DNA of 64,000 nucleotides from Octopus bimaculoides (taxonomy: Eukaryota): NCBI RefSeq assembly GCF_001194135.2, contig NC_068988.1:51482689-51546688 (forward strand), in the 5' to 3' direction. Numbering within the stretch: the stretch's first letter is position 1; each line of letters opens with the position of its first letter. Both the position numbers and the translations under genes were made by a program. The notes under the pieces are model-generated. The model saw nothing but the letters and a program-made list of their open reading frames with translations. It was not told where the DNA came from and made no database searches. Of this stretch, positions 1 to 64,000 are shown one piece after another.

Positions 1-721
1 CTCTTGAATTCTGCTTACCCCACCCCATAAGTTTCTTGCAGACATTGACCCACAAGTGTCAAAGTGAACTTCAACTGCACCAGCCTCACTAAAATGACTC
101 TCTTGTTAAAGAAAAGGCAGAGGTGCCAATTGATTACCAACGTACTGTTTTTTCAGACACTATAGCAAAATTAGTGCAAACATTGTGGTATTGTTCCCAC
201 ATCTGTCTCAGATGTGGGAGCCTTTTTAACCATATCCAGAAATGGGTCACCTAGTTGATTGGTATAAAGTCACAGACATGATCTAGATTCTAACCTGCAG
301 TTACAGTGCCCTCTCTCGCTCTCATACTCCATTCTTTAGAGCTGGCTGGACTCATACAACCTTCACTCAGGCATGCCCAGCCTCCTTGTCTCTCTCTCTC
401 CTTCATTCATCCCTTTTGTTTCCTTTGCCTAGATCTTGTGTTAATCTTTACATCCAGTCCTTCTCAGAATTTTGGCCCTTAGGCTCTCTGTCTCTGCTCA
501 TGACTTTTCCCACAGATACTGACTTTCAGTTGCTTAAAAGGAACATAAATATCACTGGTCTCAGATGGCCTGAAATAGCCAGAAGTAATGTCTCTTCCCT
601 CAAATCCAATAGAAAAAATAAGAAAATCCTGTTCAAAATCTGGTGCTTTCCAGTTTAGTATTACTAAGATGCAAATTAATTGTTCAATATTTTCTCTGGA
701 ACAATGTAACTTAAATCGTGT

Positions 722-1098
722 CTTTTACTTGTTTAAGTCATTTGACTGAGGCCATGCTGGGGCACTGCCTTTAGTCGAACAAATCGACACCAAGACTTAT
801 TCTATCAATCTCTTTTTGCCAAACTGCTAAGTTATGGGGATATATACATGCCAACATTGGTTGCCAAGCGATGGTGGTGGGGGCTAAACAGACATACAAG
901 CATATACACACACACACATACACACACACACACTCAACTGGCTTCTTTCAGTTTCCATCTACTAAATCCACTCACAAAGCTTTGGTCGGCCCGTGGCTAT
1001 AGTTGAGAACATTTGTCCAAGGTACCACGCAGTGAGACTGAACCCGGAACCATGTGGTTGGTAAGCAAGCTACTTACCGCACAGCTACTCCTGCACCT
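722..1098 (-). mobile_element. SINE family A (tRNA-like head, internal microsatellite, conserved 3' module ending gtcaaatgactgaaacaagtaaaaga)
   Basis: Same modular sequence recurs more than 12 times in the window. Confidence 0.88.
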
Positions 1099-1734
1099 AT
1101 ATGTACAATTATGCTCACCACATTTGAGACCGTTACCAAAAAATTCCATTCCTTATAGCTTTAACTGTTGTCATTTTATCTTCTTTAGAAGAACAGTTGA
1201 CAATCAATCAATCAAAATTCTTGAGTCAGCTGCATCCATGAATAAGTTTTTCAAACTAAAACTACTGCGTATACTTGTCAAAAAGTCAAATTTTTTTAGC
1301 CCATTTTTGTAAGATCAAATTTATGGGGTCAACTATTACATGGCTACTACTTTTCAGGGGCTGAAATTGAAGCTAGAATCCGAAGTGCTGTGTCAGCAGT
1401 TGAAGCCCAACTGATGTCTAAGCAAATAAAAACAAGAACATAATGAATTACAGTAATATTCCCAATTCTATGCATCAAAACACACGTCCTAGTAAATAAC
1501 AAAACCCATAAACAAGACTGTGTAGCTCTTATAAATATTTACACTTTCTCTTTTATTTGTATCCATCAAACTTAACAGACTAGCTTAGTGAAATCAATTT
1601 ATATCTCATAATTGTTATGGTACCACTGGTAACATATCTACCCGGTACCGGCATGCCACTACCTACTTGGCCTGTTTCAAAAAATGTTGCAGAATGTCAT
1701 GTCCAGAACATGGTGTAGAGTTGTTAATCTGGGG

Positions 1735-2033
1735 CATGGATTCCCAAAGTGTGTTCTGCAAAACCCCAGGGTTCCCTGAAAGTTATCAGGGGTTCCATGT
1801 TTTTAAAAATAATGTTGAAGGATTCTGTGAGAACTACTTATCTGGCGATTAACTAAATGGTTTTAGGTTTACGGAAGTCATGTCTCTGTACAAATTCATA
1901 CATGAATTCTGTTGTTTGCTGATAGTGCTGGCTGTGAAACACGTTTCTCACCATGTAAACAGACAAGCGTATAACACATGCGTTTATTGTATTTGGAGAT
2001 GAGGAAAATATAAAGGTCGCATAGGAACCACTG
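1735..2033. mobile_element. hAT-type MITE
   Basis: Degenerate TIRs catggattcccaa / taggaaccactg; 8-bp TSD-like atctgggg (1727-1734) / atctagcg (2034-2041). Confidence 0.6.
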
Positions 2034-2439
2034 ATCTAGCGATTACTTGAATGTTTTTAGGCTAATCAAGGTCATGCCTTTATATGAATTCAGACAGTGG
2101 CGTTTGCCAATGTTTGCCATTAGTACTGTCTGTGAAACACATTTCTCACCATGTAAACATGATGCATGTGTTTATTGTGCTTGGAGATGTATGCAGGCTT
2201 GCAGCATATCCTGTGCATTCATTTTAGTAATGGTGATGTAGCACCCATCAACAGATGTGTAGTGCTGGCTATTAAATGGTGTTTTACAAAAAGCAATGAG
2301 CATTCCACTATAAGCACCAAGCAGTCCACCCATAGAGCAGACTACAGTAAGGTAGCCACACAATTTTGTAGCTGTTATTTCTATGTACAGGAGAATATGG
2401 TACCTTGACCCACAAACGTTTTGTTGTTCGTGAAATATT

Positions 2440-2546
2440 AGGGTCAATTTTTTTATACGGGGTCTATGGAAAATTCTCAATTTTTTGATTAAAAGTAGGG
2501 GATTGACTTTTACATGAGATCGACTATTACTTGAATATATATGGTA
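2440..2546. mobile_element. Single end of a Tc1/mariner-superfamily non-autonomous element
   Basis: gattgacttttacatgagatcgactattacttgaatatatatggta resembles GTCGACTTATAC..GAGTATATACGGTA-type ends terminating in TA. Partner end not found. Confidence 0.4.
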
Positions 2547-3714
2547 AATACATTTTTTTGTTACATAAGACTTGTGTACATTACTTACAACAACTTGATC
2601 TGTCAGATATAGCAGCCAAATCTCCCTCATATACCTTTTACTTATTTCAGTCATTGGACTGAAGTCATTTTGGGGCAACCACATTGACAGGTTTTTTGTC
2701 AAACAAATCAATCCCAGCCCACCCACCTTCTTTTTTCGTTTGTTTTTAGTCTAATCCTTATTGTATCTGTCACTTTTACTGAACTGCTAAGTTACAGGAA
2801 TGTAAACAAACCAACACAGGTTGTCAAGTGGTGTTGGGGAACAAACACAGACTCAGCACATACCTACTTATATATACACTCTTACAGTGGGCTTCTACAT
2901 AGTTGCCATCTTCCAAATTCATTCACAAGATAGAGAATGTAACCCTAGTTATACAGGAAGACAAGATGGTCATGTTTGGAACACTTTTGATCACAAGTTT
3001 GTTCATTCAGAGGCTGACTTGAAGCAATATAACCAATGAAGCAACTGTGCCTTTAACAAAATTTGATGACAGTGCTTTTGTTGAGTAAAGTAAAAAATAT
3101 ATTCTTGAAAACTTGTTTTATAAAAATAATAATAATGATAATATTAAAACGGAAGAGTAAAGAAAGTGGTTATATTTTTAGTGATGTTTACCATATTTAT
3201 GTATATATGATGCAAATAATGCTATACTAGAATGAAAGATCAAAGTCGGAGGCTCATAGTTTATATGAGGTTAAATATATAACTTTTTTTTTTCACTAGT
3301 ATCTTCAATCTTTCCTATTAACAAGATCATGGCTGCTGCTTGAATTCTCAATAACTCAAAACTGTTTATAGTTTGGTTTATTTTATTAAAGTTTAATTTG
3401 GTATTTAATTTATAGAACATAATATGCTACCATTTGGTTGTCATATTTTTGGAACTATGTATTTGTTGTGTATATTAAAGTATAGAAATAAAAATAAAAA
3501 AATTTACTAATCAATATGGCAAGACATTTTAAGTGCGATTTATTCTCTGAACATTTCTATTTTTCTATCACTATTCATTCTTCTACATTTACTTAGTGTT
3601 TTTTTATTCATTTATTTGTTTATTTATTTTTTTTGTCAGTGCTGTTTCAGCAAATACAGTGCTGTCTTTGCTTTATGGAAAACATCAAAATATTATTATC
3701 TAATGACTAGGCAT

Positions 3715-4085
3715 AACGATGGCTGTGTGGTAAAAGGTTTGCTTCCCAACCACATGGTTCCAGGATCAGTTCCACTACATGGCATCTTGGGAAAGTGTCT
3801 TCTACAATAGCCAAAGGCTTGTGAATGGATTTGGTTGATGCAGACTGAAAGAAGTCTATACATAAATGTGTGTGTGTGTGTTGCTCTCTCCTTGTCTTGA
3901 ATTTGTGTGACAGTATCCTTCATTTCCAGTCTTCCATGTGAAACATTTGGTCATGGGGAAATATTTCCTTACTTGGATATAAAGTGAGAGTTGGCGACAG
4001 GAAGGGCGTCCAGCAATAGAAAAATCTGCTTGAGGAAACTCCGTCTGATTCATGCAAGCATGGAAAAAGTGGATGGAAAACTATT
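3715..4085 (+). mobile_element. SINE A head joined to an alternative 3' tail (...catgcaagcatggaaaagtgg)
   Basis: Head matches family A; tail matches 6170-6370, 28540-28770 and 35180-35370. Confidence 0.75.
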
Positions 4086-4222
4086 TTGACTGTTGTTTCT
4101 TCTTCACAGTATAATTTTTTTCTTGTGACTTTTGAATGTTGTATATTTTTTGATAACACAAAGTTCAATGGACTACATTTAACAGGAGCTTATATACAAG
4201 CATACAATCCTATCAAAATGAG

Positions 4223-4271
<49 letters not shown>

Positions 4272-4399
4272 CTGTGTATCATACTTAATGCAGATATACT
4301 GTAAAAAGTTGGAAACTGCAGTATATATCTCAAGAAAGTATCTTGTGTGAATGTATACATCTACATGAGATGTTTTCTTGAGATGAATATGATGCACAG

Positions 4400-4540
4400 A
4401 ATGCTGTGTGGTAAGAAACTTGCTTCCCAACTGCATGGTTCTGGGTTCAGTCTCACTTCGTGGCTGGCATCTTGGGCAAATGACTTCTACTATACCCTTC
4501 TGAATGGATCTGGTAGACAGAAACTGAAAGAAACCCATCA

Positions 4541-4574
<34 letters not shown>

Positions 4575-4722
4575 CGTTTACATCTCTGTAACTTAGCAGT
4601 TCAGCAAAAAAGACTGATAAAATAAGTGCTAGACTTAAGAAATAAGTCATAGGGAAAATTTGTTCAACTAAAAAGCCCTTCAGAGTGGTGCTCCAGCATA
4701 GCCACAGTCAAACGAGTGAAAC
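4400..4722 (+). mobile_element. SINE family A
   Basis: Head, (TG)(TA) microsatellite and 3' module all present. Confidence 0.85.
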
Positions 4723-4780
4723 ACGGAAAAGAATATATACATACGTAAATACATTTACACATATACACATATACACACAT

Positions 4781-4811
<31 letters not shown>

Positions 4812-5057
4812 TGCAATCAGAATTGAACCATGCAATAACTACTGCAAATCATTGTTTGAAACTAAAAAAACTCATATCACATTTTGTAACATGTCAAAAA
4901 TTTGCTTATATACTAAATTGTTAGTCATTGGCCTTCACATTCAAAAACATTCACACATGTTTATATTGTGTTTGTTTCTTTTTCTTTTCTTTTTTTTTCT
5001 TTTTTTCTCTAATGCCATGAAATAAAATTACATTTTTTATTCTGCTTCATTTACCAG

Positions 5058-5100
5058 GGTCAATCGCAGGTCTCGAGAATCCACATTACAAAATCGAAAA
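5058..5100 (+). CDS. RNF220: RNF220 exon 1 in window: (g)VNRRSRESTLQNRK
   Basis: Acceptor ttaccag|, donor |gtaagt. Ends in phase 0, matching the next exon. Peptide is weakly conserved, so the call rests on splice signals and phase. Confidence 0.7.
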
Positions 5101-8100
5101 GTAAGTGTTTTTTTCAAAACTTTCTTTCTTTACCATTTTTATAGATTAAATTTTTTTTTTGTAATTTTAGATTTTTTTTTTAATGCTGAATATGTATTTT
5201 ACACACACAAATATATGATGGTTGTCCACTCTTGTCCAAGGAAGACCACTGCTAACCATTATTAAGAACATTGTACACTCAGACAAATTCATATTTTACA
5301 CTTGTGGCTCTGCTGGTGACTAATGAGCCTAATTCTTTAACACATATATACACACACGTACATATATAGTGGCGGGGAGGGCATATAATTACTCCACTTT
5401 TTCAAATACTTCCCTCCACTTGGGCTTTTCTCTTGTCCCCTTTTTGTCTTCTTTCCTGTCTTGTAAGTTACTTGACAACCCCACTAGTGCCTGTGGCCCA
5501 AAAAAAGCACCCAGTACACATTGTAAAGTGGTTGGCACTAGGTAGGGCATCCAACCATAGGAACCATGCCAAAGCTGACATGGAACACAATGCATCCCTG
5601 TGGCTCACTGTATCCTGTCAAACCAAGGCCTATAAATTTCGACCCATACATCATTATTTGAGTGACCAGGTATCTTTGGATAAAACTCCTACATAACCTT
5701 TGATTTGGTTACAGAAACCACTCATGGAAATAACAACTTCTCCAGTTGATTTTCCATTAATTCAATCTATCTTCATTTCATTTCTCATTGCTTTCCTCTC
5801 CTGCGGTAGATTACATAATACTGCTCACATATTCCCTATTGAATTGACTGTTGCTTTAGTTGTTGGTATTGCATTTGGTTATATGCATGTTTGGATTACT
5901 CCTCATCCTTTGTTTAGGTTTTATATACATGTATGTACAACATGATTCTGAGTTTGGCAACCATCTTCTACTATAGCCCCAGAACAATCAATGCCTTTTC
6001 AACAGATTTAGTTGACAGAAACTGAAAAAAGTTCATTCTGCATATGCATGTGTGTTAAATTTTTTTTTTTTTTAGGACCCCTTCAAGAAATTTACTGAGA
6101 AAAGGCATTGCTAACTAATTTTTTCTGTTCTGTAGTATGTGTGAATGAAGGTATATGTATGTGTGTGAATGTGTTTGTGTATGCTTGTCTCTCTTGGTCT
6201 TAACATCGTGTGACAGTTGTAAATGAGTGTCCCTGTCAAACAGTGTTATTCATTTCCAGTATTTTGGAAATAGATGAGGATTGGTGGCAGGAAAGGTATG
6301 CAGCCATAGAAACTTTACTTCGATAAATTCCAACCAACCCTTGCAAGCTTGTAAAAGTGGGCACTAAAATACACTGGTATATTATAGTTCCTTTTTTGTC
6401 ATCATTGTCTTTTTTAGTGTCTGTTTTTCTATGCTTACATGGGTTGGATGGCTCAACCCAAGCTGGCAAGCCAGAAGGCTGCATCAGGCTTCACTGTCTG
6501 TCTTGGCGTGGTTTTTGTGGCTGGATGCCCTTCCTAACTGCATCATCTACAAAATGGACTGTCCTTTTTTTTTTTTTTTACATAGCACCAGCACTGGTGG
6601 GATCAGTTTTGGTGCTGGTGCCATGTAAAAAAATTTTTTAACATACACTGTTTTGGCTTTAGAAAAAATATTTAAAACACACACACACACACACACACAC
6701 AATTTATGTATTATGTATCTCTCCTACATTTGAAATGCTACTGGGGTTAAAATTAACGGATTTTTTATCAAGCAATATGTGGTACTTGTGCTCAGGTGAG
6801 AAATGATACCTGATTTGCACTATGAAGTTCCTTTCAATCTTTGTCTCCCACATTACTTACAGTGACTTGATCTAGGTAATGATTTAGGTTTGTTTTTTTT
6901 TTATTCCTTGAGCAGCAGATTTTTTTTTTTTTTACTTTGGGATGCTTGGTGCCTAGTTTGATATTCTCTATCTATAAGCTAGATACTTGCTTTGGTTCTT
7001 ATAAGGCTGGTCACTTTCTGCTGTGCATGTATGTGTGTATCATCATCATCAGCATATATCTACTTTCCATGTTTGCATGATGGCTTCATACTGCACTCAG
7101 GATTTGTTTATTTGTTTGGTAAGTTTTTCCTTGCAAGCATGGGTTGGACAAATACATATTGAGGCATTATTTACAGCCGTATTCCTTTCCTGTCTCTAAC
7201 CTTTACTTGTTTTTTTTTATTCCATTTGTCTTCAAAAGCACAGAGCTAGTGGATAATTTTGTTGTCAGGTAATGCCAAAAACTACACCATTTTTAGCTCA
7301 GTGCTTTCATGTGACATGTAAAATGTAAGCCTTTGCCCTGACATATGACAGCTTCCATATGGTTTCCATGTATTATCTTCTGTGGCTCAGAAACTCACTA
7401 AGATGTACTCTTTGTATATTCATGTACATCAAGCATTGGCTTCAATGTGTGTGTGTGTGTATTATTTAGTTCTTCATATACTTAAACATGATTATTAAAG
7501 TGCTAAATAGATGTTTCAGTTATTTTCAATAATATTTAGAGACAGATTAAGTCAACAGCTTTTATATATTCTCATAATATTTGTACCTCCTTCCAGTTAT
7601 TACTCAAGTGAATTTGCCAAAATTAATTACCTACCTATCTGTGAAATTTTAATGTCATCTATCTACTTAATTGCTGTTTCTTTAGCATATGTCTAATTTT
7701 CTTTTTTCATCATCGTCATCGTCGTTATTATTATTATTAGTAGTAGTATTATTTTTGTGTTATCAGTTATTTGATTAGCAGCAGTTCAAACCATACTGTT
7801 TTCTATGTTCATTTTGTCACTTCTTAATATTTTCAGGATATTGAAAATCGTTGAATAGTCTTCTGTGAATGTGATATTTCTTAAGTTCTAGCCAACATTT
7901 GTGTATATGGTGGTGGTGATGGGGGATGGTTTAGCTTCTTTGTTCTCTTCTTGCTCTGGCCATCTATTTTTATTTCTTTTTCTTTTTTTGGGGGGGGTTG
8001 TTTTTCCTCTTTTACTTGTTCCTTGTCCTTTTCTTACTTTATTATCGTTTTGATTATCATTTTATGTAATGAAGATATCAAGTTGATCAAAACAATATTT

Positions 8101-9102
8101 GGCTGATTGAATATTTTCCTTCGCATTCAATTTTTGACAGGGTCAGTTATGACTTTTCATTTCCCCTGCGGCACTACTATACATACCAGTATAAAAATAA
8201 TGATAGGTTTGTTAATAGCAACTACACTTTCCCTCTCGTCATCATAAAAATTATTATTAAAAGTTGTAATGCTTAATGTTGCTCTTCACCAAGCATAAGT
8301 CTTTGTAATGTAATGAATATATTTGTTTTTAATATATGGAACAGTTAGTTTTAAACAGTGTTAATGTACATTAGTAGGACCACCAAAATGTGTGATTTGA
8401 TATTGGGAGCAGGAGGATTGGAGAGCTGTTTTCTATTTGGTTTGAACATTTATAGCTATTATTGATATGTTACAGTGACACAAGGCAATAATCAATAAAA
8501 TCAACTCCAGTACAAGACTCCTATGTATTTTACCAACCTTGGATGATGAAGGCAAAGTTGACCTCCATTATAAAGGGATATGACTTGCATTTTGCTGGAC
8601 TCTCTTGATTCTGCCATCCACCACCATCCTCACAGGGCCTTCAAATTTGTTGTAGAGAGATGTTGAAGGGTACATGGCTGGTAATTATTTTGTCAATTCT
8701 GCTAGAATATGAAAGCAAAAATCCTGTCCCTAGTTGAAGCTGAATTGAGAACAAAAAAAAAAATGTAACTAGATACTGGAATAGCACTCTGCTATTTTTG
8801 TCATTCCACTGCTGTTATTGATAACTGCTACTGAGGTGAAGTAAAATATTTTATTGATGTCATATGGTAATATCATTGATTATCACATGGATTTATTAGA
8901 TATGAATAGATGATGTACAGCAGCTAGTTGATGAAATATGCCTGAAGCAATGGTTTTTTTAGATCTCTCGTCTGAAGATATCTTGGTGCACCGCTTCCTA
9001 TTGCGGTGATCCGTAAGACATAGTTTCTCTGTCTCACCCACTTGTCTTGGAGAACAACTACAAAAGGTCATAAATACTGCCTTGTCTCCTCATATCAATT
9101 CA

Positions 9103-9297
9103 TTAACCCTTTTGATCAAGCTTCTTGTTTTCAAGTAACCAAAATTTTAAAATTCCATTGAAATTTCATGTTAATTTATGACCTAAGCCCCATCATAATA
9201 ATGACAAAGCTATTTTTACCAAATACTTCATTATTGTAGAAATTAATAGAGCTAAAAGCAGTGCATTTCCACAGAAATTTGTTAACAAAAGGGGTAA
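9103..9297. mobile_element. piggyBac-type MITE
   Basis: TTAA-CCCTTT ... AAAGGG-GTAA (degenerate TTAA). Confidence 0.65.
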
Positions 9298-9829
9298 TGA
9301 GAGAATAAGTTCAAACTCTGTTCAAAATATATTATATCTCTTGATGAAGGATATTATTTATTGAGTCTCAGAATAGATAGTCGTCTTAGTTTACAATCTA
9401 GTGTTATTGCTATTTGGGAATACAAAACAGATGTCTAAATCTTTATTATCTGCTTTAGAGAATTACTATTAGTGGAAAGACTTCATGTAAGAGAATTCAG
9501 AAACTCTCCTGGGGGAATTTGTCCATTTTGATAACTCTTTAGTGCTTAGAATATTTTCATGGTAGTGTCATAATATTGCTACAACAAATAGAAGACCAGA
9601 AAAACAATAAGAAATTATTGACTTCAATTGAAGTCACATAAGTCACTATTTAATAGCTAGAAATTGTTGCTGTTTAGTCTAGTGGAGAGAACTAGTTCCT
9701 ATTACTTGTATACTAGATTCTGTTGTTGTCAATGTAGTTTAATTTTCAGACTGAATTTCTGTAAGTGTTTGTAAGTAGGGCAAGAAGATTCCCTGCTCCT
9801 AGTGAGTTACCACCATCACCATCATCATC

Positions 9830-10040
9830 ATCATCATTTAATATCTGTTTTCCATGCTGGCATGGGTTGGATATTTTGTTGGGATCTGGTGAGCTGCAGT
9901 ACTGTCTCAAGCTCCAATGCCAGCATTGGCATGATTTCTGTGGTTGGATGCCCTTCCTAACATTGATCGCTCTACAGTGTGTACTGGGTGCTTTTTCATA
10001 CCATTGGCACTAGTGAGGTCACTGAGTAGCTTGCAAGATG
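9830..10040 (-). mobile_element. Older retroposon family G (ggatgcccttcct core, (GAT)n tail)
   Basis: Related copies at ~5440-5620, 6410-6620, 11170-11270, 30270-30410 and 36900-37080. Confidence 0.7.
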
Positions 10041-11914
10041 GGAAAAGAACAGGAAAATGTACCCCTACCCTAAGTGATGGTGCAGAACGTGATTTTATGT
10101 CAGGTGTAGAGAAGTTTAAGTATGACAGAAGGACAAGCACAGATGTCTTGCTGTTGAGAAGATACTTGGCTACTCTGCATTATATAAAGGTGGGAGTAGC
10201 TGGAAAGAAAATAAGCATGATAGTGATGGGGTGCCAGAACAAACTCTTAAACTATAAGCATGAAGCACTGGACAAAGTATTTAGTATGGCACCTAAGGAA
10301 TGAGGTATTAGTATTGGATGGAAGTGATGGAGGGGGTTCGCTTACTAATTCACTAAGCGGGCACTTCTTTAATACCTGCTCAAGCACATAGTATGAGTGT
10401 GCTAGTGGTTGGATCTCCCCCCACCCTCAATCAAGATGCAGGTTTTCATTTTTTTTTTTTTTTTTTTTTTTTTTTCAAGGGACCCCTTGTTTTCAGAATA
10501 TTTGTGTATCAGCTCCACTGTGAGCAATATATTAACATCGACCACAGTTGTTCTTCAAGTAGAGTCAGCAACAGTTCAGAGTTGAAGTATTTTCTGTCCT
10601 TGAAGGAACAACTTAGCCTCCAGCAATGGACAAGTAACATTTTAAATGTTTTTAATCACAAATGAAATGAAAGAAAACAAATACTGATGATAAACATATT
10701 CAGAATGAAACAATTGATTTATGCTTCTTTTACTAATGTCAATAGATGGCTAAGATCACTTAAAGCAAACTTAAATTGTTCACTTGATGAGAGTATAATG
10801 TTTCTGTATGTCACTAGTTTCTGTTTAAACACAAAGCTATTTTCTCACCATCTTTCTCTCACCTCTCCCTTACACACATGAAGTAGATAAAGTAAGAGTC
10901 AGAAGATGTCATGGGAGGAATTTTTGGCTCAGATAAATGCACTGTTATTTGATGCTGTTAATTTAAGGAGGCTTTTACTAGCTATCATCTAAAGAGCAAG
11001 GTGAGTGATAGATGAGCTTGAAATATCTGAATAAATATGAAACTCTTCAATGAAAATGTATTGCTGTGTGTCCTGGTAATTAATAACTGTTTTAGCATCC
11101 TTTCTTTTTCTTCTTCTCCATGTTGGCGTAGGTTGGAAAGGTCTGCCAGAAAGCACATTGTCACTTGTCTCAACCTTTTATGGTTTTTATAAGCTTACTG
11201 GATGCTTTTTTGTGGCACCAGCACCTGTGCAATCACCAAGAAACTCGTAAGACAAGACCCCTCAACTGCTACCTGCTCTGTTATTTTCTTTTGACAGCAA
11301 ATGCTACTTTTTCATCCAACAATAATCTATCAGTCTCATCACATGACTACTAGCACAGTCTTGTCTCTCTCTTTCTCTCTTTGTACATCACCTGATACCG
11401 TCACTGTCCATTCTAGTGTCTCAATTCACTTGTGTTCCACTTAACATCAAGTTATATCCTGTAATGATAAATTGATTAGAAAACTATTTATGAAGAACAG
11501 CTGACCGTCTGTCATTGAAATTATTCTTTGAAGGTATAAAAGCTGTTAAGATCATTAAAAACAAGTAACTCAGCAAGTTCTATGTGAGAACAACTTCTTC
11601 AAACATCACCTTTACTGTTTTTTTAATATCTTAGTCATAGGAGGAGGAGCAGCTCCTGCACACTGGTGTATGGAAACCACTGCTTTTCAATGCATTGCTA
11701 AATATTTTTTATTCCTATTTTCCGTAATGGCTTGGTCTGGAGAGAAAGGGCAGCACCATTACATTTTCCAAAGGAACTGAGATTGGTAGGAGGCAAAGAG
11801 GAAGTTATTTTCAAACTGGAACTTGGGCTCATATTCTTGCAACACTGAAGACTTGACTTAACATCTAAAGAGCAGGTGGCTATGTTAAACTGGGAGACAC
11901 ACCAACACCTGTTG

Positions 11915-12127
11915 ACAAGTGGGCATCAAACAAATGCACGTGCACACACATAAACACGCACACACATGCATAGGTTTCTTTCAGTTTCTGTACCAAATAC
12001 ATTCACAAGGCTTTGTTTGGCCTGAAACTATAGTAGAACACGTTTGTCCAAGGTGCCACATGGTGGAACTGAACTGAGAACCATGTCATCTAGAAGCAAA
12101 CTTCTTACATTACAATACCTGCACCTA
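11915..12127 (-). mobile_element. SINE family A (head half)
   Basis: Reverse-complement match to the family A head. Confidence 0.75.
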
Positions 12128-13150
12128 TGTATATGCCTTTTTCTTTTTTTTTTCTTTTTTTTTTTTGTTTGAGATTATGTGATTTTAGAAATCAAAATTT
12201 TGTTTTCCCTGCATGAAGTAGGTATTTATACCTGAGTATCCTTACTAACATTACCACCAAATCATGGAGTAAGGATGACCATTATTTTTAACTAGTTTTA
12301 TTTAGCTGTGAGATCTGCTTTGACTAATGTCACAATATAGTTCCACACTAAAAAATACTCAATCATTATACTTTTTATAGACATAAGTATTTATATACAT
12401 GTATGTATATATCAATTTGAATATATTTGTGTGTTTTTTCAAATGGCTGTATGTAATGTGTATTACATGTTTGCCTCTGTTATGTATATTTAATGGCTTT
12501 CTTTATAATGTATATACATTTAATGACTATTATGATGTATTTATATTTAATGTAAGTTTTTGTTTTGTGTGTGTATATTGTTTGTTGCAATGACTATTGA
12601 AGGACTGTCTCTAATGTATGTCTGACTGTGTTAGATGTTTAATAGCTGTCAATATAAGTCGTCACTGCTGTGATCATCTCCCTAAAGCACTTGTTACTAG
12701 TTAATCATTCTAGATAGATGTGATATTGTTTCAGCAGTTGTCAGTAATGGGATGTTAGTTAATGCTTCCCGTAATAATATGGTATTTAATGTCCATCTTT
12801 ATTTTGTCAGTTTAATACATCATTTAGCTTTAAGTAGTTGCTACCTTATATAGCATATTAACTGCTTCTCAGGGCTTTTAGTTGAAATACATATTTATCT
12901 AGTCATCCAGTGGAAGTGTTGCTACTCCTCTATAACATTATAAATATATTTTAATATAGCAGTATAAATTTATCACACTATTAACCACTTTCCTTGTATG
13001 TTTCTGTCAATATTATGCTTCAGATAGACCAATTGAAAAACTTGTTCTAAATAGAAATGCATAAGATGAGGTTCAATGAATCTATTCTGCTCTAGAAATA
13101 ACAAGTATAAAGATGTTAAAGTTTTAATATATTTATGATCAATTTTTGTT

Positions 13151-13308
13151 CATCACTCCTTTGTTTCTCTTTTTTTCTTTTTGTCATAAATACTATTTTC
13201 TTTCACTTTTTCAGAATCTTATATNNNNNNNNNNCATCACTCCTTTGTTTCTCTTTTTTTCTTTTTGTCATAAATATTATTTTCTTTCACTTTTTCAGAA
13301 TCTTATAT
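13151..13308 (+). other. Assembly artefact: 74-bp overlap duplicated across a 10-N gap
   Basis: 13151-13224 equals 13235-13308 except one SNP (tactatt/tattatt). Confidence 0.85.
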
Positions 13309-13379
13309 GCCAAAATCCATTGGGTCGAAAAGGCAAAGACTCTCCTACTATAGAAGCAGCTTCCCAGCAGAGATATGAG
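13299..13379 (+). CDS. RNF220: RNF220 exon 2: NLICQNPLGRKGKDSPTIEAASQQRYE
   Basis: Long pyrimidine tract + ttttcag|, donor |gtatct; 81 nt, phase 0-0. RYE precedes TYQR as RYQ precedes TFLR in vertebrate RNF220. Confidence 0.88.
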
Positions 13380-13871
13380 GTATCTATAAAGATAAACTGA
13401 TAGATACCATATTTGAAGGCATAAAAGACACACCCCAATTTCAGGAACACATATTCAGGGGAGAAAAAAGTTTTTAGTGCATTAAAAGCTTGTAATGCAG
13501 TCCCAATTTTGCATACAGGACCAGGGGTGACTTTTATTTCTCTTTGAGACATTTTCTTGGGGGTTGAAATGTGTTTTTTTATGCCATTAAATGTGGTAGT
13601 TCTTATACTATCCAGTGTTATTACTTAAATGTTATATTTTCCTATTCAATTTTTTTTTTCTTCTGTTTAAGGTTTGGAGAGTTCTGTAAATTTTAATATT
13701 TTCTTTATATTGTTGAAGCAAGTATTTCTTTCTTATATTTAAATGTATCAGTATATATATTCTTTTATTCTTTTCAGCCTTAAGCCTAGGCTGTGGCCAT
13801 GCTAAGGCACTGTATGTGTATGTGTGTGTGTGTATATATCGATATATATATATATGTATGTATGTATGTAT

Positions 13872-14628
13872 AGGTGCAGGAGTGGCTGTGTGGTAAGTAG
13901 TTTGCTTACCAACCATATGGTTCTGGGTTCAGTCCCACTGTGTGGCACCTCGAGCAACTGTCTTCTACTATAGCTATTCTACTATAGAAATTGAAAGAAG
14001 ACCGTCGTATATATATATATATATATATATATATATNNNNNNNNNNNNNNNNNNNNNNNNNNNNNNNNNNNNNNNNNNNNNNNNNNNNNNNNNNNNNNNN
14101 NNNNNNNNNNNNNNNNNNNNNNNNNNNNNNNNNNNNNNNNNNNNNNNNNNNNNNNNNNNNNNNNNNNNNNNNNNNNNNNNNNNNNNNNNNNNNNNNNNNN
14201 NNNNNNNNNNNNNNNNNNNNNNNNNNNNNNNNNNNNNNNNNNNNNNNNNNNNNNNNNNNNNNNNNNNNNNNNNNNNNNNNNNNNNNNNNNNNNNNNNNNN
14301 NNNNNNNNNNNNNNNNNNNNNNNNNNNNNNNNNNNNNNNNNNNNNNNNNNNNNNNNNNNNNNNNNNNNNNNNNNNNNNNNNNNNNNNNNNNNNNNNNNNN
14401 NNNNNNNNNNNNNNNNNNNNNNNNNNNNNNNNNNNNNNNNNNTCCCCCCAACATTGCTTGACAACCGATGCTGGTGTGTTTACATCCCCGTAACTTAGTG
14501 GTTCAGCCAAAGCGAACAATAGAATAAGTACCAGGCATACAAAAGAATAAGTCCTGGAGTCGATTTGCTCGACTAAAGGCAGTGCTCCAGCATGGCCATA
14601 GTCAAATGACTGAAACAAATAAAAGAAT
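13872..14628 (+). mobile_element. SINE family A with N-gap at its internal (TA)n
   Basis: Complete head and 3' module on either side of the gap 14037-~14442. Confidence 0.9.
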
Positions 14629-15519
14629 ATATATATATCTATCTATATATATATATATATATGTATATATGAAAAGATCAAGTTAAATAAAGGACTTGTT
14701 GAGATTAGTTCAGGCCATGTAAGACTGTACAAAAAGGTTTACCAAGGCCAAAACTGAATTCAATAAAAACAAATGCATATATGTTTCCCTATCAAGGCCC
14801 TTTTCATGTCCACCTCATAGAAAATTTTATAACTTGATTGACACCACTGATAACTGGGTTTTTATTGCACAACAGTAGAAGTCTAAAACTTGTAAGTGTG
14901 AGCTAAAAATTAGCACATCAAAGAATTAAATACCTTTATTTTTAACGGGGACATGAAGTTTGATAGTATCTAAGACATGGCCTTCTTTGTATGTAATGAA
15001 GGGGTTTGTGAGAATTCACTTCTATAACGTTACTGTAAACAATTAGTTAAAAATCCGCTTAACAGGATGTTGGCAGACTAGTATGAAATAAAAATCTGAA
15101 GAGTGCAAGATATATTAAGAGTACATAATGATAGTATATTTAACTATGGACTGCTTAGGGCTTCATTAGGAGTCGTGTGTATGTGTGTGTAATATTACAT
15201 TCTGCTTATATTGGTAATATGATTAGTGCTAAAAAAGAAAGTATGGAGACTAGGGTATGAATAGGGTCGATATTGTTCAGAGAGTTGTTATCCACGATGG
15301 ATTTTTCTCTTTGTACAAATGGTATTCTGTCTGAGATGTAAGAGCAAGTATGGCTTTGTGTGGCGGTGGAATGAGGTTGTTGAGTAGAATTATAGTCATT
15401 GTAAAGGAAATTGTAATTGGCATGACCAGGCATCTGATTTAAGTATGGTCAATAATTTTAGATTGAGAAGGGGAAAGACTGAATATTTTATCCAGTTTAC
15501 ATTTATATATATATACATG

Positions 15520-15912
15520 CGTGGAGGCGCAATGGCTCAGTGGTTATTGCAGCAGACTCACGGTCATAGGATCACGGTTTCGATTCCCAGACCGGGCGTT
15601 GTGAGTGTTTATTGAGCGAAAACACCTAAAAGCTCCACGAGGCTCCGGCAGGGGATGGTGGCAAACCCTGCTGTACTTTCACCACAACTTTCTCTCACTC
15701 TTACTTCCTGTTTCCGTTGTGCCTGTAATTCAAAGGGTCAGCCTTGTCACACTGTGTCACGCTGAATATCCCCGAGAACTACGTTAAGGGTACACATGTC
15801 TGTGGAATGCCCAGCCACTTGCACGTTAATTTCACGAGCAGGCTGTTCCGCTGATCGGATCAACTGGAACCCTCGACGTTGTAAGCGACGGAGTGCCAAC
15901 AACAATAACAAC
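15520..15912 (+). mobile_element. Young tRNA-derived SINE, family B
   Basis: A-box TGGCTCAGTGG, B-box GGTTTCGATTCC, (CAA)n tail, 11-bp TSD atatatacatg (15509-15519 / 15913-15923). Near-identical inverted copy at 33017-33405. Confidence 0.9.
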
Positions 15913-18900
15913 ATATATACATGTATCCATACACATCTACACACTCTTTATGCAGACTGTTTAAGATTAGTTTTCAATTAAAAATACTATTTTACTACAA
16001 TATTTAAAAAGTCAACTTGTGATGATAGTGTTGTTGCTTAGCCCCTGATCGGCCCTAATCCAGTATACTTGTGATCACGGTGGGGACATTTTTTTTTTCC
16101 TGGCACATGTCCAATATTTTCTCTGTTTTCAAACACCTCATCATGGAATGAAGGAGATTTGGTAGCTATTTCTAGCAAGTTGAGTAAACGCAGAGGCACC
16201 CAGTGTCGGCATTAATATGCATGCTTGAGTGTAATCATGAATAGCTTATTAATTAACTCTAGATTTGTCAATATTTCTTAACTAGATGTATCTTGTTTTA
16301 CCATGGGGTCCCCTATACAAAATGTTACTCTTTAACTGGTTGAAATTAGGGATCATTTTTACCCAGGTGGTTGATGTGATCAACAAGGCATCTCGCTACA
16401 AAATATTTGCCTCAAAAGTTCCTGTGAAAATATCCTAATTCTTAGACTCATGCTAGCATAGAACAATAGATGTTTCAAAAAAAAAACTTCTTTTTTTAAT
16501 CTTTACAAGAGGATCTACCTCTCATTTATTGTTCTGCTTTTCTCATGAACCATCTGTTGATAGTCTACAGGCAACTAATTTTATTATTTAAGCTGGTCCG
16601 GCAAAGGCTTGCTAATTATTCCAGCCAACATTAATATTCTTCTGGCTTTATTTTCTTTCTTTCTCTCCTAAACAACTTAACCAAATTTAGTTTACCATTT
16701 ACATGTCTTTTATCTTAGGTAAGTATTATATTATGGAGACGCCTTTTATCATTAGTGTATCAGAACAACCAGATTTGTCGGCAAATGTTTATCAAACGGT
16801 GTGTTATCGAGGGCGACATGTTCAATTGTAAAGTATCTATCATTTACAGTTAGCTAAAATACTTTCATCCGTGCTTCACTAGACATTGTGAAACCACTGT
16901 GTGATTTACCCCATTTTATTGGTCTGTCTTTTACAGTTGTCAATGTTTCCACTAAAGACGCTTTCAAGGTGAAATTCTATTAAATGGGTTTGTGTGTGTG
17001 TGTAGTCCGGTGGAAGGAGGTGGGTGATTTACAATTCCAGCAACTGTGGCGGCATTTACCTAAAGAATGACACAAACATCAAATTATATTACTTAGGTTT
17101 CCCTTTTCATCTTATGTATGTACGCATGCATACACCCAAACACACACACACACACACACATATGTATATATTCTGTTTAGGTTGTTGGACAAAATATATT
17201 ACAGTTACAGTAAGTGATGTGAAGAGTACAATATGAAAAATTTTGTTTGTTTGTTTGGGTTTTTTTGAGGGATGGGGGGACTTTCGTTTTCATATTCTGT
17301 ATAATCTGTATTGTGTGTGTGTGTGACTGAAGCTGGACCTCATACATATTCAGTCTATGGTATGTAGGCATTATTGCTTCAGTGTTTTATTTATTTCTCT
17401 ACGTAGAGAAATATTTTGCTTTCCATTCTCTGTTTTAGTAAGGATTAAATGCTCTGAAAATTTGCATATAAATTATTGGAGGAGTTATTTTTACAGTTAG
17501 GTGTATGTTTTAACTGTAATATAGGGATGGGTATTGATGTGTGAAGTTTAAGCAATCAAAGTACCTTCTACAAAACTGAAGTAAATATTAAGCTACTCTC
17601 TGTAAAATTACCAACAGATTCATCCTTAACTTCTACTGATTTTATTTTTATCCTTGATAATTTGCAGTCATAAGGGGACAGGATTGGTTACTGTCAATGT
17701 ATTCTGGTGTTTAGTTTAAAAAAACAGACAGTATGAGATGAGGGGATACATGGAAAGGAAACAGTTACAGAATGATTCATACTTTAAGATACAAATGGAC
17801 AATCTTTTGTGAGGATGTATGCTGAAACTGTTGATAACTCTAAGAAAATAAATTTCCTTGCAAACCATAGTAATTATAGTGTTTTAAAACTTGCGGAGAT
17901 CATAAAATTATGATTTTTCAGATTTTCAACTTATTTTCAGGAATGAAACATTTTTTAATAAATAGATTCAGACATGGTTGAGTGGTTAAGAAGTTCACCT
18001 CACAACCTTGGACAGTTGTCTTGTGGGTGAATTTGATAGATAGAAATAGCAAGCCCACCATGCATATTTGTGTTTGTGCCTGCAAACATATGTGAATGTC
18101 AATATGCCATGGCTTCATTTGTCACTGTTTCAGTAAAACTGATGTGATGTTAACATTCTTTGTAGCCTTTACAACTGGTCACTCTGCACTTTAAAAGACG
18201 TGGAATAAAAATAAAATCCCTGTCTCCTCTCAAAAAACAAGTAATGGTTGGTCCAGTAATCCTGCCTCATGTTGCCACCCAACCCATTCTAGCTCAGGAA
18301 AATGAGCATTAAATTAATGAGCAAACATTTCTACTATATATCAATGTTTTAATCTCTGATCACCATTGTTTGTGTTATACAAACTGAAGTTGTGCTGATA
18401 GCTTTTATTAAATTATGGTTGATAAAGCTCTATACTGATTCTAGTACAATTATTATAATTTTCATGTTATTCAGTTTGACGCATAAGTTACAACCCCGAA
18501 TGATGATGATAGAAACATTGAATGTGAATATTAAAAAATGTTTCATCTCTAAAGATGAGATTAATAGTCCAAAAAATTATAATCTTACAAGCCACTTAGC
18601 ATCTCAAGTATTGAGAGATAATATTTATTGTATCTTACAACTTTCTCTAAAAGAAACCTGGAACTAAATAGGATAGTTTTAGGAATGTTGTCAGTAACCT
18701 TTAGCAGTTCACAAGAAGTTAAGTTTAATGAATTAGAAGTAATAATAATGATGGAGACATTGTTTATTTCAGTATATTCCTTGTTTGTTCATTATAAAAA
18801 TATAACATAGAAGTAAAACATTGGTTTAGATGAGCACCTCTGTCAATTATCTACATAGATTTTTTTTTAACTGCTTCTTTACCAATTGCATTAGATCTGA

Positions 18901-19886
18901 TCTTGCATCTTGTTCCAGGGCTGACGACCCCATGACAGCTTAGCTTTTTGAACTGATCTCACATCTTCACTGAAGTACAACATTGCTGTATCAGCTATGA
19001 GATCATTTTAGATTTTCACTAGAAAATGACACTAATCACCCACCACCATGACAGACATCTATGGAGTTGTCCATTTCTTTGTCTTTGTAATAGAAAAACA
19101 AGCTTACAAACTTGTTTTCTATCACCAAATACTTTTTATCATAATGTTGTTGTGGTTTAATCTCAGGTCAACTATGTTCGAGTAGACATACTATCAAAGG
19201 TACTCAAACTGTGACCATCCCAACTTGGTTTTTTTTAACCATTTAGACATTTAGGACACATTATCCAGTGTGTCTTTTTTGTAGTCAGTAAGTTGTGATT
19301 TGTGGAAGGTTTTGGTGTTACCTCTAGCAAGGGTGGGGGAGTGGGCAAGCATGTAAAGTCTGTCGCAATAGCTCATGTTGGCATAAGTTTCATGTGGTGG
19401 GAAACAGAGAGAGCTTTAAGATTTATATGATTCTCTAATTTCTTTACCGTGTATTCTAGACTGCTCACTTTTCCTGCTGTAACCTCTACAGTATAAACTA
19501 AATGGTATATTTTACTATATTTGTCAAGACACAAACTCTAAACAAGGAGGGGAGAGGAAGAGACGAGAAAGAAGAACTTTCAAAGCAATTGTTTAACTTC
19601 TCTTCGACAATTCTTATTGAAAATTTCAATTTCAAATAAATTGAAGTGTCTGAAAAAAAATTGTAAATCACAAAAACAAAATATAATAATGAAATTAAAG
19701 AAAACATATAACTTGCTGCTATAAGATAGGGTTACAGTTTTTTCTTGTGCTTTCTCTAGAATTATATTGGTTTCAGGGTTGAAAAACAGATTTCAATTGG
19801 ATTTATTTTTTATTCTTATGGAATAAATTTGTTTTGTATTGATGTGATATTCTGTTGCAGAAAATTTAGTTAATAATAGTCATAAA

Positions 19887-19926
<40 letters not shown>

Positions 19927-21500
19927 NNNNNNNNNNNNNNNNNNNNNNNNNNNNNNNNNNNNNNNNNNNNNNNNNNNNNNNNNNNNNNNNNNNNNNNNNN
20001 NNNNNNNNNNNNNNNNNNNNNNNNNNNNNNNNNNNNNNNNNNNNNNNNNNNNNNNNNNNNNNNNNNNNNNNNNNNNNNNNNNNNNNNNNNNNNNNNNNNN
20101 NNNNNNNNNNNNNNNNNNNNNNNNNNNNNNNNNNNNNNNNNNNNNNNNNNNNNNNNNNNNNNNNNNNNNNNNNNNNNNNNNNNNNNNNNNNNNNNNNNNN
20201 NNNNNNNNNNNNNNNNNNNNNNNNNNNNNNNNNNNNNNNNNNNNNNNNNNNNNNNNNNNNNNNNNNNNATTGCTGAACTGCCATAAAAACCTTTCCACAC
20301 CATGCATACTCACGCACACACACACACACACATATGTGCAGCACATACACATGCTGTCATATTTACTGTGCATGTCATTCTATATATTTTACCATTATTT
20401 TTTTTTTCTTTCTATATTTCTATTTTCTTCTTTTTCCACTTATTTGCTCATTCACTACTTGTGCCTCTCAAATATCTAAAAACCACATTATCTTTAATTC
20501 GTATTGGATGGAGGTGGGGGGGGATGAACGATAGAGATAAGGGTGCAGTGAAGTGACTACTTCCAAGGGTAGAAGTCGGCGGCGGCGGCAGTGATGGTGG
20601 TGGTGGTGAAGGTGGTTTATCTTTAGCTTGAAGTTCTGAACCAATAAACAGCAGCAGCAGCATCTTAGCATCTTCCTATCACACTAGATGTTCCATGATG
20701 ATATTATACCCCAGGTGAAGTGGAGACAGAGCGACGTGGAAGGCTGGTCGGTGGAACACTCACTGATTCTGAACTTCTCCCCTTTCATTCTGTGCATTTA
20801 TTACTTTTATTCACTTACTTATTTTTTATGCATGCGTGTGTGTGTGTGTTGTATGTATTAATGTAAATGTATTTATATATCCATGTGTGCTTATATTTGT
20901 ATATCTGTAAGTATGTTTATGTAGGTAGATCTGTATGTATGTTTATGTATATGTATGTATGTGTGTGTACATATATATATATATATATGTGTGTATGTAT
21001 GTATTTGTGTGTGTGTATTTTAAATGTATATTTTTATGTGCTTATGCACAGATCTGCATGTGTGTGTGTGTGTGTGTGCATTTTATTTTTATTTATTTTT
21101 TACTTTTATGTGTTTATTTTAAACATGTTGCTATTGGTTAACTAGCTGTCCGTGAGAGTTAAAGCAGCTGTTTTGCTGGCGTGTAAACACTGCACTAACA
21201 GTCTTGTAAATGGGAAGGAACGAGCTGCTCTCCTTATTGTGAACAGTGTTTGGCACGGCAGCGAGCATGATCAATCTCTTGCCCATGACATGATGTGTTT
21301 CTCTTCAGATTCTATGCCCAATGGCGCCAGATAAAAGAAGCATCGCTTAATGGCTAACCAGTTTGTAGTAATAAATTGTTCTACCCATATTGATTTGCCC
21401 TTTGTTCTGGCAATTTCTTTTCAGGCTCTAACATGGCTGATTTCAGCTCAAAGCAAAAACATAAAGAAGATGTAAAATACAATATTAAAAAAAAAAAAGA

Positions 21501-21544
<44 letters not shown>

Positions 21545-21657
21545 AAACTAAAAAACACAGGAAATAAGAGAAAAGGGAGAAAAGAAAAAAGGAAAGAAAA
21601 ATATAGTTAGCTAAATAAAACAGAANNNNNNNNNNNNNNNNNNNNNNNNNNNNNNNN

Positions 21658-21689
<32 letters not shown>

Positions 21690-21773
21690 ATTACAACAAT
21701 AATGAAAGATAGTGATAAATGATTAAATGAAAGAAATCAAAAAAGTAAATTAGGAATAAATAGTAAAAAGTAT

Positions 21774-21806
<33 letters not shown>

Positions 21807-22189
21807 TGCGATATCAATGTGTTTGATAATAACATGAAAAAAATTGTTGGGGAAATCAAGGGAAGTGAAAGAAATATTGCAAAAGACAGTTTTTCTAAGA
21901 CAACTCCCTGCCTCATCCCCAATTCTGTCCCCCACCTCTCTCTCGTGTTCTCTCCCCCTCCCATTCATGTATATATATTTACCCCCAAATGCACATACAC
22001 ATACTCTCATTATGAAAGGAGATGGGAAAGTGAAAAGAAACAGAGGCTCTCATCCTGCATATCGTTGCACTTCTCTTTGATAATGTTTGTCAATAATAGT
22101 TCCAATATGATAAGTGCCATAGATGCGAGAAAGCAGATTCATCTGTAGGAATTCATTGCTGAATATTAACAATTTTATATATATGTATA

Positions 22190-22265
<76 letters not shown>

Positions 22266-23312
22266 CATATATATATTCATAATGTATGTGTGTGTGTATA
22301 TATGTATTTGTCAATTTTTTTTTTCCACTTTTTATTCATTTATCACACTTTTACTACATATATTTTTTTAACTTTTTGTTTTTGTTGCTTGTTTTGTTAA
22401 ACTTGAATCTTCTTTATTCTTCCCTTCCTCTCTCTCTCTCTCTCTCTCTCTGTCTTTATATGTATGTGTGTTCCTGTTTTCATGTCTTATCTTAAAATTG
22501 CTGGGGTTTTTTTTTTTTGGTTTTTTTCTATTTCATTTTCATTTTCATTTCCATTTATTTATTTTTATTTCCGCTATTTTCATCAATTCTAAAATAAAAA
22601 AGAGGAGGGAATGGTTGAATTATTTATGACATCCGATCCATAGATTGTTATGGTTGTTGACTTGTTTTATTTGTTTTCCAATAATCACAGAATGGTTTGT
22701 TGTCTTTCATTCTCCTTTTTTTTTCTTTTTTTTTTTCTTTTTGTGGTAGTGATAGAGGTGGTAATGGTGGTAGTGTTGGTTTTTTTCTGGTGAGGATGGA
22801 TGGATGGTGAGGACGTTGTTGGCCCTCCTTCATCCGTTGAGCAAGTGGCTTAATTAACGGCATATTTTTAGCTGAACCAGCCGATTGGCCTTGCTTTTAC
22901 TTCACTGCTTCATCAATTACTTTGGCCCGTCAGCATACGAGTAAAAACACTTGCAAACATTAGCTTCAATTAATTATGGACTGTGACAGCTTAATAAAAA
23001 TGTTCACACTTTGCTTGATTCTTAATTTATTTTTGTTTTACTTCTCTCATTCTCTCTCTATCTATCTCTGTCTCTCTCTCTCTCATCGTCATCGTTCTCT
23101 TGTTTCAAGATGCAAAGAGACATTGCTGGTACTGTGGTTTCAAGTGAAAATTAAAGAGTTAGAAATGTGCCTAGTCTCTACCACCACCAAAGTTCTATTC
23201 TCCACCTCCTTGTATGTTTATTTGTATGTTTGCTTTCCACCACCACCACCACCACCACCTGCTATACTTGTGTAAATATCTGTTTATATTCCTCATTTTC
23301 ACCTTGGACACA

Positions 23313-23353
<41 letters not shown>

Positions 23354-23651
23354 TACTGTCACTGTCACTTTGAGAAGTGAGGTGTCAAAGGTCAGTACAT
23401 GCAATTCGTAGAAGGAGCCCTCATCCTGNNNNNNNNNNNNNNNNNNNNNNNNNNNNNNNNNNNNNNNNNNNNNNNNNNNNNNNNNNNNNNNNNNNNNNNN
23501 NNNNNNNNNNNNNNNNNNNNNNNNNNNNNNNNNNNNNNNNNNNNNNNNNNNNNNNNNNNNNNNNNNNNNNNNNNNNNNNNNNNNNNNNNNNNNNNNNNNN
23601 NNNNNNNNNNNNNNNNNNNNNNNNNNNNNNNNNNNNNNNNNNNNNNNNNNN

Positions 23652-23712
<61 letters not shown>

Positions 23713-24260
23713 CATAGATAAATAGATAGATATACACCTCCACTTTGCCAACTATGTTGTATATATATCTACCAGTCAGATGCCTGTTTGGTTCACTAGT
23801 GTTAGTAATTTGTGAATTTGTCACTTGTTAGCTCACTATCACAGCCATCGTGGTATTCTATCAGATCTTCATCATTCTCATTCCAACTTCAACAGCAAAT
23901 TCTTCATTTCCTCGCAGTCATTGTTCACCACAATAGTAATCATTCATGTTGATTTGATTGTATTTTAATTAATCTAGAATGATAAATATTGAACTTTAAT
24001 TTGCTTCTTCTTCTTCTTGTTAGCAATTGTGGCTATGATAGTAATACTAAAGGTGTTGGTGGTGGTGGTGGTGGTGGCAGCATTAAAAGATGTATTGATG
24101 TAACTTGTTGTGTCAACACTGATTGAACAATCTCATGATCAAAGCATTTTGGCCATGACCATCCTGACTTTCTAAAGCTCTTTAGGACTATATTATTGAG
24201 TGTGTCCTTTCTTTATTTAAAATTTGAGGGAAATTTGGCTATTCTTTCTAGCAGGTGTGG

Positions 24261-24669
24261 CTTTTAGTTGCTTTCAGTCATTAGACTGCGGTCATGCTGA
24301 AGCACCACCTTGAAGAATTTTAGTTGAATCAATCAACTCCTATTCTTATTATCTTTTTTGAAAAGCCTGGTACCTATTCTATCAGTCTTTTTTGCTGAAC
24401 CACTAAGTTATAGGGACATAAACACACCAGCATAGGTTGTCAAGTGGTAGGAGGTGGACAAACATATATACCAAGAACGCATGCACACACACACACATAT
24501 GATGGGCTTGCGCTTCTTTCAGTTTCCAGCTGCCAAATCCACTTGGAAAGCTTTGGTCGACCCAAGACTATAGTAGAAGACACTTGCCCACGGTGCCATG
24601 CAGTGGGGCTGAACCCAGAAGCATGTGGTTGGGAAGCAACCTTCTTACTGCACTGCTACACCTGCGCCT
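24261..24669 (-). mobile_element. SINE family A
   Basis: Full-length reverse-complement match. Confidence 0.85.
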
Positions 24670-25911
24670 GGTGGTAGTAATAAAGATTCAGTTGTTTTAA
24701 CCCAATCATAGTACTGATAAAGGTGTTGTTAGCAGTATTGGTACTAAAGATCTTACAATTGTTGAAAGTTGTCTCACATTCATAGGTAACATCTTGTGTT
24801 CCTCTTGTTTTATCCCTTCAAATGCCAGCTAGAAAAATCTATAACTTAATCTGTCAAAATCAAAGGAATTGGAATTTGTTATGCAGCTGGTCTAGCTCAG
24901 AAGTGAGATATCTTATGGTTACACTATTCAAATCATATTGTGAGAATCACTTTATTAAGGGTGATGTTCTGTTATGTTGTAATTTTCTCTTTAAAAAAAA
25001 CTTAGTTGTCCAGTTTTGTCATCACTACTTTAGTTTTGGTGTATATACAGTATATATAGATTACTTAAGAAGTATTGAATATGTGTGGGTGTACTTACAT
25101 ACGCTCTCTAATATGTGTGTGTGTGTGGACCTACATTAGAGTAAACAAACCAGAGAAAAGTTGCTTGGCATATTTAATGGAATTAATTTATTTGAAGCTG
25201 GGCAATTCTCTCAAAGCTACTCATTGTCTTGACACATGCAAACTTTTATTACCCAAAGGTTTGCATATGAAAAGAAAATCTAGAGAGCAGTGAAGTGAAT
25301 CATCAGCTTCAAATGAATATAAATATACATATATATATATATCTGTGTGTGTGTGTTCATACATACAGACAGACAGACATATATAACGTTCTCAAGAGGC
25401 CTGGGTATTAAATTATTTGGCTTAGTTATTGAGTCATTGCTGCAGTCGACTGACAGCTCTGTGATAACAAGACTAATAATTGTGAGCAATCAAATTGAAA
25501 TAGTTTATAGTGAAAGAACATTTCTATTCATGAGTTAGTGATTTTGGATATTCCTCTTGAATTTGGACATAAAGCTTGGCTTCACCATTTGTTAATGTTT
25601 CCTTGTCACAGAATTTTTTTTCCTTTTCACAGTTTTGTATCCATTTCAAATGCTTTTTTCTTTTTTCTCCTTTATGTGGAGTTACTGCTATGTTTCCTAG
25701 CTGAAGGTCCTTATCACTAACCACTCAAACAACAATGGAACTTTTAGCAGATAGAGCTAGGAGATTTTTCTATCTTGCCCAAGGGAAGACATAGTTAGTA
25801 AAGCAGTAATGTTTGAATGTCTGAGCATTTCGTCTGTAATTCAGCACTAACATAGACATTAGCCTCTCACAGATTATTGTTGTTAAGGAGTCTCTAGGGC
25901 CCAGATATCTG

Positions 25912-25948
<37 letters not shown>

Positions 25949-26004
25949 CATTTTCTTGATGATCAGTAGATGGTTCTTTATTTAATTAGAGTAACAATGT
26001 TTTG

Positions 26005-26135
26005 CCAAAGACTAAGGCATCTAGTTTATCTTGCCTTATTGTATGAAGACATATAGTCCATCTTACATCAGACTATATAGACATCTAGTCTGTTTTTGCC
26101 TCAGTGTATATGGGCATCTGGGCTATCTTGCTATA
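26005..26135. repeat. Degenerate ~32-bp minisatellite (gRcatctagtctatcttgcc)
   Basis: 4 diverged units. Confidence 0.55.
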
Positions 26136-26359
26136 GAATAAGTACCAGATAGAATAAGTACCAGGCTTACAAAGAATAAATCCTTGGATCAATTTATTTG
26201 ACTCTAGTCAAATGACTGAAACAAGTAAAAGAGATATTTAACCAATTGACTAACAACAATGAATGTTAGTCAGTCAGTTAAATTGAACCAGTGCATGTGT
26301 TGTTATTGGCATAATGATCCTCCCAAGACAACATGAGGATATATTCTTTTACTAATTTG

Positions 26360-26502
26360 TCATTTGACTGCAGCCATGCTGGAGCTCTGCCTTGAAGGGT
26401 TTTAGTTGAACAGATCGATCTCAGGACTTAATTTCTTTTAAGCTTTGTACTTATTCCATCAGTCTCTTTTGCCAAACCACTAAGTTATGGGGACATAACC
26501 AT

Positions 26503-26546
<44 letters not shown>

Positions 26547-26700
26547 GACAAGCTTCTTTCAGTTTCTGTCTGCCAGATCCACTCATAAAGTCATAAGGCT
26601 TTCGTCAGCCCAAGGCTATAGTAGAAGACACTTGCCCATGGTGGGACTGAACCTGGAGCTATGTGGTTGGAAAGCAAGCTTCTTACCACACAGCCACACC
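26360..26700 (-). mobile_element. SINE family A
   Basis: Reverse-complement match with internal (CA)n. A tail-only + copy lies at 26135-26235. Confidence 0.85.
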
Positions 26701-28199
26701 TATATAAAAGTTAATAACCTTGTATTCTCAATCTCCAGTTGTCAATTTTGACATGCTTGAGTGAAGGAAGTAGTTCATGGGTGGGCAGCCAATACATAAG
26801 CATATATGTATTTAGACGACCTCTGAGAAAATATCAGGCAAATTTCTCTCAAATTACACCCTACCATATCAAATAAAATGGCAGTGTGGTCATAGCTGGA
26901 ATGATTAAAGATCTACTCTATCAGGAAAACCAAATGCTTAAACAACAACTTGGTTTTTAAATTTGCTTGTTGCCTCATTCCTGGTAATAACATTTTCACT
27001 TCTCTATAGTTTGCAACTTCTTTCTTCTCCACCTTTTTTTTGATAATATTAAATTCCTTCATGTTAAAGATATTGCCTAGAGAAAGAAAAATGACGGCTA
27101 CAAGTTTTGATTTCCTTATGTTTTTATCACATTTTATGTTCCAATAGAAAATGGAATTTATCCTTTTTTAATTGTCAAGTTTGTATGGAGTAATACAGCT
27201 CTTGCTCCCTCCACCCCCTTCTCATTCTCTTTCCAAAGGATCTTGTATAACCCTCGCCTCTTCCTTAAACAAAGTGAAATAAAATATAATTGCATGTCTA
27301 AAATAAAATTTTACTAAATAAAACACAATTTCTTTTCTTTCTGTATTTTGTTTTTAATGTTAGAATTCCGTGGAATTAAGCAATTAACAAATATATGTGT
27401 GTGTGTGCATGTAATATAAATTCCGTTAAGGTTTAGAGCTTCTAGAAAATTCTGGATATTTTTATTTTCTATTCAAACACATTTATTTTTAAAAGTGTCA
27501 CACATCATAAACTGTTATGTCTGTGTGTGTTTTGGGGCTTCTGGAATTTGAACTCGCAACAGGGTTCAAGCAATGACTATTAATTTTTGCACATGAGTTT
27601 AAAGGTGAAAATTTCCTTGAAAAGTGATACGACCTGTTAATTTTTTTTTTTTTTCTTCTTCTTTTATCATGCATTGTTCAACGATAATTGCAAAACAGTA
27701 ATTCTGGATAGATTTTTGGAAATGAAAATTTCTTCATTATTACCTCATAAAGTTGTGTATAGCATAGAATTATTAGTAATTTGATTTTTATAAATTTCAG
27801 ACTTTTTCATTTTTAGGGGTGGGGTGGGGTGGTGACCTTAGTTCTTCCAATTTATTATAAAGGATTACTACATGGCAACTTGGAGAAGTGCCTTCTCCTA
27901 TAACCTTGTGAGTGGAATTGATTGATTGAAACTGAAAAAAAATCTATTGTAGCTGGGGCTGACAAGAAAACACCCTATCCGAAATTCATGTATCCATTAG
28001 CCAAATAGGTGGCATTCTAAACCAACCATGGTATTTTTACACCTTTTTGTTCCAGCAAGAATACTTCCCCATGACAAACTGCAATGAAAAGCCATTTTGC
28101 AGGTTCAAATATATCTCAAACATATTTGAACTGGTATCATGTTTATTTTCTTCTCCATCACTGCTTGGCACATCTACTCATGAGTGTCTGTATGTGTGA

Positions 28200-28525
28200 A
28201 GCCGCATATGGCTCAGTGGTTAGATCATCGGACTCACAATCATGAAGTACTGAGTTCAGTTCCTGGATTGGGCTGTGTATCCTGTTCTTGAGCAAGATGC
28301 TTTATTTTATGTTTCTCTTGATCACTCAGCCATTGAAATGAGTTGTGATATCACTGGTGCCAAGCTGAATCAGCCTTTGCCTTTCCCTTGATTAATGTCA
28401 GTGATGGAGAGAGGGAAGGCTGGTATGCATGGGTGACTGCTGGTCTTCCATAAACAACCTTGCTCAGACTTGTGCCTCAGAGGGTAACTTTCTAGGTGCA
28501 ATCCCATGGGCATTCATGACTGAAG
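28200..28525 (+). mobile_element. tRNA-derived SINE family D with CORE-like ttgagcaag(a)cactt block
   Basis: Colinear second copy at 60525-60850. Confidence 0.85.
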
Positions 28526-29424
28526 GAGGCTATATATGTGTGTATTTGTGTGTATCCTTGTTTTGACATGGTTGTAAACAAGCATTACTTTCATACAAGT
28601 GATGTTGTTTGTTTCCAGTCTTCTGTAAAAAAACATCTGGCCATGGGAAAATATTACCTTGCATGGAAACAAATGAAGGTTTATGACAGGGCTATAAAAA
28701 ATCTGCCTCAACAAATGTCATCTGACCCTTGCAAGCATGGAAAAGTGGCCATAGTATAATGATGAAGATGATTTCTCTGTTTGTTTATTGTTGGTGTTTT
28801 GTCCCAAGGTCACATTTAATCTAGCGAGACTTATTTATAAAGAAAGACATTATTTTCACTGACTCTAAGATAGAAGGTTTAGTGTGATGTGTATATATTA
28901 TGGCTAAGCATGTACACTACATATATTTGTGTATATTGCCAAAGAGTGTGTGTGTAGGTGCATGCATGGCTATGAGTTTAAGAGTTAGCTTCCTAACCAT
29001 GTGTAGTTCTGGGCTTGGTCCCATTGTGCAGCACTTATATTATGGCCCTTGAACCAACCAAAATCTTATGAGTGGATTCAATACAGAAACTGAAGGAAAC
29101 TCATCGTGTGTATGTGTGTGTGCTCATTTACATTTGCACTTCTTCAAAAAGCCCAGAGTGGGTAATGTTGTTTCCCATGTCACCAAATTAGCCACTGGCT
29201 TTGTCTTCAGAGATGTGTAAATTAGGAGATCCTTTACTTCAAAAAACAGGTAAGAGCATCTAGCTGTAAAAGCAATGCCTAGATAATATATTCACCTAAC
29301 CCATATTAACATGGCAAAATAGATGTAAAAACAAATGAACAAATATATATGTATATATATAAAGCATTTTTAGAAATTCGAGTTTGCATTGTTTTACTGA
29401 TTTCTTTTTCTTTCTCTTAACCAG

Positions 29425-29467
29425 ACCTACCAAAGGATCAAGTGTAACAGGCAGTCGAGACTAAGCT
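29425..29467 (+). CDS. RNF220: RNF220 exon 3: TYQRIKCNRQSRLS
   Basis: ctcttaaccag| and |gtaagt. Aligns to vertebrate TFLRVRANRQTRLN. Confidence 0.93.
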
Positions 29468-30030
29468 GTAAGTTTTTATGTTTTTTCACTTCAGTATCTA
29501 TTCCTCTCTTCCATTTTATCAAAAACGTTGACTTTTCTGTAGGTATACATACAAAGGAACTCCTTGACATAAGTGATAAAAATCTTTGAGAACCAAGTCT
29601 GGTGGTAGAGAATTGTCACCTTGCTTGAAAACTGTTGACAGTTGATGATGGGAAGGGCATCCCAATGTTGAAAATCCACCTTAACAAAATCTGTCCAATC
29701 CATTTGAGTATAGAACAGTGAACATTAAAATAATAGCTATGATGAGGATTATGTAATTCTAAAAGAAAATTGAAAATTTGATCAGTTTACATAGCCTGTT
29801 TCCATTTTGGCCTCTGATAGTCATCTGTCATGGACAGCAGACAGATGTACTGTACTCTGGATGCAACAAACTGTTGCATGACTAGAATGGGCAGTGAAAT
29901 CCCATATGTGACTTATGCAACTGAATAAGTGCATAACTCATCAGAAGTGGGGCCTGTGTTTAACCTCTGTGTCATTGATCTACTCGAGTAACACTGGCTT
30001 GGGCTTATGTAACAGCAAAAATATTATTAT

Positions 30031-30232
30031 TCAGGTGGTGAGCTGGCAGAATCGTTAGCATGCCAGGCAAAATGCTTAGCAGCATTTAGTTTGTCTACAT
30101 GTTCTGAGTTCAAATGCCGCCAAGGTTGACTTTGCCTTTCATCCTAAGTACCAGTTGAGCACTTGGATCAATGTAATCGACTTACACCCTCCCCCAAAAT
30201 TGCTGGCCTTGTGCCAAAATGTGAAGTCATCA
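30031..30232 (+). mobile_element. tRNA-derived SINE with Nin/Deu-like gcctttcatcc...aagtaccagtt block
   Basis: Reverse copy at 53198-53400; fragments at ~8400-8560, 33720-34200, 52930-53065 and 61440-61560. Confidence 0.75.
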
Positions 30233-30987
30233 TCATTATTATTATTATTATTATTGTTGCTGCTGCCACATTTAAAGTACACTTTGTAAGGTGGTTGGCA
30301 TAAAGAAGGGCATCCAGCCATAGAAACCATGATAAAAGGGACAAATGAGCAGCTCTTGTCAAACCAATCAACCCATGCCAGCAAGGAAAACAGACATTAA
30401 ACAATGATTAATTGTAGGAGTGAGTTGATGGTTCTTGCATTTGAGTTGCAAATCATTATCATTGTAAGATGAATGGTAGAAAACTTTGCAGTACATAGTC
30501 AGGTACCTTTACAGAAGGGGCTTGACTTTTGTCCTTTTTACTATCAATAAAATTAGTTCATTGAATTAACTAATTCCCTTTCTTAAATTTGTGTCCCTGT
30601 GCAAGTGCTACAAACCATCATCACCATCCCATGTACTTAATAGTAGTTTTGTCTCTCTGCTTTGCAAATTCAAATCCCTCAAAATACTCGAAAGCTACTA
30701 TTGACCTAAAGTGACAGCAACATATCACAGATATTTTGTCAGTCCCTTCATCCAAGAAAGTGAAAAAGCATGACTGACCTTGAAGCATTTTGAACTGGAA
30801 AAAAATCTTTTTCCTTGACAGAGATGAACTCAAGCACATGAATATAGAATCTGTTTTATCAGACAATTTTAATCTTTTACAATGGATACCTTTCTCAAAA
30901 CTAATATATAATGTAAAGTAAATAACAATGTACCTTTCTTTATTCCATTTTCATTTGTTGTGTCTTTTCCTCTGTTATTTCAAATAG

Positions 30988-31103
30988 CTCGGAGTAGGAA
31001 CAAGAAGAAAAGACCAGAGGAAGCAGTTTGTCCTATTTGTAATGAAAAATTATCTGGAACAGCTCAGGAACTTAATGAACATGCAGAATTGTGCTTGAAG
31101 AAG
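30988..31103 (+). CDS. RNF220: RNF220 exon 4: (S)RSRNKKKRPEEAVCPICNEKLSGTAQELNEHAELCLKK; basic patch + C2HC zinc finger
   Basis: caaatag| and |gtaaaa; phase 1 to 0. Contains C-x2-C-x13-H-x3-C. Confidence 0.92.
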
Positions 31104-31559
31104 GTAAAATATCACCAAGATATTTAGTATTATTTACACTTCATGTGTATATATGTATATATTTATGTTTGAGTATGGTAAAAAGACATGATATACTCAA
31201 AACACTGAGTTTATCAAGTCATTCAAACTTGATGATTTATTCTTTTGCTACACCTGATTTCTTGACTGTGTTTATTATTCGTTCAGGTGACAAAGAGATG
31301 AATCATTCATCTTTTTTTGCACCTGAATGGAAGCACAAAAATGAGAAATTAGTTAGGAGTGGCCAAGGAGTTCATCATCAACTTCAAACATATAAATGTA
31401 CAACTGATCTTTGGGGTTACAAACATTATAACCCGTAATGACTGGTCTTAGTTCTCAAATCACACAAACTGTGGAATTACTATGAAAAAGTATCTTAAAT
31501 TATATTATATTCTAATTTCTTTTCTTTTTTTTTTTTCTTGTTTGTTTTGTCTTTGCCAG

Positions 31560-31689
31560 AAGGAACAGATTACCGAAGATGACCATGTTGACGTGGAAGG
31601 AGATGATAGTGGGGAACAGTATGAAGAATATACATGGGCAGGACAGACAAGGATACGAGCAACAACTATGCTTCAAGGGGGTTTTGCAG
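31560..31689 (+). CDS. RNF220: RNF220 exon 5: KEQITEDDHVDVEGDDSGEQYEEYTWAGQTRIRATTMLQGGFA
   Basis: ctttgccag| and |gtaaaa. Contains the hallmark EEYxWxGQxRIRATT motif. Confidence 0.96.
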
Positions 31690-32484
31690 GTAAAAACTAT
31701 TTTTTTATTTGTAAAAAGTCAAATTACATATTAGTGTATCAGAGAGTAACATGCAAATTTAGTCCCAGCAGAATTTTTAACCCACAATCACTCGATCTGG
31801 TAGAAATAGCCACCAAATTCCCTTCATGTTGCACTTCACTGTCTTAAAAAGAAGGCATAATGCATTGGATGATTCATTCCTAGATATACTGTAGTTGAAA
31901 ACTAGGCAGGATTGTCATAATTGGAGCATCTTCAACTAACAACAGAATTCTAATTCCAGTACCTTTCCTCCAACAGGTTGAGTGTGCAGGGGAGATAACT
32001 TCATGATTGGTTTCACTGTGTATTTTAAACACTTATTCAATATTTGATTTATTGTAAAACATCTCCATGTTAATTTCTTAATATATTTCTTGACTGTAAG
32101 CATGTTACTTTATTTTAGAAATATTGTCTGATATACCAGTCTTATTTTATGTATTTATTTCTAAGACTGAATGATTGTGCTTGTAAAGTTAAGGTGCTGA
32201 AGTGCATGTGGCTAATTAAATTGCAAGTAAGTCCCGTCTCTCACGACATGGTTATATGATCAGTTATAGATAAGGTACCCAGCTGTACATACATTTTCTT
32301 CTACAGTTTCTATATAAAAATCTATAGTCACTGGTATGAAAATATAGAGTTCAAAACCGTGCGCACATATACAAATTTACACTTATGTCTGAAAAGTGAA
32401 CATACAAACTGTTGATTTTGCTTGTTTTGTTTTTTGTGTGATTAATTTCGTGCTAAACTTTGACCTCTTTTTCTTTCTCTTCAG

Positions 32485-32581
32485 GTTCAGGCTTCCAACT
32501 GTCAAGCAGTCGTTTATCTGTGGATGATGACATTGATTTGAATGTTGATGGTGATGACTCAGAGCAATATGGCAAGCCTCA
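32485..32581 (+). CDS. RNF220: RNF220 exon 6: (G)SGFQLSSSRLSVDDDIDLNVDGDDSEQYGKP
   Basis: ctcttcag| and |gtatcctt (U12-type donor). Matches vertebrate GSGF...DLDVDGDDTLEYGKPQ. Confidence 0.95.
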
Positions 32582-33016
32582 GTATCCTTCACTGTTATAG
32601 AATTACTATGCTACAATGCCTCTACTATTATATATATTGCGAGAGATGTGTTTTCTTTATTAATGTTTTTATATTGTTTCTTCATATATGGGATATATTT
32701 GCTTATGACTTCATGGTATACATTTGTATGGGAGTTAAAATTACTATTTGTGCTTCTTCTATTCTTATAAGAGGGGAAAAGTATAGTAGAGCTCTGTAGA
32801 TGTTCATGCTGTTGTATAGTTGAAATTATAGAGTTAGGCTAAGTAAAGACCTAACCAGACACTTGTCTATAGACTCTATACTTTGAGAAATACAATACAG
32901 CAGGGACTTCGATTCATGCAGTATTATATATCATAATTTCATGTCTTTTGTAGAAGAGCCTCATACAATATTATAAAACCTTGTACTATACTGTATAAAC
33001 TACAGCCCTATATAGT

Positions 33017-33405
33017 TGTTGTTGTTGGAACTCTGTCACTTACGACGTCGAGGGTTCCAGTTGATCCAATCAACGGAACAGCCTGCTCGTGAAATTAACG
33101 TGCAAGTGGCTGAGCACTCCACAGACACGTGTACCTTTAACGTAGTTCTCGGGGATATTCAGTGTGACACAGTGTGACAAGGCTGGCCCTTTGAAATACA
33201 GGCACAACAGAAACAGGAAGAAGAAAGAGTGAGAGAAAGTTGTGGTGAAAGAGTACAGCAGGGTTCGCCACCATCCCCTGCCGGGGCCTGGTGGAGCTTT
33301 AGGTGTTTTCGCTCAATAAACACTCACAACGCTTGGTCTGGGAATCGAAACTGCGATCCTATGACCGCGAGTCCGCTGCCCTAACCACTGGGCCATTGCA
33401 CCTCC
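33017..33405 (-). mobile_element. Young tRNA-derived SINE, family B (inside the U12 intron)
   Basis: Reverse complement of 15520-15912; 15-bp TSD acagc(c/t)ctatatagt at 33002-33016 and 33406-33420. Confidence 0.9.
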
Positions 33406-34273
33406 ACAGCTCTATATAGTATTCAGTACACAAATCTCATATAATGCACTCATACGCCCCGATAAATTTTATATTACATTGTAGAATAGTATGGTAGTGT
33501 ACTATAGCATACTAAAGGTTATTCTACAGTAGTAGAACCTACCAGACTTTCCTGTACACTCTTGTATAATACTGTATGAGGTTGTAAAAGTTGGGCCTTA
33601 GTCTAGTACTATAACAGCTGAAATATCTGTACATTATTTTGATAATTGTAGATAATAATGGTGATGTTGACAATCAGGCAGATAATAATAGTTTCTAAAT
33701 ATAGATACAAAACTAGAAATTTTGAGGGTATAGGATAAGTCATTACCATCAACCTAGGAGTGATGAGAGACAAAGTTGACTTTAGCAGAATTTGAACTCA
33801 GAACATAAAGAGCTGAAAGAAATACATCAAAGCAATTTTTATGACACTCTAAAGAATCTGCCCATACACCTCCCTAAATAATTATTTTTAATATAGGCAC
33901 AATGCCAGGATTTGGGGTGTATAGGCTAGTCAGATAAATTTTTTTGAACCCAGGAAGGATGTAAAACAAGGAATTTAAATCTGTAGGATATAAATTCTGA
34001 ACATAGAGAGTTGGAAGATATGCCACAGGGCAATTTATGAAATACTTCAACAATTCTGCCAATCCTCCACCCATTATCATTATTCCCAATAATTGACTGG
34101 TATTTACTTTATTGCTTCAGCTGACCTTGGCAGAATTTGAACTACTAGTTAAAGGGATGTGATTAAATACTGCTAGGCATTTTTCCTAGCTCTTTGTTGA
34201 TTCTGTGATATAATATTTCAAATATTTTTAGGAAAATGGAATACATGTGATTGTTATATTTAGGATTCTTTTT

Positions 34274-34405
34274 AGCGGTTCGGCAAAAGAGACCGATAGA
34301 ATAAGTACTAGGCTTCCAAAGAATAAGTCCTAGGGTCGATCTGCTCGACTAAAACGGCGGTGCTCCAGCATGGCCACAGTCAAATGACTGAAACAAGTAA
34401 AAGAG
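34274..34405 (+). mobile_element. SINE family A, 3' module only
   Basis: ttagcggttcggcaaaagagaccgatagaataagtactagg...gaaacaagtaaaagag. Confidence 0.85.
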
Positions 34406-34569
34406 TATTAGAAATTCATTCACTAGACCCACAAAACCAGGCCTATAATCTTATCTCTTTGAGCTTAACCTTTAGTTCATGGTACTTGCCATAATAATAA
34501 CATAATTTTGGGGTTAAGGTGTAAAATAAAGTGTTGTTTGAAGATATTTTTCTTTAACCATTGCTGTAG

Positions 34570-34656
34570 ATACAGTGAAGTAGACATCATTCCTTGTTCT
34601 GCAGATGAACCTGAAGAAGATAGAGAAAGACAAGCACTTCGGGGTGCCATGCTCGG
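34570..34656 (+). CDS. RNF220: RNF220 exon 7: (Q)YSEVDIIPCSADEPEEDRERQALRGAML
   Basis: gctgtag| and |gtatgt. Matches vertebrate YTEADVIPCTGEEPGEAKEREALRGAVL. Confidence 0.95.
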
Positions 34657-34888
34657 GTATGTGATATTTACATTCAGTGTTACTAAAATATGCAACGTAT
34701 ATATTCAATATTGCCAGGGGTATTTGATATATACATTCAGGCTTAGCTGTGTGGTTAAGGGGTTCGTTTCACAAGCACGTGGTTTCAGGTTCAGTCCCAC
34801 TGTGTGATAACTTGGGCAAGTATCTTCTGTTATAGTCTTTGGCTGACCAAAACCTTTTTGTAATTGTAATGCACATTAATTGCAAATA

Positions 34889-35174
34889 GTGCTGCCGAAC
34901 TGGTTCCTGTGCAGGTGGCACGTAAAATACACCATTTTGAGCGTGGCCATTGCCAGTACCGCCTGACTGGCTTTTGTGCCGGTGGCACGTAAAAGCACCC
35001 ACTACACTCTCGGAGTGGTTGGCGTTAGGAAGGGCATCCAGCTGTAGAAATTCTGCCAAATCAGATTGGAGCCTTGTGTAGCCATCTGGTTTCACCAGTC
35101 CTCAGTCAAATCGTCCAACCCATGCTAGCATGGAAAGCAGACGTTAAACGACGATGATGATGATGATGATGATG
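34889..35174 (+). mobile_element. Retroposon family E, (GAT)n tail, internal tttacgtgccacc repeats
   Basis: Near-identical reverse copies at 43253-43577 and 50876-51300; the ORF track shows the same spurious peptide from these copies. Confidence 0.88.
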
Positions 35175-35884
35175 AAACTTCATTGTAATACAAGCATTGT
35201 TGTTTGTTTGCAGTTTTCTCTGCAAACATGTCTAAGCAAGGCGAAAATATTACCTTGCTTGGAAACAGGTATGGGTTGATGACAAGAAGGCCATCCAGCC
35301 ATAAAAAATATCTACCTCAATGGATCTCATCTAAACTCGTGCAGGCATGGAAAAGAAGACATTGAAATAACTGTTGCTATGAGTATGTGATATTTACATT
35401 CAGAGAGTTATCATGTGTATGTAACATTTTTAGTGTTGCATTGCTAGGAGAATGTAATGTTATAGTTAGGATCCTAACAATGTTGACTTGGTACAACTAA
35501 AAGCAGATAAAAAGTTAACAGCTCATATCCTTGTCGCCAGCACTATGTTTGCACCAAGGTCAAAATGCTTAACTTCCCTACCAATATCCCAGATTCAACA
35601 GACTACTACAGCTAATCTCTGGATTATTTGAGCATTTTGTACTTGTCATTACCTTCTTTACTAAGCCAAGCTGACATTTTATCCATTCTTAGTGTCACAA
35701 AAGGCAAGAGTTATATCACAGTTCTGTGATGTTATGCACAGTAGGAGCATACCAATTCTGGCTGTCCAAACCACCAGTATTATCAAGAAATCATAGTCAC
35801 AACTTCAAATTGATAGAGTTCTGTCTTTATATTTAAATCCACTGGCAATGTTTTGCTTATCACAGAATAACAAAATTCTTTGTA

Positions 35885-36040
35885 ACTGTAGTGACGTCAT
35901 TTGGCGCCAAGGTACAGTCGCCATTACTGCGTTTTCATCTACGCATGCGCAGGGAATAGTTCCGGAAGGAACACTGGAAGAGTCCCATGCGCATGCGTGG
36001 AATTCAACATCTAAACTTCCCGCTCAATTCAAAAGCAGGT
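35885..36040. promoter_or_regulatory. Intragenic CpG-rich housekeeping-promoter-like motif cluster
   Basis: TGACGTCA (35892), TTGGCGCCAA (35901), ACGCATGCGCA (35941), TTCCGGAAG (35960), TGCGCATGCGT (35988), TTCCCGC (~36017) in otherwise CpG-depleted intron. Confidence 0.5.
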
Positions 36041-37330
36041 GTACACCTAATGGTGTATAACCACTTTCCTATATAACCATGTAGTTCCAAGTTGGATCAC
36101 ACTGCACAGCACACTGGGAAAGTGTTTTATACTGCAAACTTGGGTTGACCAATGCCCTCTGAGTGAAATTTGGTATTGGCCATTAGAAACTAAAGAAATT
36201 CATCTTATGTGCATTGTATATGTACAGCCATGGTTGCATGATTAAGATGTTTGATTTACAATCCAGATTTGGTTCTACTATGCAGTACTTTGAATAAGTG
36301 TCTTCTTCTTTAGCTTCTTTCTCCACCCACTCCACCAACTCTGTAAAGTAGTCAGAAACTACAGAAGTCGTATCCACCCAGTTTCTCACCCCCCCATCTC
36401 TCCTTTTCTGCTGCCTCCCCATCCACAATACTTTCGTAACATTCACACTCTGCTCGTCTTCTTATTACTTCTGTTGTACCCTCCAATATCTGCTTTTCAT
36501 AATTCTCCCTCTGCCTCCGCAACACACCAACACTGCCCTCCACCCACCCACCCCCCGACTTACCTCCTTACACCTCCCTTTACTGCAATGACCCCTCTCA
36601 GGTTTCCTTTTCACTATAGTTTATTGCTTCCTTCCAATTGTTGCGTTTCCCTTGCACTTTCTTTCCATACTCATCCCTTATGTTGGAAAACCCTAGAGCT
36701 ACCATTTTTTGCACAACCCACCTTATCATCTTTTCCATTCTGTCTCTCCTTCCCTTTTTCTCAATTCTGTTACTAATCCCTTCTCTTTCCCTCATTCTTT
36801 ACCATATTCCTCATCCCCCTTCTTACCATACCTCTTGTGCCTAGGATCATCAGTCACTTTCTTTTCAGTTGTCATTCACTTACAGAAGCCACTTTAGGGC
36901 TGGTGCTGCATGAGTATCCTCAGTACGCTCTGTAAAGTGGGTTCATGTTAAAAAGGGCATCCAATTGTAGAAAGTAGACATTGGTACTTGATGCAATTCT
37001 CTAACTCATCAGAGCCTGTCAAACTGTCCGACACATGCAGGCATGGATGCCAGAAGTTAAATGATGATGATGCTGATGCATGAATATTCATTAGGCACTG
37101 GTTACGTTGAACTTCTTCATTGACCAGTCGATCTGTATATTCAGAAAATCCTGGAAAATGCATCTCTCATATGGAAAATAGAGAAGAATTGGTAACAGGA
37201 TGAGCATCCTGTTTTAAGATCTTGCCTTAAATAACTCCATCTCTAAACCCATGCTTACATGGAAACATGGATATTAAACAAATGAACATGTGGGTGTGTA
37301 AATGTATATTGGCAAAAAATATGAAGAACA

Positions 37331-37785
37331 TAGGCGCAGGAGTGGATGTGTGGTAAGTAGCTCGCTTACCAACCACATGGTTCCAGGTTCAGTCCCACTG
37401 TGTGGCACCTTGGGCAAGTGTCTTCTACTATAGCCTCGAGCCAACCAAAGTCTTGTGAGTGGATTTGGTAGACGGAAACTGAAAGAAGCCTGTCATATAT
37501 ATACATATATNNNNNNNNNNNNNNNNNNNNNNNNNNNNNNNNNNNNNNNNNNNNNNNNNTATATATATATATATATATGTGTGTGTGTTTGTGTGTCTCT
37601 GTTTGTCCCCACAACATCGCTTGACAACCAATGCTGGTGTCTTTACGTCCCCGTCACTTAGCAGTTCCGCAAGAGAGAATAAGTACTGGGCTTACAAAGA
37701 ATAAGTCTTGGGGTCAATTTGCTCGACTAAAGGCGGTGCTCCAGCATGGCTGCAGTCAAAATGACTGAAACAAATAAAAGAATAA
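37331..37785 (+). mobile_element. SINE family A with N-gap at internal (TA)n
   Basis: Full head and tail. Confidence 0.9.
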
Positions 37786-38101
37786 CAGTTTTTAAAAAAA
37801 AACATAAAATAGTGTTGTCAAATGAAAAATTGCTTGTGATATTTGTTCCACCTGAATTATGCAGAAAATCCCTTGCTGCTTTTGCAGTCAAAAATGTAGT
37901 GAACCAGTGATTGCCTTTTGGGAATTTGGAACCAACAATGCTATTGTTCACAAAATGTGAGATAAAATAAATAAGCAATCATTCTATTTCTGTTGTGTAT
38001 CAATGTTAATAGTCGCATCTAAATGTTACATTGAAAAGTATTCTTTTATTATTCCTTCTGGAGAAATCTATTTCCATTGTCTCTTCTTTTCCATTCCACA
38101 G

Positions 38102-38151
38102 CACAACAATTGGTTCTATGATGGAATTATCAAATTCTACAGAAAGAGGCG
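38102..38151 (+). CDS. RNF220: RNF220 exon 8 (linker): (G)TTIGSMMELSNSTERG
   Basis: Pyrimidine tract + ccacag|, donor |gtaaga; phase 2 to 1, which restores frame only together with exon 9. No recognisable homology. Confidence 0.65.
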
Positions 38152-39954
38152 GTAAGAAAACCCATATCAGAATTTGATTCTTTTTGATTCTTTGAAAATC
38201 TTTCAATGTTTGGTGTCATGATATTTTATTGGTTTTTAAAAAATTTTTCTTTTAAATAAAATATCCATTGAAATATTAACGACCATTTTTGGAATTGTTT
38301 AATGGTGTATGCTTCTCAATAGGCAGCCTAATTTAAATAGGAAATGTAGACATTAGCTGCATATATTATTGTCATTGTTAGCCTTTATCATTTCAGTGCT
38401 GAATGTAAGAATACATTAATTCCACTAATTGTGTATGTGTGTGTGTGTGTGTGTTGAGTCTGATAAATTAATTGATGTTGATCATTTTATGTAATATATA
38501 TATATATATATATAAAAGAAACCAAATTAGAAAAATTTATAAAAATCTCTGCTAAAGAGGAAACTTTTTTGAATGTAAATACTCCTGTATTGACATAGAA
38601 TAGTATGTTTGCTATTAAGAGAAGTATTTCTTTTGTAAATAGGGAAGAAGAACGCATATTACTGATGGAAGTAGTGTGGTTTGTGTTTGTGTAATGTTAG
38701 AATGACTTAAAAGAGGTTATTTTTTATTTGTTTATTTATTATAAATTTGCTAAAATAGGAAGGGCATCATCTCTCTCACCTTTATTGGCCCATCCTAGAT
38801 TGGTGATATTGATGTAGTTGATCTATATATGGAAAATGTGGGCATGCTTGAGAGAATTCCAGAAAACTTTAGGAAGGATGATAGGGCAAATTGTTTAGTT
38901 TAAGGTCTAGGTTTTGGACATAGACTGGAAAGAGAAACAATATATCTATGAGGCGTAGTTGCGATCAAGTTAATGACCGAATATCTGTCGGTTTGATGTC
39001 CATGTTAATTTTTTTGTTTTGTTTTTTTATGTAATCTAGGATGTGTGTGTATGTGTATAGCTATAAATTGAATGGCTGTTGTTTCTGAAATCCAAGAAGT
39101 TAACTAGATCCTAATTCTATCTTTAAACTCCTTTCAAACATTGGTTCACATCAGTTTCTAAATCATATAAAGATCATTGATAAACTAGTCACTCACACAT
39201 TTTTGAAGCATTGTTTAACTGTATGCTCCTTCTGATCCTTTTACCATATCAACCTGGGCTCTTTCAAACATGCTACCATTATGTAAGCTTATTTAATGCA
39301 TCTGCTTCTCATCATAGTGCTTCACCACCCCCAACTCTCTCTCTCTCTCTCTCTCTCAAACCTAACTTACCTGAGCTACACCTTTATGGAACTTCCTTTC
39401 TCATCTCCTCTCCAGTACAATCAATTTAGACATGAACCACATTAAGTTCATTCAGTCAGTCATATCTCCTATGTAGAGAGGGATGAGAAGACAATGAACC
39501 CTGTTCCTGTAGCTCTCATCAACTATTTGTTTCTTGTATTTATTGAGTTTTATGAAAAGAGAGGATGAAGTGACTTTGGTATGATTTGGACCAAAAGCTG
39601 TATGACACTGATCTACTTTCCAGTTGTACAGCCTGCAATGCCTGAGTCTACCAAATTTTAAACACAACTATTCTGTGGCTGCCTGTGTACTGAATTTTCT
39701 GGCATTCAAGTTAATATAGTATATAAAGTGTAAACACGAAGCATAAACATTCAGACATCATCAATATCTTTCCAAATCCTGCTGCATTTTGCATGGGATT
39801 TTTGGCCCTACAATGTCGTCTTGGTGTCTATCAACTTAACTATTTTGGCCTAAAAAATTCAAGTTGTATGCTGAAAAATACAGTAACACACTGTATCTAT
39901 TGAAAATACTTGTCTTATTGTAATACATGACGTTTTTACTTTTTTTTTCTTCAG

Positions 39955-40033
39955 AACACAAATTTGAACCTGAACCCAGTTGTTACCAACCTTATAATCA
40001 AGCTGTAGACCAAGGATCAACATCACATAGCTA
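39955..40033 (+). CDS. RNF220: RNF220 exon 9 (linker): (E)HKFEPEPSCYQPYNQAVDQGSTSHS
   Basis: Strong tttttacttttttttcttcag| and |gtaagt; phase 1 to 2; stop-free. Confidence 0.75.
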
Positions 40034-41651
40034 GTAAGTAGAGTATATGTTACAATTAGGTTTTCTCCTTTTACTCTCCTCTTCTCAAAAAATGTACACA
40101 CACACATACACTGTCCACAAAATGGCTGACAACTCAGTCAAATAAGACTAGTGTGTATATATGTGTGTGTTAGCACTCATATACACTCACTGATTGTCAT
40201 ATCTTAATTGAGTATTAACTTTGTATATAAACATAGACATTCCCCACTTTTTTCATTTGTTTGTATATCTTCTGTGAATATAGTTTGCCAGTGGTTGCTC
40301 AGAACTGGAATAAGTTGAAACAATGAGCATGTAGAATCTCTGGTAGAGAGGCAGTACTTTAGCTGTACCAGATGTAATAACATGTCTAACAATAAATACT
40401 CTAATGGTTCGCTGGGAGTAGTAAAGCAAGTCGTGTCACTGACGCAACATAGTGTTGGAGGCAGATCAAGTGGTATTATTGTGGCTCAGGTTGACAACAA
40501 AGTGTTTTTTTATTACACATGTAAGAAGTGCAATGATATGAGAGGGAAACATGAACAATGATGTTAGACATTTTAAACACCACTTTGAGACAGGATTTTA
40601 AAGATATTAGCCAATATATACTGGGTCATATATACAGATGACTTCAGTTGTATATGCAGGTAAAGTGGTTGGAAAACAGATGTTTAAAGAAGAGATCCCT
40701 CTGTGAATGTGGGTGGGGGAAAACTTAAGAAGAAATGGTAAGTATGTTAGACTTCACAGATGAGGTGAGACAGAATGGAAGAGGCTTTATTGGATGTCTT
40801 CATCAACTTCTTATTTGAGGTGAAATAGCAATAACAATAGTAACAATGTTTAGATTAGTCTTGAATTATGAATCTTACTAACAAAAAACAAACTTTAGAG
40901 GGAAACTTAACTCATAACATACCATCACTTTATCTGGGAGTTGTATTAATGTCCAATCTAATTAATGCTACATAGAGAAAAATCTTCTACACAGGGGAAA
41001 AACAGTATCTTACTTAGAAACCGGTGAGGGTTGGCAGCAGAAAAAGCATCCAGGTAGAGAAATCTGTTACACAAAGTGCTAAGTATTATGACAATGATGA
41101 TGATGATGTGTGTGTGTGTGTGTGTATACACATGTATACATATTATTTTTATTGGTGCGGGCATGGTGGTGGTGGTAGTGACAGCAAGTTGAATCACAAA
41201 TATTTGCTGACCAGTCACAGGACAGAATAATTTCTTATATTTCCTCAATCAGCAACAACAAGCTGGTTTAATTTCAGTGACACTCTCTTATGTTTCCATT
41301 TCCTCTCTTTAACAAGACAACACCTTAAAATGTATCCTTTGGTACCCACCCTGATACGCCGACATGCTCTCCTAAAATATCACTTTTAGTTACTTTAATT
41401 ACTGCTAATACACTGACTAACCTGTCATGTCAAGCCACTCAGTAACTTCAATAGTTGAGTGATCATCCATTCATAGAGTCACGTGTTTTGTTATTTAACA
41501 CTGACAGCTAACTTCCAATTTCAGGTGCAACTGTAATCCAAAACAGTCTCTAAGTTTTAAATATTCCTTATGTTGTTAATTTTCTCTCTTTTTTTATCCT
41601 ATTTTGTTTCTTGATGTAATTGATCCTCATCCAATTAATTGTCTATTGTAG

Positions 41652-41766
41652 TGACCCTCGCACTGCAACTAATTCTTCACAGCGGATTATATCTGCACTG
41701 AAATGTCGCTTGAAGGAGAAAGAAGAAGAAAAAACTGAAGAGAAACATAAATGTTTGATCTGCATG
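41652..41766 (+). CDS. RNF220: RNF220 exon 10: (Y)DPRTATNSSQRIISALKCRLKEKEEEKTEEKHKCLICM (coiled coil + RING start)
   Basis: attgtag| and |gtatgt. Matches vertebrate ALKARVRELE...KCLICM. An alternative acceptor at cacag|41683 is possible but phase-incompatible. Confidence 0.92.
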
Positions 41767-42759
41767 GTATGTAGCATAGTTTCAAATCTTCCCCTTCCCC
41801 GTAATAGTAATATTAAAACAACTTCTGGCCAATTATTGGTTCAATAGTTACACATTTATTTTTTTCCATATTAGCAGCATAAGTAAGATCGTTGTAACTT
41901 TGAGTTGTCTGTTCAACTACATCAAGTTAATTATATAATTCAAATTTACCTTCGCAAATTTAGGCATCAAACTCTATAGAATTGTAGAAAGAAGAATTTA
42001 TGCATGTAGATGTGTTAAATGTGTGAGAGAGAGAGAGATAGAATGATTGGGGAAATCTGATATTGCAATTTGGACATTTGTGTGCATGCATACTGGAAAT
42101 AAAGGAAATATTCTAATCATCTTTTATTTTTCATACTGGCATGGGTTGGATTATACTTAATGAGCCAGTCTTTTACAACTGGCATCCCTTCCTATTGCTA
42201 TTAGAATGATACACAATGTAAAGCCTCTTTCTCATAGATATGGATGTATATTTGATTCAATGTCTGAAAAATGAAAATTTCAGACTGTTACCATATTTCT
42301 AATTTAGGGAAAGTTACTGAATGAAACTATAATTTTCCAGATTTTTAACAGCAGTTTTAGAGTGTATATTTTTGATATTTAAAAGGTTTGATCTTCAGTT
42401 GTCATACTGTGTCTTATTATCTACATAATTCCAGACTAGAAACTTTTATTTCTAAACTAATAATAACTAATAGCACTCTTATCAACTGGACCATTGCTTT
42501 GTAAACTTACTTCCTAACCTCTTATTGTCAGACAATATTAATTAAGAAATTTCTGATATCAAACTCAGGAAACCCAATGTAGATACACAAGACCATACAA
42601 AATTGTAAATGCTTGATTGTGTTTTCTCTCAAAGATTTTTAAAGTACATAGCATCATTAAATGTTGTCTCTGGTGCAAATTGCAGATATGAGATGAAAGC
42701 AAGAGCAAAACAAGAGTAGTCTATCTAATTGATTTGTTCTTGTTCAATTTTATATTTCA

Positions 42760-44095
42760 GTTCAGTTTATATTTCATACACATATTTTGTCATTGGACTG
42801 CAGTCATGATAGAGCACTGCCTTATAGGATTTTTCGTCAAACAAATCAACCCCAATACTTTCCTTTAAAGTTTGATAAGTTACTTTTGCTAAGCCCTTAA
42901 GTTCTGGGGACATAAACAAACATTGGTTATCAAGTGGTGGTAGGAGACAACACAAGGACATGCGTGTGTTGACCTTCACTATTTGCTTCTCTCTCTCTCT
43001 CTCTATTTGTAAGTATATATATATAGGGATATATAAATAGAAAGAGAGAAGCAAACAGTGAGAGTTATCAAATGAGATCCAGAGACGCTCAATATAGAAA
43101 AGACTCTGTAGTGCTCAAATGATTTGAACTTACATTCCAAAATCTTTATCAGGGACTAATTCTATGATGTAAAGAGTGACTATAAGAAGATCCAGGTGAG
43201 CAGATATGGCAACAATGATGCAAATAAACACAGTTGGGTTTGATACATAATATCATCATCATCATCATCATCATCGTTTAATGTCCGCTTTCCATGCTAG
43301 CATGAGTTGGACAATTTCACTGAGGACTGGTGAACCAGATGGCTACACCAGGCTCCAATCTGATTTGGCAGAGTTTCTACAGCTGGATGCCCTTCCTAAC
43401 GCCAACCACTCCGAGAGTGTAGTGGGTGCTTTTACATGCCACCATCATGAGGGCCAGTCAGGCGGTACTGGCAACAGCCACGCTCAAAATGGTGTATTTT
43501 ACGTGCCACCTGCACAGGAGCCAGTCCAGCGACACTGGCAACTATCTCGCTCGAATGTCTTACACGTGCCACCGGCAAAAATATATATGCATATATGCTT
43601 GTAAGTATATATATATAGGGATATATAAATAGAGAGAGAGAGAAGCAAAAGCTGAAAGTATTCATATATATTTATATATTTACAAAATAGATTTACATGG
43701 AATACAAAGGTGTGAGCATTCCATCTGCCAACATTATGGCTATACATAATTCCGAGCCCCAAGAAACAGCTGTTGGACCTGAAATACCACACCCTTTCCC
43801 CTTAGTTTTCTGTGCCTTTGTACTCCATGTAAATTTGTTCTATAAATATATGAATATCTATATGCTTATGCATGAATGTTTTCAGTTTTTGTTTCTCTAT
43901 ATGTTCATTTGTTTATTTGCATCATTTTACATGTGTGTGTGTATGTGTGTGCATATATATAACTGCCTTCCTTACAACAGTTTCCATTTACCAAATTCAT
44001 ACACGAAGCATAGGTTCGCCCAGAGCTATAGCAGAACTGAACATAAAACCATGTGGTTGCAAAGCATGCTTCTTAACCACATAGTCATGCCCACA
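42760..44095 (-). mobile_element. SINE family A split by nested insertions (tail 42760-42965, head ~43955-44095)
   Basis: Both halves are on the minus strand in the correct order; about 1 kb of other repeats sits at the internal microsatellite position. Confidence 0.65.
43253..43577 (-). mobile_element. Retroposon family E
   Basis: Reverse complement of 34889-35174. Confidence 0.88.
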
Positions 44096-44189
44096 CCTTC
44101 TTGTGTGTCTGTTTTGATAAACACGCAAACAAATTTAAGTATCCTCCATGAAATTCTAAGTAATTTTCATGCCCTAGTCCTTTTCACAG

Positions 44190-44595
44190 GTAGTGTAAAC
44201 CTATAGTTGGAAAGAGTAGACGCAAGAGCACCGACAAATGAAATGCAGTATAAATATTGTAATTACAATGTAAAGATTAGATTGATTGTCCTGAAATAGA
44301 TAATTTTATTAATAGTAATTCAACTCAAATATTTAGAAAATGAAAGTGGATTGGTAGCACAATTAGAAAGGACACACCAAATGCAGCGAAAAGCGCTTTA
44401 CAGTGGAATCCAGATGGATATAGAAAGAGGAGTAGGCCTAAGAACTCGTGGTGTAGATCAACACAAAAGGAACTAGAGAGAGGGGGACATTCATGGCAGA
44501 GTATAAGTACAGAAGCGAGAAATTGTGTGACATGGAATTCAATTATAAGTGGCCTATACTCCGCGTTGGAGGGTTAAAGGCAAGAAAAAAAAAAT
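44190..44595 (+). mobile_element. 5'-truncated RTE-clade LINE remnant (ORF2 C-terminus) with A-rich tail
   Basis: Translates as RK*KWIGSTIRKDTPNAAKSALQWNPDGYRKRSRPKNSWCRSTQKELERGGHSWQSISTEARNCVTWNSIISGLYSALEG*, the WIGHxLRK...ALxWNPxGxRKRGRPxxxW pattern of RTE-type reverse transcriptases; followed by an A-run. Confidence 0.85.
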
Positions 44596-44775
44596 ATTTA
44601 GACATGTAATCATTAAACTAGTACCAAAAATAGGTTTCATTATCATCCCAGTGGTTTCAGTAAACTGTTATTCTTACTTGGTTTCTTTTTCGCAAACCTG
44701 TACACATCAGTTATTATATGCTTGCTTTGTTAATGTCAATTCGTTATTTATTAACAGTGTAACATTTGTTTTCAG

Positions 44776-44850
44776 GAATCATATAAAGTCCCTTTAACAT
44801 CAGTCCAATGTTGGCATGTCCACTGTGAGCAGTGTTGGCTGAGGACTCTA
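44776..44850 (+). CDS. RNF220: RNF220 exon 11: ESYKVPLTSVQCWHVHCEQCWLRTL (RING core)
   Basis: ttttcag| and |gtaagt. Near identical to vertebrate DSYSMPLTSIQCWHVHCEECWLRTL. Confidence 0.97.
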
Positions 44851-46560
44851 GTAAGTCTTTATTTTGTGTTTCATTCATTATTAGACATTCAACTTCACAA
44901 TATCAGTCAGTTTCAAGGTTGTGTGTGTGTGTTACAATTCATTGTTGGTATTTGATGATGACATCAGAGAATATAACATTTCCATTTCTTCTCTAATAAA
45001 TCTGAGGTCTCATGCTTATGTTAGGATTTTCTGTGAGACTAAAACACTAAACTGTGACTAATATGGTCTGGAGTTCTAAACCTTATTACTATCTTACTTC
45101 TTTGAGTCTTCTTATTCCAATTATGCAACAACAATACAGGCTGTACAACCCATGTATAGGAGAAATGTATATAGAACATTAGATATATGTAAAAAGCTTT
45201 CAAATATTTCATAATGCTACAGTCATTGAATTGAGCAGTTACAACTCTTAAGATACATATAAGACATCATGTACCTTGTATAAGAAATATTTATTAGCAT
45301 ACAGTGTGCTTCTGTCAGAGAAACAACTATGATTGAATTCTCTAAATTTTTTATTGAAAACATTAGATTATTATTTTATAAAGACAATATATTGTCATTT
45401 GTATTAAAACTACTACATTACTTATCCTTATATATCAATCTTTTGTTGTGGTAGTTTGAAGGTAGATCAATGACTAATGAAACTAAATGCATTGAAGTAT
45501 TCAGTCCAACACTGTCACTCCACCAGCTTGCAAAAACCATAGGGTAATGTGATCCTGACTACACTGTGTCTGGAAAAAGACAGGGCAGTAAAGACTAGAA
45601 TGTCTCTGATAACTGGTCTGCTGAATAAAGACTGACCTACAGCTAAACATCACCAAAAATAACTAGCAGAATATTCACTTCCAATGTACCATCTTTCACC
45701 TGTTTATTTCAACAGTCAGTGGTTCCTCTATTGGTGATTCCACAGTGTTTAGAGGTGATAATCCCACCTAGATGTGAAAGATACCCACCCAATATTGAAG
45801 ACTTGTGTGTGATGATTTAATGTGGAGTTGCCTATTACATACTGACTACTATGACACAATCAGATCTTGAATCTGTATCAAATGATAAAGTGAACCCAGG
45901 AAAATTGACAGACACTAATTTGAAATAGATGAACTCATTCTTATTCTTTGCAAACAGTTATGGTAGGTTAATGTAAGATAAGTGTTATATCTAGAAACCC
46001 AACAAAATGCTAGCAGCAAATTTTGATTTATGATCTGTTAATAAATTGTCATATCTACTCAGCCATCTCATTCTCATTAAATTTTCCATTAACTACATTA
46101 AGCTTTCAATGGATGTTTCCCTGCCAACATTATAAACTGTTCTCTGACCCTGCTGTGTTATATTCACCATTCTTACATGAAAGTTTTTCATTTATTCATA
46201 CGTTTGACTGTGGCATGGAGAAGTTACCAATTCAGATGTAGAATTTGTCTGTTCCCCTTGCATTGCTATTGAATAACAGCTGTAATGTTGTTACAACAGC
46301 TTTTCTCCCACACTCCTTAAATATAGATGATGATGTATATGTAGGTGTATTATATGTTAACAAATGTCTATATATTTACTAAATATTAATTTGTAATGCA
46401 AATGTCCAGCTAGCAATGGATATGTAATTCAAGTCCCTTCAATAATACTGTCTACAATTGCTGCCTAAAATACTTAATACTACTTTATGTTGAAAATCTG
46501 TGCAACTAATTAATTCATTATCTTACATTGTTTTGTTTCTTTTTTTCCATTTTTTGCCAG

Positions 46561-46632
46561 GGAGCCAAGAAGTTGTGTCCACAGTGTAATATGATTACAT
46601 CTCCATCAGATCTCCGGCGAATATTTTTGTAG
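46561..46632 (+). CDS. RNF220: RNF220 last exon: GAKKLCPQCNMITSPSDLRRIFL*
   Basis: tttttgccag|; TAG stop at 46630-46632. Matches vertebrate GAKKLCPQCNTITAPGDLRRIYL. Confidence 0.97.
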   Translation, partial: GAKKLCPQCNMITSPSDLRRIFL

Positions 46633-46983
46633 CAGATTTTCTCCCCCATTAACCTCACACAACTAGCTCTCTCTTTTTTATTATTTATTTTTAATTATGA
46701 TTGTGTATAATTTACTCTTCATACACAGTACAAAAACACTCACTCACCCACACACCACGTCATTGTCCCTCCATAAGTCAGCTATTCTAATTACATTGTG
46801 GTGTCTTTCCAATTCCGGATACAGAGAACTGTGCTAACTCATCAGGAACAAATGGCAACAGAACTCTCTTGAATCCTTGACCAAACAGAAAATCACAATA
46901 ACACGAATACTTAACACACTTTCTTACCCTCTGGTTCTAGCAAGATCACCAGATGTGAGGACTGATTTGCAGATTTTAACAAT

Positions 46984-46989
46984 AATAAA
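46984..46989 (+). terminator. First canonical AATAAA after the RNF220 stop (candidate polyA signal)
   Basis: AATAAA about 350 nt downstream of the stop in A-rich context. Several more lie downstream, so the real site is unknown. Confidence 0.3.
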
Positions 46990-48375
46990 AAAAATATATA
47001 AAATTAAAAACAAATAAAAAATATATCAAAGAATTTATCCATTCGGGTAATACAAAAAAAGAAAAAAAGAAAAGGAAACTTATCTGCATTCTCTTGAATG
47101 CGAAATACCTTTTTGGATATTATACACCTCTCGGATCTTTAAATCTGTTAGTGATCTTGAGGTAAAAATCACAAAGTAGATTCCACTTTATATAATTCTC
47201 TCTACTATTTTGACATCATAAAACCTTTGCTCCAACATTTCTTTTTCTGCCTTTTATTTTTCTACTTTGACAACAACTCTAGTTTCAGGTAAAAACACTC
47301 AAACATAACAAGGGAGACAACCTTGTAGTGTTTTGATAATTCTTTGCCATCATTTTAATATCTTCTACAAATACCACCAAATGTTATCATAGTTTGTTAT
47401 GATCATAGAAAATAAATGAGGGGTTTAATCAGTTCATTGATTACTTAAAGATACTGAAGAGCTGATCATGAAAAATTATAGATTTTACATATCCTAAAAT
47501 CTATTCACTGTGGTAAAGACAAACTTTTCAGAGTAATGAAAAATGTTTTAGACACCTGTTTAGCCAGATATTGGATACACCAAATGAGGTCTGATCTAAG
47601 AAAGTAACTACTAGTATTACCCTTTGCAGCAGTCTTTGATTATCAGTACTATAGGGTATTTTTTCTGGGTATGTAAGATGAGTGTTGTGCACCCTACCAA
47701 ACATGGTAAATTCATCATAAATATTGAGCTCAGTCATTAATATAATCATGAATCATAATAAGAAAGTAAATTTTCTGTCTCTTTTTATGAAATATTATGA
47801 CAGTTGTTCTGAGGGACCCTGCATACATCACAAGTAGTCATATCATAATATGAATAAGGCTGTTGGCAGGATAATGTGAGTGGCAACAACAGGAATGAAA
47901 AGCAAGTGGCATTTCACCTGTATACATCCTGTTTAACCTTTGCTTTTACACTACTCTGTAATAAATATACTTTTCCTTTCATGTACCTCTGACTAAGTTA
48001 ACTATTTGAATTTATTTACCCTGCCTCTCCTTGCTTCTTTTAAATTGTATCAGACTCTTTCTTATTCACTATCACACACCTCTCTAATAAACACTACAGT
48101 TTCTTGATCAGAAATTCTCTGTATAAATTTGTCAGGAATTAACTGAAACAAATTTTCTTTATAATAATTCTGTTCATGCAATATTATATCATCTGGTTGT
48201 GATTTTGTTTTCAAATTTAATGAAACACATTGAAAACAAAAGATTAGTATGCTTCAGTTTATTCATCAATGATTTTTTTGGTATTATTGTCCAATGCGTA
48301 GAAATTCTCAGAGCTTCTACAAGTTAGCTACGTAAATGGTCATCAAGAATTTAGAAGATTGTAACCGTTTGTAAT

Positions 48376-48625
48376 GTGGAGGCACGTGGCTTAGTGGTTA
48401 GGGTGTCAGCATCATGATTGTAAGATTGTGGTTTCGATTCCTGGACCGGGCGATGCGTTGTGTTCTTGAGCAAAACACTTCATTTCACGTTGCTCCAGCC
48501 CACTCAGCTGGCAAAAACGAGTAACGCTGCGATGGACTGGCGTCCCATCCAGCTGGGGAACACATACGCCATAGAAACCGGGAAACCAGGCCCATGAGCC
48601 TGGCGAGGCTTTAAAAGGACGCATT
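48376..48625 (+). mobile_element. tRNA-derived SINE family C (CORE-like plus V-like block)
   Basis: A-box TGGCTTAGTGG, B-box GGTTTCGATTCC, ttgagcaaaacactt, ctgcgatggactggcgtcccatccag; CpG-rich, so probably young. Confidence 0.85.
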
Positions 48626-50875
48626 TATTTTTATTTAACTGTTTGTAATGATATACAAATTGTCCTTGAATGGGTCATAAAATTACTCTTAATGAAGCAG
48701 GTAGCATACCAGCTAAGAAAATAAAACCATTCAGGAAGAAGTAAAATGATTTAAGACTGAATGACTTTTAATCTTCTAAGAATGTAATAAGGATGAAATT
48801 GAACTGCATTGGCATGCACAACCTTGGAACAACCAAGCCAGTTTCTACACATGGCTGTAAATTTTAGTAAAGAACGTTTTTCAACATTGTGTTATACAAA
48901 TGCAACATGACATACACCTTTTTAAGTTAGTGGTGATGGATAGGTTAGCACATCCACATGTTTCGAAAGACACAGTGCACCAGATACCTGAGCATTATTT
49001 TTATTATCATTCCAAAAAAATTGGTTCAACAGGCATATTTTCAGTGACTTGTTTTTCTCATCTCATTCCTGTCCTGCAATCCACAAACACCAGGAAGGTG
49101 TTCTCAAACTTTAAAAAAAAGATGGTGAGGTTATTACATGTAAGAAATATGAGTAGTAAAAGAGAACATGGCTGCATTGTCTGGTATATATGTAATACAT
49201 GATGCATGAAATTGTTTAGGCAAAGATAAGTTTTGAGTGAGCAAATCTACAATCTTAGGTGTTACAATTACAACCATATCATTTCTATTTGAGGTTTAGT
49301 ATGTTTAGAAGTAGATTATCCAATGAATTTTTTTTTAAAGACTAGATTGTGATTTTGAGGGAAATTTGGCTGCTATTTTTACCATACCAAGTGACCCTGT
49401 AGGGGCTCTCATTTTGTGATGTTTGATGATAGTGGAGATAGGACAGATGAGATTAGAGAGAATTGGTAAAAGAGATATATGATATTGCAGTCTTTCTGCT
49501 CACAAATCTTCATATTATATTCTTCCATTTTTAAGAAAAGGCAGGATAGTCATAGCTGGCATGCTTTTAATCATGGTTAACTCGGGCCTAAACAATAATC
49601 TAAATTATGTTTGTAATGTAGACACAAGGCTACGAATTGTGGAGAAGTAATTGATTGAATGACACCAATACATGACTGATAGGGCCTCTCATGCTGGACA
49701 GATCAAGGACAGAGGCCAGACTAATATGAACCAACTCATCCCAGAGGTAAAAACAGATCTGGTTGGGCCAACGCGCCTATGTAGAAAGGAAGCAAAGTTA
49801 AAGAAGCATCACTGACAATTCAAAGCCAAGAAAATCAGGAGGAGAAAGGCCTTCCCTCAGGGAAACATGATGCAATGATTTGCATTTAGTCTGTTGCTGG
49901 AAGAACTGTGCAACCAAGCATCTTCTAAAACTCAGCCCTGAGTTAAGAACAGTAGAGAAAAGTCATCGATGGCTGTGCTCCTAAGGGAGTGAAATGCTTG
50001 TAAGTATCAAGATAGGTGGAGAGATTTGTACACAGATTTTGTTTTACTTGCCCCTGTATGGGAATCAAATTTTTCAAACCTAACTACATTGTTTATCCGA
50101 AATTTGGACAGATGTCTGAATCATTCATACATACTAAGAATTCTATGATACTAAACCAGAAACCTTTAAATTATGTTAGTGCCCTGGCTACGTTAGCATC
50201 TTTAGAAATGTGAAAGTCAAATACAAGCCTTTAGAAACAAATATATAGTGTGTGTAATAAAAAGGCTGGGTTTGGTTATTTGCAATGGTTAAAACACCTG
50301 AATTAATCACATGGTTATATATAATGATTGGAGAGAAAGAAATTTATTAATGTCGGCCTCTGGAAAAGGAAGTAAGGGAGATAACTTCAGACCGTTTTTT
50401 TTCCAACGACTTCTAAGCCATCGTCGACGCTTAAATATTGGAAATAATCAAACCCCTTTTTATTTCGTAAATATATGGTCAGCGCCTACTTAAATTAGCA
50501 AATATATTTACATATAGCTACTAAATGTGTATGGAGCCTTTGGAAGGCCTAGGATGAAGTAGAGAAGACTGACCTCAGGTTGTGCAATTTCACAATGGAA
50601 ATGACAAAAGGATTAAGAAGATTACTGATTCACTTTGCTCAAGATCCACTATCTCAACAACAAATAAAGAAAATAGGTCCTAAATGCTTATCATTTATGT
50701 CTATTCCCTCTGTACCAAGCCTTACCCACGAATCATCTTCATAACATCCATCCTACCTTTATCTTTCTGACTATAGCACTATTTCCTCAGCTGCTGTAAT
50801 TATACAAAGTCAGAAATGCACATATTTCACACACCCCACCACCACTTTTGTGCTACTTGTTATTCTTCTCTTTGG

Positions 50876-51093
50876 AACTGAGAACTGGTGGACCAGGTGG
50901 CTACACCAGGCTCCAATCTGATTTGGCAAAGTTTCTACAGCTGGAGGCTCTTCCTAACGCCAACCACTCCGAGAGTGTAGTGAGTGCTTTTACGTGCCGC
51001 CGGCACGAAGGCCAGTATATTGCAGTAAAATAGTATTTTTAATTGAAAACTAATCTTAAACAGTCTGCATAAAGGGTGTGTAGATGTGTTTGG

Positions 51094-51133
<40 letters not shown>

Positions 51134-51300
51134 GTATTTTATGTGCCACCTGCTCAAGAGCCAGTCCAGGGGCACTGGCAACTATCTCGCTTGAAAATCC
51201 TACGAAGGCCAGTCAGGCGGTACTGGCAATGGCCACGCTCAAATGGTGTATTTTACATGCCACCTGCACAGGAGCCAGTCCAGCAGTACTGACAACGATC
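50876..51300 (-). mobile_element. Retroposon family E, rearranged and interrupted by a ~120-bp insert
   Basis: Family E sequence on both sides of 51017-51136. Confidence 0.85.
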
Positions 51301-51759
51301 TAACAATTTTACATTCAGGTAGACACCTTGTAGCATGCTGTTTAAAGCCTGTTTAGGCTACCTGATGTCATCGACAATGTGAAAGGTATATTCCACTATA
51401 CTTCAGGAATATAGAGGCACAGTACACCACAATTAAAATGGATTGTTATACAAATAAATGAAATGGCTAATAAAAAAAAGAAACAAGCTACCTTTTAACA
51501 AGTTGCCTGAGACACATCTGTGCCTACAGTGTACAGTTGTTTGTACAGCATCTCACCTGTGAGGCACCAATGCACAATGGGTCAAAATGGTCATAATGAA
51601 TAGAGTCTCGTGAATTTCATTTTCTTTCTCTCATATTTACATATATAGTCTTACTCCAAAATACTTTCCATAAGTCTACATAAATATTTTGAATATGTAA
51701 TATCCAGAATATGAGAGAACTGGTGAAGATCTGCATCAAGAAAAATCAGTCTAAAAGGT

Positions 51760-51905
51760 GGTAAGTAGCTTGCTTACGAACCACATGGTTCCAGGTTCAG
51801 TCCCACTGCGTGGCACCTTGGGCAAGTGTCTTCTACTATAGCCTCGGGCCAATCAAAGCCTTGTGAGTGGATTTGGTAGATGGAAACTGAAAGAAGCCCG
51901 TCTTA

Positions 51906-51957
<52 letters not shown>

Positions 51958-52277
51958 TATNNNNNNNNNNNNNNNNNNNNNNNNNNNNNNNNNNNNNNNN
52001 NNNNNNNNNNNNNNNNNNNNNNNNNNNNNNNNNNNNNNNNNNNNNNNNNNNNNNNNNNNNNNNNNNNNNNNNNGTGTGTGTCTGTGTTTGTCCCCCCAAC
52101 ATTGCTTGACAACCGATGCTGGTGTGTTTATGTCCCCGTAACTTAGCGGTTTGGCAAAATAGACTGATAGAATAAGTACTAGGCTTACACAGAATAAGTC
52201 CTGAGGTCAATTTGCTCGACTAAAGGCGTTGCTCCAGCATGGCCACAGTCAAATGACTGAAACAAGTAAAAGAGAAA
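51760..52277 (+). mobile_element. SINE family A with N-gap
   Basis: Head slightly 5'-truncated; tail complete. Confidence 0.9.
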
Positions 52278-53197
52278 AAATAAATAAATAAAAGAGAAAC
52301 TGATAAGTTTGATTGTTTTGATAAGAAAAATTCAGATATCTTGGAATCCTGCTCTTTAATGGAGAATAGAAAAAGATAAAAGCGTTTCTTCTTTCACTGC
52401 TGCTAGTGAGACTAACAACATTTTCTTATTTCCAATGGAGTGCAAGAGCCTGTAATATTAGATATTCTATACCCCTGCACTCAATCTATATCAAGCCTTC
52501 CCTATAACTTAGCTGTGTAACATCCATCTCTCCTTTATCCTGCTAACTATGGTGATATTTCCTCATTAGTGGACCCTATCTTTCATTCTCATGAAACTAA
52601 ATTAACCAACATACAGCAACTTCTCTTACATAAATATACATTTATTACATTTGATGTTTGGTGTAAATCAAAACATTTGTAAAATATATATAAATATAGC
52701 AAATTGTAGAATGGGGTGGGGGGATGATAAAAATATTTTTTTTAAATATAAAGAGATTTGGGGTTATATCTTTCCATAAAAATTTTAAAATATCAGATGA
52801 CAAGTTTTGTGGTGTATCACAGGTCTGGTTCTGATAATGACATGTTGAATTATATGTGATATTGTCTTAATAGATCTGATTTTAATAATTGTTTCTAATT
52901 CAGCATAAGGTCTGCAACCTTTAGGGATGAGGGTTATTCTATTATATCAACCTGCAAAATGACAGGCAAAGTGGGATTTGAACTCAAAACGCAATAGAGT
53001 CAGAACAAATACTACAAAGCATTTTGTCCATTGCTCTGAGGATTCTGTCAATCCAACAACATAGCTGGCTATAATAATGGCATGGTGTGTGGTATCTAGC
53101 CTTTGGCATAAGATCTGTTCCTGATAATGACATGCTGAACAGTGTACAGTCTTTAACATTGACGTGAGGTCCAGTCCAGATAATCCTTTCTCTATTA

Positions 53198-53400
53198 GGC
53201 ACAAGGCCTGAAATTTGGTCAGGAGTGGGGCTAGTTGATTACATTGATCTAAATGCTTAATTGGTACTTACTTCATCGACCTTGAAAGGATGAAAGGTGA
53301 AGTTAATCTCAGTGGCATTTGAACTCAGAATATAAAGACATATGAAATGCTACTGAGTGATTCATCCAACATGCTAACAATTCTGCCAGTTCACCACCTT
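53198..53400 (-). mobile_element. Nin/Deu-like SINE
   Basis: Reverse-complement match to 30031-30232. Confidence 0.75.
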
Positions 53401-55588
53401 TGCTAATAAGGTTAGCATGAGGCTGATGCTCTAACAATTTGGCCATTTCGCTTAATCACCTCCAGTCTAAATAATGGCAGATCACTGGAATTGTCTCTGG
53501 AACAATGATATTTATTTATAGCTCCATAAAATTATTAGGAAGTCATTGGAAGCACTGCTTTTAACTGTTCAAATAATGTCCATGTGTTGATGTGATGGTA
53601 AAAAAACAAAAATGTTAGTTTCAGGTGGTCATTTCCATTGGTTGATAGCACAGGATTCGACTTTGACATGCCTTGTGACATTTATTTATGACTTCTGGCA
53701 AACACACATGTTAGCAGTTTCTAAACGATGTCTTTCATACCAATACTCCCAGTAGAAATATGTCACAGCCAAAAACATCAAAACACCCACAACTGTAACA
53801 GAAGCAATTGTGTTATAGGAGATAAGCAAGTCTGTCTTCTCAGCTTGATATTCATTGGACATCTCTGGAAGAAAATTAAAATTTATGAGAAAACAGGTCA
53901 GTAATTTGGCATTTTAATCTGACATAAAAGTAACAGAGTTCATAAATATTGCATTAATTATCTGAGATTAATTGCAAATCAATTATTTACATTTTTAGAA
54001 ATTTAATTTTACAGCAAGGTCAGACAAACCCCAAAGAGGCAGAAATATACATTGCAGCTCGACCATTTTCATCTTCTGATTTTGTTTTGTGTTTTTTAAC
54101 ACTGTACGTCTTTAAGAGATATCTCAAGACGAATACCACAGATAATTAAACTTTCAACTGTGCATCTACTCTAAGTATGATACAAAGATTTTTACATATA
54201 CAAACAGGAGTTACGGAATTTTATTGGTCAGTATAGCTTGTATAAATAGAAATAAAATGAACTAAGGGAAATAATTCAAATTGGTCAATAACATGACTTT
54301 GGATTATTAATTTCAAGGGTGACGTAGTGAATACTGAGTACAAAGAAAACCAAAATCTCGTAATTGTTAATAAGGCCCAAGGAAGAGGGGAGATAATTTC
54401 AAGTAAATAAGAACCAAGATAACATCTAAGTTTATAGCAATGACTGTTTTATAAATAACAGCTGAGAATCTCATTTAGAGAGAAGGTTATCTGATATACT
54501 GGTTATGGTGCCTCTATTTTGAAAATATATAGAGAGGGAAATAGAGAGATCCGTTCAAAAACTGTATAGCAGCCTCCACGCAATCCTGGTACAACAAGCA
54601 ATAAGCCTAGAATTTGTTCTGGGAGGCGCAAAGTGAAATCACAAAGGATGCATGTCCCAGAACTCTTATGCGGGTTCAGGAGTAAACAACCATTAATGAT
54701 TGGGATGGAAAGTTTAATGATAGTTCCTTCTGATAGGATTCTATACAGGTGTCTGGTGACGCTATCTTCGAGACTTTTCCAGGAATAGAGCGCGAAGAAG
54801 CTGGATGGATGAATGAATGAATGGTTGGCTGGTTGGGCTTTTTAAAAAGAGAAATAAGTTGTAAGGATTTTGCTTTTTTAAAAATAAATTGCCAATGTAA
54901 AATATCTAAACTTTAATTGCGAATTGAAACGTAGGTATTAGGAGAACGTCAGTAAAAATAACAATTAAAAAGAGCTAATAAAAAATGTCGCTGTAGTGGA
55001 GTGTCCAATAACCACAATTTTCTTGTTCCGTTACAGTAGTTACATATCACTAATAATTCTCTAGAAACACACCTTAGCTCGATCGTACAACACACCAAAC
55101 AATACCTGTTGATTTAAATACTATCCAAAAGTAATAGCCACGAACGACTACGCCTTAACGGACGACTAATTTGATTATACTCTTCCTCTAAAGAAATGGT
55201 GCCTGAGTCAAAACTAAGTTCTACTGAAAAGTAAACTTCTCATTGAAATAAGTAATAATAATAAGCATCTATAAACTGTGATAGTTTGCAAACCAAAGAT
55301 GTAAATATTCAGTGGTCTATCAAATATACGTGGCCTAATGGTTAATGCATTGAGCTCAAGTGGCTTCGATTTCTGGATTAGGCAGCAAGTTGTAGTCTTG
55401 CAAGGCACTTTATTTCACGTTGTTCCACTCTACTCACGCTTTCTCACTTTCCCTTCAGGTGTTATATCCGGCAGATAGATTAAGAATAAGAGAGCTGAAA
55501 GTGTCCGTGTCTGCTGAATAACAATTAGGGAAAACCTAGCATATGCTACTAGATCACACTCGCTCTCAAGAAATAGCTATGGTTCTTA

Positions 55589-55657
55589 TAGTGGTCCAAG
55601 GGAAAAATCACTTCTCAGCCTTTTGGCTAAGATCAAATCGTAGTGGTCCAAGGGAAA
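55589..55657 (+). pseudogene. 3'-truncated U2 snRNA retrocopy (U2 nt 1 to ~37) with 17-bp TSD
   Basis: ATCACTTCTCAGCCTTTTGGCTAAGATCAA at 55607-55636 matches U2 nt 1-30 (ATCGCTTCTCGGCCTTTTGGCTAAGATCAA) with two CG>CA changes. Flanked by tagtggtccaagggaaa at 55589-55605 and 55641-55657. Confidence 0.9.
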
Positions 55658-57459
55658 TAACTCTCAACTCTTACTAATTGTTAAAAGTCAATTTTTGTTT
55701 ACTTTATATATTCACCCCTTTTATTCCTGTAAAGGTGAAGGAGTCAAAACATCAGAGAAATCACACACAACCATCTAAAAATGGAAGGACTGACTAAATA
55801 ATATTAGGGATACAATATGTCTGAAAACATGGCCGGAGAATGCTTTACCTTAGAGTTTTATCAGATTGGGACCAACTCTGCGCTATACCAAAAGATCAGC
55901 TGTTCTGCTACTGAATGATTTCAAAAGAATATGAATTATTGAGAAAATTAAGGGTTTTTTTTTTTGTTTTGTTTTGTTTTTTGTCAGAATCAAAATTGTT
56001 TTCTTTCCTTCTAATCTTTATTCATGATCTGTATTTTAAAATAGAAATTATTGAAACAATTCTTTACACTATTTAAAAACATTCAGTAACGTGCAACATT
56101 TTATTCGGGGGTATTGTAGCCCTTATTAATTTCCAAACNNNNNNNNNNTCTCTACTTGCTGGGTCACGAAGAAAAAGCAGTGTCTCAAAATCGGAATCTT
56201 ATTTCTTTTTTGCTAGTACTGGTCTCGATCTCGGAGAGCCTGCAAAAAAGAAATAAGATTCCGATTCTGTGTGCTCTGCGTTCATATCCTGTCAGGGGCA
56301 CTCAGACTTATTCCGTCGTCCGGTTTAACACCATTAGCTGTCACTTGATGCAAACGTTCGTGTAAAGTCTCTGGTTTGAGGATACCGTCCTCTCTCCTTC
56401 CTTCAAATATCAGAGGCCCCTGAAAAGGGTCATGGTACTACCCTTCTTTCTTGATTATGAAACAAACCATCAAAAACGGTGAAAATCCTCATTCACAATA
56501 TCATAAAAATGTAATGATATTCATAATTTACACACGCGTGAAGCCATGCGATCTCATGATTGGGATACTGGGTACATGATCATAAGATCGTAGATTCGGT
56601 TCTTGAACTAATTTTATCTACATACTCCCATGCTCCAGGACATGACACTAAGTTATGCTCTATGCAATCTTATAAGACTAAGAAGTCAAATAAGCTTTAA
56701 AATCAAATAAAGGGAGATTATTTATTCAATTGCCACGTTTACACATACAAATGGCTCTACAAGCTAACACGGGAACCTCTACACTTACATTTGACGTACG
56801 AGAAATAGTAACATTCCGTCCATCCCCTTATCCATTTAATATTTCTTGGAGGGTCATTGGGATAGAGTGCTCAAGCCAGTCTCTTCTTCCATATTCTAAT
56901 CACATGCACGTAAGTAGATGAGTTGTGATATTTCGATGTGAAGAAGTAGCAACACGACCAAGAGAAACTCCCTTATCTCTGTATCATGCACCCTGGAGAT
57001 ACTCACTTCAAGTAGCAACTAAATATAAATCCCTCAAATTATAAGCCCCCTATATTCTTAAAAAAGAGCGCGCGTGAGAGAGTGTGGGGAGGAGAGAACT
57101 TGGATAACATAGTTCTGGATATATTATGTTTGAATAAAAGATGAAATGATTACTGCTGGAATGCCGAAAATCGTAATTCTGCTTGAACAAAATTAAACAA
57201 TGAATGGATTAATAAAATGTGTTTAAATCTTGTTTATTCAGAATATCTTTGGTTATAATTTGTTGAACTATATTAATACACTAAAAGATGACACTTACTA
57301 AATCACTTAGTTGACAGAGAGCGCCGATACATCTATTATGTTGATAGGAACTCATATGACACTGCTTGCAAGGGAATTTCAATTTTAATTGCCAAATTTT
57401 GAAATAAAATGGATTTCTTCCCCCCACCTCTCTCTTCCTTTTACTCATTTCCCTGGTAA

Positions 57460-57945
57460 CCGATTGACGAGTTTAGTCGAACATGTCGATCTCAGTACTT
57501 ATTTTTGAAGTCTGGTACTTATTCTATCCTCACCTTTAACTGAATTGCTGGGTTAAGTGAATTGCTAAGTTACTGGGACATAAATAAACCAACGCTGGTT
57601 GCCAGAGACAACCACATACATACATACATACATACATACATGCTGCTACACAGTTATTGTCAGCTATATTCACTCACAAGGCATTGCTTAGTCCAGGGCA
57701 GCAGTAGTTGCCCAAGGTGCCACACAGTAGAAACAAACCCATAACCATGTCTTTGCAGAGCGAGCTTCTTAACCATATCTAAGAATATTAAAATATCTTT
57801 TTCAAAATCGAAGTTAGTTTTGAGAATGGAGTTCAATATATTTTCCACCACCCAGTTTTAATGGAAGAATCAAAAGAAACAACAACAAAACGTAGAATAC
57901 ACCCAGGGAAGTAAAAGAATGTTGACAGAAAGAAAGGGGGACAGC

Positions 57946-58000
<55 letters not shown>

Positions 58001-58155
58001 GACAGGCTTCTTTCAATTTACATCTACCAAATCCACTCACAAGGCTTTTATTGGCCTGAGGCTATAGTAGAAGACACTTGCCCAAGGTTCCAGGCAGTAG
58101 GACTGAACCCAGAACCAAATGGCTGGTAAGCAAGCTACTTACCATACAGCCATAC
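57460..58155 (-). mobile_element. Two adjacent SINE A copies (57460-57790 degenerate; 57990-58155 head)
   Basis: Reverse-complement matches to family A modules with (CA)n and (CATA)n. Confidence 0.7.
57948..57997. repeat. (CA)n microsatellite (one of many CA/TG/TA tracts)
   Basis: Also at ~4237-4270, 22190-22270, 23315-23350, 26505-26543 and 63160-63200. Confidence 0.97.
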
Positions 58156-58639
58156 ATTGTCCATGGTAAACTTCTTTTTTAAAAAATGGCTGTGTGATTT
58201 GAGAGAGATTTAGTTGCTATTTCTAACGGATCAAGCAACTATGTAGAATCTTCCTCATTGGCTTAAGAAATGGCACCCTTTTCTTTTTGTTTTGCTTGTT
58301 AGAAAGTGCTGTGCCCAGAGATAGCATTCACATGCCCTCTGAGAGCATTCGTGTGTCTCTTGATTTGATGAGATACAACATTGATGATACCCATTGTCCT
58401 ATTCTCAAATGAAAGCACCAGTATCTCCAAGTGTATCAAAGGCCTCAAACATGTTTTAGGAAACCCTACTTTGTTTTCTTGCTGACTAAATAAACAGTAT
58501 CTTTGTGACTATTGTTTCTAGAAAAGTTACAGAGAAAACTATGGGGTCTGGTTTATCCTAAATAATCAATTCAGCAGAACATTTTTTTTTTTTTTTTTGC
58601 ATTAATAAACCATGAAGATACCACATCAGCATCTTATGT

Positions 58640-58870
58640 TGTACTAATGACATAGCAGCATTGTCGCCTGGTATACAGAGGACACACAGCATCAGTGTCT
58701 CTTATTAGACAGAGGATACAGGGCACCATTGACTCATTGTCTCCTTCAGTACAGAGGTCACACAGCACCATTGTCTCCTGAAGTGCAAAAAAAAACACAA
58801 CATCAGTGTCTCCTATGATATAGAGGACATTCAGTGTCTCTTGCTGTACAGTGCCGACAGAGCTTCAGTG
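58640..58870. repeat. Degenerate ~33-bp minisatellite (acagaggacacacagcatcagtgtctcc)
   Basis: About 6 diverged units read by eye. Confidence 0.7.
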
Positions 58871-59617
58871 ATTCCTATCACATAGCATGGTGACATTAAA
58901 ATCTACAGACAAGAGAACTGTCAAAGATAAAAAGAAAGTCGGTTTGAATTGAACAGATTGTTAAGAAATTGTGTCACATGTTTTAGATATTGATCTGCAC
59001 CAAGTGATAACAACTTTGTGTGTGTGTGTTGCACTGATAGTACGTATATTCTGGTGGTGATGGTGGTGGTAAATATATTTCCTGTAGTGATAGCGCTTTT
59101 AGAATCAATAAAGAATTCACTGGCTTGCAGTACTGAATTGTATTCTGCTTGTAATTATTCCCCAATGCATAATTGGAACCTTTTCTATTGACCAAGGAGT
59201 CAATCCAAGCAGGACTTGAACTCATGAAAAAATTATTGCATTTGTTAACTTAGAAAAACACTTCAGAAACTCTGATACTATGTAAGTGGGCAATGAGAAA
59301 GCTGGATGTGTGTGAAATACTTGTAAGAGATGCCTTGGCTGTGTAACAATGTGTTACTATTTGGGTCAAAATAAATATCAAGGAATTTTAATGTTTTATT
59401 GAGTATGTTTTGCAATGGCTGTCATCTTAACGTTCTTTATTATCAAGCTATCACTTGTTCCTCAACCTATTCATTCGAAAAGAGCAAGTGATATTTGTAG
59501 CTACAATGTGAAATAGTGTGGAATTTTAGATTACTCCTACTTCTGTCAGCAACAAAAAATATCCATATATACAAAAGAAAAGATAGACTATGTGAAGCAT
59601 TCATAAGAAGGGTGGGG

Positions 59618-60386
59618 TTAACCCTTTAGTATTTAAACTGGCCATATCCAGCNNNNNNNNNNNNNNNNNNNNNNNNNNNNNNNNNNNNNNNNNNNNNNNN
59701 NNNNNNNNNNNNNNNNNNNNNNNNNNNNNNNNNNNNNNNNNNNNNNNNNNNNNNNNNNNNNNNNNNNNNNNNNNNNNNNNNNNNNNNNNNNNNNNNNNNN
59801 NNNNNNNNNNNNNNNNNNNNNNNNNNNNNNNNNNNNNNNNNNNNNNNNNNNNNNNNNNNNNNNNNNNNNNNNNNNNNNNNNNNNNNNNNNNNNNNNNNNN
59901 NNNNNNNNNNNNNNNNNNNNNNNNNNNNNNNNNNNNNNNNNNNNNNNNNNNNNNNNNNNNNNNNNNNNNNNNNNNNNNNNNNNNNNNNNNNNNNNNNNNN
60001 NNNNNNNNNNNNNNNNNNNNNNNNNNNNNNNNNNNNNNNNNNNNNNNATATATATGTATGTGTGTTTGTGTGTCTGTATTTGTCTCCCCACCATCGCTTG
60101 ACAACCGATGCTGGTGTGTTTACGTCCCCATAATTTAGCGGTTCGGCAAAAAGAGACTGATAGAATAAGTACTAGGCTTACAAAGAATAAGTCCTGGGGT
60201 CAATTTTCTCAACTAAAGGCGGTGCTCCAGCATGGCCGCAGTCAAATGACTGAAACAAGTAAAAGAGTAAAAGAGTAATGTCATCATCATAAATTGGAAG
60301 CTATAAGATAAAGCATGATTAATCGAAAACAATATGAATAAATAAGCATTACATTTAACAGACTGATCTGAATACTAAAGGGTTAA
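59618..60386. mobile_element. piggyBac-type MITE carrying a nested SINE A (60048-60278) and an N-gap
   Basis: TTAA+ccctttagtatt ... aatactaaaggg+TTAA: perfect 12-bp TIR with TTAA TSD. Confidence 0.8.
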
Positions 60387-60524
60387 ACAGCAGTTATTAT
60401 GGTTGCTGTTGTTATTTTAACCCCATAACAACCCTGATTTTAACAGATTTCGTTTTTATCAAAGTTATTCTAGTTGCAATCATCTCATCTTTCTTAGGCG
60501 TGCCTACATTATCTAATAGTGAAG

Positions 60525-60850
60525 GTGCATGGCACAGTGATTAGAGCATCAGGCCCACAATCATGAGGTAGTGAGTTCAATTCTCAGAGGGAGTTGTGTG
60601 TTGTGTTCTTGAGCAAGACACTTTATTTCATATTGCTCCAGTTCACACAGCTGTAGAAATGAGTTGTGACATCACTGGTGCCAAACTGTATTGGCTTTTG
60701 CCTTTCCATTGGATAACATCAGTGGCATGAAGAGTGGAGGCTGGTATGCATGTGAGATTGCTGGTCTTCCATAAAAACAACCTTGCCCAGACTTGTGCCT
60801 CAGAGTGGAACTTTCTAATTGTGATTCCATGATTATTCATGACCAAAGGT
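60525..60850 (+). mobile_element. tRNA-derived SINE family D
   Basis: Colinear with 28200-28525. Confidence 0.85.
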
Positions 60851-61599
60851 CTTTACCTTTTACATTATCTAATGTAGGACTACATTTTTAAATAAGATGG
60901 TAGGTTAAAGAGTAAATGACATCAGTGGCTACATTGGAGTGAATTTTTTGAATAACTTCTCCATATGTTAGGAACAAAAACAAGTTTTTGTCTATGTGCA
61001 AAAGACAGAAGTTGACTCATCTATGTAGAAATATACACAGATGATCTAGAATGAATGGGAAGGAATGACTTGATTAGAATTGGTTAGAGTCAATTGAAAA
61101 TGTTATATTAATTAATAACTAAGGTTAATCTCAAAGGATTTTTTTAGCTCTTTGTTAGGAAATGGCGCAGTGCTTATGATCTTTTACAAAGCCTCCAAAA
61201 CTGGTGAGAGAGAGTGAGGAAGTTAGCCTCAAACAGGTGACCTAGCCTGATTGTTTAATCTAAAATGACTACCACCATCACCACCACCACCACCAGGCAC
61301 TCAAGGCATCATGTAGTGGTGGTGGTGGACTAGGTGGATTAAAGGATTGAAACAAGCATCCAGTATGATGTCTGATTTTGTTGCAGTCCTGCCAATCCAC
61401 TGCTCAGGTTTGGTATGTTTTTTTTTTTTTTAATCAAACTCAAAAGAATGGAAATCAAAGTTGATGTCAGTAGAATTTGAACTCAGTGTGGACAGACTCA
61501 AAACAGGTGCCACATAACATTCCAGCCAACAAACACCCCTAGCAGTTCTACCAATTCACTGCCTTAAGTGAATTGGCATCGAAGACTTTGGTTATCTTT

Positions 61600-62715
61600 A
61601 TCCTTTATCAGTTACTTGTTTCGGTCATTGGACTGCAGTCATACTGGGGCACAGACTCGAAAAAGTTTAGGTGAATGAATTGACTGCAGTACTTNNNNNN
61701 NNNNNNNNNNNNNNNNNNNNNNNNNNNNNNNNNNNNNNNNNNNNNNNNNNNNNNNNNNNNNNNNNNNNNNNNNNNNNNNNNNNNNNNNNNNNNNNNNNNN
61801 NNNNNNNNNNNNNNNNNNNNNNNNNNNNNNNNNNNNNNNNNNNNNNNNNNNNNNNNNNNNNNNNNNNNNNNNNNNNNNNNNNNNNNNNNNNNNNNNNNNN
61901 NNNNNNNNNNNNNNNNNNNNNNNNNNNNNNNNNNNNNNNNNNNNNNNNNNNNNNNNNNNNNNNNNNNNNNNNNNNNNNNNNNNNNNNNNNNNNNNNNNNN
62001 NNNNNNNNNNNNNNNNNNNNNNNNNNNNNNNNNNNNNNNNNNNNNNNNNNNNNNNNNNNNNNNNNNNNNNNNNNNNNNNNNNNNNNNNNNNNNNNNNNNN
62101 NNNNNNNNNNNNNNNNNNNNNNNNNNNNNNNNNNNNNNNNNNNNNNNNNNNNNNNNNNNNNNNNNNNNNNNNNNNNNNNNNNNNNNNNNNNNNNNNNNNN
62201 NNNNNNNNNNNNNNNNNNNNNNNNNNNNNNNNNNNNNNNNNNNNNNNNNNNNNNNNNNNNNNNNNNNNNNNNNNNNNNNNNNNNNNNNNNNNNNNNNNNN
62301 NNNNNNNNNNNNNNNNNNNNNNNNNNNNNNNNNNNNNNNNNNNNNNNNNNNNNNNNNNNNNNNNNNNNNNNNNNNNNNNNNNNNNNNNNNNNNNNNNNNN
62401 NNNNNNNNNNNNNNNNNNNNNNNNNNNNNNNNNNNNNNNNNNNNNNNNNNNNNNNNNNNNNNNNNNNNNNNNNNNNNNNNNNNNNNNNNNNNNNNNNNNN
62501 NNNNNNNNNNNNNNNNNNNNNNNNNNNNNNNNNNNNNNNNNNNNNNNNNNNNNNNNNNNNNNNNNNNNNNNNNNNNNNNNNNNNNNNNATATATATATAT
62601 ATATAATGGGCTTTTTAAAGTTTCTGTCTACCAAGACTCTTGCCCAAGGTGCCACACAGTGGGACTGAATCCAGAACCATGTGATTGAAAAGCAAGCTTC
62701 TCACTACACAGCTCC
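61600..62715 (-). mobile_element. SINE family A spanning the largest N-gap
   Basis: Tail fragment before and head after the gap 61695-62588. Confidence 0.7.
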
Positions 62716-63160
62716 ACTAGCAGCTGTTAATCAACCAGACTCAGAAATCCAAGACCATCACACATAGCAGATCTTTAATACTATCCAATGTGTAATTCTT
62801 GTCTGAAGATGGTAGGTATAGTTTAAAGGAGATTTCACTGCTATTCTCAGTAAATCAAATGATTACACAGGTACTTCCTAGGTCGACATGCACATGGACT
62901 GGTGACTGTGGTGTAAATGAATGATTACTGTAATGTTGGTTGTTACTGGTAATTATTGAGCAATGAAGTGTTGTGTAGTAACTGTTATGTTAGACATGAG
63001 ATCATTGGACCTCACAGATCAGAAGTGACAGGAACAAGCAGGTGGTGCTAGCATTAAGAAATCAATGGTATATATGCTTCTGCCTTCCAATTTTCAGCCA
63101 GAAGCAAATGGATTATGCATGCACACATGCATACCCGCACACATGCATGCATGCGCACAT

Positions 63161-63203
<43 letters not shown>

Positions 63204-63301
63204 TCAGATGCATATACTACATCTTATTGAAATTTAAATTTCTGTAATGCCCTTTACAATATCATTAGCATTTCTCCTGTTATCTAATACTCAACAGCCT
63301 T

Positions 63302-63302
63302 A

Positions 63303-63349
<47 letters not shown>

Positions 63350-63372
63350 TAATAATAACGATAATGATAATG

Positions 63373-63403
<31 letters not shown>

Positions 63404-63437
63404 CAATAACAATAATAATAATAATAATAATGATAAT
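63302..63437. repeat. Long imperfect (AAT)n microsatellite
   Basis: About 45 units with AAC/GAT variants; shorter (AAT)n tracts at 21503-21543 and 21776-21805. Confidence 0.97.
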
Positions 63438-63654
63438 AGTAATTTTTTTTAAAAGGTTGAAATTCTGATGTTAGTTTCTGAAGGTTAAGATTGGTCCAGA
63501 AAGGAACTGAAATGATTCTGTGTTATTTACAAGATTAACACACCGGATGGGTGTTTAGACTCTTATTATTATTAGTCTACACCCACTCCTAACCTACAAC
63601 CATGAAGACGTACTAGTTATTATGTAGTTAGCATGTGGTTATTGTGTGGTTAAT

Positions 63655-63770
63655 GAATAATTATTGTGCAGTTACATATGTAGCTATTATTTGATAAATA
63701 TGACGCTATTGTGCAGCTAATATGGAGTTATTGTGCAGTTAGTACAGAGTTATTGTGCAGCTAACATGGA
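63655..63770. repeat. Degenerate ~22-bp tandem repeat (ttattgtgcagYta)
   Basis: 4 clear copies of tattgtgcag. Confidence 0.7.
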
Positions 63771-64000
63771 GGGAGTCAAAGCAAAATGTGCAGAGTTGCA
63801 AACACCAAAAATCAATCTTTCCTCTTCCTTTTAGATTAAAATTTTTTTTTTAATTTCTCAACCACACAGCCATGCTGGAACCTATGCCGGTTTGTGCCTC
63901 AAAGATTACTGAAGTAATGAAGAAAGCTGGCAGGTAGAATCGCAGAAATGATGACTATGACAAATAAGATGATGCTGCTACACCATATATAGATCGGAAG

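What the first reader, a model, noticed from the sequence alone, without database searches (positions are those of the whole stretch)
35885..36040. Housekeeping-promoter motif island hidden in RNF220 intron 7: possible internal promoter for a RING-only isoform
Seen: within ~140 bp of an otherwise CpG-depleted intron there is a perfect CRE palindrome (TGACGTCA), an E2F-type palindrome (TTGGCGCCAA), a YY1-like CGCCAT, two NRF1-type GCGCATGCG sites, an ETS core (TTCCGGAAG) and TTCCCGC. Known: this combination typifies metazoan ubiquitous promoters. Inference: if it fires on the + strand and splices (e.g. ag|gtgtac at 36038) to exon 8, the in-frame ATG-ATG at 38118 would yield a ~124-aa coiled-coil+RING protein lacking the central domain, a potential dominant-negative or free-RING regulator. 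Alternative: 35892-36038 is also a stop-free, phase 2-2, 147-nt candidate cassette exon, or the island drives an antisense RNA.
Basis: partly seen in the sequence, partly recalled or inferred. Interest (0 to 1): 0.75.

Follow-up and report, generated by a model that had tools for sequence, protein, structure and literature searches.

The report
Promoter-like CpG islet in RNF220 intron
A 130-base block packed with classic housekeeping-promoter binding sites really does sit inside an octopus RNF220 intron and is far from random, but nothing available here can show that it fires, in which direction, or that it is not a recently inserted piece of mobile DNA.

Summary
All listed motifs are at the stated coordinates. 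The strict-consensus ones (two NRF1 sites, a CRE, a TTTSGCGC E2F site, a CCGGAAG ETS core) occur nowhere else in the 64 kb. The block has 10 CpGs in 127 bp (CpG o/e 1.08), with about 350 bp free of CpG on each side. It holds seven perfect palindromes of 8 bp or more, against 0.59 expected (0 of 5000 shuffles).

The gene context and arithmetic are also right. The island lies between the exon that ends the RNF220 family domain and the linker, coiled-coil and RING exons. The ATG-ATG at 38118 opens a 124-aa RING protein.

New facts:
- The proposed donor is weak and lies where the island gives way to an old, CpG-free SINE.
- Two upstream ATGs would precede the start codon.
- The two NRF1 sites are the arms of a 64-nt imperfect palindrome.
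- Every other CpG cluster checked in the window is a young SINE, except one uncharacterised cluster.

The island shows no SINE similarity, no mobile-element hallmarks, no second copy in the window, no protein or RNA family match and no vector match.

Most likely (about 0.45) it is a methylation-protected, factor-bound regulatory module. A young mobile-element promoter fragment is the main rival (about 0.3). No cephalopod sequence was reachable, so conservation, copy number and transcription are untested.

The parts
35885..36036 (.). The island as a whole: a CpG-rich (o/e 1.08), 49% G+C block. Its CpGs span 35895-36021.
35892..35899 (.). Perfect CRE palindrome TGACGTCA
   Evidence: unique in the window
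35900..35910 (.). E2F-type dyad TTTGGCGCCAA: TTTSGCGC consensus plus a 10-bp palindrome
   Evidence: unique in the window
35919..35924 (-). CGCCAT (ATGGCG on the minus strand): YY1 core only, extended consensus not met
35941..35950 (.). NRF1-type site 1, ACGCATGCGC (fits RCGCANGCGY)
35960..35967 (.). TTCCGGAA palindrome containing the ETS core CCGGAAG
35989..35998 (.). NRF1-type site 2, GCGCATGCGT (fits RCGCANGCGY), in inverted orientation to site 1
35938..36001 (.). 64-nt imperfect palindrome (arms 35938-35963 and 35976-36001). It includes both NRF1 sites, GGGA/TCCC extensions and TTCCGG versus CTGGAA. As RNA it folds into an 18+6 bp hairpin.
36017..36023 (+). TTCCCGC, a weak E2F-like heptamer holding the last CpG of the block
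36037..36048 (.).
36035..36223 (+). Old tRNA-derived SINE copy, about 65% identical to the consensus, with 0 of 5 consensus CpGs kept. The body 36073-36215 is secure; the first 40 nt are only weakly alignable.
36220..36315 (+). Second, partial old SINE copy (model positions 3-106)
34570..34656 (+).
38102..38151 (+).
39955..40033 (+). 79-nt exon needed to keep the reading frame
41652..41766 (+). Coiled-coil exon ending in KCLICM (start of the RING)
44776..44850 (+). RING exon
46561..46632 (+). Last coding exon (GAKKLCPQCNMITSPSDLRRIFL, stop follows)

Best explanation
The island is a compact cis-regulatory module about the size of a nucleosome-free region, inside an RNF220 intron. It is a cluster of palindromic sites for dimeric, CpG-reading, broadly expressed factors: NRF1 twice, CREB/ATF, E2F and ETS/GABP. 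The proposal is that these factors occupy it in the germline and so keep it unmethylated. That would explain why its CpGs survive while the surrounding sequence has lost them. Such a module would act as a TATA-less, probably bidirectional, promoter or promoter-like enhancer.

Shown: the motif cluster, its non-randomness, the local CpG retention against decayed flanks, its position between the RNF220 domain and the RING exons, and the fact that a plus-strand transcript spliced to the next exon would encode a 124-aa coiled-coil plus RING protein.

Inferred, not shown: factor occupancy, hypomethylation, any transcription, the strand, and the product. Within this explanation I give a plus-strand RING-only RNF220 isoform about one chance in four. 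An antisense or bidirectional non-coding transcript, or enhancer activity, are at least as likely.
For: Strict consensus matches to NRF1 (two), CRE, E2F and the ETS core lie within 107 bp and nowhere else in 64 kb.

Seven palindromes of 8 bp or more against 0.59 expected, 0 of 5000 shuffles. This is a motif-blind test, and palindromes are what dimeric factors bind.

CpG o/e is 1.08, against 0.13 on the left and 0 on the right, with sharp edges.

CpG decay operates at this locus. SINE copies 87% or less identical to the consensus keep at most 1 of 5 consensus CpGs, and the abutting copy (65%) keeps none. The island is therefore either protected or very young.

No sign of mobile DNA: no second copy in the window even with transition-tolerant scoring; no significant match to the SINE consensus or profile; no terminal inverted repeats, LTR ends, tail or target-site duplication.

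Context from papers. In O. bimaculoides, methylation sits on the gene bodies of broadly expressed genes while start sites are unmethylated (PMC9476566). Intragenic 'orphan' CpG islands mark unannotated promoters in mammals (PMC2944787). Vertebrate RNF220 already uses an internal start site for a ubiquitous N-terminally deleted isoform (PMC12296455).
Against: There is no expression, accessibility, methylation or conservation evidence at all.

At 127-152 bp the block is shorter than classical CpG-island definitions.

No SP1, NFY, TATA or ZNF143-type site is present, and YY1 is only a core.

The only usable plus-strand donors are weak. Upstream ATGs precede the proposed start codon unless transcription starts after 35993.

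Base rate: four of the five other CpG clusters in this window are young SINEs, and the fifth is uncharacterised.

Mobile-element promoters can carry the same methylation-sensitive CRE and NRF1 sites (PMC9729108, PMC12420836).

Background CpG depletion is also seen downstream of the gene (o/e 0.35), so gene-body methylation as its cause is assumed, not shown.
Confidence: 0.45

Rival explanations
1. The block is a recently inserted or copied piece of DNA: a fragment of a mobile element's own promoter (LTR U3, LINE 5' end, Helitron-captured piece), or filler DNA copied from a real promoter elsewhere. Its CpGs are intact only because it is young. It may or may not be active where it landed.
For: Four of the five other CpG clusters examined in the window (15500-15900, 33030-33400, 43250-43540, 48370-48620) are young tRNA-derived SINE copies, as is the one at 34740-35175. 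A CpG cluster here is therefore usually a young repeat.

The edges are sharp on both sides.

The 64-nt palindrome looks more like a product of duplication or template switching than a minimal pair of binding sites.

Retrotransposon promoters are known to exploit perfect CRE and NRF1 sites (PMC9729108, PMC12420836).
Against: There is no second copy, intact or decayed, among the dozens of repeats in 64 kb. No target-site duplication, terminal inverted repeats, TG..CA ends with matching flanks, or tail was found. There is no significant similarity to the SINE family it abuts. No protein-coding remnant lies nearby. A block of about 150 bp is an odd size for an insertion that leaves no hallmark.
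Confidence: 0.3
2. The block has no current function. It is a chance product of local mutational processes, such as inverted duplication by template switching, in a region that happens to escape CpG decay.
For: The inverted-repeat architecture. One arm shows TTCCGG against CTGGAA in the other, compatible with one CpG already lost. There is no direct evidence of function.
Against: This does not explain five different consensus factor sites, each unique in 64 kb, sitting side by side. It also does not explain 10 retained CpGs beside sequence that has lost all of its own.
Confidence: 0.12
3. 35892-36038 is a 147-nt alternative coding exon of RNF220 that inserts 49 residues into the linker between the RNF220 domain and the coiled coil.
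For: The frame is stop-free with phase 2-2, so the downstream frame is preserved. The position corresponds to a poorly conserved linker of the human protein.
Against: On a crude scale the acceptor scores 1.6 against 2.8-10.7 for the five real acceptors, and the donor 5.3 against 6.6-8.9 for the real donors. The peptide matches no Pfam family. Against 1.84 billion representative proteins it gives only spurious multi-stretch hits to repeat proteins. Seven palindromes that coincide with factor consensus sites are not expected in coding sequence. An open 49-codon frame at this base composition is not rare (roughly 1 in 10 by my estimate).
Confidence: 0.03
4. The 64-nt hairpin at 35938-36001 is the functional unit: an intronic small-RNA precursor or other structured RNA.
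For: Minimum free energy is -58 kcal/mol for the 171-nt region, z = -4.4 on the plus strand, with 0 of 200 shuffles as good. The hairpin has an 18+6 bp stem.
Against: The minus strand folds almost as well (z = -3.0), as expected of a DNA palindrome rather than a selected RNA. Only about 24 bp of stem are present, with no basal extension, which is short of the roughly 35 bp a canonical primary microRNA needs (established knowledge). The best Rfam hit is mir-750 at 16 bits against a threshold of 60, E = 1.8. The arms are absent from the supplementary files held for the octopus microRNA catalogue. A hairpin does not explain the CRE, E2F and CGCCAT part of the block.
Confidence: 0.03

Closest known systems
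Orphan (intragenic) CpG islands acting as unannotated or alternative promoters (mammals; PMC2944787)
   Same: A CpG-rich block, presumed unmethylated, inside a CpG-depleted gene body and away from the annotated 5' end, carrying ubiquitous-promoter factor sites.
   Different: It is only about 130-150 bp long. The organism is an invertebrate with mosaic methylation. The methylation state, H3K4me3 and start sites that define orphan islands are unknown here.
Internal start site of vertebrate RNF220 giving the N-terminally deleted isoform (308 aa; PMC12296455)
   Same: Same gene family. An internal promoter yields an N-terminally truncated, RING-containing protein that is broadly expressed.
   Different: The vertebrate start site lies upstream of the middle RNF220 domain (exon 5a), and its product keeps that domain. 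The octopus island lies downstream of the domain, and its hypothetical product of 124 aa would have only linker, coiled coil and RING. No transcript is known.
NRF1/CRE-driven retrotransposon promoters (mouse IAP LTRs; PMC9729108, PMC12420836)
   Same: A perfect TGACGTCA and NRF1 sites that are methylation-sensitive, in DNA lying in otherwise methylated or depleted surroundings.
   Different: No LTR structure, no internal retroviral sequence and no further copies are seen here.
Promoters of nuclear respiratory and cell-cycle housekeeping genes (NRF-1 plus GABP/NRF-2 plus CRE, as in cytochrome c; overlapping inverted E2F sites, as in DHFR). From my own knowledge, not looked up.
   Same: The same combination of sites, including a TTTGGCGCCAA dyad and an ETS site flanked by two NRF1 sites.
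   Different: No gene start, first exon or open reading frame can be tied to the island. SP1 and CCAAT boxes, usual in those promoters, are absent.

Membership tests
CpG-island-type, TATA-less RNA polymerase II promoter | Cluster of consensus sites for ubiquitous activators (NRF1, ETS, CRE, E2F, YY1, SP1, NFY) | tested here: met
   NRF1 twice, CRE, E2F and the ETS core match strict consensus and are unique in 64 kb. YY1 is core only; SP1 and NFY are absent.
CpG-island-type, TATA-less RNA polymerase II promoter | Local CpG o/e of 0.6 or more and raised G+C over at least 200 bp | tested here: inconclusive
   o/e 1.08 and G+C 0.49, against 0.36 and 0.39 in the flanks, but over only 127-152 bp.
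CpG-island-type, TATA-less RNA polymerase II promoter | Unmethylated, accessible, H3K4me3-marked chromatin | not testable with these tools
   No epigenomic data could be reached. Inferred only from CpG retention.
CpG-island-type, TATA-less RNA polymerase II promoter | Mapped transcription start sites and a transcript | not testable with these tools
   No cephalopod transcript or protein is in the collections searched.
CpG-island-type, TATA-less RNA polymerase II promoter | Usable first-exon donor downstream | tested here: inconclusive
   Plus strand: only 35912 (score 4.8) and 36039 (5.3). Minus strand: six candidates, up to 7.1. Crude matrix.
Transposable element or fragment | Multiple copies | tested here: inconclusive
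   No other copy in the 64 kb. Genome-wide copy number is not testable.
Transposable element or fragment | Structural hallmarks (target-site duplication, terminal inverted repeats, LTR ends, 3' tail) | tested here: not met
   and direct reading
Octopus tRNA-derived SINE family that abuts the island | Significant similarity to the family profile or consensus | tested here: not met
   nhmmer gives no plus-strand hit on 35885-36036; the only hit is a minus-strand E = 0.39. Pairwise alignment P = 0.11-0.42.
Cassette coding exon of RNF220 | Open frame with compatible phases | tested here: met
   147 nt, phase 2-2, in frame through to the stop codon.
Cassette coding exon of RNF220 | Splice sites comparable to the gene's real ones | tested here: not met
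   Both sites score below every real site of the gene that was scored.
Cassette coding exon of RNF220 | Peptide homology or conservation | tested here: inconclusive
   No Pfam hit and only spurious hits in 1.84 billion representatives. However, the collections lack cephalopods.
Animal microRNA precursor | Stable hairpin of about 60 nt | tested here: met
   35938-36001, 18+6 bp stem.
Animal microRNA precursor | About 35 bp of total stem including a basal stem; strand-specific structure; family match | tested here: not met
   No basal stem. The minus strand folds similarly. Rfam 16 bits against a threshold of 60. Not in the octopus microRNA supplements as held.
Vertebrate-type internal promoter of RNF220 (N-terminally deleted isoform) | Start site upstream of the exons for the middle RNF220 domain, so that the product keeps that domain | tested here: not met
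   The island lies 3' of the exon that ends PF15926 (profile positions 144-242 of 249).

The most novel reading that the evidence does not exclude
Octopus RNF220 carries a methylation-protected internal promoter just after its substrate-binding domain. This promoter produces a free 124-aa coiled-coil plus RING protein. A 23-aa upstream reading frame, whose stop codon overlaps the ATG-ATG start, may gate its translation. That would be a more extreme truncation than the vertebrate N-terminally deleted isoform and could act as a dominant-negative or untargeted ligase module.
Probability: 0.1. Interest if true: 0.5.

Novelty: new member of a known kind. Interest (0 to 1): 0.3.

Why it matters
If it is active, it would be an example in a cephalopod of an intragenic 'orphan' CpG islet working as an alternative promoter within a methylated gene body. 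It would also add a second, independent way of truncating RNF220, whose internal-promoter isoform has only recently been recognised as the main form in vertebrates.

It would further show that the NRF1, CRE, E2F and ETS grammar of ubiquitous promoters can be read directly from raw octopus sequence. That would help annotate start sites in repeat-rich cephalopod genomes.

If instead it is a young mobile-element fragment, it is ordinary.

Tried and rejected
- **Island as a SINE derivative.** A transition-tolerant alignment found a marginal co-linear match to a SINE copy at 11925-12071 (score 86, against 80.5 or less in 15 shuffles). The SINE profile gave no plus-strand hit, and alignments to the consensus were not significant (P = 0.11-0.42). 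Rejected.
- **Decayed second copy 350-440 bp upstream.** Three short direct repeats were reported, but the gapped alignment score was at shuffle background (P = 0.55). Rejected as chance.
- **Target-site duplication of the abutting SINE, to date the island relative to it.** None found, so the relative age is unresolved.
- **Known RNA genes.** No tRNA. No Rfam family at gathering score in the window. Only junk hits at E up to 10 around the island.
- **Octopus microRNA catalogue.** The arms are not present in the held supplements.
- **Exact reading frames over the island.** Not among 15 billion proteins.
- **phmmer of the 70-aa frame.** Four spurious hits to tandem-repeat proteins.
- **Two pattern scans of metagenome contigs for the motif arrangement.** 0 hits.
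- **Cloning-vector contamination**, considered because the block is full of restriction sites. No plasmid match.
- **Fetching cephalopod RNF220 for cross-species comparison.** The protein collection returned only nine hits, two fish proteins and seven short unnamed fragments, so no orthologous intron could be obtained.
- **Nested protein-coding gene.** No convincing reading frame of 110 aa or more near the island.

Full report
**What is there.** Exact searches place the motifs as follows:
- TGACGTCA at 35892
- TTGGCGCCAA at 35901
- CGCCAT at 35919
- CGCATGCGC at 35942 and GCGCATGCG at 35989
- TTCCGGAA at 35960
- TTCCCGC at 36017

I scanned a list of ubiquitous-promoter consensus words written before the test. 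The island matches NRF1 (RCGCANGCGY) twice, CRE once, E2F (TTTSGCGC) once and the ETS core CCGGAAG once. None of these occurs anywhere else in the 64 kb on either strand. The YY1 call is only the 6-mer core. There is no SP1, NFY, TATA, ZNF143-type or DRE word.

**Gene context.** A tblastn probe, the human RNF220 sequence as I recalled it, was used only to find exons. With direct reading it gives a plus-strand RNF220 gene. Its exons are 34570-34656, 38102-38151, 39955-40033, 41652-41766, 44776-44850 (RING) and 46561-46632. This model translates in frame to the stop codon. Pfam places the end of the RNF220 family domain (PF15926, profile positions 144-242 of 249) in the 34570-34656 exon. It places a C3HC4 RING in the last exons. 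The island therefore lies in the 3.4-kb intron directly after the family domain.

**Is it more than chance?** Yes, on three counts.
- CpG density: ten CpGs lie between 35895 and 36021 (o/e 1.08). The nearest CpGs outside are at 35535 and 36369. The left flank has o/e 0.13, the SINE on the right 0, and the window 0.30.
- Palindromes, a test that ignores motif names: seven perfect palindromes of 8 bp or more lie in 166 bp. Dinucleotide-preserving shuffles give a mean of 0.59 and a maximum of 4 in 5000.
- Rank: this is the richest such window in the whole sequence, and it holds 6 of the 25 CpG-containing palindromes of 8 bp or more.

**New anatomy.**
- The two NRF1-type sites are the cores of a longer inverted repeat, with arms 35938-35963 and 35976-36001. 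It also pairs GGGA with TCCC, and TTCCGG with CTGGAA.
- As RNA, the region folds with z = -4.4 on the plus strand and -3.0 on the minus strand.
- The right edge of the island runs into an old tRNA-derived SINE. The profile hit is 36073-36215 (E = 7e-15), and a weak pairwise extension reaches 36035. A second partial copy lies at 36220-36315.
- The proposed donor CAG|GTGTAC at 36039 sits in this transition, inside a 12-bp palindrome.
- That donor scores 5.3 on a crude matrix, against 6.6-8.9 for the four real donors scored. About 6.5% of all GTs in the window do as well.
- The minus strand offers six candidate donors, scoring up to 7.1.
- A plus-strand start site upstream of 35987 would add two upstream ATGs and a 23-aa reading frame. 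Its TGA overlaps the ATG-ATG start.

**What it is not.**
- It has no other copy in the window under standard or transition-tolerant scoring.
- A marginal co-linear match to a SINE copy was not confirmed by the SINE profile or by shuffling tests.
- Short similarities 350-440 bp upstream are at chance level.
- I found no terminal inverted repeats, LTR-type ends with matching flanks, tail or target-site duplication.
- No tRNA or Rfam family matches, and the hairpin arms are not in the held octopus microRNA supplements.
- The 49-residue cassette peptide has no Pfam family. The 70-aa frame gives only spurious multi-stretch hits to tandem-repeat proteins among 1.84 billion representatives.
- There is no plasmid match.

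**The base-rate caveat.** Of the five other CpG clusters flagged in the window, four are young tRNA-derived SINE copies: 15500-15900, 33030-33400, 43250-43540 and 48370-48620. So is the one at 34740-35175 in the same intron. The fifth, at 56140-56420, is uncharacterised. A CpG cluster here is therefore usually a young repeat. Mobile-element promoters are also known to use perfect CRE and NRF1 sites (PMC9729108, PMC12420836).

**The age argument.** CpG decay visibly operates at this locus. SINE copies 95-96% identical to the consensus keep 2 of 5 consensus CpGs. Copies at 87% or below keep at most 1. The copy abutting the island (65%) keeps none. Ten intact CpGs at o/e 1.08 therefore mean one of two things. 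Either the block is about as young as the youngest repeats, or it has been shielded from decay. I could not date it against the SINE because no target-site duplication is recognisable.

**Most likely mechanism (confidence 0.45).** I propose a compact module of palindromic sites for dimeric, CpG-reading, broadly expressed factors. In this model the factors occupy it in the germline and keep it unmethylated, and it acts as a TATA-less, probably bidirectional, promoter or promoter-like enhancer. This fits three published observations. The octopus methylome has methylated gene bodies and unmethylated start sites (PMC9476566). Orphan CpG islands mark unannotated promoters in mammals (PMC2944787). 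RNF220 already uses an internal promoter in vertebrates (PMC12296455). Occupancy, methylation state, transcription, strand and product are all inferred, not shown. Within this explanation, a plus-strand RING-only isoform is a minority outcome.

**Rivals.**
- A young mobile-element or copied promoter fragment (0.3).
- A functionless by-product of inverted duplication (0.12).
- A cassette exon (0.03).
- A hairpin RNA (0.03).

**Comparison with known systems.** It works like an orphan intragenic CpG island or alternative promoter. It cannot be filed as one, because methylation, chromatin and start sites are untestable here and its length is below the usual definition. It is not the counterpart of the vertebrate N-terminally deleted isoform's promoter, because it lies downstream of the domain which that isoform retains.

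**Limits.** No cephalopod sequence could be reached. The protein collection returned only nine hits for the RING query, two fish proteins and seven short unnamed fragments. Exact look-ups failed, and two metagenome scans found nothing. Copy number, conservation and expression decide between the explanations, and all three remain open.

**Verdict.** This is a real and statistically striking motif islet of moderate interest. The promoter reading is plausible but unproven, and its most specific form, a RING-only isoform, is unlikely on present evidence.

Noticed in passing
window 34657-34677 and 35383-35403: The first 21 nt of the intron (GTATGTGATATTTACATTCAG, including the GTATGT of the 5' splice site) are duplicated exactly 726 bp downstream. 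The two copies bracket a SINE cluster (34740-35175 plus an older SINE 3' piece at about 35290-35370). This looks like a long target-site duplication that created a decoy donor (TGA|GTATGT).
   Followed up: partly
window 15500-15900 (+), 33030-33400 (-), 48370-48620 (+): Young copies of one or two other tRNA-derived SINE families (heads such as GGAGGCGCAATGGCTCAGTGGTTA... GGTTTCGATTCCCAGACCGGGCG). They have CpG o/e 0.7-0.8 and account for most CpG clusters in the window.
   Followed up: partly
window 36330-36900: A strongly strand-asymmetric C/T-rich stretch (GC skew -0.38 for 36001-37000) with loose 90-115 bp periodic repeats (CCCCCCCATCTCTCCTTTTC and variants). Its nature is unknown.
   Followed up: no
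window 44344-44574 (+): A stop-free frame resembling the C-terminal tail of a LINE reverse transcriptase (…RKRSRPKNSWCRSTQKELERGGHSWQSISTEARNCVTWNSIISGL…) in the intron just upstream of the RING exon.
   Followed up: no
window about 56190-56266: A perfect 25-bp inverted repeat (AATCGGAATCTTATTTCTTTTTTGC / GCAAAAAAGAAATAAGATTCCGATT) with a 27-nt spacer, inside a CpG-rich patch next to an assembly gap. It may be a small foldback or a transposon end.
   Followed up: no
window 38118-38123 with the hypothetical 5' exon 35987-36038: If an island-initiated transcript used the 36038 donor, the upstream reading frame starting at 35987 would end at a TGA embedded in ATGATG. That is a stop-start overlap of the kind that permits reinitiation.
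   Followed up: partly
proteins P0001, P0002: Two fish genome annotations list 112-115-aa 'hypothetical proteins' consisting only of the RNF220 coiled coil and RING.
   Followed up: no
window 36071-36077: A TATATAA word about 50 bp downstream of the last island motif. It lies where the SINE consensus reads TTACCAACC, so it arose by mutation of the old SINE. No good plus-strand donor follows it within 600 bp.
   Followed up: partly
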